From: an uncultured Candidatus Saccharibacteria bacterium
Lineage (GTDB): Bacteria; Patescibacteriota; Minisyncoccia; Phycocordibacterales; JACOZG01
Direction: 5' to 3'
DNA length: 64,000 nt
Assembly: GCA_964399075.1 (NCBI GenBank)
Contig: CAYNPK010000001.1
Coordinates: 268,400-332,399, forward strand
The position numbers were made by a program, and so were the translations under genes. A model generated the notes under the pieces. The model was not told the DNA's origin. It saw only the letters and a list, made by a program, of their open reading frames with translations, and did no database searches. Positions 1 through 64,000 of the stretch are shown one piece after another (positions within the stretch are counted from its first letter, which is position 1; the number at the start of each line of letters is the position of its first letter).

Positions 1-203
1 GCCAAGAGCGACCGAATATCGTCCATCTAAATCTAAATAATTCTAAGCAAAATAAAATACTAAGTATCGTCTGCGCGATCAAGCTCTACAACCTCTTCTC
101 ATCAGCGCCGAATAAAATCAAAATAGTTTATACTCCTCACTATTCGAATTCCGGATTCACCGAGTGGCTAACCAACAAATTAATTAACAAAATAATAACG
201 CCA

Positions 204-851
204 ATGAGAAAGGGCGTCCAAGCTATCCCCTTCTTCTACCGCGACGAGGCGCGGAGCAAATTAAGCGAGCTAAGCACGGCTGATAATAAAGTGAAGCTAA
301 ACCGCGCCATCAATAGACTGTGGTTAGTCACTGTCGCTGATCTCCACTCTGATCAGGGTTTGGATAGATTAGTAGAAATTATTAAAGAAATTAAAAAAAC
401 TTATCCAGATATTATTAGTGTGATTATTGGCGAGGGCGAAGGGCGCGAGGCGCTGGAAGCGCAAATCGCCGAAGCGCAATTAAGTGATAACATCTTGCTC
501 TTGGGAAATATCAGCGAGACCAGTCGTTATCTCAAGGCCTTCGACCTCTTCCTCCTCACTTCCAAGCAAGAGAATTTACCTTACGCCATACTCGAGGCCG
601 GACTGGCTGAATTAGCCGTGATGGCGCCGGCGCTAGGCGGAATTCCAGAATTAATCGGCGCGGGACGCGCGGGGATTCTAATCAAGCCGGAAGAAACCAC
701 CGAAACGGCCGAAACCATCAAGTGGTTGCTGGCCAACGGCTTAGAGAGGGAGATTCTCGGACGGAATTTGGAGCAGAAAGTGAGGCAAAATTTTTCCACA
801 GCGCAGATGGTCAAGGAAACGGTGGTGGTATATAATGAATTATATGTTTAA
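204..851 (+). CDS. Glycosyltransferase family 1 (GT4) C-terminal domain only, 215 aa. An in-frame stop lies about 35 nt upstream, so the N-terminal Rossmann half is absent. Likely a remnant or split gene.
   Basis: Protein carries the Glycos_transf_1 C-terminal fold (…EGEGREALEAQIAE…LLLG…FLLTS…ENLPYAILEA…GGIPELI). No long ORF in any frame covers 1..203. Confidence 0.55.
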   Translation: MRKGVQAIPFFYRDEARSKLSELSTADNKVKLNRAINRLWLVTVADLHSDQGLDRLVEIIKEIKKTYPDIISVIIGEGEGREALEAQIAEAQLSDNILLLGNISETSRYLKAFDLFLLTSKQENLPYAILEAGLAELAVMAPALGGIPELIGAGRAGILIKPEETTETAETIKWLLANGLEREILGRNLEQKVRQNFSTAQMVKETVVVYNELYV

Positions 852-1395
852 AATAAAATATTCAGGTGGTTTCACCTTAATCGAATTATTAGTTGTCATT
901 TCCATCATCGGCTTGCTCTCAAGCATCGTGCTAACCAGTCTAGGCCAAGCGAGAATTAAGGCTCAAGACAGCAAAAGGGTGCAAGAATTATTAGAAATTC
1001 AAAAAGCGGTAGAACTTTACGCTTTAAATAATGGTGGCATATATCCTTATAGCGATCATTGGTATCCCGTATTGAGTCCAGCAGATGCTAACATTGTGGT
1101 AACTTGTTGGAATTCTTGTGATTATGCACCAGATCCTAGTTTGCATTTACAAACATATCTACAATCTTATCTCAATCAATTGCCTATCCCACCAAATCTA
1201 ACCCAACCTGGAGATACTAATTCGGGTGCTTATTGGTATTCCTCAAACGGCAAAGATTACAAAATTAGTGTTTTCATTAAAAATGAAAATAACATACCAA
1301 CGAGAATGAGCAACACTGACACTTTCAGTTATATATCAACCCCCATTGCTTCAGTTTGGTCATCAGATATTGCTAAAAACTGGACCTACAAATAA
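835..1395 (+). CDS. Type IV pilin / pseudopilin-like protein with prepilin N-terminus
   Basis: Short basic leader, then G|FTLIELLVVISIIGLLSSIVL, the class III signal and N-methylation motif. C-terminal domain contains Cys. Confidence 0.7.
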   Translation: MNYMFKIKYSGGFTLIELLVVISIIGLLSSIVLTSLGQARIKAQDSKRVQELLEIQKAVELYALNNGGIYPYSDHWYPVLSPADANIVVTCWNSCDYAPDPSLHLQTYLQSYLNQLPIPPNLTQPGDTNSGAYWYSSNGKDYKISVFIKNENNIPTRMSNTDTFSYISTPIASVWSSDIAKNWTYK

Positions 1396-1401
1396 AATTT
1401 C

Positions 1402-1956
1402 ATGCCCCGTCGTGGCTTTACTCTCATAGAACTACTGGTGGTGATCTCCATCATCTCGCTTTTGTCGAGCATCTCCTTGGCAGGTCTGAACGAGGCACGA
1501 GTGAAGGCGAGAAATACTGCGATAAATTCTCAAGTATTAGAATATGTTAAAGCCCTAGAACTTTATCGACTTGATAATGATAACTTTCCTAATCCAAATT
1601 CTGTCATTCCAGTGTGTTTGGGTGAATATCCTTCAGGGCCACCAGGGTTAGGGGTATGCGAAAGATGGATAGGTAACAATTTCCAACCACTTAATGCTGG
1701 AACAGCTTACCGAAATAGTCAAGAATTAAAAAATTCTTTGTCAAAATATATTCCTAATTACCCTCCAGTAAGTACGCAGAAGGTGTGGGTAATTGATAAT
1801 GCTTTTGGTTATTTAGGAGCTTGGTACTCACATTCGGCATCAATACCAAACCCCATCATCCAATGGTTTATTAATGGAGCCAATCAAGATTGCATCAGAG
1901 GGGCAATAAAACAACAAATGTTAAAGGCGACATGGTGTCAATTGACACTTTACTAA
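1402..1956 (+). CDS. Type IV pilin / pseudopilin-like protein, tandem paralog
   Basis: MPRRG|FTLIELLVVISIISLLSSI prepilin motif. Cys pair in C-terminal domain. Confidence 0.7.
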   Translation: MPRRGFTLIELLVVISIISLLSSISLAGLNEARVKARNTAINSQVLEYVKALELYRLDNDNFPNPNSVIPVCLGEYPSGPPGLGVCERWIGNNFQPLNAGTAYRNSQELKNSLSKYIPNYPPVSTQKVWVIDNAFGYLGAWYSHSASIPNPIIQWFINGANQDCIRGAIKQQMLKATWCQLTLY

Positions 1957-1962
1957 AAATCT

Positions 1963-3105
1963 CTACCCCACTCCCACAAATTCGTTTTTGATATCATCGC
2001 GGTGGAAACCGCGGGAGCGACGACTCATCCCTGTTAAAATGCCGAGACCGAGAAACTCGGCTAAGAGATGCGAACCGCCATAGCTAACGAGAGGTAAATA
2101 CAAACCGGTAACCGGCAACAAACCCAAGTTCATGCCCACATTGATAATGAAGTGACTCATGAAGAAAATCGCCAAGCCGATGCCGAACAGGGCTTCGAAA
2201 TTAGTTTCCACCATCATCGCAATATGGATAATCCGCCAAACTACCACGCCAAACAAAGCCAGAAGTAGCGTCGCGCCAACGAGACCCCACTCCTCGGCAA
2301 AGGCGGCAAAAACGAAGTCGGTTTGATACTCCGGCAAGAATTTGAGGCGCGATTGGGTGCCTAAACCAACGCCCTTGCCTAACACTTGGCCGGAACCAAT
2401 GGCGATTGTTGACTGAAAAGCGTTATAGCCGGCGCCACGGATGTCAGATAGAGGATGAACGAAAGTGATAATCCGCGCCTTCTGATAGGGTTGGAAAACA
2501 AAGAGCCAAGCAATCAGAAAAGAGACTATTGCTATGCCAAAGACTAAGGCTAAGTGCTTCTTAGAAATGCCGGAAAAAATAATCATCCCCAGCCAGATAA
2601 GAAAGATAATGACCGCCGAACCGAAAGCCGGTTGGATTAAAATTAAAGCAAAAGGTACTAGAGCGTAAGCGCCGGAGATAAGAATATGACGAATGTTGGC
2701 AATCTCAATATGACGGCGTGATAAATATTTAGCCAGAATAAGAATCAGAATCAACTTCATAAAGTCCGCCGGCTGGAAGGCGATCCCCCCCAGAGAGAAC
2801 CAGCGCTCCGCGCCCTTGGCGCTCTGACCAAACCAATTAAGCATCAACACCAGACCAATGCCAGCGCTGTATAGAGTCACCAAGACGCCGGACCGACGCA
2901 GAAAGTGCCAGTCAAGACGACTGGCAATAAAAAAGACGACGAGAGAAATAGCAATCCACATTAATTGCCGATCGAAGTGATAACTATCCTCGGTGAAGGA
3001 GTTCATCGTCAACAAGCCCGCCGTCAATAAGGCCAAGGCGGAACCAACCAAGAGCCAGTCAAAGTGCCGACAGGCCTTGCTTAAATAAACGCGGGCTTGT
3101 TCCAT
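1963..3105 (-). CDS. ftsW: SEDS family peptidoglycan glycosyltransferase (FtsW/RodA)
   Basis: About 10 TM helices. Conserved FtsW/RodA block: GSGQVLGKGVGLGTQSRLKFLPEYQTDFVFAAFAEEWGLVG. Confidence 0.85.
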   Translation of the reverse strand: MEQARVYLSKACRHFDWLLVGSALALLTAGLLTMNSFTEDSYHFDRQLMWIAISLVVFFIASRLDWHFLRRSGVLVTLYSAGIGLVLMLNWFGQSAKGAERWFSLGGIAFQPADFMKLILILILAKYLSRRHIEIANIRHILISGAYALVPFALILIQPAFGSAVIIFLIWLGMIIFSGISKKHLALVFGIAIVSFLIAWLFVFQPYQKARIITFVHPLSDIRGAGYNAFQSTIAIGSGQVLGKGVGLGTQSRLKFLPEYQTDFVFAAFAEEWGLVGATLLLALFGVVVWRIIHIAMMVETNFEALFGIGLAIFFMSHFIINVGMNLGLLPVTGLYLPLVSYGGSHLLAEFLGLGILTGMSRRSRGFHRDDIKNEFVGVG

Positions 3106-3113
3106 AGAAAGAT

Positions 3114-3884
3114 TTAGGGAACTTGTCTTAGGTCAAAGTGAGGATAAAAGTCAAATAGTACCGGCTCGTCGGCAAAAGGCTCCGGCCAAGTGTAAGCGAT
3201 TTCCCTCGCCTCACCACGACCTAAGTTCTCAATCAAGGTGGAGCTAATACCGATGGCGTTATATTCTTGATTGGAGAGCGCAACTACTATTTGGATATTA
3301 GCTAAGTCAACGAAGGAGTCATTACGGACAACGGCCACCAAGCGCGGTGAGGGTAAATTAGTGAAAGATTGACGAGCGATGGCCAACTTAGGAGATTCTT
3401 TGTCAACCCTCTGCCACACCGGTGGCTCTGGCTCACCGGGCACAAAGATGGCGCGCGCCGGCAAACGAGAGCCAACCGCCAGACGGTGATCAAAAACAAT
3501 AAACCGCTCGCCCGGATTAAGGAAGACTTCTCCCTCGCGAAGAGTGATTAAAATATTGTCATCATCAAGAACTCGTAAGAAATATTTGAGACTGGCTAAA
3601 CTATGACCACGATTAGGATTCTCAATCAGAGTCGCCGCGTCATAACGATCAGCGCTGACTTTAAAAATTCTGGTCCAAATAACTTTGGGTGCTTGGACCT
3701 CCAGCTCACAGACCAGAGCACAAGGTCCGCCACAGTCGATACCCAACTCAGCTTGATTCTGAATCCCGTCAAAACAAGAAGGTTGAGGACGATAATAAAT
3801 AAGAATAATCGCCAAGACGGCAACTATAAGTAATACCGCCGCCAACAAATAAAGCAGTCTGCGTCTAGCGCTCCAACTAATCAT
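3114..3884 (-). CDS. Hypothetical membrane-anchored protein with an N-terminal TM and a Cys-containing extracytoplasmic domain. The ORF-track N-terminal extension up to 4046 is rejected because it overlaps 5S rRNA.
   Basis: The internal Met (MISWSARRRLLYLLAAVLLIVAVLAIILIYY) is the first start after the 5S gene. The hydrophobic anchor is followed by a soluble domain. Confidence 0.45.
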   Translation of the reverse strand: MISWSARRRLLYLLAAVLLIVAVLAIILIYYRPQPSCFDGIQNQAELGIDCGGPCALVCELEVQAPKVIWTRIFKVSADRYDAATLIENPNRGHSLASLKYFLRVLDDDNILITLREGEVFLNPGERFIVFDHRLAVGSRLPARAIFVPGEPEPPVWQRVDKESPKLAIARQSFTNLPSPRLVAVVRNDSFVDLANIQIVVALSNQEYNAIGISSTLIENLGRGEAREIAYTWPEPFADEPVLFDFYPHFDLRQVP

Positions 3885-3925
3885 GAATTGATTATAGCAA
3901 AAGTAAAAAGATTTGTTCAGTGCTT

Positions 3926-4035
3926 TGTTCTGGCGGATACCTACTCTCCCCTTGCGAGTACCATCGGCACTATGGCGCTTAACTACTCTGTTCGGAATGG
4001 TAAGAGGTGTGACCACCACGTTGAACCACCAGAAC
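3926..4035 (-). rRNA. rrf: 5S rRNA
   Basis: Reverse complement reads TTCTGGTGG…CCATTCCGAACAGAGTAGTTAAGC…GCCGATGGTACTCGCAAGGGGAGAGTAGGTATCCGCCAG, which fits the 5S consensus. Confidence 0.8.
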
Positions 4036-4097
4036 ACAACACTCAACTAGTAATAAAAAAGCAATGCTGATAATTAATGATTTCCAGATTTCCCAAT

Positions 4098-7057
<2,960 letters not shown>

Positions 7058-7208
7058 CCATTGGGAAATCTAAAAACCATTTTTATCTTTCTTGCTTACT
7101 TTCTTGCTTGATGATTACTTTTACCTGCTCCGTCTCCAACTAAGTAAAAACCCTCTGAACTTGAGTTGTGACGAGCATTTAATTGTCAAAGAAGCTAGCC
7201 TGTTTCAG

Positions 7209-7233
7209 AAAAAACCGCCCCTAGGGGCGGTGG
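7209..7233 (-). terminator. GC hairpin CCGCCCCTAGGGGCGG followed by a T-run on the minus strand. Either a terminator or part of the rRNA leader structure.
   Basis: Perfect 16-nt palindrome. A6 on the plus strand gives T6 on the minus strand immediately 3' of the stem. Confidence 0.5.
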
Positions 7234-7353
7234 AGATAAAGTTCAAAAACCGGAGTTATCGCCACCGCCACTTTGGTTGATTTAATTTATCCATACTGAT
7301 ATTGCCATTCTATAGGAAGACTTATCCCCCGTCAAGCATATCGACAATACCAA

Positions 7354-7385
7354 ACCCACCCCGCGCCTTTCGGCGCGGGGTGGTC
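7354..7385 (-). terminator. Rho-independent terminator-like hairpin downstream of the 7425..8114 gene
   Basis: CCACCCCGCGCC-TTTC-GGCGCGGGGTGG is a perfect 12-bp stem. Confidence 0.55.
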
Positions 7386-7424
7386 TAATTGATTGGGATA
7401 TTATCTAGAAAGTATCCGTATCGT

Positions 7425-8114
7425 TTAGTGATGAGAACCGACTTCCTGACGGAGCTTCTCGATATAGCGTCCAGCCGCTTCGCGGCCACCTAAGCCGAAA
7501 GCTAAACCACCAGCCAAAGCCAACATCGCCACCAAGCCCATAAAGATAGTCTGGAAGAGAGCTGGAGCAATACCGATTTGCAACAAAGCGGCTAAAATAG
7601 CGAAAATCCACACCGCCCATTTGGTAATACCTCCTAAGAACTTAGCCGAACTGATCTTGGCAGCGGCAGCTGACCCAGCAACTATTTTCTGCAAAGCTTC
7701 GGCAATTAAAGCGGCAACCAACAGAATCAAAGCGGCAACAATCACATTAGGCAAGAAGCCCAAAACGATTGTTCGCAAGAAATCAGTTACTTGAGTCAAA
7801 CCAAGCACCTCCACCGAGGCAATCAAGAAAACAACAATGACAAACCACTTAATGAGATTGCCAACAAAGGCGCCGGCATTCAAACGGAAACCGGCTCGGG
7901 CGAGAACTTCATCGGTGCCAACCTGCTCGAAAGCTTGATCAACTTTGAGAGATTTAACAATTTGAGACACCCATCGGCCCAAAATACTACCAATCAACCA
8001 ACCCAAAATAAAGATAATTAAGGCCACCAGAAGGCGAGGCACGAAATTAATCACCCCATACCACAAATCAAAGAAGGACTCTCTGAGTACTTCACCTAAT
8101 TGATCCAAAGACAT
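7425..8114 (-). CDS. Integral membrane protein with repeated conserved TM-helix motifs (MscS-associated TM_helix-like)
   Basis: Several TM segments with repeated …LIKWFVIVVFLIASVEVLGL… type units. No catalytic motifs. Confidence 0.45.
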   Translation of the reverse strand: MSLDQLGEVLRESFFDLWYGVINFVPRLLVALIIFILGWLIGSILGRWVSQIVKSLKVDQAFEQVGTDEVLARAGFRLNAGAFVGNLIKWFVIVVFLIASVEVLGLTQVTDFLRTIVLGFLPNVIVAALILLVAALIAEALQKIVAGSAAAAKISSAKFLGGITKWAVWIFAILAALLQIGIAPALFQTIFMGLVAMLALAGGLAFGLGGREAAGRYIEKLRQEVGSHH

Positions 8115-8226
8115 AATTAATATTTATAATTACTGCTAATAAATAAACTCCTCTGTTAAGAATAATAGCATAAATAAGCTCGAAAAGCGATAAAAACTGG
8201 CTGTGGATAAATTAATCGCCAGAAGA

Positions 8227-8796
8227 TTAAACGCCAAGCTTGTCAATCAAACGCTCGTGGGGATAATCCAAAACATCGCGAACAAACTTATCACAGGCAT
8301 TAAGACGATAGTGGAAATCCGGGGTTTCTAAGACAGCATAGACTAATTCCTTGCCAATCTCCGCCTCCAGACCGTGAACAATACGCTCAATGCTCTTCTT
8401 CTTGAGACCTTGACCGACAATTAGTAAATCCGCTCGACTATCCGTATTCTCAATAAAGATACCAGAGATAATCAATAAGTTAATCTTCCCACAACCCTTA
8501 AACTGTCTAACTAGTTCCCCCTTCCTGGCCACCAGATCATTCTTAAGAATAGCCTTCAATTGCGAGCTGAAGGGGAAAGACTGATCTAATTGCCAGCCTT
8601 TAAGCTTACCCTTACTGCGCTTACCGATGAAACCGATAGAACCAAGCAAATTTAGCTCACGACTAACATTAGACCGGCCAATTCGGCCTCTGGAGGCAAC
8701 CTCTTGATTGCTTAAAATCAAATCCGGATTAAGCAAGAAGAGGCGCATAATCTTAACCTTATTGAGACTACCAAACAGTTTACTTAGATTCTCCAT
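8227..8796 (-). CDS. Hypothetical protein with an N-terminal winged-helix-like segment and a possible nucleotidyltransferase-like core
   Basis: …ISGIFIENTDSRADLLIV… resembles the GS…D.D NTase motif. Weak. Confidence 0.3.
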   Translation of the reverse strand: MENLSKLFGSLNKVKIMRLFLLNPDLILSNQEVASRGRIGRSNVSRELNLLGSIGFIGKRSKGKLKGWQLDQSFPFSSQLKAILKNDLVARKGELVRQFKGCGKINLLIISGIFIENTDSRADLLIVGQGLKKKSIERIVHGLEAEIGKELVYAVLETPDFHYRLNACDKFVRDVLDYPHERLIDKLGV

Positions 8797-8807
8797 TAGC
8801 TTATAGC

Positions 8808-9194
8808 TTACTTCAGCTCCACTTGACCACCAGCCTCTTCGATCTTCTTCTTGAGAGCTTCGGCTTCGTCTTTCTTCAAGCCCTCCTTAAGCAGTGACGG
8901 AGCGGCGTCAACAAGGTCCTTAGCCTCCTTGAGTCCGAGCGCCAAAACTTCTTTAATAGCCTTAATAACTTGGATCTTCTGATCACCAGCCGCCTTAAGA
9001 TGGACAGCAAAACTATCTTTCTCCTCCGCCACTTCCGCGCCGGCGCCACCTTGAGCTGGCCCCATCGCTACCGCTTGAGCGGAAACACCGAAGCGTTCTT
9101 CTAAGACTTTTACCAACTCATTAAGCTCTAAAACACTCAAACCTTCAATTTTGGTTACTAGATCCTGATACTTGCTTGATTTTTCTTCTGCCAT
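8808..9194 (-). CDS. rplL: 50S ribosomal protein L7/L12
   Basis: Ala/Glu-rich hinge. C-terminal domain …[24 protein letters not shown]…. Confidence 0.9.
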
Positions 9195-9218
9195 GTTATT
9201 GTTATTTTTAATTTAAAA

Positions 9219-9722
9219 TTATTTTTTTAATGCAATCTGATTAAGCGCGATCACGAAACGTTGAATTGGCGAATTAATCAAATTAACCAATTGGCCATAC
9301 AACATCTCGCGACTAGGAATAGAAGCGATAGAAACCATCATTCCCACATCAACAAACTTCTTCTCCCACACTCCACCGACAATCTTCACACCACCCTTCG
9401 TCTTCTTCTCAAACTCATAAACTCCCCGAGCCGAGGCTGTGGAATCAGCTATTGCCGACTGGGTAACCGGGAAAGCTAGGGCCAATTCGCCCGGCAACTC
9501 CGGTGCCGTGCCATCAATCTTCAATCCCTCCAGCACTCGGCGAATTAGAGTCTTCTTGGCCACCCGGAAACCAACCCCCCGCTCTCGCAGATCTCGACGC
9601 AAGGCAGTCACATCAGGCACCTTAAGACCGTGGAAGTTAACAAACACTACCGATTCAGCATCACCGAGAACGGTGGCCAAATCCTTAACAATCCCAAGTT
9701 TCTTCTCTTTGGTAATTGCCAT
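9219..9722 (-). CDS. rplJ: 50S ribosomal protein L10
   Basis: MAITKEKK…VVFVNFHGLKVPDVTALRR…GFRVAKKTL. Sits directly upstream of rplL. Confidence 0.9.
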   Translation of the reverse strand: MAITKEKKLGIVKDLATVLGDAESVVFVNFHGLKVPDVTALRRDLRERGVGFRVAKKTLIRRVLEGLKIDGTAPELPGELALAFPVTQSAIADSTASARGVYEFEKKTKGGVKIVGGVWEKKFVDVGMMVSIASIPSREMLYGQLVNLINSPIQRFVIALNQIALKK

Positions 9723-9959
9723 ATAAATTTAATTTGCTAATAAAAATAAGCGTCGATGAGGAAGGACCTCGGCAGGGTTTAATCGCCAATTAAGCGAAAC
9801 CTGCTGTCTACGGCTTATGAACTTAGCCTAAACAAAAACACCTCAATAGTCAAGCGTTCATGAAATATAAGACGAGAAACAAAACACAGATAGCGGTTAA
9901 GACAATAGAAATGAAGCCAACAGCCATTCGCCAAAACATTGAATTAAAATATTTCATGA

Positions 9960-11228
9960 TTAAAACCAACGACGCAAGCGTTGTAAATTTCTAGACCACC
10001 AAGAATCAGCCTTGGGAATAATAATTGTAGCATCTTCTGTCTCTATTTCTATTTCTTCTATGATGTCCTCGTCCGGGATAACTTCATCCGGAGTCAGAAA
10101 AGTGGTTGTTGCCGGTGGAACCCAAACTGGTGCTGGTGGTACAGGAATAACAGCCGGAGACGCTATGACCGGTACGACGGCTAGAGAACCGAAGGAGTCA
10201 GCCGGCGTGCCGTCAGGGTAACGCAAATAAACCAAGATTGGCCCCTCCGTCGGCAAGCCAATCACCGCGCCGGGGAGTTTAAGCGAGGCGCCAGCCGAGA
10301 TAATAGTATCAGAAGGAAAAGTGAAAGTTCCATCAAGAGTTTCCAATCGCCAATCACCCAGATTAACTTCTCGCGAGGAGGGATTAGAAAGTTCTATGTA
10401 CGGACGATTACCGCCAATTACTTCAACAATTTTCAACTTAGGCTCAATTACCTCAATAGAAGTTCGGTAAGTAGATTCTTCTCTACCACTTACCACATTA
10501 GTAATTACCGTGTAATTACCGGGAAATTGATAAATATGCCTAACCTCTGGTCCTTGATCTGATCCGCCGTCGCCGAAGCTCCAGCGATGACGATGGGAAA
10601 TCCCATTCCGTCCGCCGGTTGATTCGATTTTGAAGGCGACTGGCGTGTGGATAGTAGTTAAACGCGGTCGCCCACCGTTAAGCTGCCAAGACGCTTTAAT
10701 ATCGGTCGCCTGATTCAGCGCTTGGGGTGATTTGTGGGCAGAGACGACAGTAGTGCCATCCGTGTTTGCCGGCGGATCATCATCGTCATCATCGTCGCTC
10801 TCCGGAGGCGTCCCGCCAACGCGAATTTCCTGAGTGGCTGTCCAACTAGTCCCAGCTTCACGCAAAGTGACAATAACTGTTAAATTGTGAACACCAGCGC
10901 TACTGTCACGATAATAAAAATGTCTCTGGGAAGAATTTTTACTCATCGTCTTAGATGCCGGATTCCCCGCCTCACTAAGAAATTCGCCAGTAGATGAAGA
11001 AGACTGGAAACTAACATCCGCCGTTTCCGTAATGTTAGTTTTCTCCCCAGCCGAGTTTTGGGTTTGCACCGTCAGAATCTCCGAGAGCTCTCCGGGCGCC
11101 GGGGCCCTCACTTCCGTCACAAACTTAACTTGCGTGACTTGAGCATAAGCAATAACACCCGGCGTACTAATCAAAGCAAGCGCGAGAGCGAGAAAACTAG
11201 ATAGATAAACTAAATTAACTCGCGTCAT
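9960..11228 (-). CDS. Secreted protein with signal peptide, PKD-like domain, poly-Asp linker and Pro-rich C-terminus
   Basis: Signal peptide MTRVNLVYLSSFLALALALISTPGVIAYA. PKD signature WSFGDGGSDQGPEVRHIYQFPGNYTV. DDDDDDD run. Confidence 0.6.
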   Translation of the reverse strand: MTRVNLVYLSSFLALALALISTPGVIAYAQVTQVKFVTEVRAPAPGELSEILTVQTQNSAGEKTNITETADVSFQSSSSTGEFLSEAGNPASKTMSKNSSQRHFYYRDSSAGVHNLTVIVTLREAGTSWTATQEIRVGGTPPESDDDDDDDPPANTDGTTVVSAHKSPQALNQATDIKASWQLNGGRPRLTTIHTPVAFKIESTGGRNGISHRHRWSFGDGGSDQGPEVRHIYQFPGNYTVITNVVSGREESTYRTSIEVIEPKLKIVEVIGGNRPYIELSNPSSREVNLGDWRLETLDGTFTFPSDTIISAGASLKLPGAVIGLPTEGPILVYLRYPDGTPADSFGSLAVVPVIASPAVIPVPPAPVWVPPATTTFLTPDEVIPDEDIIEEIEIETEDATIIIPKADSWWSRNLQRLRRWF

Positions 11229-11231
11229 GAT

Positions 11232-11375
11232 TCAAGAAGCCGGAATAATTAGAGGCGCGAGGAAAGGATCAGGCGGTTCTTGTTTGGCTCTCTCTAGACC
11301 GCCGGTTAGCCACCACAAGATCCCAACGGCAATGAAAATTGCGATGACCCAATATAAGTCTTTAGTCGCGTCCAT
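11232..11375 (-). CDS. Small 47-aa hydrophobic ORF below the ORF-track cutoff, tentative
   Basis: MDATKDLYWVIAIFIAVGILWWLTGGLERAKQEPPDPFLAPLIIPAS. AAGGAAAG lies upstream. Sits between two secreted-protein genes. Confidence 0.25.
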   Translation of the reverse strand: MDATKDLYWVIAIFIAVGILWWLTGGLERAKQEPPDPFLAPLIIPAS

Positions 11376-11417
11376 GTTAATAATTAATAACTTTCCTTAA
11401 TTATAACACAAAAACAC

Positions 11418-11452
11418 CCCGCCATTTGGCGGGGTGTTTTTGCTAATCTTGT
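11418..11452 (-). terminator. Bidirectional rho-independent terminator
   Basis: AAAAACACCCCGCC-ATTTG-GCGGGGTGTTTTTG, with A/T runs on both sides of the stem. Confidence 0.75.
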
Positions 11453-11490
11453 AGATTCAATCCACGAAAACTAGAGGCTTAATTCTCTAA

Positions 11491-13359
11491 TTAAGCAGCA
11501 TCAAGAACAGTCACTGAACCTGATCGATAATCAGGAGCTCCTAATTCAAGAGTTTCTGCTGTACCCCCTAAGTCAGAGTCAGTATTGTACTCAAGTTCAG
11601 TAATGGTTGCTCTAACTGATTCAGGACCAGTCGCAGCGCTAGACTTAACCTCAACTTCAACAGTGAAGGTTCTAGTCTGACCCTTACTGATTCGATAAGA
11701 ATCATCAGCGGTCAAAGTAGCATTGGTGCTAGCGATACTTGTAGAGATAATCTCTGTATCGGCATTGTCCAAAGTGACAGTGAAGTCAGTACCATCTTCG
11801 TTAATGTAGAAGTCGTCCTCGTAAGCAGTCAAGTCAAACTTAAAGGTGAACTTACCAATAGTGTCATCTCCTAGTGAAGAGGTCGTAGCTGATTTTGAAG
11901 TAAATTCAGCGATAAGTCCTTCCATCAAGATAGTGTGAGCTTCGTTAACGGTTAAATCTTCGCTAACCGCTTCGAAGTCCATGTCTTCTCCGTCAACCAC
12001 AACTTCAACAACTGTTAAGGTGGCTGGGAGAGTTAATGTGTCACCACGATTAAAGTCAACCTTAACAGTAAAGGTAACTTCATCATCTTCATCAATCACA
12101 TAATCAACATCGTCGAAGGTGGCGATATCAGAAGTGACAGAAGTCTGATCGAGCAAGGTATTACCTTGGTACAGGTAGGCCCGATACAAAACATCTTCTG
12201 TATCATTACCAGTAACATCAAACTCAACAGCCACTTCAAGAACTTCAACATCGCCATCTTCAGCCTCGACATCAAATTCAAGAACAGTTACACCATTAGT
12301 GCGGGAAGTTTCATCCAAAACAATCTTTTCATCTTCCGGTGAATTGTCACCAATAGATACTGACATGTCGCCAGTGCCGAAGACATCGTCAAAGTCTACT
12401 TCAACTTCTATCGCGTCAGCTGGAGCGTAATCAACAAGACCAAGGCCGTCTGTAAAGCGGACGCCATCAGTATCGAGAGTTACGACAACGGTGTCAGTAT
12501 CGCGAGTACCAGCCATTGAGTCAAGAACAACAAGTTCTAGAGCAATGGTAGCAGTGTCATTTTCGCGAATAATAGTGTTGAGACCGGAGAAGCGGGCGCG
12601 ATATTCGCTACCAACCTCGCTAAAGTCACTGGAACTAGAAAGTGAACCAACTTCTTCTCCGTCAACGAGAAGATTGACTTCGTCAAAGTAGAGCCATGGG
12701 CGGAGATCAAACATGAAGTCAACACGATTGACAGCGATGTCGGAATCCTTAGCCTCGAAGTCTACTTCGATAACGGTTTCACTATCACCAAGGTCAATAG
12801 AGACATCGGAGTCAGTGACAACATCCTCATCCAAGTATCCTTCACCACCTGCTAAGTCACCAGGACCAGGAGTTACTGGATCTGGGTCCGGGGTAACTGG
12901 TGGTGGAGGTAGGACAACTGTTAAATCAGCAGTAACGGCAGCTTGGGTAATAGGACCGTAGTAGCCAGTAGCTGGGGAAATACCCTTGCTAGTCTGATAA
13001 GCAGCCAAGGCTGATTGAGTCTGGGCACCGAAGTAAGCGGTGGCGCCAGCTGGGATCGCAAAGCCTTTGCTGATTAAGAAATTCTGTAAAGCGGTTACTT
13101 GCATGCCCTGACTCTCTAGAGTCAATGGCGCGACGGGAACGGTCATGCTCGGAGCCGGAGCTACTGGAGCAGGAGCGCTAGTACCCATCAGAGCAGCGCG
13201 AACACTGGCTAAAGTATTGGCATCAGCGCCAAAGGAAGTTAGCATCGTGATGATCGCATCTACCTGAATCTGTGGTAGAGCTGCTTGAGCTGGAACAACG
13301 GCAACGCCGAGAGCCAAAGCTACAACAGCGAAACCAACAAACAATTTTTTAATACTCAT
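11491..13359 (-). CDS. Secreted protein with signal peptide, peptidoglycan-binding (PG_binding_1-like) domain, Pro-rich linker and a long acidic D/E/T/V-rich repeat region
   Basis: Signal peptide MSIKKLFVGFAVVALALGVAVVPAQA. …LQNFLISKGF…YFGAQTQSALAAYQ… Extreme acidic composition afterwards. Confidence 0.55.
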   Translation of the reverse strand: MSIKKLFVGFAVVALALGVAVVPAQAALPQIQVDAIITMLTSFGADANTLASVRAALMGTSAPAPVAPAPSMTVPVAPLTLESQGMQVTALQNFLISKGFAIPAGATAYFGAQTQSALAAYQTSKGISPATGYYGPITQAAVTADLTVVLPPPPVTPDPDPVTPGPGDLAGGEGYLDEDVVTDSDVSIDLGDSETVIEVDFEAKDSDIAVNRVDFMFDLRPWLYFDEVNLLVDGEEVGSLSSSSDFSEVGSEYRARFSGLNTIIRENDTATIALELVVLDSMAGTRDTDTVVVTLDTDGVRFTDGLGLVDYAPADAIEVEVDFDDVFGTGDMSVSIGDNSPEDEKIVLDETSRTNGVTVLEFDVEAEDGDVEVLEVAVEFDVTGNDTEDVLYRAYLYQGNTLLDQTSVTSDIATFDDVDYVIDEDDEVTFTVKVDFNRGDTLTLPATLTVVEVVVDGEDMDFEAVSEDLTVNEAHTILMEGLIAEFTSKSATTSSLGDDTIGKFTFKFDLTAYEDDFYINEDGTDFTVTLDNADTEIISTSIASTNATLTADDSYRISKGQTRTFTVEVEVKSSAATGPESVRATITELEYNTDSDLGGTAETLELGAPDYRSGSVTVLDAA

Positions 13360-13639
13360 AAATCACAAATTAATAATAATTAATAATGCTTAATAATTTT
13401 CTTCTTTATTAATCCTCAAGCTGGATAGTCAGCCGATTATCGACAGACGGCCAAGACGACCAGAGAGAGGTTAATAACAAAATGGAAAGGCGTGCGGAAA
13501 ATTTACAGATTACAGAAATAATTCGGTTGTCAAAGAACCCTCCCAATTATAGTATTGACTACTCAAACTAGCAAAAGAAGCTGTGGATAACACTAGCTAA
13601 TTTCACCATCAATACCACTAGTAAAGTATATAGAAAAGC

Positions 13640-14320
13640 TTAATTAGAGTCAATAAGCGAGTAACGACTCCAGCGTCTATCACCTTGGCGCGTGATTAAA
13701 CCACGGTGAACAAGATTCGCCAGCGCGCGTTGGACAGTCTTGGTACTATAAGTAGGAAAGGAGGTAGCAATGTCCTTAATAGACGACTCGCCGTTCTCGC
13801 GGATGTGTCGGAGAATAATCTCTACTCTATCGGTCTTATCAGACATAGGAGAAATAGCAGGCGAACTTTGTCCTTTACTCTCTTTATTTTTTGCTTTTAC
13901 CGCGGGTGCAACAGGAACTGGTTTGCTTTCTGGCTTACTCTTACTCTCTGTCTTAATAGTTAATAAATTCACATCAGGGTTAGATTGGAGCAAGGCTAGA
14001 GGTTCTAGGATTTGTTGCCCTTGCTGTTGTTCCAGTCTCTTAGACAAAGCTAGATATTCTTGCTTGAGGATAGAGAGATTCATTTCCGAAACAGCTGAAC
14101 TTAATAAGGCAACGTCTAGTAGATTAACCAAGCGATTGATTAGTTTGATCGCCACATCAGAACGAGAAGGATCAATCTCTGATTCAATCTGGAGAGCCAG
14201 TTGGCGCATCTGCCACTTGAGGGGCTCGTTATCGTGGAGAAAATTGCTAACGACATACAGAGCACCAGTTAGCTTGTGGGCTCTTAGCTTGTCCTTTTGT
14301 CCTATTAATTCTTCCGTCAT
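13640..14320 (-). CDS. Hypothetical protein with C-terminal winged-helix DNA-binding domain. Start moved to an internal Met to leave a divergent promoter region with ftsK.
   Basis: C-terminus …ILRHIRENGESSIKDIATSFPTYSTKTVQRALANLVHRGLI… The ORF-track start at 14428 would abut the ftsK start at 14431. Confidence 0.4.
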   Translation of the reverse strand: MTEELIGQKDKLRAHKLTGALYVVSNFLHDNEPLKWQMRQLALQIESEIDPSRSDVAIKLINRLVNLLDVALLSSAVSEMNLSILKQEYLALSKRLEQQQGQQILEPLALLQSNPDVNLLTIKTESKSKPESKPVPVAPAVKAKNKESKGQSSPAISPMSDKTDRVEIILRHIRENGESSIKDIATSFPTYSTKTVQRALANLVHRGLITRQGDRRWSRYSLIDSN

Positions 14321-14430
14321 AATGTCCCTTATTATATATAAGACAAATCCACTTGTCCAGAGGGTAAAATCTTGTCTAATAGAGCCCTTATTTCGCCTTA
14401 CTTGCAAGCGGGTGCTATAATTCTCCACAT

Positions 14431-16602
14431 ATGGCCAAACGGAAAAAAGGTGATAAAAAGTTCTCTGGAGAAGAACAAGAAGGGTTAATTAAGAACGAAA
14501 CCAAGCATGGAATTATCGCCGTCGTTTGTGGGGTGCTGGCAATCTTCTTCATCTTGGCCAGTCTCCACCGCGCCGGCGCCGCCGGTGACTTGGCTTATCG
14601 GGGGCTTGGCCATCTCTTCGGCGCCGGCTTCTTTATTATCCCAATAATTTTAATTATCTTGGGCTTATCCTTTTTCCGTTCAACTCGACCCCATTTCATT
14701 ACCGGACGCTTGCTGGCTGGCTTGGGCTTCTTCGTCTCACTATTGGGAATAATCAGTATCTTGTTCCCTGCCGATCCGGCCTGGCGCGCTGGTGGTCTGA
14801 TTGGTCAAGCTATCGCTAGTCCCCTGCAGAAAGTTTTTGCCACCTATAGTTTGTTTCTGTTAGCCGCTTGTATCTTAATTACTCTATTAATAATCTTTGA
14901 TACCAGATTACAACTCGGCTGGCTTAATCCCCTCAAGTGGTGGCGCTTGATTAAAAAACCTAAAGAACAAGAAACAAATAATTTAGTAACAGAGAATAGC
15001 GAAGTTGTTGATACCGAAGTTCCAGCCACACCACCAGCATCAACTACTGATTCTAAAGTTGAATCAGAAGCAAAAACTAAACCAGTTGAGACCGAAGGAT
15101 CAATTTACCAACAATTGGTCAATTGGGGCAGTCGTGGCAATTCCTCCAAGTACACACCACCACCGCTCTCGCTACTAGAGAAAGATAGTGGCAAACCCGG
15201 CGGTGGCGATATTAAAGCAAGCGCCAATATTATCAAACGCACTCTAGCAAACTTCGGTATCGTGGTAGAGATGGACGAGATCTCCATCGGACCCTCCATC
15301 ACTCGCTTCGCTCTTAAGCCCGCCGAGGGAGTTAAGCTCTCGCGCATTATCGCTTTGCAAAATGATTTATCACTGGCTCTGGCTGCTCACCCCATCCGGA
15401 TTGAAGCGCCGATACCGGGCAAGTCTCTGGTGGGAATTGAAATCCCTAATCGCACCAAATCGCTAGTCGGCCTAGCTTCCCTCTTGGGCAATTCTGACTT
15501 TGCCAAATCACCTTACTCTCTAGCAGTCTCTCTAGGACGCGACATCGCCGGGCAAGCCCACTTCGCCAACTTGGCCAAGGCGCCTCACATCCTTATCGCC
15601 GGTACCACCGGCTCGGGTAAGTCGGTAGTGATTCATACTTTCATTACCTCACTACTGTATCGCAATCCGCCAGATCGTTTACGCTTCATTATGATCGATC
15701 CCAAGCGAGTAGAATTAACTCTCTACAATAATATTCCCCATCTCCTTACACCAGTAGTGACTAACGCCAAGAAAACGATTCTGGCGCTAAAGTGGGCAAT
15801 CAAAGAAATGGAAAGACGATATGATGTATTAGAGAAACAAGCCGTCCGTGATATCCAGTCTTATCATCAAAATGCCGAAAAGGATCCGGAAGGTAAGGAG
15901 AAGATGCCCTACTTGGTAATTATTATTGATGAGCTAGCCGACATTATGTCCACTTATCCGCGCGAACTGGAAGCCACGATCGTCAGACTGGCTCAAATGT
16001 CTCGCGCCGTTGGTATCCACTTAGTCCTCTCTACCCAGAGGCCAAGCGTGGAAGTGATTACTGGGCTAATCAAGGCTAACATCCCCGCCCGCATCGCCCT
16101 CCAAGTTGCTTCACAGATTGACTCTCGCACAATCATCGACTCCGCCGGAGCGGAAAAATTATTAGGTTCCGGAGATATGCTCTATCTATCCGGCGATCGA
16201 GGCAAGCCAGTTCGTCTACAGTCAGCTTTCATTTCTGAAGTAGAAGTCAAGAAGATGGTCGCCTATTTAGTTAAGCAACAAGCCGACAATACTGATGGGG
16301 AAAACCCAGAATTAGATTTAACAACCGAAACAAGAGATCAGTCTCCAACCCTTAGCACTCTAAGTCTCGACGAAGAAGCAACTGACGAAGATGACGATGA
16401 ACTCTACGAGGAGGCGCGAGAGCAAGTAATCCAAGCTGGGAAAGCTTCGGCCTCTTATCTCCAGCGCAAACTTAAAGTTGGCTATGCTCGCGCCGCTCGC
16501 CTCTTGGATATGTTAGAAGAACGACAAGTAATCGGACCAGGCGAGGGAGCTAAACAGAGAGAAGTTTATATTAAATATGACTCCACTGATAACCTACTCT
16601 AA
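14431..16602 (+). CDS. ftsK: DNA translocase FtsK/SpoIIIE
   Basis: N-terminal TM domain. Walker A GTTGSGKS. C-terminal gamma winged-helix. Confidence 0.9.
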   Translation: MAKRKKGDKKFSGEEQEGLIKNETKHGIIAVVCGVLAIFFILASLHRAGAAGDLAYRGLGHLFGAGFFIIPIILIILGLSFFRSTRPHFITGRLLAGLGFFVSLLGIISILFPADPAWRAGGLIGQAIASPLQKVFATYSLFLLAACILITLLIIFDTRLQLGWLNPLKWWRLIKKPKEQETNNLVTENSEVVDTEVPATPPASTTDSKVESEAKTKPVETEGSIYQQLVNWGSRGNSSKYTPPPLSLLEKDSGKPGGGDIKASANIIKRTLANFGIVVEMDEISIGPSITRFALKPAEGVKLSRIIALQNDLSLALAAHPIRIEAPIPGKSLVGIEIPNRTKSLVGLASLLGNSDFAKSPYSLAVSLGRDIAGQAHFANLAKAPHILIAGTTGSGKSVVIHTFITSLLYRNPPDRLRFIMIDPKRVELTLYNNIPHLLTPVVTNAKKTILALKWAIKEMERRYDVLEKQAVRDIQSYHQNAEKDPEGKEKMPYLVIIIDELADIMSTYPRELEATIVRLAQMSRAVGIHLVLSTQRPSVEVITGLIKANIPARIALQVASQIDSRTIIDSAGAEKLLGSGDMLYLSGDRGKPVRLQSAFISEVEVKKMVAYLVKQQADNTDGENPELDLTTETRDQSPTLSTLSLDEEATDEDDDELYEEAREQVIQAGKASASYLQRKLKVGYARAARLLDMLEERQVIGPGEGAKQREVYIKYDSTDNLL

Positions 16603-16966
16603 TCCCAAAGCCAATGCTTGGCTAAACTCCAAACGACTGTTAATAATTATTTTCTTTGGCCTAATTGCGATTTATGCTATTTATCAAACTCATGACATTC
16701 TCTTAGGACCGCGACTGTTTATCCAAGATGTGCAGAATGGCAAAACTTACACGGAACCATTAATCACAATCGAGGGCGAGGCAAAAAATATTTCTCACCT
16801 ATTTCTCAACGACAGACAGATCTTCACCAATGAACAAGGTCAATTCCAAGAGAAATTGCTACTCATCCCCGGCTATTCTATAATCAAGCTTGAGGCGAAA
16901 GACAAATTTGGACGATCGGTGAAGCGGATGCTAGCTTTGGTCTACGACCAAAGTTTTAATAATTAA
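16577..16966 (+). CDS. Hypothetical membrane-anchored small protein
   Basis: Single N-terminal TM (LLIIIFFGLIAIYAIY), then a soluble domain. Overlaps the ftsK stop. Confidence 0.4.
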   Translation: MTPLITYSNPKANAWLNSKRLLIIIFFGLIAIYAIYQTHDILLGPRLFIQDVQNGKTYTEPLITIEGEAKNISHLFLNDRQIFTNEQGQFQEKLLLIPGYSIIKLEAKDKFGRSVKRMLALVYDQSFNN

Positions 16967-16988
16967 TTAACAAAAATATTTTATTTAT

Positions 16989-17996
16989 ATGGCGAAAAAG
17001 ACGACGACTGACAAGAGCACAGGAGGATCAATTGATGAGACGATAAAAACGATTGAGACTAAATTCGGCGAAGGATCAATTATGAAGTTGGGCGACAGGC
17101 CCAAAGTGGATGTGGGCGCGATCTCAACTGGCTCATTGGGCTTAGATGTGGCTCTGGGGATCAACGGTTTGCCTCGAGGTAGGATTATCGAAATCTACGG
17201 ACCGGAATCTTCTGGTAAAACAACCTTGGCCCTCCACGTAGTAGCCCAAGCCCAGAAGCATGGTGGCATTTGCGCTTTTATTGACGCCGAACACGCCATG
17301 GACCCGGACTACTCGAAGAAATTGGGCGTAAAAATTGAAGAATTATTAATCTCTCAACCGGACTACGGTGAACAGGCGTTAGAAATTGCCGAGAGTCTAA
17401 TCCGTTCCGGCAAGATTGATGTAATAGTCATTGATTCAGTGGCAGCTCTAACTCCCAAAGACGAAATCGAAGGCGATGTGGGAGCCTATCACGTTGGCAA
17501 GCAAGCGCGACTGATGTCTCAAGCTTTGCGCAAAATGACAGCGATTGTGGCAAGATCGAAGACTGTGGTAATTTTTATCAATCAAATCAGAATGCAAATT
17601 GGCGTCATGTTTGGCAATCCAGAGACTACCCCCGGTGGTAAAGCGCTCAAATTTTACTCTTCCGTACGCCTTGATATTAGAAGAATCGCCCAAATCAAGA
17701 AAGGCGAAGAAGTGGTCGGCGGTCGAGTGCGCGTCAAGGTAGTGAAGAACAAAGTAGCAGCACCGTTTAAAAACGCCGAGTTTGATATCCTCTATAACGA
17801 AGGAATTTCTCCCGAAGGAGAGGTTATTGCGATTGGCGAAAAATGTGGTATCATCGAAAAATCCGGTTCATCTTACACCTATGGCGAAATCAAATTAGGC
17901 CGAGGTTACGACGCGGCTCGAACCTTCCTGAAAGAGAACCCGAAGTTAAAAACCGAATTAATCAATAAGATAAAAGCTGCCCTTGCCACTACTTAA
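16989..17996 (+). CDS. recA: Recombinase RecA
   Basis: [33 protein letters not shown]…FIDAEHA… canonical. Confidence 0.95.
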
Positions 17997-18558
17997 TTAC
18001 AACGAAATCAAAGAACGCCGATTCATCGTCTTGGACGGTGAACCTTTTGAAGTGTTGTCCAGTCATGTGTTCCGCAAGCAACAACGCAAACCGCAAAACG
18101 TCACTAAACTGAAAAATTTAATTACCGGAACAGTGAAAGAGCACTCCTTCCACGCTAGTGACAAAGTGCCAGAAGCAGAAATAGAAGAACAGAAGGCCTC
18201 ATACCTCTACTGCCATCGTGACGAATATTGGTTCTGTGAGACGGCGAACAAGAGTAACCGCTTCAAACTGCCAGCCGAGCAGGTATCAGAGCAAATGAGT
18301 TACCTCTCCCCTAATAGTCCAGTGACTATTCTCTCCTTCGACCAGCGACTTATTGGCGTAAAAATTCCAATCAAAGTTGAGCTCAAAGTTAAGGAAGCGG
18401 CACCAGCCTCTCGCGGTAACACCGTCCAAGGCGGTTCCAAGCGCGTTGTTTTAGAAACCGGCAAAGAATTAGAAGTACCGATGTTTATCAACGAAGGCGA
18501 TATCGTAATTGTTAATACCGACTCCGGTCAATACGTAGAACGAGCCAGCAAGAAGTAA
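17983..18558 (+). CDS. efp: Translation elongation factor P
   Basis: …[16 protein letters not shown]…[24 protein letters not shown] three-domain EF-P pattern. Confidence 0.8.
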
Positions 18559-18592
18559 AATTAGGAGAAAAATTAAAAAAACTGACGTAAAA

Positions 18593-18793
18593 TTATCGCG
18601 AAACAAAAGGCAAGAGAGCCATTAGTCGCGCTCGCTTAATAGCGGTAGATAACTTCCGCTGATGATTAGCACAGACACCACTGCGTTTGTGACTAAGAAT
18701 TTTTGCCGAAGGATCGATAAAACGCTTCAACAATTCAGTGTCTTTGTAGTCAACGCATTTGATATTATTGGTGCAAAGATAGCAATTTTTCAT
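18593..18793 (-). CDS. rpsR: 30S ribosomal protein S18
   Basis: CYLCTNNIKCVDYKDTELLKRFI…RSGVCANHQRKLSTAIKRARLMALLPF. Confidence 0.9.
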   Translation of the reverse strand: MKNCYLCTNNIKCVDYKDTELLKRFIDPSAKILSHKRSGVCANHQRKLSTAIKRARLMALLPFVSR

Positions 18794-18808
18794 AACCTTA
18801 ATTTAAAC

Positions 18809-19261
18809 TTAAAAAGGAATATCGTCCGGATTGATCTCTTCGTCGGGATACTCAATAGACTTGGCTTCGCCCGGAGCTTCAGCCTTGTGGGATTGATCAA
18901 CGGCTTGACTAGAATTAGCAGAAGAACCGCCAGAACTCTTAGGACCAAACTGTACGCGATCAGCAACGATCTCCGTTCGATATTGCTTGTGACCCTCCTT
19001 GTCATCCCAACTTCGAGTCTGCAAACGGCCTTCTACTAGAGCCGACTGACCCTTGCGTAAATACTGCCCAACAATCTCGGCCTGGGGGCCGAAAACAACA
19101 ATATTGTGAAATTGAGAATCCTCTTGCTTCTGGCCTTCTTTGTTTTTCCAAACTCGATTGGTGGCCATCCCCATGGTGCAAACCTTAATACCGGAAGGTA
19201 AGGCGCGGACCTCTGGATCGCGAGTTAAATTGCCGATGATAATTACTTTGTTGAGATACAT
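18809..19261 (-). CDS. ssb: Single-stranded DNA-binding protein
   Basis: OB-fold MYLNKVIIIGNLTRDPEVR…, acidic tail ending DDIPF. Confidence 0.9.
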   Translation of the reverse strand: MYLNKVIIIGNLTRDPEVRALPSGIKVCTMGMATNRVWKNKEGQKQEDSQFHNIVVFGPQAEIVGQYLRKGQSALVEGRLQTRSWDDKEGHKQYRTEIVADRVQFGPKSSGGSSANSSQAVDQSHKAEAPGEAKSIEYPDEEINPDDIPF

Positions 19262-19274
19262 ATTATTTTATTTT

Positions 19275-19760
19275 TTATTTTATTAATAAACCATCAATCT
19301 CTTTGTCGATTTCCTTGTCGATAGCTTCCTTCTGATTATCCTGATTATCTGGTGAGGTCATGACCTGAACGGGAGCTACTCGAGCTGGAACGTTTTGATG
19401 ACTAGTATAATTGCAATCGCGAGGCAGAGATATAAGCAAATGACGAATCAAGAACTGGGATTTACCCATGGTCGAATCCAGGGCGGACGCGGAAGCTCTT
19501 GAGGCCGTAAAACGAAAAACGCCCAAATAGGCTTCAGAGAAAGTGCTCCCTTTGTGCTCGACTACCTTCTTGATCGGATAAGCCAGAGAAGTCATCTTAG
19601 GATTCTCTCTAGCCACCACAGTAATAGCCAACTTATCCATTGGCGTCAAGATCTCCTGTTGGATTATTTCGGTCAATTTTTCTTCCGCGACCAAGGGAGT
19701 AAGGAGGTAGCTTAACTCGTAAGCCCCAGAGTCCTCATTTTTTTCTATATCATCCATGGG
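19275..19760 (-). CDS. rpsF: 30S ribosomal protein S6 with C-terminal extension. Start probably at the internal Met MDDIEK.
   Basis: YELSYLLTP…LAYPIKK…GVFRF S6 pattern. Position in the rpsF-ssb-rpsR cluster. Confidence 0.7.
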   Translation of the reverse strand, partial: PMDDIEKNEDSGAYELSYLLTPLVAEEKLTEIIQQEILTPMDKLAITVVARENPKMTSLAYPIKKVVEHKGSTFSEAYLGVFRFTASRASASALDSTMGKSQFLIRHLLISLPRDCNYTSHQNVPARVAPVQVMTSPDNQDNQKEAIDKEIDKEIDGLLIK

Positions 19761-19794
19761 GCGTATCGTACCAGATAATATCGCGAGATGCAAC

Positions 19795-20574
19795 TCAATT
19801 AAGACGTGGCAAAATAGGCGCTAACTTGAAAACCCGACTAGCGTTAGTTAGAACAATTTCAGCCATTTCCTCCGGAGATAAGCCTCTGATCTCGGCCAAA
19901 CGCTTGATAACTCGCTCAACATACACTGGCTCATTGCGTTTACCACGATAAGGCACGGGTGCCACATAAGGGGCGTCAGTTTCGGCCAACAAGCTCTCAC
20001 TAGGGACAAACTTAATGACTTCATCATAATCATGAGTAAAAGTAATAACTCCCGTAAACGATAAAGTGAAATTTAAATCCAGAAATTGTTGCGCTTGTTT
20101 GATGTCGCCGGAAAAGAAGTGTACGTTCCCAGCAACCCCAGAGAATGATCGCAAAATAGACAAGACATCATCATAAGCTTCTCGAACATGCAACATCAAG
20201 GGCTTGTTAACTTGGAGCGCCAGATCAATTTGCCGGAGAAATAATTCCCGCTGACTAAGCTTATCGCCCGGATTAGATAAACGAAAATAATCCAAACCAC
20301 ACTCCCCGATGGCCGCTACCCTCTTATGTTTAGCCAACTCCTTCAGTTCTTGCCAATCATTCTCATCAAGCTGATTAATTTCCTGCGGATGGACACCGAT
20401 CGAGGCCCAGAAGTTTTGGTGATTAGTTAAATTTACCACTTCGCGACTAGTTTGGAGACCAGTGCCAACATTAATTACTCCGCAACCCACTTCTTCCATT
20501 TTCTTAATCACCGCCTCCAGATCATGATCATAATCAGGAAAATTAAGATGAGCGTGGATATCAATAAGATTCAT
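19795..20574 (-). CDS. tatD: TatD family metal-dependent hydrolase/DNase
   Basis: MNLIDIHAHLNFPDYDHDLEAVI… TIM-barrel TatD motifs. Confidence 0.85.
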   Translation of the reverse strand: MNLIDIHAHLNFPDYDHDLEAVIKKMEEVGCGVINVGTGLQTSREVVNLTNHQNFWASIGVHPQEINQLDENDWQELKELAKHKRVAAIGECGLDYFRLSNPGDKLSQRELFLRQIDLALQVNKPLMLHVREAYDDVLSILRSFSGVAGNVHFFSGDIKQAQQFLDLNFTLSFTGVITFTHDYDEVIKFVPSESLLAETDAPYVAPVPYRGKRNEPVYVERVIKRLAEIRGLSPEEMAEIVLTNASRVFKLAPILPRLN

Positions 20575-20587
20575 TAAAAATAATTTT

Positions 20588-22072
20588 TTACTTCCTCATA
20601 AACAAGGGCGCCTCGGGCATCTTGTTTTCTTTTATTAACTCTTGAATTTTTTTAGCGGTTTCTGGCATGACAACAGCTAAACAGTGGGCTAGGCCAGCGA
20701 TATTCCCGACCAAGGATATAACATCATTTCTAGCAGCATCAGGAGTGGTTTTCCAAAGCTCAAAAGGTTTTCTAGTTTGTATATATAAATCGAGGTTCTT
20801 TATTTCATCCCAAATAAAATCCATAGATTTATTGATCTCAAATTGAGACAAGTGGTCAAAAAATGGTTTATACTTTTCTGCCTCTCCACGAATTTTAAAT
20901 GAATCATCATTAGTAACAACGGGCTTATCTAAATATTTTTCTGCCATCTTCATCACTCTGGACACTAAATTCCCCAAGCCGTTGGCCAAATGAGCATTGT
21001 AAGCCTCTTTTATCAATTCAAGCGTCACCGGACTATCTTCAAAAGGTGTAACATGACGGGCTAAATAATAACGAATAGCGTCAGTGCCATATTCCTCAAC
21101 AACTTCATGAGGGTTAATAACATTACCCAAACTCTTAGACATCTTCTGGCCACCAACTCCAGTCACAAAGCCACGAATTATAATTTGCTTAGAGGGTGGT
21201 AAACCAGCTGACATAAGCATCGCCTGCCACATCGCCGCCTGCTGGCGGAGGTTATCTTTGCCGGCAAATTGGGTTACCGGCCACCAATGCTTAAACTTTT
21301 TCTCATCAGTTGGCCAACCAATAGCGGACAGATAGTTGACCAGAGCGTCGAACCAAACATACATCACCTGATCCGGATCATCGGGAACAGGCACACCCCA
21401 AGGCATCTTCTTGGCCAAGCGCGAGATACTGAAGTCCTCCAAACCTCGCTCAACGAAAGCGCGAATCTCGTTCTGTCGCGAGACTGGTAAGACAAAATTT
21501 GGATTCTTCTCATAAAGCTCGAGAAGAGGTCTCTGATACTTAGAAAACTTAAAAAAATAATTTTCTTCTTCAATAAATTCTAAAGCTAAATTGGGATGGA
21601 GAGGGCATAGATTGTTAACTAACTCTGATTCGGTTTTTTCCAATTCACAACCGACGCAATATTTGACACGATAAGTTTTTTTATAAATATCACCAGCCTT
21701 AACACAAAGCCGCCAAAATTCTTGAGCCGCTCCAACATGATAAGGATCCGTGGTACGAATGAAATTAGTCCCCTCCCACAACCCTAAGGCTGGTAATAAT
21801 TTCTTAAATTCTAGGGCATATTTATCAACATAATCTTGAGGAGAAATACCAGCCACTTGCGCCGCCCGATAAATCTTCAAGCCATGTTCATCAGTGCCGG
21901 TATTAGAAAAAACTTCCCGGCCGGTTAATAAAAAATAGCGAGCAATAATATCAGCGTGGACCAGTTCAGCGGCAAAGCCGATGTGGGGATCGGCATTAAC
22001 GTAAGGTAGGGTGGTGGTAAGGTAAGTTTTAACCGACATCGGCGTGTTGACTACTTTTGCGCTTAGCGACAT
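20588..22072 (-). CDS. metG: Methionyl-tRNA synthetase, minimal form
   Basis: TTTLPYVNADPHIGF (HIGH region) and KMSKSLGNVI. Confidence 0.9.
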   Translation of the reverse strand: MSLSAKVVNTPMSVKTYLTTTLPYVNADPHIGFAAELVHADIIARYFLLTGREVFSNTGTDEHGLKIYRAAQVAGISPQDYVDKYALEFKKLLPALGLWEGTNFIRTTDPYHVGAAQEFWRLCVKAGDIYKKTYRVKYCVGCELEKTESELVNNLCPLHPNLALEFIEEENYFFKFSKYQRPLLELYEKNPNFVLPVSRQNEIRAFVERGLEDFSISRLAKKMPWGVPVPDDPDQVMYVWFDALVNYLSAIGWPTDEKKFKHWWPVTQFAGKDNLRQQAAMWQAMLMSAGLPPSKQIIIRGFVTGVGGQKMSKSLGNVINPHEVVEEYGTDAIRYYLARHVTPFEDSPVTLELIKEAYNAHLANGLGNLVSRVMKMAEKYLDKPVVTNDDSFKIRGEAEKYKPFFDHLSQFEINKSMDFIWDEIKNLDLYIQTRKPFELWKTTPDAARNDVISLVGNIAGLAHCLAVVMPETAKKIQELIKENKMPEAPLFMRK

Positions 22073-23132
22073 CGTTAGCGACTTCCATTAACACCACGGC
22101 AATGGGAATAGACAAAATTAAACCCAGGAGGCCAAAGAGTTTAACCCCAGCCAAGAGCGACAAAATAACAATCAAAGGCGGGACGCCAACAATTTTTTTG
22201 ACCACCAGAGGATAAATGAGGTGGTTCTCAAATTGTTGAATAATAATGTATAACCCCACAACCATTAAGCCGAGAGATAAACTATCAGTGAAGCCCAAGA
22301 AGGCGGCCGGTATCGCTGATAAAATCGGACCAAAATAAGGAATAAGCTCAAACAAAGCGGCTAAAATTGCTAAGGATAAAGCGTGATTAACTCCTAAAAT
22401 GGTTAAGCCCAAAAAGACTAGAACTCCAACAATCAAACCAAGCAAGAGTTGCCCTTGGAGCCAGTAACCAATTTTTAGATAAGATCGTCGCCAAAGATCA
22501 AGCACATAAGGCTCATGACGATTAGGGGTAATTAGACGGAGAAAGTTCTCGATGCCCTTATCTTGCACTGCTAAATAAAAAGAAATAACGATGATTAAAA
22601 TAAAGCTGAAGAAGCCACCGAAGACCAAACTAGCAGTTTGGACAAATCCGCGTGGCACACCAGCAAAGCCAGCTTGCAAGGTGCGCAATAGATCACCAGT
22701 AGACAAATCAGTCCCTAGCCCGTCAGCGAAGCGAGCAATAGAACTATCAGCGCCCAAGATTGAAGATAGGTCGCCAATACGTTCAGGCAAGATTACTGAC
22801 AGTTCAGTCACATCGGAAACGATAGGCAAAACTAAGAAAGGCAGGAGGCCGAAAAACAAACCAAAAGTGATCAAATAAATAATTAAAACAGCCAGAACGC
22901 GTGGCAAGTGCAAACGACTTAATTGCTTTGCGGCCGGCTCCAGAGCAGAGGCAATGATGATTGAGACTAACACGATCAAGATTAGATCGCGCAAGAGATA
23001 TAGCGCCCAGGCAATAATCAAGACCACCGCGATCTTGAGAATACTACCGTAAGAAATAGAAGTTGTCATAATGATAATCTTACTACAAACGAAGAATTCG
23101 CTCAAAGGGGGTCGGCGAAGCAACTGGACCAA
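22029..23132 (-). CDS. AI-2E family transporter (PF01594-like permease). Start likely at the internal Met MTTSISYG.
   Basis: Polytopic membrane protein with the …ELIPYFGP… motif. Confidence 0.7.
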   Translation of the reverse strand: MVQLLRRPPLSEFFVCSKIIIMTTSISYGSILKIAVVLIIAWALYLLRDLILIVLVSIIIASALEPAAKQLSRLHLPRVLAVLIIYLITFGLFFGLLPFLVLPIVSDVTELSVILPERIGDLSSILGADSSIARFADGLGTDLSTGDLLRTLQAGFAGVPRGFVQTASLVFGGFFSFILIIVISFYLAVQDKGIENFLRLITPNRHEPYVLDLWRRSYLKIGYWLQGQLLLGLIVGVLVFLGLTILGVNHALSLAILAALFELIPYFGPILSAIPAAFLGFTDSLSLGLMVVGLYIIIQQFENHLIYPLVVKKIVGVPPLIVILSLLAGVKLFGLLGLILSIPIAVVLMEVANDVAKRKSSQHADVG

Positions 23133-24357
23133 TTAAGGCCAGATTGAGACGCTCGTTAAGAAAAAGATCTCTAGCCAATTGCCGAATTTGAGCCGGAGTC
23201 ACCGCTCGCAAGCGTTTAGCAATAGCCTCCGGCGATGACAATTTGCCTCTAACTATTTCCGCCTCACCATAAAAACCGGCCAAACTGCTGGTTTTCTCTA
23301 AACCTAAAAACAAATTGCCAATCAGTGATTCTTTAGCGCGATTTAATTCTGGGAGTGGCACCAATTTAGTTTTTAATTTATCACACTCGCCAAGAATCGC
23401 CTTGACGATTTCTGGCGCGCGAGAGTTATCAGCGCCAACGGCAACTTGCATTACCCCGTGATCAGTGTAAGCATCGTTAGTGGCTCGCACATAATAAGCG
23501 GCCCCCAGCTCTTCGCGAATTCTCACAAACAAACGCGAACTCATGCTCCCACCAAGAACGGCGGTTAACACTTCTAGGATATCATTCTGTGGATGATTAG
23601 CTGGCAAAGCTCGGAAACCTAAAACCAAGTGGGTTTGATCTGATTTTTTGAATTTAACTAAAGTTTGTGGCTTAGTCTGACTCTCGACAACTGCTAACTT
23701 AGATAGCTTGGCTTGTGGTGTTAGGATCTTGAATTGCTGTTTAACCTTATTGAGCACTGTAGCTTCTAACAAAGGTCCGGCAACAACCACCACTGTAGCA
23801 CCAGCAACATAATGCTCGTTGCGATAAGCCAAAAAATCTTCACGCGTCAGAGAGCGAATAATATCTTTAGTGCCAATCACATCCCAACCAGCCGGCTGAT
23901 CACCATAGAGCAAAGAGAGGAAAATATTTTGGACCTGGCGTTGAGGCATATCTTCATACATATTAATTTCTTCAATGATCACCCCTCGTTCTTTGTCAAG
24001 CTCCGCAAGAGGAATAGTCGAATTAAGATACATATCAGCCAAGAGATCCAAGGCCTGATCAAACAACCGGGGCTGAACACTGGCGTAATAACCAGTATAT
24101 TCTTGAGAAGTAAAGGCGTTAAACTGCGCGCCAAGACTATCGAAGCCGGCGCTAATTAATTGTGGCTTAGGACGCTTCTTTGTACCCTTAAAACACAGGT
24201 GTTCTAAAAAGTGTGAGATGCCATTCTGGTCTTTAAGCTCATATTTAGAACCCGTTTCAGCTAGAATTAAAATATTAGTTGCGAGAGCTTCTGGTCGCGG
24301 AACCAGAATAACTCGGACACCATTAGCTAAAGCGTGCTTAGAAAATTTATTTGCCAT
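23083..24357 (-). CDS. M16 family zinc metallopeptidase (insulinase-like)
   Basis: Inverted zinc motif HFLEHLCFKGT (HxxEH). Confidence 0.8.
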   Translation of the reverse strand: MANKFSKHALANGVRVILVPRPEALATNILILAETGSKYELKDQNGISHFLEHLCFKGTKKRPKPQLISAGFDSLGAQFNAFTSQEYTGYYASVQPRLFDQALDLLADMYLNSTIPLAELDKERGVIIEEINMYEDMPQRQVQNIFLSLLYGDQPAGWDVIGTKDIIRSLTREDFLAYRNEHYVAGATVVVVAGPLLEATVLNKVKQQFKILTPQAKLSKLAVVESQTKPQTLVKFKKSDQTHLVLGFRALPANHPQNDILEVLTAVLGGSMSSRLFVRIREELGAAYYVRATNDAYTDHGVMQVAVGADNSRAPEIVKAILGECDKLKTKLVPLPELNRAKESLIGNLFLGLEKTSSLAGFYGEAEIVRGKLSSPEAIAKRLRAVTPAQIRQLARDLFLNERLNLALIGPVASPTPFERILRL

Positions 24358-25579
24358 CTGACAATGCTAGCACAAAATCGGAATTGATGACCACTCGCTC
24401 CTGCTTACCACTATCTCGGTCGCGGAGAGTAACGGTATTGTCAGCTAGGGTTTGAAAATCGATTGTTAAACAAGCGGGAGTGCCAATTTCATCTTGGCGA
24501 CGATAACGTTTACCAATATTGCCATTGTCATCAAAGCAAACATTAGGAATTACAGACTTAATTTGACTATAAATTTCGCGGGCTTTGTTGACTAAATCGG
24601 ACTTGTTCTTGAGTAAGGGGAAAACAGCAACCCTAATTGGCGCCAGCGCCTTAGGTAGTTTAAGAAAGGTTCTAGTCTCTCCCCCTAAATCATCCTCCGC
24701 ATAAGCGCTAACCAAAATTGCCAGAACTGTCCTATCCACTCCGAGCGATGGCTCGATCACGTGTGGCAAAAATCTATCCTTGCTTGCTTCGTCATAGTAA
24801 GTTAAATCTTGTTTACTGTGTGTTTGATGTTGTCGCAAATCATAATCAGTTCGGTAAGCCAAGCCATAGAGTTCCTTCCGGCCAAAAGGAAAATCAAACT
24901 CAAAATCAATAGTCCGATCAGAATAATGAGCTCGTTCGCCATCAGGCACTTCCAACTCATGAACCTGATCGTGGCTCAAACCAATAACTTCCATCCAGCG
25001 CCACATCGCCTGGCGCCACTCCTCAAAGTACTTTTCCCAATCAGCTGGCTTAATAAAATATTCAACTTCCATTTGCTCAAATTCGCGAGAACGAAAAATA
25101 AAATCCCGTGGTGAAATCTCGTTACGGAAAGCTTTGCCAATTTGAGCAATCCCGAACGGCAACTTAGGATGTTCAGAATCAACTACATTTTTAAAATTAA
25201 CAAAAATACCCTGGGCGGTTTCCGGTCTAAGATAAGAAACCTGTGGTTCTAGAGCACCAACTTGAGTTTGGAACATGACGTTAAAAGGCTTACCAGAATC
25301 TAGCGGATCAGTGAAAGTATCAACATGGCCGGAAGCCTGCCAAACCCTCTGATTCATGATGATCGCTGCGTCGAGACCGTACATATCATCACGATCTTGG
25401 ACAAACATCCGCCACCACAAATTCTTAAGGTTATTTTTAAGCGCAACACCAAGAGGACCATAATCCCAAGTACCAGCCAAACCGCCGTAGATATCCGATC
25501 CAGAATAAATAAAACCTCGTCGCTTGGCGAGAGAGATTATTTTGTCCATTATTAAATTGTTGATTTTATTGGATGACAA
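24347..25579 (-). CDS. glyQS: Glycyl-tRNA synthetase, alpha2 (class II) type
   Basis: …RRGFIYSGSDIYGGLAGTWDYGPLGVALKNNL…. Confidence 0.85.
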   Translation of the reverse strand: MSSNKINNLIMDKIISLAKRRGFIYSGSDIYGGLAGTWDYGPLGVALKNNLKNLWWRMFVQDRDDMYGLDAAIIMNQRVWQASGHVDTFTDPLDSGKPFNVMFQTQVGALEPQVSYLRPETAQGIFVNFKNVVDSEHPKLPFGIAQIGKAFRNEISPRDFIFRSREFEQMEVEYFIKPADWEKYFEEWRQAMWRWMEVIGLSHDQVHELEVPDGERAHYSDRTIDFEFDFPFGRKELYGLAYRTDYDLRQHQTHSKQDLTYYDEASKDRFLPHVIEPSLGVDRTVLAILVSAYAEDDLGGETRTFLKLPKALAPIRVAVFPLLKNKSDLVNKAREIYSQIKSVIPNVCFDDNGNIGKRYRRQDEIGTPACLTIDFQTLADNTVTLRDRDSGKQERVVINSDFVLALSDGK

Positions 25580-27473
25580 GGTCTTGATTAATTTGGAACT
25601 GTGGATCAGCTGTTAAATTAGTATCCAAAGATCGTCGGAGTTCACCAAGAATAGTCTGACGAGTAAAGGTATCCAACCCAGAATAACGAACTGGGCCAAT
25701 TAGCACTGGCGCTTCGCCGACCTGACTGGCGCTCGGTGAAAATTCAATCTGGAAAGCCACCTCGCGCGGAGCAGAATTCAATCCGATACCAGCGCGAACA
25801 TTACCCAGGGTCCACACCACTTCTCCGCCACCACCAGCCGCCTCTTTAAACGAGATATTCTCATTGCTGGGTGTAGAATATCCGGACCATTTGACGTAAG
25901 ACGGGAGGACGGCTGACACCGAGACGTCCTGTAGGTCATTAGAAGAATTAATGAGCGACCAGACGATAGTGTAACTGGTGGTTTGACCAACCTGCGGTGG
26001 CAATCGACCGCGATTTTCTAGGGGTCCGGTAAAGTGTAAAGCTTTAGCGGCTAATTGTAAAACCGAATTGACTAATACTTTCTGACCTAATTTAGTTTCA
26101 ACCACTTCGATATCACCCTTATCGTCAACTCGCTTACCACGAAAGATCGCTTCGATAAGGATTTCGGGATTTTTAATTTGATAGTTATTACCAGAAATCA
26201 AAGACAAGGTAGTGAAAGAATAAGCCAAACTACCCGACTCATCAGGGGCAATTCGCGCCAATTCTGGAACATTAGTCTGGTTCCAAACAACAGTGCTATC
26301 TTGCGAACGATAAAACCCGCGATGAGATAGAACCGAGGCTGGATCCAAAATTTCACCACTAATCTTTAACAATACCTCACCGTCAGTTAGAGGCGTGGTT
26401 AAATTATTATGCCAAGTTAACTCACCTCTTAGACTTTCTCGACTGTTAATACTTATTTCAGAAGCTGAAGAGGTGTTAAGAAGGGAAGCAAGATCAACAA
26501 AGGCTCGTCTAATCGCAACAATCCGGTTAACAGAATCATAAACAACCGCTAACTCATCGCCAGTAGAATTGGGAATGCCAGCTGACACTTGGAAAGATCT
26601 CTGATCTTGATCCTGCCCGGACAAAACCCCCGCAATAGATAGGGAAACCTTAGCCCCAGGCTTCACAACAGGTAAACGCCAAAAGGCATCACCACGAGAT
26701 GGTGAGGGGTAAGCGCTCCTGAAGCTGAATCCCGGCGGATAATCAACCATAACCAATAAGTCAGCCAAATCAGAAGAGGCGCTGGAAGTAAGAGAGATGT
26801 CTAAATTAACTTCCTGGTTAGAATTAACTTCGCTAGGGACGGAAATTTGAAGAGCTAAAGGCGAAGCGCTGACTTTAACTAAGTGGGTTATGGTTGTATC
26901 TAAGATCGCATTAGAATTAGGTAAGCGATATTCTGTTGAGATCTTAACCGGCAAAGTGCTGTCTTGCTGACCGAAAACGATCGCCTTGATTGACTGATTG
27001 TATTGTTCGCCGGGACTAAGATTGCCGAGAGGGAAACGCTCGCGAGTCAAATCTTGAGCAGGAATTTCTGCTGACTTAACTCCTGGCGGATACTCAATAA
27101 TTAAATCAACAAATTCTAGATCGCTATTATTTTGATTAGTAATCGTGACGAGAAGATTTATTTGTTCACCAGAACGAACAGAAGGTGGGCCATCAACTTT
27201 GACAAGAACCTTAGACGACGAGACCACATTACCGCCACGCCAAAATACGGCAAAAGCTAAACCACCCATGATCAAAAAAAATAATAAAGCAACAATTAAT
27301 AATTTCTTTAACAAAGCGGTAGACAAAAATGGGTCAGAAACAGCCTCTTTCCAACCCTTCGGATCGTCATGAGAAATCTGCTCCAGAGGAGAACGGCGAA
27401 CTGGCCTGATCTTGAAAGATCGGCTCTCTAATTGTCGTTTCAGATCGGCAATACTATCATGTTCACTGGGCAT
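25566..27473 (-). CDS. Hypothetical large membrane-anchored protein with a cytoplasmic N-terminus, one TM and repeated beta-sandwich-like extracellular domains
   Basis: TM LLIVALLFFLIMGGLAFAVFW. No catalytic motifs recognised. Confidence 0.4.
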   Translation of the reverse strand: MPSEHDSIADLKRQLESRSFKIRPVRRSPLEQISHDDPKGWKEAVSDPFLSTALLKKLLIVALLFFLIMGGLAFAVFWRGGNVVSSSKVLVKVDGPPSVRSGEQINLLVTITNQNNSDLEFVDLIIEYPPGVKSAEIPAQDLTRERFPLGNLSPGEQYNQSIKAIVFGQQDSTLPVKISTEYRLPNSNAILDTTITHLVKVSASPLALQISVPSEVNSNQEVNLDISLTSSASSDLADLLVMVDYPPGFSFRSAYPSPSRGDAFWRLPVVKPGAKVSLSIAGVLSGQDQDQRSFQVSAGIPNSTGDELAVVYDSVNRIVAIRRAFVDLASLLNTSSASEISINSRESLRGELTWHNNLTTPLTDGEVLLKISGEILDPASVLSHRGFYRSQDSTVVWNQTNVPELARIAPDESGSLAYSFTTLSLISGNNYQIKNPEILIEAIFRGKRVDDKGDIEVVETKLGQKVLVNSVLQLAAKALHFTGPLENRGRLPPQVGQTTSYTIVWSLINSSNDLQDVSVSAVLPSYVKWSGYSTPSNENISFKEAAGGGGEVVWTLGNVRAGIGLNSAPREVAFQIEFSPSASQVGEAPVLIGPVRYSGLDTFTRQTILGELRRSLDTNLTADPQFQINQDLVIQ

Positions 27474-27513
27474 AATTTAATTTGTTTATTATAACACGAG
27501 ATATCAAAATCGC

Positions 27514-28104
27514 TTATAGATGACTGTGTTTGATAGCCTGATTAATAACCTGCACCATAATTTGCCTAGTTTTAGTATCTAAAACTAAAGAGGATTCTGG
27601 CCAATTCCACCCATCTAAAAAAGGCTGGATTAGAGCTTGGGATTTAATATAACCAAGCCTATCAAGCAAGCGCAAAACCATGATGAGCTCGAAGGACTGC
27701 AATTCGATGTGATTAAGATCCGCACGATTAAGAAACAAGAGGTCATCTCGTGTTTGGAAAAAGAGAGTTTGATTTTCTTCCGCTTCCGGAACCAGGCGCA
27801 ATAACAAACTCTTAACTCTTGTGGTCAAATAATGTTTATCCAGCTCGTGACGCAAGATTTCCAAATCTAAACGAGACTCCGCATTAACAATCCGCCAAAA
27901 TTCTCTCCCCTTCACCAGAGAAATCTTGAGGACAGACAAATTTTGCAGATTATAACGTAACTTTGACTTGAGATAGCGCACTCCTTGAGCTAGGGCAGTA
28001 ATCAAACCGAAATCGGGAGTTAGTAAATAAAACAAACGATTAGCCTCACCCAGTGAACGACCGGAGAGAATTATGGCCTCGGTAGTATATATTTTATGAG
28101 ACAT
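27514..28104 (-). CDS. recO: DNA repair protein RecO-like, short form
   Basis: N-terminal OB-fold pattern …EAIILSGRSLGEANRLFYLLTPDFGLITALAQGVRY…. Confidence 0.55.
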   Translation of the reverse strand: MSHKIYTTEAIILSGRSLGEANRLFYLLTPDFGLITALAQGVRYLKSKLRYNLQNLSVLKISLVKGREFWRIVNAESRLDLEILRHELDKHYLTTRVKSLLLRLVPEAEENQTLFFQTRDDLLFLNRADLNHIELQSFELIMVLRLLDRLGYIKSQALIQPFLDGWNWPESSLVLDTKTRQIMVQVINQAIKHSHL

Positions 28105-28107
28105 TAC

Positions 28108-31100
28108 TTAAACAAAAGTAAACTCTTTAGCATTAACAGCAAGCTTGAGAACATCAGCATGTTTAAGCACCAAATCTCGCCGAGCAAGCGACACAGGCAT
28201 AATAGCTAACTCTCCGGGCTTAAGACCTGATTTCTTGCGCCAATCTTGCAATTTGCGAATCAAATCACGCAACTCCCCCTCTTCTTTAAGTTCCGGAGTA
28301 AGTTCAAGATCTAACTCCACCTCGCTTACTAATTCTGGATCAGAAGAGATCTCTTTAACATTTACCTCATCTTTGATTAAGTCTAACAATTGACTATTAT
28401 TCTTAATTTCTAGCGACATCTTTTTAATTTTAAGCCTGGCTAAAGGCTGACGGACTTTAATCCCCGCCTTAGCTCGCGCCTCCAAACCCAAGGAGACAAT
28501 CCGCCTGACCTCAATCATATCTTCAAGCAACCCTTGATCGACAAGATCAACTACTCTAGGCCAAGAATCCAAATGAACGCTTTCTTGATCACCCTCGAGT
28601 TGACGATAGATTTCTTCAGCAACAAAGGGAGTAAACGGCGCCAAAACTCTAGCTAAGATATTAAACACCTGCGCCAAAGTCGCCGAAGCGTTGACTCTTT
28701 CTTCTTTTGCCTCTGGCTTAAAGCGGTCACGAGAACGACGAACATACCAGACTGAAAGATCTTCAATAAAAATATTAATCACCCGCAAGGCCTGATCAAG
28801 TTCATATCTATCCATCGCTTCAGTAACTTCGCCAACTAACTGATTTAAGCGAGCGATAATCCAACGATCTAAGACATGACGGCTAATTATTTTTTTAGCT
28901 ACTGATTGTTCAACATCAGCATAAGTTTGATAAAACAACCAAACATTATCTAAACGATTAATTACCTTGCGGTAAATCTCACCCACTCCTAATTCAGAAA
29001 AGCAGGCATCTTCCGCCTTCAAGAGAGGTGAACTTAGTAAATAAAATCGCAAAGCATCTGCACCGTATTGATTAAGGATCAAGAGCGGGTCAGGAAAATT
29101 ACCTTTGGATTTAGACATCTTCTGACCATCAGAGGCCAAAACACTGCCGGTAGTAACCACATTTTTAAAAGGAATTTTGTTAAATAAAATAGTCGCCACT
29201 ACGTGCATGTAGTAAAACCAAGTCCGAGTTTGAGCAATATATTCTGAGACAAAATCAGCCGGCACGCGACGTCTAGTCTGTTCTTCCCGCTCGAAGGGAT
29301 AATGTTCGGCCGCAAAAGGCATGGAACCAGACTCAAACCAGCAGTCAACCACCTCCGGAATACGAGACATTAGGCCACCACAGTTGCAAGTTAATTTGAT
29401 TTTATCAATATACGGCCGATGAAAATCCAATTCATAATCATGATTGTGAGGCAGAGGTTTGTAAGAGAAATCTTTAACCTCGCCAGTTAACAAGAAATCG
29501 TCGTGAGTTTCTTTAAAATTAGAAGCTTCCGTCACACCCAAACCCAAGGCGCCGGCAAACAGCATGGTAATCGGAGTCTCGTGAGAAATCAATAAAATAT
29601 TTTTGCCTTGATAGCGACCTTCTAGATCATCAATCAAATTCATCATCCGACGCTTGACCGTCATTAGATCTTCGCCATTCGGACAGCCCTTGGTGAACTT
29701 ATCAATCGGGTTAGAAAAATGATGATAATACTCCGCTACCGGTCGACCGTTGAAGTCGCCGAAGTCAACCTCACGCAAACGCTTATCGTAAATTACTGAA
29801 GCAGTAGGCAGAGACAGTTCTCGAGCAATCAGCTCGGTAGTCTCTCTCGTGCGGACAAAGTCTGAAGAAATAATTAAATCAATCTTAGCCTTTTCCAACT
29901 TAGACAACACAGCCTTAATTTGTTCTCGACCCTTATCCGTCAAGTGGTGAGGATTATCGACACGACTACTGACAATATCTTGCACGTTATGATCGGCTTC
30001 GCCATGACGCATTGCCAAATATTTATTACCAGCGCTAATCGCCTCTTCTTGGAGCTCTACTAGGGAGCTAATCACTTTAACAAACTGACACTGATCACAC
30101 TTCCAAATCGGCAAGGGTGTGGCCCAAAATCGATTACGAGAAATATTCCAATCTGGCGCCCCTGCCATACTCTTGGCAAAGCGACCAAACTTAAGATGTT
30201 CTGGAATCCAATTAATTTCCTGATTCAATTCTCGTAAACGAGGCTTAAGATCCTGAATTTTAATAAACCAAGATGGCACAGCGTAATAATAAAGCGGGGT
30301 CTCGCAACGATAACAATGCGGATAAGAGTGAACAATTTTTTGCTTATCGAATAAAATATCACGCTTGGCTAAAAATTTAATAATCTCAATATCCGTCACT
30401 TGATGATTGTCCTTAGGCTTAACTAGTTGACCGGCAAAATCTTTAACTTCCAGCTGGAAACGCCCGGTATGATCAACATGGACAACAATAGGCAAATTTT
30501 CCTTCTTAGCCAGCGCCATGTCGTCCTCACCAAAAGCCGGAGCGATGTGGACAATGCCGGTACCATCAACAGTATTAACAAAATCAGCGCCACAAACTCG
30601 ACCTTCAGTTAGATAATAAGCAAAAGGCGGTTTATATTTTTTACCAATTAAATCTCGCCCTAAAAATTCTTCCTCAATAGAATAATCTGATTTAATAGAA
30701 GCCAGGAGACGATCTTTAGCCAAGATAAAATATTCTTGGCCAATTTTAACTTTCACATAAGAAATCTGCGGACCAACAGCAACCGCCGTATTGCCTGGCA
30801 AAGTCCAAGGCGTTGTTGTCCACACCAGAAGATAAGTACCCGGCTCGTCAAGCAATTCAAATTTAACAAAAACAGAGATATCAGAAATGTCTTTGTAACT
30901 ATTATCCATCGCGATTTCCGCATTAGCCAAGGGCGTCTCGCAACGAGGACAATAGGGCAAAACTCTAGTGCCTTCGTATAATAAACCCAACTTATTCATC
31001 TCGCTCAAAGCCCACCACACTGACTCGATATAAGTGTTATCCATCGTCTTATAAGAACCAGCGAAGTCAACCCAACGTCCCATGCGCTCTATCACCTTCT

Positions 31101-31548
31101 GCCAATCTGCGACATAAGTGAGAACTTTGTCTCTAGCAGTTTGATTAAATTTATCAATCCCCAATTCTTCAATCTGCTTTTTGCCAGAAATCTTTAATTC
31201 CTTTTCCACGATATTCTCTACTGGCAAACCATGACAATCCCAGCCCCAACGACGCGCCACCCTCTTCCCTCGCATTGTTTGATAGCGGGGAATCACGTCT
31301 TTAATCGCGCTCGCCAAGATGTGGCCATAATGTGGTGTACCGGTAGCAAAAGGCGGTCCGTCGTAGAAGACAAATTCCTCGTCACTGACATTTTTAGCCA
31401 ATGACTTTTCAAAAATTTGCTGTTCTTGCCAAAACTTAAGAATTCTCTCTTCTCGCTTGGCCACTTCTGATTTTTCCGGCAAATTATTCGCCATAATTAA
31501 GTCTATCCTAGCATTTTTTGGCCAGAAAAAAAGCCCGCCGGAATACAC
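28108..31548 (-). CDS. ileS: Isoleucyl-tRNA synthetase carrying an about 195-aa histidine-phosphatase (PGAM-like) domain insertion. Likely true start at the internal Met MANNLPEK (31494).
   Basis: HIGH region PHYGHILAS and KMSKSKGN. Editing-domain blocks. The insertion …LAMRHGEADHN…LLISHETPI… lies between the KCDQC and CNCGG zinc-knuckle halves (about 29461..30048). Confidence 0.9.
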   Translation of the reverse strand: MYSGGLFFWPKNARIDLIMANNLPEKSEVAKREERILKFWQEQQIFEKSLAKNVSDEEFVFYDGPPFATGTPHYGHILASAIKDVIPRYQTMRGKRVARRWGWDCHGLPVENIVEKELKISGKKQIEELGIDKFNQTARDKVLTYVADWQKVIERMGRWVDFAGSYKTMDNTYIESVWWALSEMNKLGLLYEGTRVLPYCPRCETPLANAEIAMDNSYKDISDISVFVKFELLDEPGTYLLVWTTTPWTLPGNTAVAVGPQISYVKVKIGQEYFILAKDRLLASIKSDYSIEEEFLGRDLIGKKYKPPFAYYLTEGRVCGADFVNTVDGTGIVHIAPAFGEDDMALAKKENLPIVVHVDHTGRFQLEVKDFAGQLVKPKDNHQVTDIEIIKFLAKRDILFDKQKIVHSYPHCYRCETPLYYYAVPSWFIKIQDLKPRLRELNQEINWIPEHLKFGRFAKSMAGAPDWNISRNRFWATPLPIWKCDQCQFVKVISSLVELQEEAISAGNKYLAMRHGEADHNVQDIVSSRVDNPHHLTDKGREQIKAVLSKLEKAKIDLIISSDFVRTRETTELIARELSLPTASVIYDKRLREVDFGDFNGRPVAEYYHHFSNPIDKFTKGCPNGEDLMTVKRRMMNLIDDLEGRYQGKNILLISHETPITMLFAGALGLGVTEASNFKETHDDFLLTGEVKDFSYKPLPHNHDYELDFHRPYIDKIKLTCNCGGLMSRIPEVVDCWFESGSMPFAAEHYPFEREEQTRRRVPADFVSEYIAQTRTWFYYMHVVATILFNKIPFKNVVTTGSVLASDGQKMSKSKGNFPDPLLILNQYGADALRFYLLSSPLLKAEDACFSELGVGEIYRKVINRLDNVWLFYQTYADVEQSVAKKIISRHVLDRWIIARLNQLVGEVTEAMDRYELDQALRVINIFIEDLSVWYVRRSRDRFKPEAKEERVNASATLAQVFNILARVLAPFTPFVAEEIYRQLEGDQESVHLDSWPRVVDLVDQGLLEDMIEVRRIVSLGLEARAKAGIKVRQPLARLKIKKMSLEIKNNSQLLDLIKDEVNVKEISSDPELVSEVELDLELTPELKEEGELRDLIRKLQDWRKKSGLKPGELAIMPVSLARRDLVLKHADVLKLAVNAKEFTFV

Positions 31549-31590
31549 ATCCCGACGGGCCTGGGTCCGAAGACCCGAATGGAGGCCAAA

Positions 31591-31884
31591 TCACTTTTTC
31601 CTCCTCCGCCTCACTGTCTTGGTTGTCTGCAGTTCTCTGCGCGTCCTCTCGGGCCAGGGCTTAGGTGGTGACGACCCAAAACAAAATTCAATATCCGAGA
31701 GCCCCAGCTGTCTTTTCAAATCCTCCATTTGCTTGGCTCTAGCTTCAGCGGCGCAGACGGGACAGATACAAACAGAGCCACCAAGGACCGGGTTCTCCGG
31801 AGTGGATCCGCGAGCCGGTTCTGCGCCGAGGCAACGACTGTGTTCATTTCGGATACAGTTGTAACAAACTCTTAGAACCACCAT
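31591..31884 (-). CDS. Small zinc-ribbon protein with a highly basic C-terminal tail, GC-rich
   Basis: CYNC…CICPVC is a four-Cys ribbon. Ends RRRRKK. Strong RBS GGAGG 7 nt upstream of ATG. Confidence 0.5.
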   Translation of the reverse strand: MVVLRVCYNCIRNEHSRCLGAEPARGSTPENPVLGGSVCICPVCAAEARAKQMEDLKRQLGLSDIEFCFGSSPPKPWPERTRRELQTTKTVRRRRKK

Positions 31885-31944
31885 GATTGATCCTCCATTA
31901 TCACAACAAGGTTCATTTCTATTTTCAGATTACCGCAAAATCAT

Positions 31945-31985
31945 CAATAAAACAAGAAGAAAACCCCGGGCAAAATGACGCTCGG
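31945..31985 (-). terminator. Hairpin terminator downstream of DGR target 2
   Basis: AAACCCCG-(14 nt)-CGGGGTTT, then a T-rich run on the minus strand. Confidence 0.55.
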
Positions 31986-32038
31986 GGTTTCAAAAAACCT
32001 AAGGTTCTAAAAGTTTTAATGACCAAAGTTTCGAAGCG

Positions 32039-32486
32039 CTACTTGATGCGACGGCCAGCGAACCACCAGTCGCCATTCCAGCCATTGTCGCAGCAGTTGA
32101 CGTACACGTCGCGCTCGTCGTTCCAGTGGTTGAAGGCGATGTAGCACCATTCACCGCTTTCGTCCTTCCAGTGAGTGAAGTTGGGATACTGGTTGGCAAA
32201 ATCCGGGTCGGCCTCGTTCACCGCCGCCAGATCGTCGGGAAAGGCGGGGGCGAGACCCTGCAGTTCGCACTCATTCTCCAGATCGGCATCGGTCACGTAG
32301 CGGAAGAGGGGGGAAGAAAATGACCTCTGACTCTTCTCCAATACCACGGGGCATTTTAGCCACTACTTCGGGCTCGATGTACTGAACTCGACGAGTGGCA
32401 TCGAGTACCCCCTGGGAAGTGAGAGTGCGGTTGACTGGGACTCCCGAAACAACAACTAGACCGTTTCGTAGTTCCTGGATAATCAC
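32039..32486 (-). pseudogene. DGR target gene 2, a truncated paralog of target 1 carrying VR2. Interrupted by a +1 frameshift at a C6 tract (32308..32313). Putative GTG start after an AAAGGAGAG RBS.
   Basis: Two overlapping ORFs (32271..32549 and 32039..32347) together reproduce the target-1 C-terminal two-thirds. A tract one C shorter would fuse them in frame. Confidence 0.6.
32045..32138 (-). repeat. DGR variable repeat VR2, remote from the cassette
   Basis: 94-bp match to TR with 7-8 mismatches, all at TR adenines on the coding strand. The 3' block GGTTCGCTGGCCGTCGCA is identical. Confidence 0.8.
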
Positions 32487-32576
32487 AACACTCTCCTTTC
32501 GTTTTCTGGTTGTTTTCAGTTCCTGCGGGTTGGCACAAACCACACCCAAATCAAAGAACTCTGTTATCTGTTTAGT

Positions 32577-32605
32577 AAACTATGCTCTAATAATTAATCT
32601 GTCAA
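32577..32605 (-). promoter_or_regulatory. Sigma70-like promoter for target 2 (TTGACA-17-TAGTTT), homologous to the target-1 promoter
   Basis: The minus strand reads cTTGACAgattaattattagagcaTAGTTT. It is followed by a 5' UTR conserved with target 1. Confidence 0.45.
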
Positions 32606-32610
32606 GAGAC

Positions 32611-34257
32611 CTACATCTTCTCCGGAACCGTGATGCCTAAGAGATCCAAGCCGTTCTCAAGCACTTGCGCCACGGCGTTGGTCAAAGCCAAGCGATAATT
32701 TTCTTCCTCATTGCCGATAATTTTATTAACCGCGTAATAAGAATTGAAAGCAGAAGCTAATTCAGTTAAATAAGTAATTAAATAATTAGGCGAGTAGTCA
32801 GAAGCGGAGCGTTCGACAACTTCCGGGAAACGATACAAAATTCTCTCCACCAGACTAATCGCACTCCCCTCTCTTTCTGTTTCTTTAGCGAGAATATCCA
32901 AATCAATTTTCTTGTTCGCCTTAGCTACTACCGCTTTGGCCCGGACGCAAGTGTATTGCAAGTAAGGACCGGAGTCGCCTTCGAAGGAGAGAGATTTAGC
33001 AAAATCAAAAATAATATCCTTACCGGGCGATTGACGCAAAATGGAATATTTAAGCGCGGCAATTGCTACCTGCGTAGCAATCTTCTCTTTGTCTGTCTCA
33101 CTTAATTCTCTATCAGAAATTTTTTCCTCCACCAGACTCTCCACATCGGAAATCAACGATTCGCCAGTAATCACATTGCCCTTTCTTGATGACATTTTAC
33201 CCGTGGCAAGTTTGAGCATTCCGTGGGACAAATGCTTCGTTCGCTTAGCAACTTCTGGACGGATTTCCCACAAGGCTCGAAGTACAACCTTAAAATAAGC
33301 GTCCTGCTCATTGGCCGTAATAATAATCGATTCGTCAGCGGGATACTTCTCAAACTTTCGCAAAGCATGAGCAATGTCCTTGGACTCATAAGTCGGTACG
33401 CCTTGCTTGGTCACAAAAACTCGCGTATGGAGATTGGGTTCGAATTTCTCCCCTTCAAACACGATCGCACCGCCACTTTCTTTAAAAATCCCTTTTCCCA
33501 AAAACTCTTTGGTAATCGCCGTCGCCTCACCAGCCACCTCGCTTTCAAAAAAATAAAAATCAAATTTTGTCCCAAGCTTCTTATATAATTCCTCAAAGTG
33601 CTCAAGGCTCACTCTCTTGCCCCAAACATAAATCGTGGAGAGCTCTTCATCGTTCTTATCATACAATTTTTTATTTATCTCCTTGATCTCCTCTGTTGCC
33701 TGAACGTCAGTCTCATAAGCTTCCGCTCCGAGAGCGTAAGCTTTGCCGATATATTCCACCTGTTCACTCAAGCTTGACTCAATGACGCCACCCAGCTTCG
33801 TTATCCCCCAGACCGCCTTAGCAACATGCAAACCAACATCGCCCTGATAAGTATTACGCTTCACTTCGGCACCGTTCTTCTCGATTAGACGCGAGAGCGA
33901 TTCGCCGATCACGTTACCCATCAAGTGGCCAATGTGAAGAGGCTTCAATATGTTAGTATTAGTATATTCAATAATTACTTTCTTATTCTTTAAATTATCA
34001 CTCTGGCCAAAATTATTTTTTTTCTGATTGATCTCAATGATAGCTTGAGTAAAAAATTCAGGCGAGAAATAGAAATTAATAAAACCGCCAACAACAGCTA
34101 CTCTCTCCAGCCAAGCTGGTTTCTCTTTATTTATCTTAACCGCTAATTCTGTCGCCAAGCCACGCGCGTGGCATGAATAGTCACCATGATCTAAATTGCC
34201 AGGATGTTCAAATTTAAACGAGTCGCCCACCAATTTCTGTAATTCTTCAATAATCAT
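32611..34257 (-). CDS. argS: Arginyl-tRNA synthetase
   Basis: …KPLHIGHLMGNVIGE… HIGH region and …KMSSRKGNVI…. Confidence 0.9.
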   Translation of the reverse strand: MIIEELQKLVGDSFKFEHPGNLDHGDYSCHARGLATELAVKINKEKPAWLERVAVVGGFINFYFSPEFFTQAIIEINQKKNNFGQSDNLKNKKVIIEYTNTNILKPLHIGHLMGNVIGESLSRLIEKNGAEVKRNTYQGDVGLHVAKAVWGITKLGGVIESSLSEQVEYIGKAYALGAEAYETDVQATEEIKEINKKLYDKNDEELSTIYVWGKRVSLEHFEELYKKLGTKFDFYFFESEVAGEATAITKEFLGKGIFKESGGAIVFEGEKFEPNLHTRVFVTKQGVPTYESKDIAHALRKFEKYPADESIIITANEQDAYFKVVLRALWEIRPEVAKRTKHLSHGMLKLATGKMSSRKGNVITGESLISDVESLVEEKISDRELSETDKEKIATQVAIAALKYSILRQSPGKDIIFDFAKSLSFEGDSGPYLQYTCVRAKAVVAKANKKIDLDILAKETEREGSAISLVERILYRFPEVVERSASDYSPNYLITYLTELASAFNSYYAVNKIIGNEEENYRLALTNAVAQVLENGLDLLGITVPEKM

Positions 34258-34290
34258 TAGAGTTATCCTATCAAAAAAAATAGCTACAAG

Positions 34291-34716
34291 CTATCGCCCC
34301 GTGGAACCCCAGCGTCCTTGACCACGACTAGAATCAGACAGTTCTGGCACTTCTTCGAGCTCGGCAATCGCCACCGGGTAAATAATAAGTTGGGCGATTT
34401 TGTCACCGGTCTTGATCGCGTAAGATCGATTACTTAAATTTACCAAATGGATATTATACTCGCCACGATAACCAGCGTCATAGACACCACCCATGGTATG
34501 CAAACCGGCCTTAGCAATACTTCCCTTATCTTTCACAATACCAGCGTAACCATTCGCAAATTCCAAAGCAAAACCCAGAAAGAAAATATGATGCTCCCCC
34601 GGCTTAAGCTCATAATCTTCCAGGGAATACAAATCTAAACCAACATCGCCAGGATGAGCATAGCTCGGCAATTTAGCTTCCGGACTCAATTGTTTAATTT
34701 TTATCTTTAAATCCAT
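34291..34716 (-). CDS. dut: dUTP diphosphatase
   Basis: …AHPGDVGLDLYS…AGYRGEY…. Confidence 0.85.
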   Translation of the reverse strand: MDLKIKIKQLSPEAKLPSYAHPGDVGLDLYSLEDYELKPGEHHIFFLGFALEFANGYAGIVKDKGSIAKAGLHTMGGVYDAGYRGEYNIHLVNLSNRSYAIKTGDKIAQLIIYPVAIAELEEVPELSDSSRGQGRWGSTGR

Positions 34717-34717
34717 T

Positions 34718-35428
34718 TCAGATTTTCAGATTATTTTTAACTATTTCGAATACTCGCTCATGGACCGCCTCCGGCGGTAAACAAACCTGACCTCGACAAC
34801 ACTCAACTCTAACCCAATCCTTACTTCCCTTAGCCAAGTGGAGAGCGCTAGAGCAAGAATTCTTCAAATGAATCAGGTTATCTTCGGCAACGTCCTTCCG
34901 GCCTCGCAAATATTTTTTACTTCTCTGGAGAACTTTTTGTTCCAACCACTTCTTACTGACTTCAAACGGCACATCAAGATAAATAACCAAGTTTGGACGC
35001 GGAATTTTAAACACTCCGTATTCCATCTTATCAAGCCAAGTCAAGAAATCGCGACGCTGGCTTAAATTATCGATTTTACCCCCCTGATGAATTTGATTGG
35101 CGCTAACATAGCGATCAACCACAACGACATAGCCTGCCTCTAACCATTTAGCAATCAACTGACTTGATTCGAAGCGGTCCGCGGCGTACAGCACAGAAGC
35201 CACGCGAGGATCAGTTTGAATAAAGTCACCGTATTGGCCTGACAAATATTCGCCAATCAATTGACCAAAAAAGTTATCGTAATAGCGAGGAAAATCAATC
35301 GTTTTAACTTTTATTTTTTCTTTTTTTAATCTTTGGACCAGTAATTTAGTTTGCGTCGCCTTACCAGAACCATCGATTCCATCAATCACAATTAGTTTAC
35401 CTTTAATTTTAGAAATTCTAGACATCAT
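34718..35428 (-). CDS. tmk: Thymidylate kinase with Cys-containing C-terminal extension
   Basis: P-loop IVIDGIDGSGKATQ. C-terminal …VECCRGQVCLPPEAVHE…. Confidence 0.85.
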   Translation of the reverse strand: MMSRISKIKGKLIVIDGIDGSGKATQTKLLVQRLKKEKIKVKTIDFPRYYDNFFGQLIGEYLSGQYGDFIQTDPRVASVLYAADRFESSQLIAKWLEAGYVVVVDRYVSANQIHQGGKIDNLSQRRDFLTWLDKMEYGVFKIPRPNLVIYLDVPFEVSKKWLEQKVLQRSKKYLRGRKDVAEDNLIHLKNSCSSALHLAKGSKDWVRVECCRGQVCLPPEAVHERVFEIVKNNLKI

Positions 35429-35432
35429 TACT

Positions 35433-36620
35433 TTATTTTGATTTATTTTTCTTAATTTGCAATTTTAAAACCTTATCAATCTTCTTGGCAATCTGCTTCA
35501 TCTTCTCGGCCCTAGCGCCACGCGTTGTCTCGGCCGCCGTACCCAGACGAATGCCGGAGGGGTCAACTGGCGGACGCGAATCAAAGGGAATAGCATTCTT
35601 GTTAACAATAATCCCGCAAGCTTCTAAAGCCTCGCTAGCCATCCCACCGCTAACACCTGCCCCATCCTGCCAAGTGTCAACTAAAATCAAGTGGCTATCA
35701 GTACCACCTGAGACTAGACGCCAACCATACCTTCGAAGTTCATTTCCCAGAGTCTTGGCGTTCTCTATCACTCGTTGGGCGTACTTTTTGAAGTCGGGGC
35801 GGGAAGCTTCAGCCAGAGCCACAGCCACAGCGGCAATTTGATTGATATGCGGTCCACCCTGCAAGCCGGGGAAAACAGCTTTGTTAATTTTTTTGATTAA
35901 TTCCTGTCGGCAAAAAATCAACGCCGCTCGCGGACCACGCAGAGTCTTATGGGTAGTAGTGGTCACCACATCAGCATATTTAAACGGCGAAGGATAGGCG
36001 CCACCAGCAATCAAACCAGCGACGTGCGACATGTCCACCATTAAGTAAGCGCCACAACTATCGGCGATATGGCGAAATTTTTTAAAATTAATTTTACGAG
36101 GATAAGCTGTGTAGCCAGCCACGATAATCGCCGGCTTCTCGCGACGAGCAATTTTTTCTAAATCATCATAATTCAACTGTTCCGTCTTCTGACTAACGCC
36201 GTAAGGAATTTGTTGCCAAATTTTACCGGTAGCCGAGACGAAATGGCCATGCGTTAGATGTCCACCCTGATCAAGTGACATACCCATAATTTTTCCACCA
36301 AGTGGCACTAGTCCAAGATAGACCGCTAAATTAGCCGGCGAGCCGGAAAGTGGCTGAACGTTAACATTCCAGACCTTAGGTTTTAATTGATAGAGTTTAA
36401 GAGCGCGAGCTTGACACAATTTTTCCACCTCATCAACAATTTCATTACCGCCATAATATCGAGCTTCTGGATAACCCTCGGCGTACTTATTATTAAATTC
36501 CGAACCAAGCGCCAGTAAAACATCCCGAGAAACATAATTCTCCGAAGCGATTAAATTAATAACCCGCTTCTGCCTTGCCCGCTCCATTTTAATTAGTTTT
36601 TCGACTTGTTTGTCTTGCAT
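35433..36620 (-). CDS. glyA: Serine hydroxymethyltransferase
   Basis: …VTTTTHKTLRGPR… PLP-lysine region. SGGTDSHL. Confidence 0.9.
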   Translation of the reverse strand: MQDKQVEKLIKMERARQKRVINLIASENYVSRDVLLALGSEFNNKYAEGYPEARYYGGNEIVDEVEKLCQARALKLYQLKPKVWNVNVQPLSGSPANLAVYLGLVPLGGKIMGMSLDQGGHLTHGHFVSATGKIWQQIPYGVSQKTEQLNYDDLEKIARREKPAIIVAGYTAYPRKINFKKFRHIADSCGAYLMVDMSHVAGLIAGGAYPSPFKYADVVTTTTHKTLRGPRAALIFCRQELIKKINKAVFPGLQGGPHINQIAAVAVALAEASRPDFKKYAQRVIENAKTLGNELRRYGWRLVSGGTDSHLILVDTWQDGAGVSGGMASEALEACGIIVNKNAIPFDSRPPVDPSGIRLGTAAETTRGARAEKMKQIAKKIDKVLKLQIKKNKSK

Positions 36621-36658
36621 AAAGTCAATACTAGCAGAGTTTAAGTTAAGAGACTATA

Positions 36659-37582
36659 ATGAAAATAATGTATCTTCCTTACACACAACGTTCTCCGGAT
36701 AATCAATATCAACGCCTATTGCGCGATATTTTAGAACAGGGAACATTGACCCCAAGCCAGCAGGGTACAGACGCTATAACATTAATAGCCCCCAAACCCT
36801 TACGCTTTCGCCTAGAGAACGGATTTCCGATGATCACCGAGCGTAACTTAAACCCTAAGCCATCCGAACATTTACCTGTGACTATCTGGCAACAAGCCAT
36901 AGGCGAAATTTGCGCTTTTATAAATGGCGCCAGAACCCAAACAAAATTGGAACAATTTGGCTGTTATTGGTGGCGACATTGGGTAACAGAAGAAAAATGT
37001 CGCAAACGCAATTTAGAACCAGGTGATCTAGGCCCAGGTTCTTATGGTGCCGCTTTTCATGATTTTCCCACCATAGAAGGTGATACTTTTAATCAATTTG
37101 CGCACTTAGTGGAACAACTTAAAGAAGAACCGCAACTGCGCACCCATTTTGTAACACCCTGGATTCCGCAATACATAGTCCGAGGCAAAGGCAAACAACA
37201 AAAAGTAGTCGTCGCTCCTTGTCACGGCTGGGTTCACGCAAGAATTATTAATAACAAGCTAACCCTCCACATGTTCCAGCGCTCCGCCGATGTCCCCGTC
37301 GGTGTTCCAGCTAATATGATACAATATGCCGCCCTGACTTTAATGCTCGCGAAGGTAACAGGAGTAGAACCCTATGAATATATCCACAGCTTCTCTGACA
37401 CCCACATTTATGTTGACCAGAAACCAGCGGTAGAAATAATGCTAAACCGAGAGCCAAGAGCCTTCCCAACCATTACTCTCAACCCAACCAAAACAGATCT
37501 TTTCGCTTTCCGTAAAGAAGATTTCACTCTGACTGACTACGAGCCTCATCCGGGAATCAAAGAGATTCCAGTGGCTATTTAA
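36659..37582 (+). CDS. thyA: Thymidylate synthase (ThyA type)
   Basis: Active site …VVAPCHGWVH… (PCH motif). Confidence 0.9.
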   Translation: MKIMYLPYTQRSPDNQYQRLLRDILEQGTLTPSQQGTDAITLIAPKPLRFRLENGFPMITERNLNPKPSEHLPVTIWQQAIGEICAFINGARTQTKLEQFGCYWWRHWVTEEKCRKRNLEPGDLGPGSYGAAFHDFPTIEGDTFNQFAHLVEQLKEEPQLRTHFVTPWIPQYIVRGKGKQQKVVVAPCHGWVHARIINNKLTLHMFQRSADVPVGVPANMIQYAALTLMLAKVTGVEPYEYIHSFSDTHIYVDQKPAVEIMLNREPRAFPTITLNPTKTDLFAFRKEDFTLTDYEPHPGIKEIPVAI

Positions 37583-37585
37583 ATT

Positions 37586-38077
37586 ATGATTTCCATCATC
37601 GCCGCTATCGCCGAAAATAATTGCATCGGTATCAACAACAAACTCCCCTGGCACTTACCTGGCGATTTGAAAAATTTTGCCCGTCTAACTAGCAACAAAA
37701 CAGTCGTTATGGGAATGAATACTTATAAATCAATTGTAAATGCCTTAGGAAAGTCTTTGCCTAATCGCACCAACATCATTCTAACTTTTGAAATTAACCA
37801 AAACATTAAGGAGCGACAGATGAAATCTTGGGAAGAAGTGAGGAAACTAGCTGAAACTGAAGAAGTCTTCGTTATCGGCGGGGGAAGCGTTTATAAACAA
37901 GCACTTGATTTCGCAAACCGTCTGTACATCACTCGCGTCCACGCCAAACCATTCGGCGATACATTCTTTCCACCGATTGAATTAAACAAATGGGAATTAA
38001 AAAGCTCTCAACCCGCCATCAAACAACCCAATGACGAATGTGACTATACTTTCGAGATCTATGAACGACAAAAATAA
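37586..38077 (+). CDS. folA: Dihydrofolate reductase
   Basis: MISIIAAIAENNCIGINNKLPWHLPGDLKNF…. Confidence 0.85.
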   Translation: MISIIAAIAENNCIGINNKLPWHLPGDLKNFARLTSNKTVVMGMNTYKSIVNALGKSLPNRTNIILTFEINQNIKERQMKSWEEVRKLAETEEVFVIGGGSVYKQALDFANRLYITRVHAKPFGDTFFPPIELNKWELKSSQPAIKQPNDECDYTFEIYERQK

Positions 38078-38537
38078 ATTTATCAATCTCTCTTCTGTCC
38101 GCCGTCAAGATCAACGTCAAGTAATGGAAGCTATTAACAAACAAGGTCATTGTCCTTTTTGTCGAGAAAATTTGGAAAAATATCATAAAAATCCAATTCT
38201 CAAGGAAGGTAAATTTTGGTTACTTACCGAAAATCAGTGGCCCTACGAAAAGATCAAACATCAACTATTAGCAATTTATAAAACCCACATTGAACATATT
38301 AAAGATTTAGACCCAGAAGCGGGCAAAGAATTAATTGTGCTGTTCGCCGAGGAAACCAAAAAACGAAAGATTCCAGGCGGTGGTTTGGCAATGCGCTTCG
38401 GGAATAATCCAAAATTAGGAAATTACGGTTCAAGTGTCCAACATCTTCATGCCCACCTTATCGAACCAGATTTGGCCGCTCTGGCTTCAGACGAAGCGTG
38501 GCGTTTCAAATTCGGTCAATCTAAAAATTCCACATAA
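38031..38537 (+). CDS. HIT family protein. Probable start at the internal Met near 38061.
   Basis: CPFC…VQHLHAHLI histidine triad. Confidence 0.7.
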   Translation: MTNVTILSRSMNDKNKFINLSSVRRQDQRQVMEAINKQGHCPFCRENLEKYHKNPILKEGKFWLLTENQWPYEKIKHQLLAIYKTHIEHIKDLDPEAGKELIVLFAEETKKRKIPGGGLAMRFGNNPKLGNYGSSVQHLHAHLIEPDLAALASDEAWRFKFGQSKNST

Positions 38538-39358
38538 ACAACCTCTACCCCTTGAGAGCGCAGGATGCTTTCACCATCCAAGGCACCATAACCGCGATTA
38601 TAATAAAGTTTTTTGATGCCAGAGTAAGCTATTAATTTGGCGCAGGGCGGGCAAGGAAAATCGGAGCAATACAACTCACAACCTGCGAGTGAAATCCCCC
38701 TCCTGGCCGCCTCGGCAATAACACCAGCCTCGGCGTGAATCACGGTTGAAAGATCGACACCTTGTCCTTGTTTAAAAAGATTACGCGGATCACCATCAAT
38801 GTAAGGCAAATGTTCTGAGGGTACGTGCCGATTGTGATTCCGCAAAACTTCTTGACCGTCCTTCAGGACAATCGCCCCCACTCGTCGCCACCAACAAGAA
38901 CTTTTATCCCCTTCATCCTTAGCTTGAGCCATAATTTTTTTATCAAATTCTTGACTAGAAATTTTGATATCCGGACTAATCGGCCGTGGCGCTGAAACCA
39001 GATGCTTATCCCAACGAAGAAAAATGCTGTCAAAAATGATTTGCCGTCCAGAAAAATAAACTTCAGCCAAAGAAAGCGACACATCCTCTCGAGGCATAAT
39101 GATCTCTCCTTTACCTTCACTAAGAAATTTCAATTTAGCCTCGTCCAAAATTTCCACTGTCTTAAAAATTCCGAGCGCCAGAACAGCTTGGCGCATTAGC
39201 TCTGGATCCAGAGCTCGAATTTCTTTACGCAAATAATCAAATTTAGCAATCACTTCCGGCCCAAAAATATAGAGACTGTTGGCATCGCGATATTTTTCAA
39301 AAAACCGCCTATATCCCTCGTGAAGAACCGGAACATAGGCGATAATAACTCGTTTCAT
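38516..39358 (-). CDS. dCMP deaminase-domain protein with an about 150-aa N-terminal extension
   Basis: C-terminal HAEAGVIAEA…CSDFPCPPCAKLI zinc-binding CDA fold. Confidence 0.75.
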   Translation of the reverse strand: MKRVIIAYVPVLHEGYRRFFEKYRDANSLYIFGPEVIAKFDYLRKEIRALDPELMRQAVLALGIFKTVEILDEAKLKFLSEGKGEIIMPREDVSLSLAEVYFSGRQIIFDSIFLRWDKHLVSAPRPISPDIKISSQEFDKKIMAQAKDEGDKSSCWWRRVGAIVLKDGQEVLRNHNRHVPSEHLPYIDGDPRNLFKQGQGVDLSTVIHAEAGVIAEAARRGISLAGCELYCSDFPCPPCAKLIAYSGIKKLYYNRGYGALDGESILRSQGVEVVYVEFLD

Positions 39359-39363
39359 CTAAT

Positions 39364-39966
39364 CTATTTGGCTTGATTCAAAACTTCTTGCAAGGTACTA
39401 ATCAATTTCGGCGTTAGAGTTTGTTCCAATTTTTTAGCGGTATTGATCTGAAGTAAACGCAATTTGGCGCTGGTAGTGGTAGTAGCCATTCGTTTAAGCA
39501 CCACCACGCGACCGCAATATTGTCCAAGTGCCTTAATCTGAGTTTTAGTATAAGAATCCTCGGTGGCAATAAGCAAATCCGGCTTGATAATTTTAATCAG
39601 TGACCATTTAGGTGCCTTCAGGGGTTTGAGGACAACCAAATCAACCGAGCGTAAATGGGTTAAAATTTCCAATCGCTCTTGTTCTGGCACCACTGGTCGC
39701 TCTGGCCCCTTGCGAGCTTTAACCTTCTCATCGCTATCGACACCAACAACAAGCAAGTCTCCATGTTTTTTGGCAGCCTCCAAATAACGAGCATGCCCAA
39801 TATGAACCATGTCAAAAGTCCCTTGAGTAAGCACGATCCGCAAACCTAAGCCCTTGCAATGGTAAATAAATTTGGCCAATTTTTTATAATCGGCAATAAT
39901 TCGGTTATTAGAACGAGCGCTGTCACCAAAAACAGCTTTTTCCACCACAAGATTTATGTCTCCCAT
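39364..39966 (-). CDS. Cytidylyltransferase-like nucleotidyltransferase (HxGH family)
   Basis: …TQGTFDMVHIGHARYLEAAKKHGDLLVVGVDSD…. Confidence 0.6.
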   Translation of the reverse strand: MGDINLVVEKAVFGDSARSNNRIIADYKKLAKFIYHCKGLGLRIVLTQGTFDMVHIGHARYLEAAKKHGDLLVVGVDSDEKVKARKGPERPVVPEQERLEILTHLRSVDLVVLKPLKAPKWSLIKIIKPDLLIATEDSYTKTQIKALGQYCGRVVVLKRMATTTTSAKLRLLQINTAKKLEQTLTPKLISTLQEVLNQAK

Positions 39967-39970
39967 TTTG

Positions 39971-40399
39971 CTATTTTACCACCTCAATCCCCATAGAGCG
40001 AGCGGAGCCGGCGATAATCTTCATCGCCTGATCAACATCAGTAGTATTAAGATCAGACAGCTTCTTCTCTGCTACCTCGCGTAGTTGAGCTTGGGTAATT
40101 TTACCAATTTTCTTAGTATTAGGGCGTCCGGAACCTTTCTCCTGCCCGAGACTCTTCAACAGTAAATTAGAGGCTGGTGAAGTTTTTAAAATAAAGTCAA
40201 AACTCCTATCCTGATAAACAGAGATAATCACCGGCACCACCTCACCAGCCATCTTAGAAGTGGCGGTGTTAAATTTAGTAACAAATTCGCCAATGTTAAT
40301 ACCGGCTTGACCAAGAGCTGGACCAACCGGCGGAGCCGGAGTGGCTTTACCGGCGGGAATCACTAATTTAACTTGTTTGACTGGTTTTTTTTCTGCCAT
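39971..40399 (-). CDS. rplK: 50S ribosomal protein L11
   Basis: [36 protein letters not shown]…. Confidence 0.9.
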
Positions 40400-40415
40400 A
40401 TATAATGAATCTAAC

Positions 40416-40961
40416 TTAAATTTTCTTAACTTGCAAGAAGTCTATTTCTACCGGCGTCTCACGACCAAACATCGAAACCAGCACTTTAACTTTACCCCTA
40501 TCCTCATCAATCTCATTAACCTTACCCTCAAAATCTTTAAAGGGCCCGTCGACAATTTGCACCGCCTCATCAACAATTAAATCAATCTTGTGTTTGATGT
40601 GATCAGCATTCATACGAGAAAATAGATTATCTACTTCTGATTTATCCAGAGGCACTGGCACCACGCCAGAGCCAACAAAACCGGTTACCCGCGGAGTATT
40701 GCGAACCACGTACCAAGAATCATCAGTGACAACCATATCAACCAGAACATAACCTGGGTAAATTTTTTCCTCCATAGTTATTCGCTTACCGCCCTTAACC
40801 TTGACCTTCTTTTCAATTGGCACAATGACGTTAAAAATTTTATGACCCATATCTAAAGAGTCAATTCGCTGTTTCAAATTACGCGCCACGGCGTTCTCAT
40901 AACCAGCGTAAGTATGGATCGCGTACCAATTTCGCTCTGGATGAAGTTCTTGCTTGCTCAT
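40416..40961 (-). CDS. nusG: Transcription antitermination factor NusG
   Basis: …[14 protein letters not shown]…KOW …[18 protein letters not shown]…. Confidence 0.9.
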
Positions 40962-40984
40962 GTTAATTAATGAAAAAAATAAAA

Positions 40985-41161
40985 TTAAATAACCAAACGC
41001 AAAATAGAATTAAAAACTAAATCAGCTAAACCCAGTAAAGAGGCTATGACTAAAGAAAAAACAATCACCACTGCTGTATAAGCAATGATTTGTTGACGGC
41101 TAGACCAATTAACATGCTTTAATTCAGCTCTAGTGCCCTTAATGTAAGCGGTAAGATTCAT
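40985..41161 (-). CDS. secE: Preprotein translocase subunit SecE (58 aa, below ORF-track cutoff)
   Basis: MNLTAYIKGTRAELKHVNWSSRQQIIAYTAVVIVFSLVIASLLGLADLVFNSILRLVI. Sits directly upstream of nusG. Confidence 0.6.
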   Translation of the reverse strand: MNLTAYIKGTRAELKHVNWSSRQQIIAYTAVVIVFSLVIASLLGLADLVFNSILRLVI

Positions 41162-41200
41162 GATTGAATAATTAATTATTTAACACTTTTTAATATGATA

Positions 41201-41770
41201 TTAGGGCTGAAGAATATCTTCCGTTTGACCATCAATAGAGATGATCACCTCATTGACAGCGGGAAACTGCTTAAGCGTCTCGGTAATTTGAGCGCGGATG
41301 GCTGTTACGGCGCAAGCGCCACCAATCTGATGTCCTAACTCCGAACTAAAATCGACCGAAGCGATACCGTCCACAATAGACAGAGACTGAATCTTAACAC
41401 CAGAATTAATAGAAGTGGCAAAACCACGAGCAATCTCATCTTCACTTGGACCAGCCAATAATTCTTCTAGAGCCGCTCGCGCTATTGCCGGAGTTTTCTG
41501 GATTCTTCGGCTAGTTGGATAAACTCGTTCACAATACAACATCTCCGGATCTTGTTCGGAATTACTAAAGAAAACTCTGACTACCTGTGGCTGAATCTCG
41601 ATAGGAGGAACTGAGGGAATCGGGGTTTGCTCCTCAATATCAATAATCGGCGGTTCCGACTCCAATTCCGGGCTAGACTCAATAACGCTTGACTGCCAAG
41701 CGAAAGCCACAACAGACAGGATAACAATAGCGCCAACCGCGATAACAATATTACGAACATTTGTAGCCAT
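41201..41770 (-). CDS. GerMN-domain-like secreted/membrane-anchored protein
   Basis: N-terminal TM, Pro-rich spacer, …VVRVFFSN…LYCERVYP… GerMN-like. Confidence 0.45.
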   Translation of the reverse strand: MATNVRNIVIAVGAIVILSVVAFAWQSSVIESSPELESEPPIIDIEEQTPIPSVPPIEIQPQVVRVFFSNSEQDPEMLYCERVYPTSRRIQKTPAIARAALEELLAGPSEDEIARGFATSINSGVKIQSLSIVDGIASVDFSSELGHQIGGACAVTAIRAQITETLKQFPAVNEVIISIDGQTEDILQP

Positions 41771-41881
41771 GTCTTCAATTAAACACTTTTTTTACTAAAA
41801 TTGCAACTTTTAAAGTTTTAAATAAAAAAGGGAAGAGCGATTGTCGTTAGACAACCGCTCTGGATTCAGCCGGAATCAGGA

Positions 41882-42097
41882 TCAGCGAAGTTTGGGTGCG
41901 ACGTCAGGATCGGGAGTTTTGATAGCAGTTGCATTCTCCCGTTTGATAGCATCGTACACCTCTTTTCTGTGGACAGAGATCTCGCCAGGAGCGGTAATCC
42001 CCAACCGCACTTTGTCACCACGGATGTCCACGATGGTGATCTCAATGTTATCACCAATCATGATCGTCTGATCCCGTTGCCGCGACAACACTAACAT
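41882..42097 (-). CDS. csrA: Carbon storage regulator CsrA (71 aa). The ORF-track upstream extension is rejected. AAGGAGG RBS 7 nt before ATG.
   Basis: [55 protein letters not shown] matches the CsrA fold signature (…MIGD…G.NAP….V.R.E). Confidence 0.8.
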
Positions 42098-42232
42098 GGC
42101 AAACCTCCTTATTTGCCAAACACCAAATGAAATGATCCAAATCGACGCCAATTTACTTATAACAAAAAACCAGCCGTTGCGCAAGTACACAACGGCTGGT
42201 GGGTAAGCAGGGGTAGGCCAACCCCTACTTAA

Positions 42233-42736
42233 TCAATGCAAAGGAGACAGTCTAGCGGAGGGACCCTCCACAAAGACTCGATAGGTTCCCAGAACAATGG
42301 TGTGGCCGTTCTGACCCCTGTCGATAACCTGGATTTCTCCACCATGAGGAACAGGGAAAACCTGGTCTCGAGGGGATTCACGATTGCGATCTCGGCCAGC
42401 GCCGAAAATCACAGACATGAGAGGATTCCCGTCGAGAACCAGTTCTGCGGAGCATGAGTGAACGCGACTCACCTGTAAGGTGGCTACGCCACGCGCCACC
42501 CTAAGCTCCCCTCCGGGTCCCAGCAAGACCCCATTACTACTTCCGTTTCCATTTTTTCCACGCGTCTTCTTCCGAGACATGAGAACTCCATTTCTTTTCT
42601 CTTTTTGAGTTTTCCCATTACCATTTACCACTAGGACACGATGTGAAAAAGTTTGTTCGATCGATATGGCCTCCTTGCTAAAAAGAACAACCCCCACGCC
42701 AACCTTATTTATAACTCTATCACTATCTGTTGTCAA
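42233..42736 (-). CDS. Hypothetical GC-rich ORF immediately upstream of csrA. Possible divergent FliW-like partner. Low confidence.
   Basis: Position mirrors the conserved fliW-csrA arrangement. C-terminal …GEIQVIDRGQNGHTIVL… weakly resembles the FliW …PIVIN..T..GKQVIL… Middle is low-complexity. Confidence 0.25.
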   Translation of the reverse strand: MTTDSDRVINKVGVGVVLFSKEAISIEQTFSHRVLVVNGNGKTQKEKRNGVLMSRKKTRGKNGNGSSNGVLLGPGGELRVARGVATLQVSRVHSCSAELVLDGNPLMSVIFGAGRDRNRESPRDQVFPVPHGGEIQVIDRGQNGHTIVLGTYRVFVEGPSARLSPLH

Positions 42737-43820
42737 TCAAAATGGGAAAGGCAATATTGAGAGCCTCCAGAACTTTAGTTTTGGCTTCCAGTAAAGGCAA
42801 CTTCATAGTAGCACCAACAGCAGCGCGATGACCACCGCCACCGACGAGAGTGACAAATTTAGTTAAGTCAAAAACCTGACCATCTCTAGTCCGAGCGCTT
42901 AATTTAACTTGACCAGCTTGCCACTCAAACAAAGTGATGCCAATGTCCCAACCTCGAACTGATTTTAAAATATTAGCAATAGACACACCCCGAGAGGCAT
43001 TCTCATCGAGGTGATGACTCGCTAATTCTTGATGAGACAAAGCCACGATAGCTACCCTATCGCCACGATAAGTTTGAATGGAACTAAACGCCAAACCCTG
43101 GAGATGGAGCGATTCAGGATTATTATTATTTTCTAACTTAAAAATCGTCTGATGATAATCAGGGACAATACTAGCCAAGCGCGAGGCTACCAGCAAAGTG
43201 TTGGGAGTGGTAGCCGGGTATTTGAATCCGCCAGTATCAGTATAAATTCCAAGAAATAAACAAGTGGCCATGTCAGGGGTAATTTCCGCTCCCCAAGCGA
43301 CAAATAATTCGTAGAGAATTTGAGCAGTCGCTGGATAATCAGCTAGAATTAAATTAATTTTAGCAAAAGGCGCATTCGTCAAATGATGATCAATCAAAAT
43401 AGTAGTCATCGTGTCGGGGAAATTTACTGGACCAAGATCAGTCACTCGTCTAATATCAGAAATATCTAACATGATAAACAAATCAAATTCACTTGGTTCA
43501 ATTTCCAAATAATTTTTAGCAACAATCACTTCCGCCCCGGGTAGAAACTCGGCGAAATCCGGCACTGGGGAATCACCCTTGATCACCATCACCTCCTTCC
43601 CCAACCCCCGCAAATAATGAAACATCGCCAGAGAGCTACCAACGCTATCAGGATCGGGGTGGGGGTGGAAGTGCAACAACACTCGCTTGGCGCGATTGAT
43701 AGCAGAGAAAATCTCTGTCGCTTTATCGGTAAATGAGTTGGGCATAATTAACTTAGAACAGTATACCACCACTTTGAGATCTGTGGATGATTTTCTGCTT
43801 AAGTTTCCAGCCATTACCAT
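42723..43820 (-). CDS. nrnA: DHH/DHHA1 phosphoesterase (NrnA-like). Likely start at the internal Met MPNSFTDK (about 43745), which removes the overlap with the RT gene.
   Basis: …TTILIDHHLT… (DHH) and …VGGGGHRAAVG… (DHHA1). Confidence 0.8.
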   Translation of the reverse strand: MVMAGNLSRKSSTDLKVVVYCSKLIMPNSFTDKATEIFSAINRAKRVLLHFHPHPDPDSVGSSLAMFHYLRGLGKEVMVIKGDSPVPDFAEFLPGAEVIVAKNYLEIEPSEFDLFIMLDISDIRRVTDLGPVNFPDTMTTILIDHHLTNAPFAKINLILADYPATAQILYELFVAWGAEITPDMATCLFLGIYTDTGGFKYPATTPNTLLVASRLASIVPDYHQTIFKLENNNNPESLHLQGLAFSSIQTYRGDRVAIVALSHQELASHHLDENASRGVSIANILKSVRGWDIGITLFEWQAGQVKLSARTRDGQVFDLTKFVTLVGGGGHRAAVGATMKLPLLEAKTKVLEALNIAFPILIDNR

Positions 43821-44784
43821 GTGTCAGCATCCCCAAATATGATTGCGCTACTTCCGGCCGGCTAGCGACCATTTCTAATCGTTTCAACATTCTTCTCTTT
43901 GTTACTGTTCGCAGAACACGATATCTAGGAAAATTTACCCAACCAAGAAAATCAACACCCGAAGCAATCGTTTTCACAAAGACTTTATTCGGATGTAATT
44001 CTAACTTCAATTTTTCTGCCAAAAAATCACTAATTTTAGGTGTCATTTCTAGTAAATAATCTTGATCACAATCGATAATTACAAAATCGTCAGCGTAACG
44101 AAGATAGTGTCTAGCTTTTAATTGATGCTTCATAAACTGATCTAGTTCACTCAGGTAAATATTAGCGAAAAGTTGCGAGGTGAGATTACCAAGGGGTAAA
44201 CCCTTCTTCGAGACACCAGAGTTAAAACTGCAAACTACTTTTTCAATCAAACAGAAGATATTTTTATCTAAGATTTCTCCTTTCAATAAACCAAGCAATA
44301 TTTCTTGATCAATACTAGCGAAAAATTTACGAATATCGCACTTCAATACCCACACTGCTTTAGTATTATTGCGACAAAGTTTGAAAGTTTTATCAGCAAA
44401 TTTTCTGACCGCTTTATGCGTACCTTTGCCATTTCGACAAGAATAAGAATCGTAAATAAATCGAGAGTGGAAATACGGATAGAGAATTCGATAGATAGCC
44501 CGGTGAACCACACGGTCGCGAACATTGGCTTTGTGAATCTGGCGAGGCTTGGGATCGGAAATACGGAAAGCGCGATAGGAAGAATGCTGATAGGTTTGTT
44601 GAGTTAACTCTTGGTTTAATGCTAGGATATTATCCGCCAGCCGAAGCGAGAATGTTTGCACCTCACGCTTGCCTCGTTTGCCACGCGCGAAATCTCGCCA
44701 AGCTAGAAATAAATTATCAACCGAAATAACATCGTTATACTTATGACTCAACCCTTTCCCTCTAAGACCCCCCCCCCAGCGCAA
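43753..44784 (-). CDS. DGR-type reverse transcriptase. TTG start. An alternative TTG at 44751 is preceded by an AGAGGG SD.
   Basis: RT motifs: N-terminal …DNLFLAWRDFARGKRGKREV…, …DSYSCRNGKGTHKA…, DGR-hallmark GLPLGNLTSQLFANIYL and LRYADDFVI (YxDD). Confidence 0.9.
   Translation of the reverse strand: MRWGGGLRGKGLSHKYNDVISVDNLFLAWRDFARGKRGKREVQTFSLRLADNILALNQELTQQTYQHSSYRAFRISDPKPRQIHKANVRDRVVHRAIYRILYPYFHSRFIYDSYSCRNGKGTHKAVRKFADKTFKLCRNNTKAVWVLKCDIRKFFASIDQEILLGLLKGEILDKNIFCLIEKVVCSFNSGVSKKGLPLGNLTSQLFANIYLSELDQFMKHQLKARHYLRYADDFVIIDCDQDYLLEMTPKISDFLAEKLKLELHPNKVFVKTIASGVDFLGWVNFPRYRVLRTVTKRRMLKRLEMVASRPEVAQSYLGMLTHGNGWKLKQKIIHRSQSGGILF
44768..44777 (-). repeat. Homopolymeric tract (C10 on plus, G10 on RT coding strand) at the RT 5' end
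   Basis: Seen directly. Encodes GGG in the long ORF, or lies just 5' of the SD if the downstream TTG start is used. Confidence 0.9.
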
Positions 44785-44786
44785 AT

Positions 44787-45173
44787 TTGAGCATCATCCA
44801 ACGACTTTTGCAAACTTATTGTTTGTGGCAGGAATTCGTTAAACATTTCCAAAAGACTAGCAAATATTCTCTGGGGATCAAAATTGATCAATTATTAGTG
44901 GAAGTTTTGGAATTAACCAGCGCGGCCAGCTTCTCGCCCAAAGAAGAAAAACTACCCTATGTGAAGCGCGCGATTATTAAATTAGACACTCTTAAATTTC
45001 TACTTCAAGTGGCCTGGGAAACAGGGTCATTGAACGAGAAGAGGTTCGCGTCCTTGTCACAACCACTAGCCGAGATTGGGAAGATGTTAGGTGGATGGCG
45101 CGGGCAACTCTTGAGACAGCTACCAATTACATCAAAACAAAACTCTCCCAGCATGAAGCCGAGAGAGAAATAA
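44787..45173 (+). CDS. Avd-like four-helix-bundle accessory protein (TIGR02436-like). Encoded on the opposite strand to the RT and targets.
   Basis: C-terminal half …LDTLKFLLQVAWETGSLNEKRFASLSQPLAEIGKMLGGW… fits the Avd consensus (…eigkmLngl…). N-terminal half is degenerate. TTG start. Confidence 0.5.
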   Translation: MSIIQRLLQTYCLWQEFVKHFQKTSKYSLGIKIDQLLVEVLELTSAASFSPKEEKLPYVKRAIIKLDTLKFLLQVAWETGSLNEKRFASLSQPLAEIGKMLGGWRGQLLRQLPITSKQNSPSMKPREK

Positions 45174-45178
45174 AGCAA

Positions 45179-45272
45179 GTTGCGACGGCCAGCGAACCAC
45201 CAGTTGTCATTCCAGTCATTGTCGTTGCAGTTGACGTTCACGTTGCGCTCGTCGTTCCAGTGGTTGAAGGCG
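45179..45272 (-). repeat. DGR template repeat (TR). Non-coding; the 78-aa ORF 45005..45241 is its spurious translation.
   Basis: The coding-strand sense is AAC-rich (…AAC GTG AAC GTC AAC TGC AAC GAC AAT GAC TGG AAT GAC AAC…). It is a 94-bp near-identical copy of VR1 and VR2. Confidence 0.85.
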
Positions 45273-45533
45273 TATTGTATAAAGTACCGCCCAAGTCATC
45301 ACCTCTTGTCGCCAAAACCGGGCGATTTGAGATTGCATATTATCCGGCATCTCCAATGCCTTAGCACTCTATACCAAGTAGCTTCATTTTTTATTGAAGT
45401 GTCTTCGCAAGCCCTCCACCAGCAATCGTAATTGCCAGAGTTCTCAACTTGCGGATACTGGATTCGGTGGCGAAAGTCGTAACTATTCGCATATTCACCG
45501 ACTACCGCAACCATCCTAGCACAAACGAAAAGG

Positions 45534-45576
45534 GCCCCGCATCTCATCTGTGGTTAGACAGAAAAATGCGGGGCCC
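45534..45576 (-). terminator. Rho-independent terminator downstream of target 1
   Basis: GGGCCCCGCAT-(loop)-ATGCGGGGCCC 11-bp stem, then TTTTCGTTT on the minus strand. Confidence 0.65.
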
Positions 45577-45629
45577 AAGGACTAAGGTCAAAGGATCTAA
45601 AAGATCCAATGGCCAAAGTCCACAAAGAA

Positions 45630-46247
45630 CTACTTGCGACGGCCAGCGAACCACCAGCTGTCATTCCAGTCATTGTCGTTGCAGTAGACGTTCACGTTGC
45701 GCTCGTCGTTCCAGTGGTTGAAGGCGATAAAACGCCACTTGCCATCCTCGCCCTTCCAGTGGGTACCGTTCGGTTTCTCCTTCGCGAAATTGGGATCGGC
45801 GGCATTGACGGCCGCCAAATCGTCTGGGAAAGCGGGTACGAGACCGCGGAGATCAAATTCCTTCTCGAGCTCATCGTCGCTCACGTAACGGCCGAGGTGG
45901 AAGAAGAAAACCCCCGCCTCTTCGCCGGTGCCCCTGGGCATGGAATCCACCACCTCGCTGTCGGTATACTGCCTTCTGCCGGTGGCGTCGAGTACCTCCT
46001 GGGGAGTGAGGCTACGGTTAATCGGGACGCGACGGATGATGAGGTTGCTCTGGACCTCCACCCGCCGACGAAACTCCTGGACCACTGCGTCAGCGAACTC
46101 GGGCTGTCCGAGCACTGTCTGCACCGCCACTGACTCGAACTCTTTGCCGTGCTTTTCGAGCCACACTCGGCAATTGTTCAGAAATTTGTCGATCTGACCG
46201 GCAGTCGTGGTTTTGGACTCTCTGGATGGGGTCATGGATTTCGCCAT
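45630..46247 (-). CDS. DGR target protein 1 (205 aa). No signal peptide or TM. The ORF-track start at 46307 is rejected as translated 5' UTR.
   Basis: AAAGGAGGA RBS 6 nt before ATGGCGAAATCC (MAKSMTPS…). C-terminus …FNHWNDERNVNVYCNDNDWNDSWWFAGRRK is encoded by VR1. Confidence 0.7.
   Translation of the reverse strand: MAKSMTPSRESKTTTAGQIDKFLNNCRVWLEKHGKEFESVAVQTVLGQPEFADAVVQEFRRRVEVQSNLIIRRVPINRSLTPQEVLDATGRRQYTDSEVVDSMPRGTGEEAGVFFFHLGRYVSDDELEKEFDLRGLVPAFPDDLAAVNAADPNFAKEKPNGTHWKGEDGKWRFIAFNHWNDERNVNVYCNDNDWNDSWWFAGRRK
45634..45726 (-). repeat. DGR variable repeat VR1, covering the last about 30 codons of target 1
   Basis: Differs from TR at only two positions, both TR adenines on the coding strand. 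Ends 1 nt before the stop codon. Confidence 0.85.
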
Positions 46248-46335
46248 GGCGTCATCCTCCTTTCGTTTTCTGGTCGTTTCTAGTTCCCGCGGGTTGGCAC
46301 TCGCCAATCCAAATCAAAGAACAGGTACTCTCCTT

Positions 46336-46364
46336 AGTATATACTATTGGGAAGAGGTTGTCAA
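46336..46364 (-). promoter_or_regulatory. Near-consensus sigma70 promoter for target 1 (TTGACA-17-TATACT)
   Basis: The minus strand reads cTTGACAacctcttcccaatagtaTATACTaagg. Confidence 0.55.
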
Positions 46365-46505
46365 GAGCAGATAACCAAAACTAAAATAAGCCTTAAAACA
46401 AGGCTAGATTCGATAAATATGACTATATTGTATCAAACAAAAACCCCCCTGCCACCAGCAGAGGGGTGAGGGCCCGAGGTGTTCTGTAGGATCACCTTCT
46501 TTCTG

Positions 46506-46724
46506 TCACTTGGGAACAGTGACCACCCGTCGAGAAGCCACCGCTTCACAGTAACCAGAGATGTCCTTGGGAAGTACGCCGGACTCATTGTATCGGAGCA
46601 TGATCTGCCTAGCAACCTCCTTTCTAACATCATCATTACCGAACATTCTCTTAGACAGAATCAGGTCTACCAATTCTAAGGGTGATAGACTTAGATTCTC
46701 CACCATTCCCTTAAAGGCCTCCAT
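46506..46724 (-). CDS. Hypothetical small protein (72 aa)
   Basis: ORF with terminator hairpin (46445..46470) downstream. Sits directly downstream of the GNAT gene. Confidence 0.35.
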   Translation of the reverse strand: MEAFKGMVENLSLSPLELVDLILSKRMFGNDDVRKEVARQIMLRYNESGVLPKDISGYCEAVASRRVVTVPK

Positions 46725-46754
46725 GACTTTCCTCCTTGAAAAGTGCCAAAGTAA

Positions 46755-47291
46755 TTATATCACTGATGCCTGATTAATTACCAATTTTGTTTCGGGAATT
46801 ATTGATCCACTGTTCATCTTAAAGCGGTCATCGACAAAAATCTCTCCCGTATCTAGGAATCCGAGCTTTTTATAAAACCTAAGAGCCTTCTCGTTGTAAA
46901 CAGCAACTTTCACAATTATATCTTTGTCTTTGCTAAAAAACTTTAAAGCTTCAGTCCAAAATATTTTGCCAATTCCCATTCTTTGATACTCCGGCAGTAC
47001 ATAAAGAGCTTTCAATTCCCCAACATCTTCATGTTTGATTAGACGACAAACCCCCACCACCCTTTCACCATCTTTTGCGTTTAAAAATTTTTCATTGCTG
47101 GGCAAGTTCATAATCTGCTTTTTCTTTTTCTCTAACACCTCAGCCGTTTTACTATTCTGAAAAAAAATTTCAATATCTTTCTTGCTTATTCCATATTCTT
47201 CGTTTGGATAAGTATCAAGCCAAGTAAGATAAAAAACTTCACTATTACCCAAAACATCTTCTGGCTTTGCATCCTGGATGGTTATATTCAT
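46755..47291 (-). CDS. GNAT family N-acetyltransferase
   Basis: …VGELKALYVLPEYQRMGIGKIFWTEAL… acetyl-CoA binding motif A. Confidence 0.8.
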   Translation of the reverse strand: MNITIQDAKPEDVLGNSEVFYLTWLDTYPNEEYGISKKDIEIFFQNSKTAEVLEKKKKQIMNLPSNEKFLNAKDGERVVGVCRLIKHEDVGELKALYVLPEYQRMGIGKIFWTEALKFFSKDKDIIVKVAVYNEKALRFYKKLGFLDTGEIFVDDRFKMNSGSIIPETKLVINQASVI

Positions 47292-47319
47292 ACAAAAAAG
47301 TATAACATCTATCTCTTAG

Positions 47320-47391
47320 GGTGCCTGGAGGGAATCGAACCCTCATTACCGCCTCCACAGGGCGGAGTTTTACCACTAAACTACAGGCACC
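47320..47391 (-). tRNA. tRNA-His (GTG) with genome-encoded G-1. No encoded CCA.
   Basis: gGTGCCTG…anticodon loop CTGTGGA…TTCGATTCCCT…CAGGCACc. G-1 pairs with the C73 discriminator. Confidence 0.85.
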
Positions 47392-47396
47392 ATGTT

Positions 47397-47942
47397 TTAT
47401 TGATAAGTTGGCGACTCTTCCTTTATACCAGATTGGTGATTGGCTAGTCTAGCTAGGGCGTACAAGATTGAAGACAAACGATTGAGATAAGCCAAACTAT
47501 GCTCACCCACCGCCTCCGGACAAGCTACCACGCGTCGTTCCGCTCGACGAGCAATGGTACGAGCGTAATCCAAGTAAGCCGAAAGTGGAGTACCACCAGA
47601 AACGAAGAAGGATTTAATTGGTGGTAATATTTTTTCAATCTCGCCAATTAAGTGACCTAGAGCTTCCACCTTATCACCACTAACCGTTTTGGGGGCGCCA
47701 GCCAACTCGGCTTGGATGATAAACAAATTCTGTTGAACTTCATTCAGAACATCTAGCACTGCGCGCCCGACACAAACAAACTTCTTGGCTTCAGCTTCCA
47801 CCTTACACACTCCGAGCCAGGAATTAACCTCATCAACAGTCCCCAAGGCTTCAATCAAGGCCGAGCTCTTAGCCAAGCGTTGTTTGCAAGCAAACAAACT
47901 GGTGTCACCTTTATCACCTCGACCAGTATACAACATACCCAA
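47397..47942 (-). CDS. PduO-type ATP:cob(I)alamin adenosyltransferase family protein
   Basis: MGMLYTGRGDKGDTSLF…RLAKSSALIEALGTVDEVNSWLG. Confidence 0.75.
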   Translation of the reverse strand: MGMLYTGRGDKGDTSLFACKQRLAKSSALIEALGTVDEVNSWLGVCKVEAEAKKFVCVGRAVLDVLNEVQQNLFIIQAELAGAPKTVSGDKVEALGHLIGEIEKILPPIKSFFVSGGTPLSAYLDYARTIARRAERRVVACPEAVGEHSLAYLNRLSSILYALARLANHQSGIKEESPTYQ

Positions 47943-48028
47943 ACAGCTTAGCTTGTTTGAAACGCTATTTCAAGGGAAAAATAAAGTAGAACGGAAAAGC
48001 GCCCCCCTATGATAAGAAGAGCGCTGTT

Positions 48029-48349
48029 TTACAGCCAGAAGCGACATGTGGGGAAAAGCAGACCCTGCACCTGCTTTTTCATGTGGCCATCTGGCTTCTT
48101 GGGTGGCGGTGGTGAATGAGGAGAGAGATCCGGCTGTGATTCTGGACGAGCGTCAAAGCTGACGCCATGCTCAAGCCAGATCTGCTCCGCCGAAACATCA
48201 CAACCGTAAAACTGAAGGCAAAACCGATGTCGGGCATTATTTAAAGCCTGCTGTCTTGTTTTTGCCCTGGTGGTAATAAAAAAGGTGGACTCACCATTCC
48301 TGTCGACGACGAAGACTTTCCAGACAATGGCCGGTAATGCCATCGGCAC
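48029..48349 (-). CDS. Hypothetical GC-rich small protein with Pro-rich C-terminus. Possibly horizontally acquired.
   Basis: GAAAGGGG RBS. N-terminal …VWKVFVVDRNGESTFFITTRAKTRQQALNNAR… resembles a small alpha/beta antitoxin-like fold. Weak. Confidence 0.35.
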   Translation of the reverse strand: MPMALPAIVWKVFVVDRNGESTFFITTRAKTRQQALNNARHRFCLQFYGCDVSAEQIWLEHGVSFDARPESQPDLSPHSPPPPKKPDGHMKKQVQGLLFPTCRFWL

Positions 48350-48501
48350 ACCCCTTTCTTGTTAAAGAACCAAGATCAAATCAACATTTAACGATCTAAT
48401 ATAATTATACACTAACTATCTAGAAAAAGCAAGTGGAGTAATTCTTACCTCACATTAGAGCAGAAATTATTGCTAGAGCGACAATAAAAATTAGAAGATA
48501 T

Positions 48502-49719
48502 TTAATTATTTCCGGCATGAACAATAATTTTAACAAAACGACGTTTGCCAATTTTTAAGATCAAATCAGCTTGGGGAGAGAAATCAGGATCAGTAATTTT
48601 AACCTCCTCCTCATCACGCACCGCTCCGGCCAACACCAGCCGACGCCATTCGGCCTTGGAGGCGACAACGCCAGCCTTAATTAAATCAGCAACTAGAGAT
48701 TGAGGATCACTAAGCGTGACTATTTGGAGATCTTCTGGCAAACCACTCTGTTGGAAGACTTGATTAAATTCTGCTTCGGCCAATTTAGCTGACTCAATGC
48801 CGTAAAATTGTTTAACAACTTCCAGAGCCGCGCGCGCCTTAGCTAACCTCGGACCTAGAGCCATAATGCTTTCGATCTCTCCAAGCGGAATTCTAGTGTT
48901 GTTAACCAAAAAGATTTTAATCATCTCATCGGGTTGAGCCATAATCGCACCAAACAATTCCTGGGGTGGAGAAGAGAGGAAGACGCCCGTGCCCTTGCTC
49001 TTAGACATCAGCTCGCCAGTTTTGGGATTAGCGATCAAGCCGGCGACAACAATAAACTTCTCCTTATCTTTCAAGCGCTTCATCAAAGTCCGGCCAGCTA
49101 GAGCATTGAAGGTTTGATCCGTGCCACATAATTCCACATCAACATCCATGGCCACGCTGTCGTAACCCTGCATCAGAGGATAGAGAAATTCGTGCAGGTG
49201 GATAGGTTTGCCACTCTCTAACCTCTGCTCAAACATATCTCGCTCCAGCATTTGCTGAACAGTAAAGTTGCTAGCCAGATCAAGAACTTGCTCGAAATTT
49301 AATTGCCCCAACCAATTTGAATTGAATCTTATTTGCACCGGATTCTCGCTATCCTCAAAGTCAACTAAATTTTTGACTTGATTCTTCCAGTTTTTAAAAT
49401 TTTCTTGCACCTGTTCTCTAGTTTGTCGAGGTCGAGCAGATAGCTTATCGCCCGGATCACCGATCATGGCTGTAAAGTCACCAATGAGGAAAATCACCTC
49501 GTGGCCGAGCTTCCGGAAATCTTCCAATAACAATAAATTTTGCGCGTGTCCAAGATGGAGAGAAGTGGAAGTAGGATCCATGCCGATATAAAATCTTAAT
49601 TTTTCGCCCGACAAGAGACGCTTGAACAAACTCTCTTTAGAAGGCAAAACCTCAACGATAATACCGCGATTAAAAATCTCTTCTATTTTCGCTTTGTCGG
49701 TAACAATTGGTGTGGGCAT
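48502..49719 (-). CDS. tyrS: Tyrosyl-tRNA synthetase
   Basis: …HLGHAQNLLLL… (HIGH) and …ELMSKSKGTG… (KMSKS). C-terminal S4-like. Confidence 0.9.
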   Translation of the reverse strand: MPTPIVTDKAKIEEIFNRGIIVEVLPSKESLFKRLLSGEKLRFYIGMDPTSTSLHLGHAQNLLLLEDFRKLGHEVIFLIGDFTAMIGDPGDKLSARPRQTREQVQENFKNWKNQVKNLVDFEDSENPVQIRFNSNWLGQLNFEQVLDLASNFTVQQMLERDMFEQRLESGKPIHLHEFLYPLMQGYDSVAMDVDVELCGTDQTFNALAGRTLMKRLKDKEKFIVVAGLIANPKTGELMSKSKGTGVFLSSPPQELFGAIMAQPDEMIKIFLVNNTRIPLGEIESIMALGPRLAKARAALEVVKQFYGIESAKLAEAEFNQVFQQSGLPEDLQIVTLSDPQSLVADLIKAGVVASKAEWRRLVLAGAVRDEEEVKITDPDFSPQADLILKIGKRRFVKIIVHAGNN

Positions 49720-49729
49720 ATAAAATTAG

Positions 49730-49811
49730 TGCGCGGGAGAGGATTTGAACCTCCACGCCTTACGGCACACGCACCTCAAGCGTGCTTGGCTACCAGTTAC
49801 AACACCCGCGC
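49730..49811 (-). tRNA. tRNA-Leu (GAG), type II with long variable arm
   Basis: GCGCGGG…anticodon loop TTGAGGT…variable arm…GGAGGTTCAAATCCTCT…CCCGCGCa. Confidence 0.8.
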
Positions 49812-49881
49812 GCGATAAAAAACTCTAGCTCTACCTATCTAACCCTATCAGTATTAAGCTTAAGGCTTTTGAACAAAAAAC

Positions 49882-50289
49882 TCAAATAGTTGGTGGCGTG
49901 GGTTCAGACTCTGGTTCAGATTCCGGCTCGGATTTAGTTACAACAGTTTGAACATTACGCATGGCCCGTCGAACTTCTTTGGCAAACTTATCACGAATAT
50001 AATAAAGCTTACTTCGACGAACCTTAGCTCGACGCAAGACTTCCACCCGATCGATTAGTGGCGAATACAGAGGAAAAATTTTTTCCACCCCCACTCCGGA
50101 GGCTACTTTACGAACAGTAAAGGTCGCCCCAGGTTCAGCGCCATGCTTCCTAGCGATGACCAAACCCTCGAAGGCTTGCAGGCGAGTTTTGCCCTTCTCT
50201 TGGATTTTCTGCCAGACTCGAACAGTATTCCCAGCGGAAATATCCAAGGCGCGTCGCTTCTCTATATCAATAGGAGAAAACTTAATCAT
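49882..50289 (-). CDS. rplS: 50S ribosomal protein L19 with C-terminal (SEPE)3 repeat tail
   Basis: …RVWQKIQEKGKTRLQAFEGLVIARKHG…. Confidence 0.9.
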   Translation of the reverse strand: MIKFSPIDIEKRRALDISAGNTVRVWQKIQEKGKTRLQAFEGLVIARKHGAEPGATFTVRKVASGVGVEKIFPLYSPLIDRVEVLRRAKVRRSKLYYIRDKFAKEVRRAMRNVQTVVTKSEPESEPESEPTPPTI

Positions 50290-50335
50290 ACGAGATTAAA
50301 ATTTAGCATAAGCCTATCAAATTAGCAAGTGGGGT

Positions 50336-50377
50336 AAAAAAGGAAGACCCCGGGCCTTATTTCGGCGCGGGGTCTTA
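50336..50377 (-). terminator. Rho-independent terminator
   Basis: AAGACCCCG-(loop)-CGGGGTCTT, then TTTTTT on the minus strand. Confidence 0.6.
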
Positions 50378-50403
50378 GGGGGTGGGAGATCAACAGTCAG
50401 AGA

Positions 50404-50610
50404 TCAGTGGCTCTGGGGAACAGCCGTCGCCCTTGACTCACCGGATAGCACAGCCAAGGATGGCAGGCCATCAACCTGACTTCGTGGCACAACCACCCAG
50501 CTACCGTCGATAAGCCCCTTGATCACTCGATCTCTGGTTCCCTCATCGGGGCCAAGTGATTCGATCAGGGCCCGAAAGGTTGCGGTGGTAAACTCATCAC
50601 CCTTCATCAT
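50404..50610 (-). CDS. Hypothetical GC-rich small protein (68 aa). Start at MMKGDEF after an AAAGGAGA RBS.
   Basis: The ORF-track start extended 13 codons upstream. RBS and terminator define a compact standalone gene. Confidence 0.4.
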   Translation of the reverse strand: MMKGDEFTTATFRALIESLGPDEGTRDRVIKGLIDGSWVVVPRSQVDGLPSLAVLSGESRATAVPQSH

Positions 50611-50688
50611 CAATCTCCTTTTGTATGAACCACAAAACACATAGACCATTAAACTCTAACACTGATCATAAAGTAAATTTGATCGCTG

Positions 50689-51378
50689 TCAATCAGAAGG
50701 GGAAAGGGAACGTAGTCGCTTCAACACTCCAGCAAGATCATCTGGAAGCGCAGATTCAATTTTAAGCACCTTACCGGCTGGTGAAATAAATTCCACACTA
50801 GTGGCGTGGAGAGCTTGGCGATTAAGAACAAAAGGAAGATTGGCTAGTTGATGAACTGGAGAATAGAGAGCGTCGCCAACGATGGGGTAACCAATGGCCT
50901 TGAAGTGAACTCGGATCTGGTGAGTCCGACCAGTTTTGGGCCAAGCCTCAACCATCGAGTAATCACCCAAGTTCTCTAAGACACTATACTCTGTCACCGC
51001 CTCGCGCAATTTACCAACCGCTCCCCGACCGGCAATTCGTCGTCGCGGATCCCTGCGACTCCGACCAACAGGCAAATCAATTATTCCGCCCGGTGGCTGA
51101 CCGAAGACTAAAGCTAAATATCTTTTCTTAATCCCGTCGGTCTGAAATAATTTCTTAAAATAATCATGGACTATTTGATTTTTAGCGATAAGTAGCACGC
51201 CAGTTGTGTCCTTATCTAGACGATGAGCCAATTGAGCGGTGGGATATTTCTCCAGTAACCAATCAGCTATCGTTACCTCTCCAGCAGGAGTAAATTGATC
51301 ACGATGAACAACTACCCCGGCCGGCTTGTCAACCGCCAAAATATCTTCGTCTTCATAAATAATTTTTAGCGTTAACAC
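50689..51378 (-). CDS. RluA family pseudouridine synthase
   Basis: …HRLDKDTTGVLLIAKN… catalytic Asp motif. Confidence 0.85.
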   Translation of the reverse strand: MLTLKIIYEDEDILAVDKPAGVVVHRDQFTPAGEVTIADWLLEKYPTAQLAHRLDKDTTGVLLIAKNQIVHDYFKKLFQTDGIKKRYLALVFGQPPGGIIDLPVGRSRRDPRRRIAGRGAVGKLREAVTEYSVLENLGDYSMVEAWPKTGRTHQIRVHFKAIGYPIVGDALYSPVHQLANLPFVLNRQALHATSVEFISPAGKVLKIESALPDDLAGVLKRLRSLSPSD

Positions 51379-51382
51379 TTAG

Positions 51383-51455
51383 TGGGCGATGCAGGACTCG
51401 AACCTGCGACCTACCCGGTGTAAACGGGTTGCTCTGCCAACTGAGCTAATCGCCC
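51383..51455 (-). tRNA. tRNA-Val (TAC)
   Basis: GGGCGATTAGCTCAGTTGGCAGAGC…anticodon loop TTTACAC…GGTTCGAGTCC…ATCGCCCa. Confidence 0.8.
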
Positions 51456-51500
51456 AACCATTTAACAATACCGAAATGGTAATTAAATGCAATATGCTGA

Positions 51501-51572
51501 TGCTCTCGGTAGGAATCGAACCTACATTAAGGGATTAGAAGTCCCTCGTTCTATCCATTGAACTACGAGAGC
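51501..51572 (-). tRNA. tRNA-Arg (TCT)
   Basis: GCTCTCGTAGTTCAATGGATAGAAC…anticodon loop CTTCTAA…GGTTCGATTCC…CGAGAGCa. Confidence 0.8.
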
Positions 51573-51606
51573 TTAATTAATGACTATCATTTTGACTATA
51601 GGCTAC

Positions 51607-51948
51607 TTACAGCGCCGGGTCAACAATAGTCAGCACTGAATCCAAAAGTGACTGGTAACGCTCATCTCGGCCCTCAAGATATTGTACCAAATGTTCCAGA
51701 TCTCGCTCTAAAGAGAGCGTTGGAGCGGTGGGTAACGGAACTGAAGCTAAATCTGATTGCGAAGAATGCCAGCGCCAAAAAATCCAAGTAGCTAGGAGTA
51801 ATAAAACTAAGAGACTAATAAACCAAAGCACTAGCAACCGTCGCCAGTCGCGAATGGGGTTGATAACCAACTTCAGATGGTCACGGTTGCGCCAGTTATC
51901 AAAACAACAAGGCCATTTAGGAAAATCGATTGATTTATTCATTGTCAT
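51607..51948 (-). CDS. Hypothetical single-TM protein at the end of the pilM/N/O operon
   Basis: TM LLVLWFISLLVLLLLATWIFW. Position suggests a pilus-assembly accessory (PilP-like). Unproven. Confidence 0.3.
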   Translation of the reverse strand: MTMNKSIDFPKWPCCFDNWRNRDHLKLVINPIRDWRRLLVLWFISLLVLLLLATWIFWRWHSSQSDLASVPLPTAPTLSLERDLEHLVQYLEGRDERYQSLLDSVLTIVDPAL

Positions 51949-52516
51949 TATCCCAACTTAATAATTCCAAAACAAAATTTGCCGTCCACCGATGCGCCTC
52001 AGCCTCAATAATCGGCTCTGATCGCAACACTGTTTGAGTTAAACGTACCTTGTGAGGCAAACTCTCCAGTAAACTAAAGAAGTGTTGGAGATTAGCAAAA
52101 GATCCACCAGCTTGAGCCCGCAAAACTACTGTTTTCGGACCCTCTTCATTAATTGTTGCGGCCGTCATAGTGAAATTAAGATCCAATCCTGTTGCTAATT
52201 GTTCTAAACGTTCAATAAAAAATGGCAGGGTCTGATCGGTGACAAAGTAAGGTTTAAGCGTCGACTCCGCGACCTCAAGCTGTCCCATCAATGATCGCAA
52301 AGACAACAATTCATCTTTCTCAACCTTAATCAACGCCAACTTCTCTCGAGAAGAGATAATATTCGACTTCTCTCTCTCAAGACTCCAAACCAAGAAAGCC
52401 ACCGAAGCTAAACCGATAAGGCAGATAGCCACAACCCAAAGCCCCAGAGACGAGCTGGGGGAAATTTTTGATTGTGAATTTCTAAATGGGGTCATGGATA
52501 TTGATAATAATAACAA
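51935..52516 (-). CDS. PilO-like type IV pilus assembly protein
   Basis: N-terminal TM, coiled coil, C-terminal alpha/beta domain. Operon context pilM-pilN-pilO. Confidence 0.5.
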   Translation of the reverse strand: MLLLSISMTPFRNSQSKISPSSSLGLWVVAICLIGLASVAFLVWSLEREKSNIISSREKLALIKVEKDELLSLRSLMGQLEVAESTLKPYFVTDQTLPFFIERLEQLATGLDLNFTMTAATINEEGPKTVVLRAQAGGSFANLQHFFSLLESLPHKVRLTQTVLRSEPIIEAEAHRWTANFVLELLSWDNDNE

Positions 52517-53030
52517 AAGGGCTGGCTCTATCTTTAATCAAATTGGAAACTGGTGATTCAATCGTAGTGAAAACGTCATCGCCATCGAGAATAGCCACGA
52601 AGTCAAGTAGATTTTGACGCCAATCAGAAAAGCCTTCAAGTCTAAGATTGACCTCGTCGACCCCAACTCTCTCATAATTAAACTGGGTAATTTTTACCCC
52701 TTCCGGCAATTGATTAATAATTCTCTCTAACAAAAAAGACAGCTCCAGAGAGGGCGAAATCGCTTCCAAAATAATTCCACTTCGCTGTTTCAAATCAGTA
52801 ACTCTGGACTTAAGCTCTTCCGATTCGGCACTAGAAACTGCCGAGCGTTCGGCTTGTAAAGCGCGCTCCAGCGCCACAGCATCAGCTTTGATTAAAACAT
52901 AAGCCGTGGCTAGTAAAATTAAGATGATAATAACGAGAGAGAGAAATAAACCAACAGCAACTAACCGACGACGAGAGAGATAGTCGTGGAAAACCTGTTT
53001 GATTTTTTCTGGCGGTAATAAATTAATCAT
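52482..53030 (-). CDS. PilN-like type IV pilus assembly protein
   Basis: MINLLPPEKIKQ… (INLLP motif), then a TM and coiled coil. Confidence 0.6.
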   Translation of the reverse strand: MINLLPPEKIKQVFHDYLSRRRLVAVGLFLSLVIIILILLATAYVLIKADAVALERALQAERSAVSSAESEELKSRVTDLKQRSGIILEAISPSLELSFLLERIINQLPEGVKITQFNYERVGVDEVNLRLEGFSDWRQNLLDFVAILDGDDVFTTIESPVSNLIKDRASPFVIIINIHDPI

Positions 53031-54120
53031 GATAAAAATTCTTCAAAGCCAAACCAATAGCGGTAACATACTTTAGCGACTCATTAAGGTGGAGAGGTGG
53101 CACCAATTGCTTAGAGTCAAACATGTTGGTCCAAGCATTACCCAACTCCACTGGCAAATCTAAATTTCCACCAAGATATTCCAATAAACCTGGCAAAGTA
53201 GATTGTCCACCACAAATGATAATTCGATCTATTGGTTTACCCGATTGATAAACCAAACCACGATGACTATCCCAGAAATTATGAAAGCGAGCAATCTCAT
53301 CTCGCAAAACAGAAATAATCGGCGCTAAAATAGCTAAAGTCTTAGTGTTGCCGTTAGTAATTAAAATGCCATGCTTCATTTTATAATCCTCGGCTTCGGC
53401 AAAAGAAAAATTAAGATTTTTTTGCAAAGCGTTAGTAATAAGATCACCACCAACATTAGAAACCGTGGAAGTTAGTAACACCGACCTGCCAGAGACCACG
53501 AAAAAGCTAGTCCGAGTGCGTCCGATATCAGTAATCAAAAAGGTTTTATTAGTTCTCTCTATCTGGACCAGAGCACGAGCAATAGCGTGAGTCTCAATCT
53601 CACTACTAAGTGGCGTCAATCCAGCGTCCGTAATTACCTCAACGTAATCTTCCACTTCACGCCTGGGAAAAACAGAAACCGCCAATTGATATTGACGACT
53701 CTTATCTGTTGCTGATTCACTAATGATCTCGTAATCAAACAACACTTGTGCCACCGGTAGAGGCACATGTTCTTCTAATTGCAATTCAATACTCTGACGC
53801 AAATCATGCCGATTGAGCGCCGGCAAAGCAAGTTTGACGATGTAAGCCCGTTCTTCCGGCAAAGCAAAGTGGACGTAATTCAAATGATACTTCTCTCTAA
53901 GCTTAACCAGAGCCTGCTTAAGTGCCATCTTGTCTTTAATTTGCCCCAACTCCAGAACTCCCGGCGAGATCGCCTCTTCGCCAAAGGTAGCTAGTTGAAA
54001 ATATTGAGAACTAGGAACAACGTCAACAAATTTAACCGAGCGGTCAGAAATATCCAAACCGCTTGCGCGCATCTGCAAATATTTCGGTGGTGGAAAAAAT
54101 TTCATCAAGACACCTGACAT
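53023..54120 (-). CDS. pilM: Type IV pilus assembly protein PilM (actin-like ATPase fold)
   Basis: …GLDISDRSVKFV… and the actin-like ASKHA blocks. Confidence 0.8.
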   Translation of the reverse strand: MSGVLMKFFPPPKYLQMRASGLDISDRSVKFVDVVPSSQYFQLATFGEEAISPGVLELGQIKDKMALKQALVKLREKYHLNYVHFALPEERAYIVKLALPALNRHDLRQSIELQLEEHVPLPVAQVLFDYEIISESATDKSRQYQLAVSVFPRREVEDYVEVITDAGLTPLSSEIETHAIARALVQIERTNKTFLITDIGRTRTSFFVVSGRSVLLTSTVSNVGGDLITNALQKNLNFSFAEAEDYKMKHGILITNGNTKTLAILAPIISVLRDEIARFHNFWDSHRGLVYQSGKPIDRIIICGGQSTLPGLLEYLGGNLDLPVELGNAWTNMFDSKQLVPPLHLNESLKYVTAIGLALKNFYHD

Positions 54121-54169
54121 CGTGAGTTCATTATAACAATCAAGTGGAACTTATGCACTTATGTGAACA

Positions 54170-57100
54170 TTACAAATCACCTTCCAACTTATTCGTCCCC
54201 CGTCCTGAATCCAGAATTTTGCCAACTTGATTGCGAACCCCCACTAAATCCAAGATATCAATCACACCGTCACGATTGATATCATAGAAGAAGTTAGTCG
54301 AATCAAGTTTTTGATTAAAACTGTCTCGGACTTTAATCAAATCACTCTGATCAACTTTACCATCCTGATTAACATCACCCAAGAGGGCGCCGACCTGCCA
54401 AGTGGGCGATAATCCGCCATCTTCCGCCACTAAGAGATTGCCAGAAGGATCAGTTAGATTTTGGAGTCGAATAGTGACAATCTGACCATCAGGAATCTCT
54501 TTGAGTTTCAAAACTAGTTCACCCAAACCTTCGCGGACTCGATGATTCATGATTTCTATAGACTGAATCAAATCATTGCGCACCACGGAGGGGTAACCTA
54601 AAGACAAGCTAACCGTATCTTTAGAAACCTGATTGGGGGTTGGTGTAACTAATTCATTAAAGACGAAACTAATCTCTTGGGGTCCAAGTTGGCGAGGCTC
54701 TACTGTTAATTGCCTCATTGTTAAATCTATGGGGAAAGTGAAGGTTCTCCCATCAAGAGAAATGTGTTTGAGGAGAGATCGAGCAAATTTTTCTACTCTA
54801 GGTTGAATAGTATCCGGCTTACCAATGGTAATATTTACCACAGACGACTCGGCTTTGTTTCCAGCAGCGTCATAAGCCTTAGCTTGGAGAGAAAATCGTG
54901 AATTAGGGGCAGGTGGAGTGGAAGTGTCCCAAACAAATTTGTAAGGGAAAGTGTCAACAGAATCAACCAATTGACCATCAATATAAAGCTCTACCTTGGT
55001 AACCATCACATCATCAGTGGCCATAATTTCTACCACTGGACGATCTGAATAATTAAAGAGGTCACCATTTTTGGGATCCAAAATACTCACCTCTGGTGGT
55101 TCTTGATCATTTTCTTCGAGTTCGAGTAAGTAGATTTGAGGATAGTCATGGCGATAATCAGCCCAAACAAATTTGTTGCCATCAAGATTGGGATTCACGT
55201 GACCAGAAGACGGATAACGGTAAACAATATTTTCTATCCCAGTGGCTAAATTATACGAAAAAAGAGCAGATCCCCCCGAAACAGGCGCCCGCCACAAGAC
55301 ACGCCCAGAATCAATGAGGGGAAGAGATTGATCAGACGAAGTTGGAGATAAACGACGCTCTTCCTTAGAAATTAAATCATACAAATAAATTTGATAATAA
55401 TAATTCCGATCATCCCCCCAAACCACCTTATTACCACTAATATCGGGGCTATATTTACTGGCATTTGGAGGAGGTGGGGGCAATAATTCTTCAGCGCCAG
55501 TATTTAAATCATGTACATGGACCTTTTGATTTGATGACATGTATACCATTTTATTACCATCGCGACGAATAACCTGACTCCAACTCAAACCCGTTGGTGT
55601 TTCCAAAATTCGTTCAGTATTAGTGTTTAAATCATACAAGGCAAATTGATAATCATATCTGGGATAAGGAGAAGGTTGCGTCCAAATGACTAAATGATCT
55701 TTAATAGTGGGGAGCCAATAGCTACGTCCGGGTTCAGAAGAAGAAATAACCCGACTAGTGTTTGTACTCAAGTCATAAACACGAAGATCTGTAGAACTGT
55801 TATACGGTGATCCAACATAGTCCAACCACACTACTTTATCACCGTCAATAGAGGGATAAAATTGCTGCCTTACTGAGGCATCGGGAAATAAGCGACGCTC
55901 GGTTCCAGTTTTTAAATCATAAAGATAAATTTGTGCATTACCATGACGAGAGTCCGACCAAACCACCTTATCACCATCAACATCTGGCCAAGCTTGATTT
56001 GAAGAAGTTGGCGATAGTCGGCGAGCGCCTCCCCTATCTATCCACACATCATAAATCTGGAATTGGGAAATACGACCAGCAGTATCGCGAGCGGTAACTC
56101 TGATAGTGTAATAAGCAGATTCCAAATTAAGACCTTGTTTCTGGTTAATATCATTTAGATCTATTCTAGCCAAGAGACTGTTATTGGATAGAGGTTGAGT
56201 AGAGCCAGATACCGGCACATTAACCCATTCCAGAGTCTTGGGTGAATCAGAAGAGGTGCCCATTTGTCGACTAATCTCCACGGTATGACGAGAGAAATTG
56301 GAGCCGGTGATCTTGCCCTTGAGATTGACTATCGAGTCGGTCTGGATGGTGCGACTCTTGGGCTCGGTAATGATGGGTGCCAGGGGTCTAGTTCCCGCTT
56401 GTTTATGATCATCAGCTAGTTTGAGAGAATTAAAAATGTTAATCAAACCATAGCCAGTATCAATATCTTTACCGGGGGGACCAATATCTTCGGATCCCTG
56501 TCTCATCAACTGCCTGACTTCCTCATTGGTTAAATTAGGGTTATGAGACCAGATTAGGGCTGCCAAACCAGCGACATGAGGCGTGGCCATGGAGGTGCCA
56601 GTCATTATGCAATAATTAGCTATCTTCAAATTATAATTAGGGGGGCAATCAAAAGATATTGCGGATTTAAGAGAAAGAATTGATTCTCCAGGTGCAGTTA
56701 ATTCTATTTTATCAGCTCTCTGGTGAGGCTCGCCACGCCTGGGAAAATACATGTTAAAATCTATGGTATCAACACTTATCACTAAATCAAGAGCGCTTGG
56801 GTCATAATCTAGAATCGTGTAAGACGGTAGATTCGGAGCACTGGCAACGATAAGCATTCCCTTATTGTGTTGATATTTGATCGCATCTACTATTGCCCTA
56901 CTTCGCCCAATACCATAATAACTATTGTTAGAAATTTTAGCTCCCATATCAGCAGCATATTGGAGAGCTCTGACAATGGCGACAAGGGAGAAGGAACCCT
57001 CCGCGCCACTATGCACATTTAACGCCATGACCTTTCCTTGCCAACTAACGCCAACCACGCCAAGCTCATTGTTGCCAGTAGCGCCAATGATCCCTGCCAC

Positions 57101-58042
57101 ATGAGTACCGTGACCAATATGGTCTACGGGGTCATTATTATTATCACCAAAATTCCAGCCATAATAGTCATCAATGTAGCCGTTGCCGTCATCATCAATC
57201 CCGTTACCAGGGATCTCACCGGGATTGGTCCAAATATTATCTTTAATATCGGGATGGCGATAGTCAACCCCGCTGTCAATCACCGCTACAATGATATCTT
57301 CCGAGCCGGTGGTAAAGCCCCAGCCTTCTTCGGCGTCAATTCTTTTCAAGCCCCAGAGATCTTCAATGCGAGAATTTACATTACCAGAAGAAAGCCAGAA
57401 GGGGTCATTGGGCGTGGCGGAGGCGGTGAGCTCAGCTAGGTAATTGGGTTCAACGACTTCGATATTGGGATCAGCATGGTAATCAGCCAGAACTTGCGCG
57501 AAGTTAAGCACCGGTTGGCTAATCTTGTTATCAGTAGAAATTTTGGGTTGCAATCTCTCTGGCATGTCACTAGTCTGGAATTGAGAGGGAGTAGCTAAGG
57601 ACTTTAGGTCTTGGACTCCAGAGGGTAGAGATAGAGTAGTGCTGGGGCCGGGCAAGGTTAGGATGTAATAATCAAAGAGCGGGTCAGAGAGGTCAGAACT
57701 GGGCATGGGCACCGCTAAGCGTTCTAACTTACTGGCTTGATACTTAGCATTAAGTTGCCTTAAGGAATTGAGACTAGTATCGGCAGAGGTGGATTTAGTG
57801 CCAAGTTTACTCTTGGCTTCTTTGGTAAACTTGATAATGATTTGATTACTTAAGAATTGAGCTGGAGCCGGTTCTCCCTTAGTGGGAGTGGCGAGGGTGC
57901 CAAGTGAGGCTGGAGCTTGATGGCGATCAAAGAGGCTGAATAGTTGATCAAGTGCCGGTGGTTTAAACCAGATTAATAAAGTGATAAAGATAATAGCGAG
58001 AATGAGAAGAATCAGTAACAGAGTGCGGATACGATGAGACAT
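54170..58042 (-). CDS. Giant secreted subtilisin-like serine protease (S8) with beta-propeller repeats and C-terminal dockerin-like Ca-binding repeats
   Basis: Catalytic triad motifs VAVIDSGVDYRHPDI, HGTHVAGIIG and GTSMATPHVAG. The C-terminus reads DVNQDGKVDQSDL…DINRDGVIDILDL. Confidence 0.8.
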   Translation of the reverse strand: MSHRIRTLLLILLILAIIFITLLIWFKPPALDQLFSLFDRHQAPASLGTLATPTKGEPAPAQFLSNQIIIKFTKEAKSKLGTKSTSADTSLNSLRQLNAKYQASKLERLAVPMPSSDLSDPLFDYYILTLPGPSTTLSLPSGVQDLKSLATPSQFQTSDMPERLQPKISTDNKISQPVLNFAQVLADYHADPNIEVVEPNYLAELTASATPNDPFWLSSGNVNSRIEDLWGLKRIDAEEGWGFTTGSEDIIVAVIDSGVDYRHPDIKDNIWTNPGEIPGNGIDDDGNGYIDDYYGWNFGDNNNDPVDHIGHGTHVAGIIGATGNNELGVVGVSWQGKVMALNVHSGAEGSFSLVAIVRALQYAADMGAKISNNSYYGIGRSRAIVDAIKYQHNKGMLIVASAPNLPSYTILDYDPSALDLVISVDTIDFNMYFPRRGEPHQRADKIELTAPGESILSLKSAISFDCPPNYNLKIANYCIMTGTSMATPHVAGLAALIWSHNPNLTNEEVRQLMRQGSEDIGPPGKDIDTGYGLINIFNSLKLADDHKQAGTRPLAPIITEPKSRTIQTDSIVNLKGKITGSNFSRHTVEISRQMGTSSDSPKTLEWVNVPVSGSTQPLSNNSLLARIDLNDINQKQGLNLESAYYTIRVTARDTAGRISQFQIYDVWIDRGGARRLSPTSSNQAWPDVDGDKVVWSDSRHGNAQIYLYDLKTGTERRLFPDASVRQQFYPSIDGDKVVWLDYVGSPYNSSTDLRVYDLSTNTSRVISSSEPGRSYWLPTIKDHLVIWTQPSPYPRYDYQFALYDLNTNTERILETPTGLSWSQVIRRDGNKMVYMSSNQKVHVHDLNTGAEELLPPPPPNASKYSPDISGNKVVWGDDRNYYYQIYLYDLISKEERRLSPTSSDQSLPLIDSGRVLWRAPVSGGSALFSYNLATGIENIVYRYPSSGHVNPNLDGNKFVWADYRHDYPQIYLLELEENDQEPPEVSILDPKNGDLFNYSDRPVVEIMATDDVMVTKVELYIDGQLVDSVDTFPYKFVWDTSTPPAPNSRFSLQAKAYDAAGNKAESSVVNITIGKPDTIQPRVEKFARSLLKHISLDGRTFTFPIDLTMRQLTVEPRQLGPQEISFVFNELVTPTPNQVSKDTVSLSLGYPSVVRNDLIQSIEIMNHRVREGLGELVLKLKEIPDGQIVTIRLQNLTDPSGNLLVAEDGGLSPTWQVGALLGDVNQDGKVDQSDLIKVRDSFNQKLDSTNFFYDINRDGVIDILDLVGVRNQVGKILDSGRGTNKLEGDL

Positions 58043-58115
58043 ATTTTATTGATTATTTAATATGTCTTCATTGTAACAAGTGGTGGAGGTGGAGGGCAAG
58101 GATTGGTGTGAGATT

Positions 58116-58520
58116 TTAATGACGCCTATCAATGTAACTCTTTAAAATTAAAGCTGCTGCTGAAGCATCGTTCTCGTCAGTTTCACCTTGAAGTCGTCTA
58201 GCTTCCACACTAGTAAACCACTCCAGTTCGTAATCAATAGGAGTCGATAATGTTTTTTCTAATTTTTGCTTAAATCGCTCAATCTCCAACATAATCGGAT
58301 TTGACTTGCCGGCTAAACTACGAGACTCCCCAATAACCACACCGGCAACTCCTTGCTCCTGACAAATTTTGCTAATCTGCTTAACTAGATTATCAATAGA
58401 AGAATTAGCTAAAACACAAAAAGGCAGAGCGAAATAACCACTTTCGTCTGTGAGAGCCACTCCCACTCGTTTGGCTCCATAATCAATACCTAGTAATCTT
58501 TTGCTTTTACTTTTAATCAT
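58116..58520 (-). CDS. ruvX: Holliday junction resolvase-like RuvX/YqgF
   Basis: …LLGIDYGAKRVGVALTDESG…. Confidence 0.85.
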   Translation of the reverse strand: MIKSKSKRLLGIDYGAKRVGVALTDESGYFALPFCVLANSSIDNLVKQISKICQEQGVAGVVIGESRSLAGKSNPIMLEIERFKQKLEKTLSTPIDYELEWFTSVEARRLQGETDENDASAAALILKSYIDRRH

Positions 58521-58544
58521 CTTTAGAGTAAAATAACAAACATT

Positions 58545-58760
58545 ATGGATTTAGTACAATTGCAACAATTAATTGAGGGGCATTTCGTTTTGTTTTCCAT
58601 TTTGATTATTTGGACTATGGTTTGGAAAGGAGTCGCCTTGTGGAAGGCCGCGAGACTCAATCACCGCAAGTGGTTCATCGCCATACTTATCGTCAACAGC
58701 CTTGGCATCTTAGATTTAATTTACATCTTCTTCATTGCTCAACCACGAGAGCGAGAGTAA
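58545..58760 (+). CDS. Small two-TM membrane protein (PLD-nuclease N-terminal-domain-like)
   Basis: …VALWKAARLN…LGILDLIYIFF…. Confidence 0.4.
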   Translation: MDLVQLQQLIEGHFVLFSILIIWTMVWKGVALWKAARLNHRKWFIAILIVNSLGILDLIYIFFIAQPRERE

Positions 58761-59617
58761 GCCCATTCACCAAGCCAAGTTAACAAAATTCCCAAAATAA
58801 ATAATAATAAAGCGTAATAAATTAAATTATTATTACTAATACTAAATTCTCTAAGACCCTGCCCGGGCCAAATTTTCCTTATTGAGCCACTCATCAGACC
58901 AGCTAAAATAACAATGACTAAATCGTGATAATGGCGCAAGAGCCACAACAAGCCACGGACAAAGAAGGCTAAGCCAATAATCCCACCGGAAATAAATACT
59001 ACTAAAACAAACAAATCACGTTCAGCCACGGCTCTCAAGATAAATTCATATTTGCCCAACAGCAACAAGACAAAGGAACCAGAAATACCGGGCAAAATCA
59101 TCACCGAAAAAGCAATTAAACCACTCAAAAAAATCGTCAAATTATCAGTTGGAGTTTCTATAGGAATAATCCCCACAAAGTAATAAGCAGAAATTAAGCT
59201 TAAAATGAAGAGGGGGAGATAACTTATTCTCCAGCGTTGAACCCGTCGCAGGACCACAACGATAGAAGCTAGAACTAGTCCAAAGAAAAAAGATTTGATG
59301 AGAATAGGTTGCGTCTGCCACAACCAAACAAAGGTTGGCGCCAAACCAAACACGGCGGTGAGTAATCCTAAACCCAAAGGGACAATGAAGCCAAAAGGAA
59401 TTTCCTGATAGGCGCGACGGAAATTAAAAGCTACTAAACTTCGGGGAACAATGCCGGTAATAGTCTTAATGAAAGCGAGCAAATTCTCATAAATCCCGAA
59501 AACAAAAGCAATAGTACCACCAGAAACACCGGGAACCAGATCGGCCATCCCCATCACAAAACCGGTAAAATAAAATCTTAAGGTTTTAAAAATGATTTTT
59601 GATTTATTTACATTCAT
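58739..59617 (-). CDS. DUF368 family membrane protein (proposed undecaprenyl-phosphate translocase family)
   Basis: Signature …GMADLVPGVSGGTIAFVFGIYE…. Confidence 0.8.
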   Translation of the reverse strand: MNVNKSKIIFKTLRFYFTGFVMGMADLVPGVSGGTIAFVFGIYENLLAFIKTITGIVPRSLVAFNFRRAYQEIPFGFIVPLGLGLLTAVFGLAPTFVWLWQTQPILIKSFFFGLVLASIVVVLRRVQRWRISYLPLFILSLISAYYFVGIIPIETPTDNLTIFLSGLIAFSVMILPGISGSFVLLLLGKYEFILRAVAERDLFVLVVFISGGIIGLAFFVRGLLWLLRHYHDLVIVILAGLMSGSIRKIWPGQGLREFSISNNNLIYYALLLFILGILLTWLGEWAYSRSRG

Positions 59618-59626
59618 GACTATTGA

Positions 59627-60862
59627 CTATTCATAACGCAAGGCCTCAATCGGACTTTTGTCTGCCGCGCGTTTAGCCGGATAAAGACCGAAGATGACAC
59701 CAACTCCGGCAGAAACTAAGACGCCCAAGATCGCCGCCTCGACAGGAAAAGTAAACGCCCAACCATCAGCCACCACTTTAGCTAAAACAAGCGAAGCGAC
59801 GAAAGAAATGAAAGCGCCGACAATGATACCAATCACACCGCCGGTGGTAGTTAAGACAATCGCTTCCCACAAAAATTGTCGAAGAATCGTTCGGCGCGTC
59901 GCGCCCAGCGCCTTGCGCAAACCAATTTCTTGAGTTCTCTCGGTTACCGAAACCAACATGATATTCATCACCCCAATCCCGCCAACCACCAGAGAAATTG
60001 CCACCACCGAAGCCAGGAAGGATGTTAAAATAAGCATAATAGTCGAAATCTGATCGATTAATCCCTGTTGAGTCATAACGGAAAAATCATCCTTTTGTCC
60101 CGGATGAAGGCCGTGAGACTCGCGCAGAGTAGCTACAATATCATGCTCCAACCGCTCAACACTGGAAGGACTGTCGGCTTTAGCAATAATCCGATGAAAA
60201 TAATTAGTCCCCAGCAAATAAGTTTGAGCCGTGGTGTATGGCATCAGAACTAGATCATCAATGTCAAACATGCTTCGCTGACCAGTCTTGGGATAAACAC
60301 CAATGATTCTAAATTGGGTATCTTTAATTGTAATCCGTTCACCGAGAGCGTCAGAAGCGCCAAATAATTCTTCTTTAACCTTAGAGCCAATAATCACGAC
60401 CCGAGAACGATTCTGAACATCCATATCAGAAAAGATAGTCCCCGGTGAAGGATAAACATTGAAAGTGGAACCAAAAAATTCCGCAATGGCACCAATCATG
60501 TAGGCTGGTCTATAGGTTTCCCCTCGGTAGGCAAGGCCACCGGGCACTACTACCACCGGCATCAGATCACTAAGATTGGGCACATTAGTTTTTCTACGGA
60601 GAGCGGTGATATCTCGATTGGTTAAAGAGTCGGAGAAAATTACCGACGGATCAGTCATGTCACCTGGTAAAATAACGACCGTCTCGGCCCCCATCTGGTT
60701 GACTTCGCTTAAAATTAAACCTTGAGCGCCTTGTCCCAAAGACATGATGATGATTATCGAAGCGACTCCAATAACAATGCCAAGAATAGTTAAAAATGAT
60801 CGAGCTTGATTAACCCGAATGGAGGCGAGGGCGAAACGTAAGGTATGTTTAAGCTTACTCAT
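59627..60862 (-). CDS. ABC transporter permease, FtsX/MacB type
   Basis: N-terminal TM, large periplasmic domain, C-terminal FtsX 3-TM bundle. Confidence 0.85.
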   Translation of the reverse strand: MSKLKHTLRFALASIRVNQARSFLTILGIVIGVASIIIIMSLGQGAQGLILSEVNQMGAETVVILPGDMTDPSVIFSDSLTNRDITALRRKTNVPNLSDLMPVVVVPGGLAYRGETYRPAYMIGAIAEFFGSTFNVYPSPGTIFSDMDVQNRSRVVIIGSKVKEELFGASDALGERITIKDTQFRIIGVYPKTGQRSMFDIDDLVLMPYTTAQTYLLGTNYFHRIIAKADSPSSVERLEHDIVATLRESHGLHPGQKDDFSVMTQQGLIDQISTIMLILTSFLASVVAISLVVGGIGVMNIMLVSVTERTQEIGLRKALGATRRTILRQFLWEAIVLTTTGGVIGIIVGAFISFVASLVLAKVVADGWAFTFPVEAAILGVLVSAGVGVIFGLYPAKRAADKSPIEALRYE

Positions 60863-60874
60863 TTGTTTGATTGA

Positions 60875-61594
60875 TTATTTAACAAATCCTGAAGAGGCCT
60901 GACGACGACTTTTAACCTTACTATCTTCAATAATTTTGCCATCAAAAATTTTAATAATCCTCTCGGCGTATTCTGCAGTATACGCCTCGTGAGTAATTAA
61001 CATAATAGTATGACCATGATCGGAGTGGAGTTTCTGCAAAATTTCCATCACGGCGCCACCAGAGATAGAGTCAAGATTGCCAGTTGGTTCATCAGCAAAG
61101 ATCACTCGTGGATCATTAACTAAGGCTCTAGCAATTGCCGTACGCTGTTTTTCCCCACCGGAGAGTTTGTAAGTCTGATAGTCACTGCGGTGACTAAGCC
61201 CCACCCTTTCAATCGCCTGGCTAATTCTTTTTGACCATTCGGATTCTGGTCGACGAGAATAAAGCAAAGGTAACTGAACATTTTCATAAACAGTATTACG
61301 ACCCAATAAATTGAAAGACTGGAAGACAAAGCCCATTTCTTCGTTCCTTACTCTGGCAATTTCATCATCAGAATACTGACTAAATTTTTTTCCGTTAAAT
61401 TTATAAACTCCATCCGTGTAATCAGCCAGAAAACCCAAGATATGAAGTAGGGTTGACTTACCCGAGCCTGAGGGTCCCACAATCGAAACAAATTCCCCCC
61501 GATCGATATTGAAAGAAAGTCCACGTAGAACTTCCGTCTTAGCTTCATCACTCTCGTAAGTCTTAACCAGATTGGCGACTTCAAACAAGGCCAT
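60875..61594 (-). CDS. ABC transporter ATP-binding protein (MacB/LolD-like)
   Basis: Walker [10 protein letters not shown]. Signature [15 protein letters not shown]. Walker B IFADEPTG. Confidence 0.9.
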
Positions 61595-61613
61595 ATGACA
61601 ATTTGCAGTCTAA

Positions 61614-63104
61614 CTAACGAAGACGCTGCAACTCTTCGTCTTTAATAAAAGTAATAACCGTATCTCCATCGTGTAAACCAGAGGTAATTTCCACTCGACC
61701 ATCAGAACCGCGTAAACCAAGTTCGACTTCTTGCTCCCGAACTTTATCATCAGAAATTAAACGAACGAAAGTTCGCCCCTCTGACCGGATAATTGCCCGA
61801 CCTGGAACGGCCAAAACTCCGTCTCGAGATTCAGAAGAAATATCAACATCAGCCGACATGCCAACTTTAATTACCGAACTTTCGTCAACAAAATAAAGTT
61901 TGGTTTTAAAAACCGTAATCCCATCACGGACTTCAGCCACCGGTGAGACATAAGCCACCCTTAAAACAAAATTCTTATCCGGAAAAGCAGCAAAAGTGGC
62001 AAGAGCTTGATCGCCGACATTAACATTAGCAATATCTGCTTCGGGAATATATAAAACCACATGATAATCTTTATCAGAAATTAGAGAGATAGCTGGAGCG
62101 CCCGGTAAAACTGCTTCACCAACAGACACCGACACCGAACGGACTACTCCGCCAAACGGCGCAACAATTGTTAAGCGCGATAGGGCAATTTGTGCTGAAC
62201 GGACCACCGCGCGAGCTTGGGCCACCAAGGCTTCTTGAGTAGCAATCTGCTCTGAACTTGAACCCTCCAAACTTAGAGCTCTATCCGCTTCAGCTTGATC
62301 TCTGACCGCTAGCGCTTGTTCGTAAGCTCGACGATTGGCGACATAACTACTAGACCGAGTATTGGGAATTTCCACCAACCAGTCAATATCTCGGCCACGC
62401 ACAAAATCTTCTGGAAACTGGAGATATAATCCTTTAGTGCCTAATGCTTGCGGGCTAGACGTAGAAACTTCACCATTGCCAGATTCTAAACCAGAATAAC
62501 TGAAAGAGTAGCCAGACGAAGCAGAAGATTTGTACAAAGAAATATGATATTCTCCCTCATCGATAGCTTTATAAGAACCAGAAACTGTCGGTGGAGTAAA
62601 AGTCCAATCATCATTCTCATAAGAATTACCGACAAAATAAGCTTCTAAATCAGATGTTAAGAGTGTCTGACGGGCACTCTCTAGCGCCGTTTCTGCCACC
62701 TGCAGACGAGTAGACGCTGCGCGTTCTTGAATCACCGAGGAACCGGCTCTCATTTCCGCCAAGCGAGCTTCTTGGGCTCTTAGCGCCGCTTGCGCGTTAA
62801 CTAAATCAGTTTCTTTAGCAATGCGATCAAGAGAAGCCAAAGTTAAACCCGGAGAGACGAGCTCCCCCTCCCTCACCGCCACCTGTGACACGGTGCCAGA
62901 AACTTCAAAAGACAGCGTAACATCCTCATCCACCGCAACCACACCGGTGCCACTGACAACTTCACTTACCGTGGTGTGGCGAACTATCTCGGATTCAAAA
63001 TCAGCCTCACTGGAACGCAAAAAGACGTACCAAACAATGACCAAGATTACGACCACAATAATCCAAGTCCACGGCTTCTTAGCAAAATAAATAAATCTAG
63101 TCAT
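61614..63104 (-). CDS. HlyD/MacA-like periplasmic adaptor subunit
   Basis: N-terminal TM, long coiled-coil hairpin, C-terminal beta-barrel. Operon with the ABC pair. Confidence 0.7.
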   Translation of the reverse strand: MTRFIYFAKKPWTWIIVVVILVIVWYVFLRSSEADFESEIVRHTTVSEVVSGTGVVAVDEDVTLSFEVSGTVSQVAVREGELVSPGLTLASLDRIAKETDLVNAQAALRAQEARLAEMRAGSSVIQERAASTRLQVAETALESARQTLLTSDLEAYFVGNSYENDDWTFTPPTVSGSYKAIDEGEYHISLYKSSASSGYSFSYSGLESGNGEVSTSSPQALGTKGLYLQFPEDFVRGRDIDWLVEIPNTRSSSYVANRRAYEQALAVRDQAEADRALSLEGSSSEQIATQEALVAQARAVVRSAQIALSRLTIVAPFGGVVRSVSVSVGEAVLPGAPAISLISDKDYHVVLYIPEADIANVNVGDQALATFAAFPDKNFVLRVAYVSPVAEVRDGITVFKTKLYFVDESSVIKVGMSADVDISSESRDGVLAVPGRAIIRSEGRTFVRLISDDKVREQEVELGLRGSDGRVEITSGLHDGDTVITFIKDEELQRLR

Positions 63105-63490
63105 TATTCAGAAACTTTTGATATTTTCAACTTTATTTCTGTTTGATCCTCAGAAACACTAATTAGCGTAATCTCATAATCGTGCCAGCGCTTGGCTTCC
63201 CCAGCACCATCTAGCTCTTGATAAATAGCTAATTGATCTGTTCTATCGTCTTCTGATAAGTTTAAAATATAAACACCAGTGGTAGCCGAAAATGAAGAAT
63301 CCGGCTGACTTGAAGAATTCTCGTGTCCGTAAGATAAATATTTAATAATTAAATTATTAAACACCACTTGTTCTTCTCCAAGTTTCAAAGTTAATTTCTG
63401 ATTAGAATTATTAGACATAAAATTAAAAACCATCGCGACTATGATCAAGACTGATACTACAACAATTAGACCGTAAACAACAATTTTCAT
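63104..63490 (-). CDS. Hypothetical N-terminally anchored small protein
   Basis: TM VVYGLIVVVSVLIIVAMVF. Confidence 0.35.
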   Translation of the reverse strand: MKIVVYGLIVVVSVLIIVAMVFNFMSNNSNQKLTLKLGEEQVVFNNLIIKYLSYGHENSSSQPDSSFSATTGVYILNLSEDDRTDQLAIYQELDGAGEAKRWHDYEITLISVSEDQTEIKLKISKVSE

Positions 63491-63502
63491 ATTTTCTAGT
63501 TT

Positions 63503-63997
63503 CTAGTGTAGAGTCCAACCACCGTCAACCGCCAACACTTGGCCGGTAATATAATTAGACTTATCAGAAGCCAAGAATACCACCGCTTGGGCAATATCAT
63601 CTGGAGTACCCATTTGCTTCCAGGGAATACCGGCAATTGTTCCATTCTTCATCTCTTCCGTCATCGCTCCTGTTGCCCCCGACGTATCAATCGCGCCCGG
63701 CGCGACGGCGTTAACGTTTATTTTCCTATCAGCCAGTTCTAAGGCCAGAGCTCTTATCAAACCGTTAACACCGCTCTTAGAAGCGCAATAATGCGTCAGC
63801 CCCTCAAAGCCAATCAAGGAAGCAATCGAGGAAATGTTAACAATTTTCCCACCAGCCTTCATCTCTTTCACCGCCGCTTGAGAACACAAGAAAACGCTTT
63901 TTAGATTAACATCCAGCACCTTATCCCAATCAGCCTCCTTCATTTCAGTAAAAGAGACGAAAGGGAAAATACCAGCGTTATTCACCAAGATATCCAA
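63503..63997 (-). CDS. SDR family oxidoreductase (FabG-like), C-terminal part only. The gene continues past the window end.
   Basis: NNAG motif at the very start of the visible ORF. …SSIASLIGFEGLTHYCASKSGVNGL… contains the YxxxK catalytic dyad. Confidence 0.8.
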   Translation of the reverse strand: MDILVNNAGIFPFVSFTEMKEADWDKVLDVNLKSVFLCSQAAVKEMKAGGKIVNISSIASLIGFEGLTHYCASKSGVNGLIRALALELADRKINVNAVAPGAIDTSGATGAMTEEMKNGTIAGIPWKQMGTPDDIAQAVVFLASDKSNYITGQVLAVDGGWTLH

Positions 63998-64000
63998 CTT

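Follow-up and report, generated by a model that had tools for sequence, protein, structure and literature searches.

A simple-sequence tract at the avd/RT junction of Patescibacterial diversity-generating retroelements as a candidate length-dependent control element

The rate at which diversity-generating retroelements (DGRs) rewrite protein-coding DNA is very high, and their unregulated activity should be costly. The signals and mechanisms that control mutagenic retrohoming are described as still to "await discovery" (bioRxiv 10.1101/2024.11.15.621889). A contig of Patescibacteria (CPR) that carries a DGR raises this question in a concrete form. In the stretch of 64,000 nucleotides analysed here (the window), a run of ten G is found at the 5' end of the reverse transcriptase (RT) gene and a run of six C coincides with a frameshift in one of the two target genes. 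The original prediction proposed that slipped-strand mispairing at both tracts could switch RT and target expression on and off, with homopolymer sequencing error as the alternative. Here, we consider whether the two runs are switches, what the comparison with related DGRs reveals about them and which other explanations deserve weight.

The retroelement and the tract at its avd/RT junction

The locus is identified as a DGR by the combination of an RVT_1 reverse transcriptase, an Avd protein and differences between the template repeat (TR) and the variable repeats (VRs) that are confined to TR adenines. Target gene 1 with VR1, the TR, the RT gene and, at a distance, target gene 2 with VR2 are all encoded on the minus strand of the window, and avd lies on the plus strand between TR and RT, head to head with the RT gene. 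This TR-(avd)-RT arrangement is the B3 layout, which Wu et al. 2018 (PMC5758913) report in 90% of CPR DGRs; among related genome loci with an Avd hit, avd is divergent from the RT gene and adjoins it in 72 of 73. The features of the window are the following:

32039..32486, minus strand: target gene 2, frameshifted and N-terminally truncated; VR2 at 32046-32138
32308..32313, minus strand: C6 run (G6 on the plus strand), with the extra base that breaks the target 2 frame
43753..44751, minus strand: DGR reverse transcriptase gene, 332 aa from TTG 44751; Pfam RVT_1 1.3e-22
44714..44741, plus strand: promoter-like TTATCA-16-TATACT inside the RT 5' coding region; a consensus match, 4 such sites in the region against 2.0 expected
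44758..44763, minus strand: Shine-Dalgarno-like AGAGGG, 6 nt before TTG 44751; weakly conserved in the subclade
44762..44797, minus strand: short ORF MMLKFALGGGS (then stop) from the upstream ATG ATG (44797/44794), crossing the tract
44768..44777, minus strand: G10 homopolymer (C10 on the plus strand), the window copy of the avd/RT-junction simple-sequence tract
44787..45173, plus strand: avd (accessory variability determinant), divergent from RT; TTG start 9 nt after C10
45180..45272, minus strand: template repeat (TR)
45630..46247, minus strand: target gene 1, 205 aa from ATG; VR1 at 45634-45726; database entry P0121

The RT translation contains LPLGNLTSQ, a form of the DGR-type (I/L)GxxxSQ motif, and its closest homologues are Patescibacterial RTs in DGR contexts. 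The avd product matches the NCBIfam model DivGenRetAVD (2.1e-16, profile positions 1-103, full-length but under the curated 80-bit cut-off) and Pfam bAvd (2.4e-11, 44.5 bits against a cut-off of 40). VR1 differs from TR at two positions and VR2 at seven, every one of them a TR adenine.

The predicted 10-nt homopolymer in the first codons of the RT ORF is confirmed: the longest ORF, from TTG 44784 to 43753 (343 aa), includes the tract and reads it as W-G-G-G. It is the sole G/C run longer than 7 nt in the whole 64 kb; the expected number of G10 runs per window is 0.04, and one was present in 2 of 100 dinucleotide-preserving shuffles. Its ten uninterrupted residues exceed the length, about 7-8 or more for a G/C run, at which such repeats are considered hypermutable, and the same G10 is found in an independent Logan assembly (contig L081). 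From the run it is 16 nt to the likely RT start (TTG 44751) and, on the opposite strand, 9 nt to the avd start (TTG 44787), each start being 3' of the run in its own sense; the latter codon and its 9-nt spacer are also kept in L089.

The second part of that prediction, a downstream TTG with its Shine-Dalgarno sequence just 3' of the tract, holds as well, with TTG at 44751-44749 and AGAGGG at 44763-44758; in the alignment this TTG is kept in 4/4 members of the window's subclade. Annotated RT homologues often have short M-x-H N-termini. The ATG upstream of the tract is out of the RT frame at G10. G9 or G12 would put it in frame, yielding MMLKFALGGGLRGKGLSHKY, which matches the N-termini of P0005 (MLKFVLGGGLRSRGLVHKY) and P0008. 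In the DNA alignment of the subclade the upstream ATG is conserved, and it is joined to the RT frame in L183 (G9) but not in the window or L089 (G10); the same alignment has a 1-nt deletion beside the run, altering the frame of this ATG.

In a promoter scan of the window, no RT-strand site was found with its elements on either side of the tract; the only sites were a weak one inside avd and a plus-strand one inside RT. From TTATCA-16-TATACT the avd mRNA would start near 44748, which would place C10 in the avd 5' UTR. A covariance-model scan against Rfam gave no match near 44700-44850 even at E-values up to 10; over the whole window it recovered only rRNA and tRNAs, none at the tract. Shuffled sequences fold as well as the 111 nt around the tract (z = -0.17).

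The junction tract in related retroelements

Among non-redundant related loci with a divergent avd, 69 have poly-G, 14 have other repeats and 27 have no repeat at the junction. The poly-G runs range from G7 to G14 (mostly 8-11), and the replacements found at the same place are (GA)n, (GT)n, (CT)n, (GGCT)n or (TGATTGC)n and reach 77 nt. Most of the repeat-less loci (19 of 27) belong to a more distant sister clade, with RT identity of at most 47% and with avd and RT start codons only ~24-27 nt apart. Overall, a simple repeat stands at exactly this position in ~90% of related CPR DGRs. In genome loci, a G7-G14 run is found 10-57 nt before the RT N-terminus in 58 of 80, and metagenomes provide further cases. 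Runs of at least eight G or C are concentrated here: the 133-nt junction zone of 135 loci contains 74 of them, and the other 632,435 nt contain 6. Tract length and even the repeat unit vary between species, interrupted ("locked") versions occur, and the tract is kept uninterrupted across lineages with ~50% RT identity. The G residues are always on the RT-sense strand, a constant polarity that might reflect a sequence-specific role and not mere slipperiness. An origin of the tract as a scar of non-templated addition by the RT was set aside, since a one-off scar is not expected to stay uninterrupted across lineages.

In the related loci, an in-frame RT start is found downstream of the run in about 50 of 58, the modal arrangement being an ATG 13 nt after the run, and the upstream ATG is in the RT frame in only 1 of 58, so that a general RT start upstream of the G-run was rejected. 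The corresponding model for avd, in which translation would generally begin at an ATG upstream of the C-run and be subject to a frame switch, found no support as the general "on" state either: an open ATG is present there in 68 of 69 loci, but it shares the avd frame in just 13 of 68, a smaller fraction than the one-third that chance would give. From these two counts, reading-frame states are not enriched for "on". The RT can start downstream of the tract at any tract length, from TTG in the window and from the downstream ATG in most relatives; with this start after the run in most relatives, frame switching is ruled out as a general mechanism. In 22 of 60 loci a TTG codon precedes the conserved Pro of avd; in the rest of avd, TTG makes up 18% of the Leu codons. 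This is suggestive of TTG as an avd start, not universally across loci. About one-third of annotated RT N-termini contain a spurious or conditional "GGG".

Many relatives have a (C/G)TGG(T/C)A hexamer and, 7 nt before the RT ATG, a TAnnnT hexamer, and most of the 16-19 nt that separate the two is taken up by the run; the gap measures 16-19 nt in 17 of the 23 loci that have TAnnnT directly after the run. The length of the G-run and that of the flanking spacer show no overall correlation (r = 0.05), and most totals are 16-19 nt. Replacement repeats of up to 77 nt cannot be promoter spacers, and therefore no single geometry fits all loci. An inverted repeat directly beside the run occurs in about one-third of relatives, with a compensatory change between L004 and L080. 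A hairpin was rejected as part of the window feature because it is absent from the window's subclade.

Tract-length polymorphism among relatives, which the switch proposal called for, was encountered in part. When consensus sequences from the same species are compared, two of eight sets differ by one G and six are uniform. L109 (G11) and L110 (G10) have identical flanks (300+300 nt), and L185 (G9, 12x coverage) and L186 (G10, 47x) have no mismatch over 1161 nt; one polymorphic pair is at just 4x coverage, and homopolymer miscalls in these consensus sequences are possible. The uniform sets include 10 contigs from different samples at length 10 and 10 contigs at G9.

Target 2 and its six-nucleotide run

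The +1 frameshift of target 2 is located where it had been predicted, since the DNA alignment with target 1 puts the single extra base exactly at C6. The gene is thereby split into a 5' piece from GTG 32486 to 32271 and a 3' piece from 32347 to 32039, and C5 would encode ..EVIFFPLFRYVTDADLENE.., colinear with ..GVFFFHLGRYVSDDELEKE.. of target 1. The accompanying claim that target 1 carries an in-frame G5 at the equivalent site is wrong: the site reads TTC CAC CTC (within 45892-45905), with no homopolymer, and the G5 of target 1 (45911-45915) is aligned with CAGAGGT of target 2, 11-15 nt to the 5' side.

The view that target 2 is functional, and that a reversible C5/C6 switch happens to be in its OFF phase, draws on the position of the single extra base exactly in the run, on the colinear protein that C5 restores, on the upstream region, which is conserved with target 1 including the Shine-Dalgarno sequence, and on the adenine-only differences between VR2 and TR, by which this copy has been a retrohoming target. 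We nevertheless regard it as very improbable. Six-nucleotide runs of C or G occur in the window at chance frequency (20 observed, 21.6 expected), and a run of this length is shorter than usual for high-rate switching. C6 sits in a variable loop after an invariant FF, and neither target 1 nor any of the 12 family members found has a run here, Pro-Pro being absent there from all 12 of them. Three sequencing runs agree in both C6 and VR2 (the window, L084 from SRR11845627 and L085 from SRR11845628), with no length polymorphism of C6 at the consensus level. Furthermore, target 2 lacks the N-terminal ~55 residues of the family; among the 12 homologues found, 11 have them and the exception, P0132, is a short protein itself. 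The proposed role of C6 as a target expression switch is therefore not supported, given its chance-level length, its lack of conservation, a frameshift identical in three runs and the truncation of the gene. Judging from these sequences, the most likely status of target 2 is that of a pseudogene: an additional C would have been fixed in an ordinary short run of a paralogue that also lost its N-terminal region, a decaying gene copy presumably still marked by past retrohoming.

Possible roles of the tract and comparison with known systems

The reading that we favour, and that we consider about evenly poised between right and wrong, is that G10 represents an avd/RT tract kept by selection for the length-dependent control of the DGR, the C6 of target 2 probably being decay and a separate matter. 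According to this reading, a slippage-prone tract would be maintained in the very short head-to-head junction of the Patescibacterial TR-(avd)-RT DGR clade, where changes in its length would make it a stochastic switch or dimmer on the production of both proteins of mutagenic retrohoming. From the comparative data it is plausible that RT/avd expression is under such a hypermutable switch or dimmer, which could operate by two routes. In many relatives, the run may be the spacer of a promoter in front of a leaderless RT mRNA, so that one G more or less would shift promoter strength. Instead, in the window's subclade, G9 would join the upstream ATG to the RT frame and G10 would not; at G10 the RT would have to start at TTG 44751 behind AGAGGG, with the tract in the 5' leader. 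On the other strand, the closeness of the run to the avd TTG means that both genes could be affected at once. The slippage switch originally predicted at G10 stands in part: the conserved and variable repeat, the locked versions, the two pairs differing by one G and the effect on the frame argue for it, and the mostly uniform lengths and the clean downstream RT start argue against it. The wider proposal, that Patescibacterial DGRs carry a dedicated contingency switch, a hypermutable repeat setting RT/avd on, off or down in subpopulations, is tentative and falls a little short of an even chance in our judgement.

The tract could instead be a fixed cis-element for which the repeat is required and its variability is not, with the lengths found in different species drifting within a tolerated range. 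It might be a rigid or non-B-DNA spacer that absorbs the supercoiling arising between the divergent promoters, a 5'-leader element in both overlapping mRNAs or a nucleation site for the pairing of antisense leaders. The uniform consensus length in most populations is consistent with such an element, as are the constant polarity, with G on the RT-sense strand, and the inverted repeat beside the run in about one-third of loci with its L004/L080 compensatory change. Poly-G, (GA)n and (GT)n are also classical formers of non-B DNA, and the start codons are so near each other that the two transcripts must overlap. We consider this explanation rather unlikely. Six unrelated repeat units, (TGATTGC)n among them, serve as replacements at this place, which is not what one expects of a specific structure or binding site; the tract is the sole variable position in two otherwise identical same-species pairs; and the window region, with no Rfam match, folds no better than shuffles.

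Variability might also be produced at the level of RNA or translation, by RNA polymerase slippage or reiterative initiation on G10/C10 and by a ribosomal +1 shift on the CCC-C of target 2, which would generate mixed leader lengths or frames from one DNA length and some full-length target 2 protein. Runs of at least nine identical bases are known sites of transcriptional slippage, CCC-C is a known +1-prone codon context, and this explanation would fit both the uniform DNA consensus lengths and the upstream ATG lying one base out of frame in the window. However, it leaves unexplained the di-, tetra- and heptanucleotide replacement repeats and the differences in DNA length between identical flanks; in addition, G/C runs slip less readily than A/T runs in transcription and the target 2 run is not conserved in its family, and we hold it to be improbable. 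Sequencing error as the origin of the tract, the alternative named at the outset, is excluded by the independent assembly of the window's G10 and by more than 80 independent assemblies, drawn from many studies, in which the tract recurs at this position. That a wrong homopolymer length at one or both sites, with no biological meaning, accounts for the observations is in turn extremely improbable. Homopolymers are error-prone, contigs L037 and L073 terminate in long C/G runs at the tract site, and L166 and L167, from one population, have base substitutions in or beside the run; against this, the C6 frameshift is reproduced in three separate runs.

Returning to length-dependent control by a selected tract, the junction repeat of this bacterial radiation, the richest in DGRs, is a concrete and testable candidate for the control of retrohoming. 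If length change is its mode of action, target diversification would at any moment be confined to part of the cells, which would amount to bet-hedging on evolvability; if the contingency-switch reading is true, one mutational device would gate another and supply the missing retrohoming regulation of the clade. In practical terms, the tract breaks assemblies and shifts the start sites chosen by gene callers, which is relevant for CPR DGR annotation pipelines. In the literature that could be searched, no paper linking DGRs with simple-sequence repeats was found.

The locus shares with the CPR B3 DGRs (PMC5758913) and with Bordetella phage BPP-1 an RT with an LGxxxSQ-type motif, Avd, a TR and two adenine-only VRs. 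The accessible portion of Wu et al. 2018 (PMC5758913) describes gene order, and a repeat at the avd/RT junction was not found in that portion. In the BPP-1 DGR all genes are on one strand, whereas in the window avd is on the opposite strand between TR and RT. Like the intragenic poly-G tracts of Campylobacter jejuni and Neisseria (PMC4965091, PMC3786947), the junction repeats have a length of at least 7 and units that are never a multiple of three, and in the window's subclade an ATG stands on one side of the run and the main part of the RT frame on the other, so that G9 versus G10 shifts the frame. Unlike those tracts, most relatives start RT after the run, and variation within populations appears modest.

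In Haemophilus influenzae, van Ham and colleagues reportedly described in 1993 a (TA)n repeat in the overlapping promoters of the divergent fimbrial genes hifA and hifB. The avd/RT junction resembles it in having one repeat in the shared control region of head-to-head cooperating genes, where a single slippage could affect both; it differs in that the junction is far shorter, with start codons ~30-60 nt from each other, the repeat unit changes with the lineage and co-regulation is deduced from the arrangement. Homopolymers in promoter spacers phase-vary transcription in Bordetella pertussis (fim2/fim3 poly-C) and Neisseria meningitidis (porA poly-G, opc poly-C). General background on phase-variable promoter-spacer homopolymers is given in PMC1891110 and PMC5320596. 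As in fim2/fim3, porA and opc, a G/C run of ~8-14 nt is found in the relatives between -35-like and -10-like hexamers (17/23 at 16-19 nt). In contrast to these systems, the hexamers here are consensus matches and the geometry is absent from the window's subclade, the gene is a mutagenic reverse transcriptase instead of a surface antigen, and the host is a groundwater Patescibacterium and not a pathogen.

The DGR cassette and its two homopolymers

The region is the DGR of a Patescibacteria (CPR) genome, and comprises the template repeat (TR), the variable repeats of targets 1 and 2 (VR1 and VR2), the accessory variability determinant (avd) and the RT gene.

Features of the DGR (coordinates in the window)
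46247 to 45630, − strand: target gene 1, with VR1 at 45634-45726
45272 to 45180, − strand: TR, the DGR template repeat
44787-45173, + strand: avd, between TR and RT; NCBIfam DivGenRetAVD 2.1e-16 (profile positions 1-103) and a Pfam bAvd match
3' end at 43753, − strand: RT gene; Pfam RVT_1 1.3e-22, motif LPLGNLTSQ
32549 to 32039, − strand: target gene 2, 13 kb distant, with VR2 at 32046-32138

VR1 differs from TR at two positions and VR2 at seven, every one of them a TR adenine, and the nearest homologues of the RT all come from Patescibacteria. With TR-(avd)-RT as its layout, the cassette has the 'B3' architecture, to which 90% of CPR DGRs belong according to a DGR architecture survey (PMC5758913). 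Immediately 3' of TR, within the avd 3' end on the opposite strand, a terminator-like hairpin and T-run (CTCTCTCGGCTTCATGCTGGGAGAG TTTTGTTTTG; 45143-45167, − strand) suggests that the TR RNA terminates there and that the RT is transcribed separately. The stop codon of target 1 lies just ahead of a strong GC-rich stem-loop with a U-run behind it (45519-45560, − strand), which gave weak sub-threshold Rfam matches (ErsA/mmgR-like terminator parts) and could be an intrinsic terminator or a hairpin of the kind flanking DGR variable regions. The window also carries 23S and 5S rRNA genes and three tRNA genes (3928-7065, 47320-47390 and 51383-51572, − strand), unrelated to the tract.

At the avd/RT junction, a C10 on the + strand (44768-44777), that is G10 on the RT strand, is the sole G/C run longer than 7 found by scanning the whole window, for which the expected count of G10 is 0.04. 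In agreement with the original prediction, the longest RT ORF, starting at TTG 44784, translates the run as W-G-G-G, and an in-frame TTG lies downstream at 44751 with AGAGGG 6 nt upstream of it. The alternative raised there, homopolymer sequencing error, is excluded as the source of the runs, as is an error of assembly: over 11,510 nt, G10 included, the Logan assembly of SRR11845629 matches the window at 100% identity, and the Logan contigs of SRR11845627 and SRR11845628 are 100% identical over ~4 kb, including the frameshift at the C6 run of target 2 and the whole of VR2. Two related contigs terminate at the junction in long artificial-looking C/G runs (L037 1-60, with ~48 C, and L073 1-50); evidently, the tract breaks or corrupts short-read assemblies.

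The C6 run is an ordinary one. Target 2 does contain the expected frameshift, a single surplus base exactly in this run (32308-32313), and with C5 its product would again be colinear with that of target 1; C6/G6 runs occur in the window at chance frequency (20 observed vs. 21.6 expected). The in-frame G5 supposed to occupy the equivalent site of target 1 was misplaced, since that site reads TTC CAC CTC, with no run, and the G5 lies 11-15 nt further 5'. In the alignment of the target family an invariant FF precedes a variable loop, where target 2 has the Pro (CCC) that creates C6, a residue present there in 0 of 12 homologues. Target 2 is also devoid of the N-terminal ~55 residues that 11 of the 12 homologues have (a ~176-nt deletion relative to target 1), and neither its frameshift nor its VR2 varies among three runs. 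All this argues against C6 as a phase-variation switch, and a reversible switch in target 2 is very improbable; most simply, target 2 would be a paralogue in decay that once served as a retrohoming target. Target 2 is identical throughout, VR2 included, in the window, L084 and L085 (three sequencing runs), which, together with the near-identity of VR1 to TR, shows a DGR without ongoing diversification between these samples at consensus level.

The junction repeat in related loci

The relatives compared came from species-representative genomes (80 loci) and from metagenomes (77 loci). The avd gene is divergent from and adjoins RT in 72 of the 73 genome loci with an Avd match, and a G7-G14 run lies 10-57 nt ahead of the RT N-terminus in 58 of the 80, the G invariably on the RT-sense strand; the annotated N-termini of RT homologues frequently carry 'GGG' ~15-25 residues ahead of the conserved DIISxxNLL. 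Other simple repeats occupy the same spot in loci without poly-G, namely (GA)n, (CT)n, (GT)n, (GGCT)n or (TGATTGC)n, and none of the unit lengths found is a multiple of three. Among non-redundant loci with divergent avd, 69 have poly-G, 14 other repeats and 27 none; 19 of these 27 belong to a more distant sister clade (RT identity at most 47%) and the remaining eight mostly show interrupted G-rich stretches, e.g., GCGGCGGCGGGG (L014). G/C runs of at least 8 number 74 in the 133-nt zone ahead of RT (135 loci) vs. 6 in the other 632 kb.

In the sister clade (L113-L161, metagenome loci, RT 44-47% identical) there is no repeat at the junction, and the ATGs of the divergent avd and RT are only ~24-27 nt apart, so that each promoter must sit within the opposite gene; the clade seems to have kept the ancestral arrangement, from before insertion of the repeat. 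For five loci with a typical CPR cassette (L029, L016, L043, L060 and L067), the bin label is Bryobacterales, Gammaproteobacteria or Planctomycetota, probably through mis-binning or mislabelling rather than transfer.

Tract length within species was followed on consensus sequences in eight same-species comparisons, and the tract was the sole variable site in two: G11 in L109 and G10 in L110 (300+300 nt of identical flanks, coverage 4x each), and G9 in L185 (12x) and G10 in L186 (47x), from the same aquifer well and with 0 mismatches in 1161 nt. Lengths were equal within each of four near-identical pairs, in all 10 contigs from different samples with the identical RT P0033 (length 10, with G8TG in one contig and a substitution in the flank of another) and in 10 of 10 contigs with RT P0115 (G9). 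The two length-variable comparisons fit elevated slippage, short of demonstrating switching. In one Rifle groundwater population (L163-L172), two of ten contigs, L166 and L167, have a substitution in or beside the run with the total length kept (G8TG; G10 then A in place of T), due either to homopolymer errors or to real interrupting mutations.

Tract position and expression signals

In ~50 of 58 loci RT has an in-frame start beyond the run, most commonly an ATG 13 nt past it, and an upstream ATG in the RT frame is found in one of the 58. TAnnnT directly follows the run in 23 loci, 17 of which have 16-19 nt back to a (C/G)TGG(T/C)A hexamer, and in most of the 23 the RT ATG lies 7 nt after TAnnnT; this geometry, argued from consensus matches alone, would fit a promoter whose spacer is mostly G-run and a leaderless RT mRNA in these relatives.

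The window's subgroup, which is not of the TAnnnT type, has an SD-like TTAGAGG after the run. When the window is aligned with its three closest relatives, the run is seen to be flanked by two conserved triplets, an ATG on its 5' side and a TTG on its 3' side. The upstream ATG shares the RT frame in L183, which has G9, and in L184, which combines G10 with the loss of 1 nt next to it, and there reads MLKF..GGGL.., as annotated in the homologous proteins P0005 and P0008; with G10 (window, L089) it is out of frame, and reading ends at TAG 44764-44762. RT could still start at TTG 44751 with G10, and short M-x-H N-termini like the one resulting from this start occur in many homologues.

On the + strand, C10 ends 9 nt before the avd TTG start, a spacing kept in L089, and the run would be part of the avd leader if transcription began from a promoter-like site within the 5' coding part of RT (44714-44741). 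An open avd frame crosses the C-run in 55 of 56 loci (..PPPRLLPVLEK..); only 13 of 68 loci have an upstream ATG in this frame, so that the data do not support a frame switch of avd that is generally 'on'. A 15-codon ORF (MTQPFPSKTPPPAQI) runs through C10 (44743-44790, + strand), its ATG being the reverse complement of a conserved RT His codon; of 69 related loci, 68 have an open ATG corresponding to it. The −10 box predicted on the + strand, however, stops 1 nt short of the window's ATG. The TGA of this ORF overlaps the avd TTG start (TTGA), a layout typical of translational coupling, and the ORF would join avd in frame with C11 or C8.

Interpretation of the G-tract

The junction repeat is uninterrupted across lineages diverged to ~50% RT identity, while its length and sometimes its unit vary and locked (interrupted) variants exist. 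Judged from sequence comparison, this combination of kept position, variable length or unit and locked variants is the pattern of bacterial contingency loci, and for these reasons we rate length-dependent control, which the repeat would exert on the expression of RT and/or avd, as the best explanation, with about an even chance of being right. The slippage switch originally proposed for G10 gains from the conserved, length-variable repeat and from the two comparisons of eight that differ; switching itself goes beyond this evidence, most lengths being uniform.

The main rival, rather unlikely in our judgement, is that of a fixed cis-element, for which the tract would be required and its variation irrelevant. 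It would account for the constant strand polarity and for the mostly uniform population lengths, and it is also favored by an inverted repeat that adjoins the G-run in about one third of the loci and is significantly stronger than in control windows (Wilcoxon p = 2e-4; the zone examined was the 30 nt 5' of the run, RT-sense), but this inverted repeat is absent in the window and its subclade. Its stems fall in the first avd codons (..LPxVL..), and those of L004 (GAGAATTACC/GGTAATTCTC) and L080 (GAGGATTAC/GTAATCCTC) show a compensatory pair difference. Perfect hairpins of 7-10 bp, unrelated in sequence, abut the run in L004, L046, L080, L038, L039, L072, L058, L023 and L093. Slippage at the RNA level is a minor rival to length-dependent control.

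In the searchable paper library, a search on DGRs combined with homopolymers, simple repeats, phase variation or contingency loci found no paper linking them, and the searched text of the architecture survey makes no mention of a repeat (PMC5758913); according to a recent study, the regulation of retrohoming awaits discovery (bioRxiv 10.1101/2024.11.15.621889). Under the control reading, which we regard as evenly poised, the new aspect would be a simple-repeat control element, of a kind already known, here on a DGR. The nearest analogues of the junction tract are the promoter-spacer homopolymers of Bordetella fim and Neisseria porA/opc and, for divergent genes, the (TA)n repeat in the divergent promoters of Haemophilus hifA/hifB.
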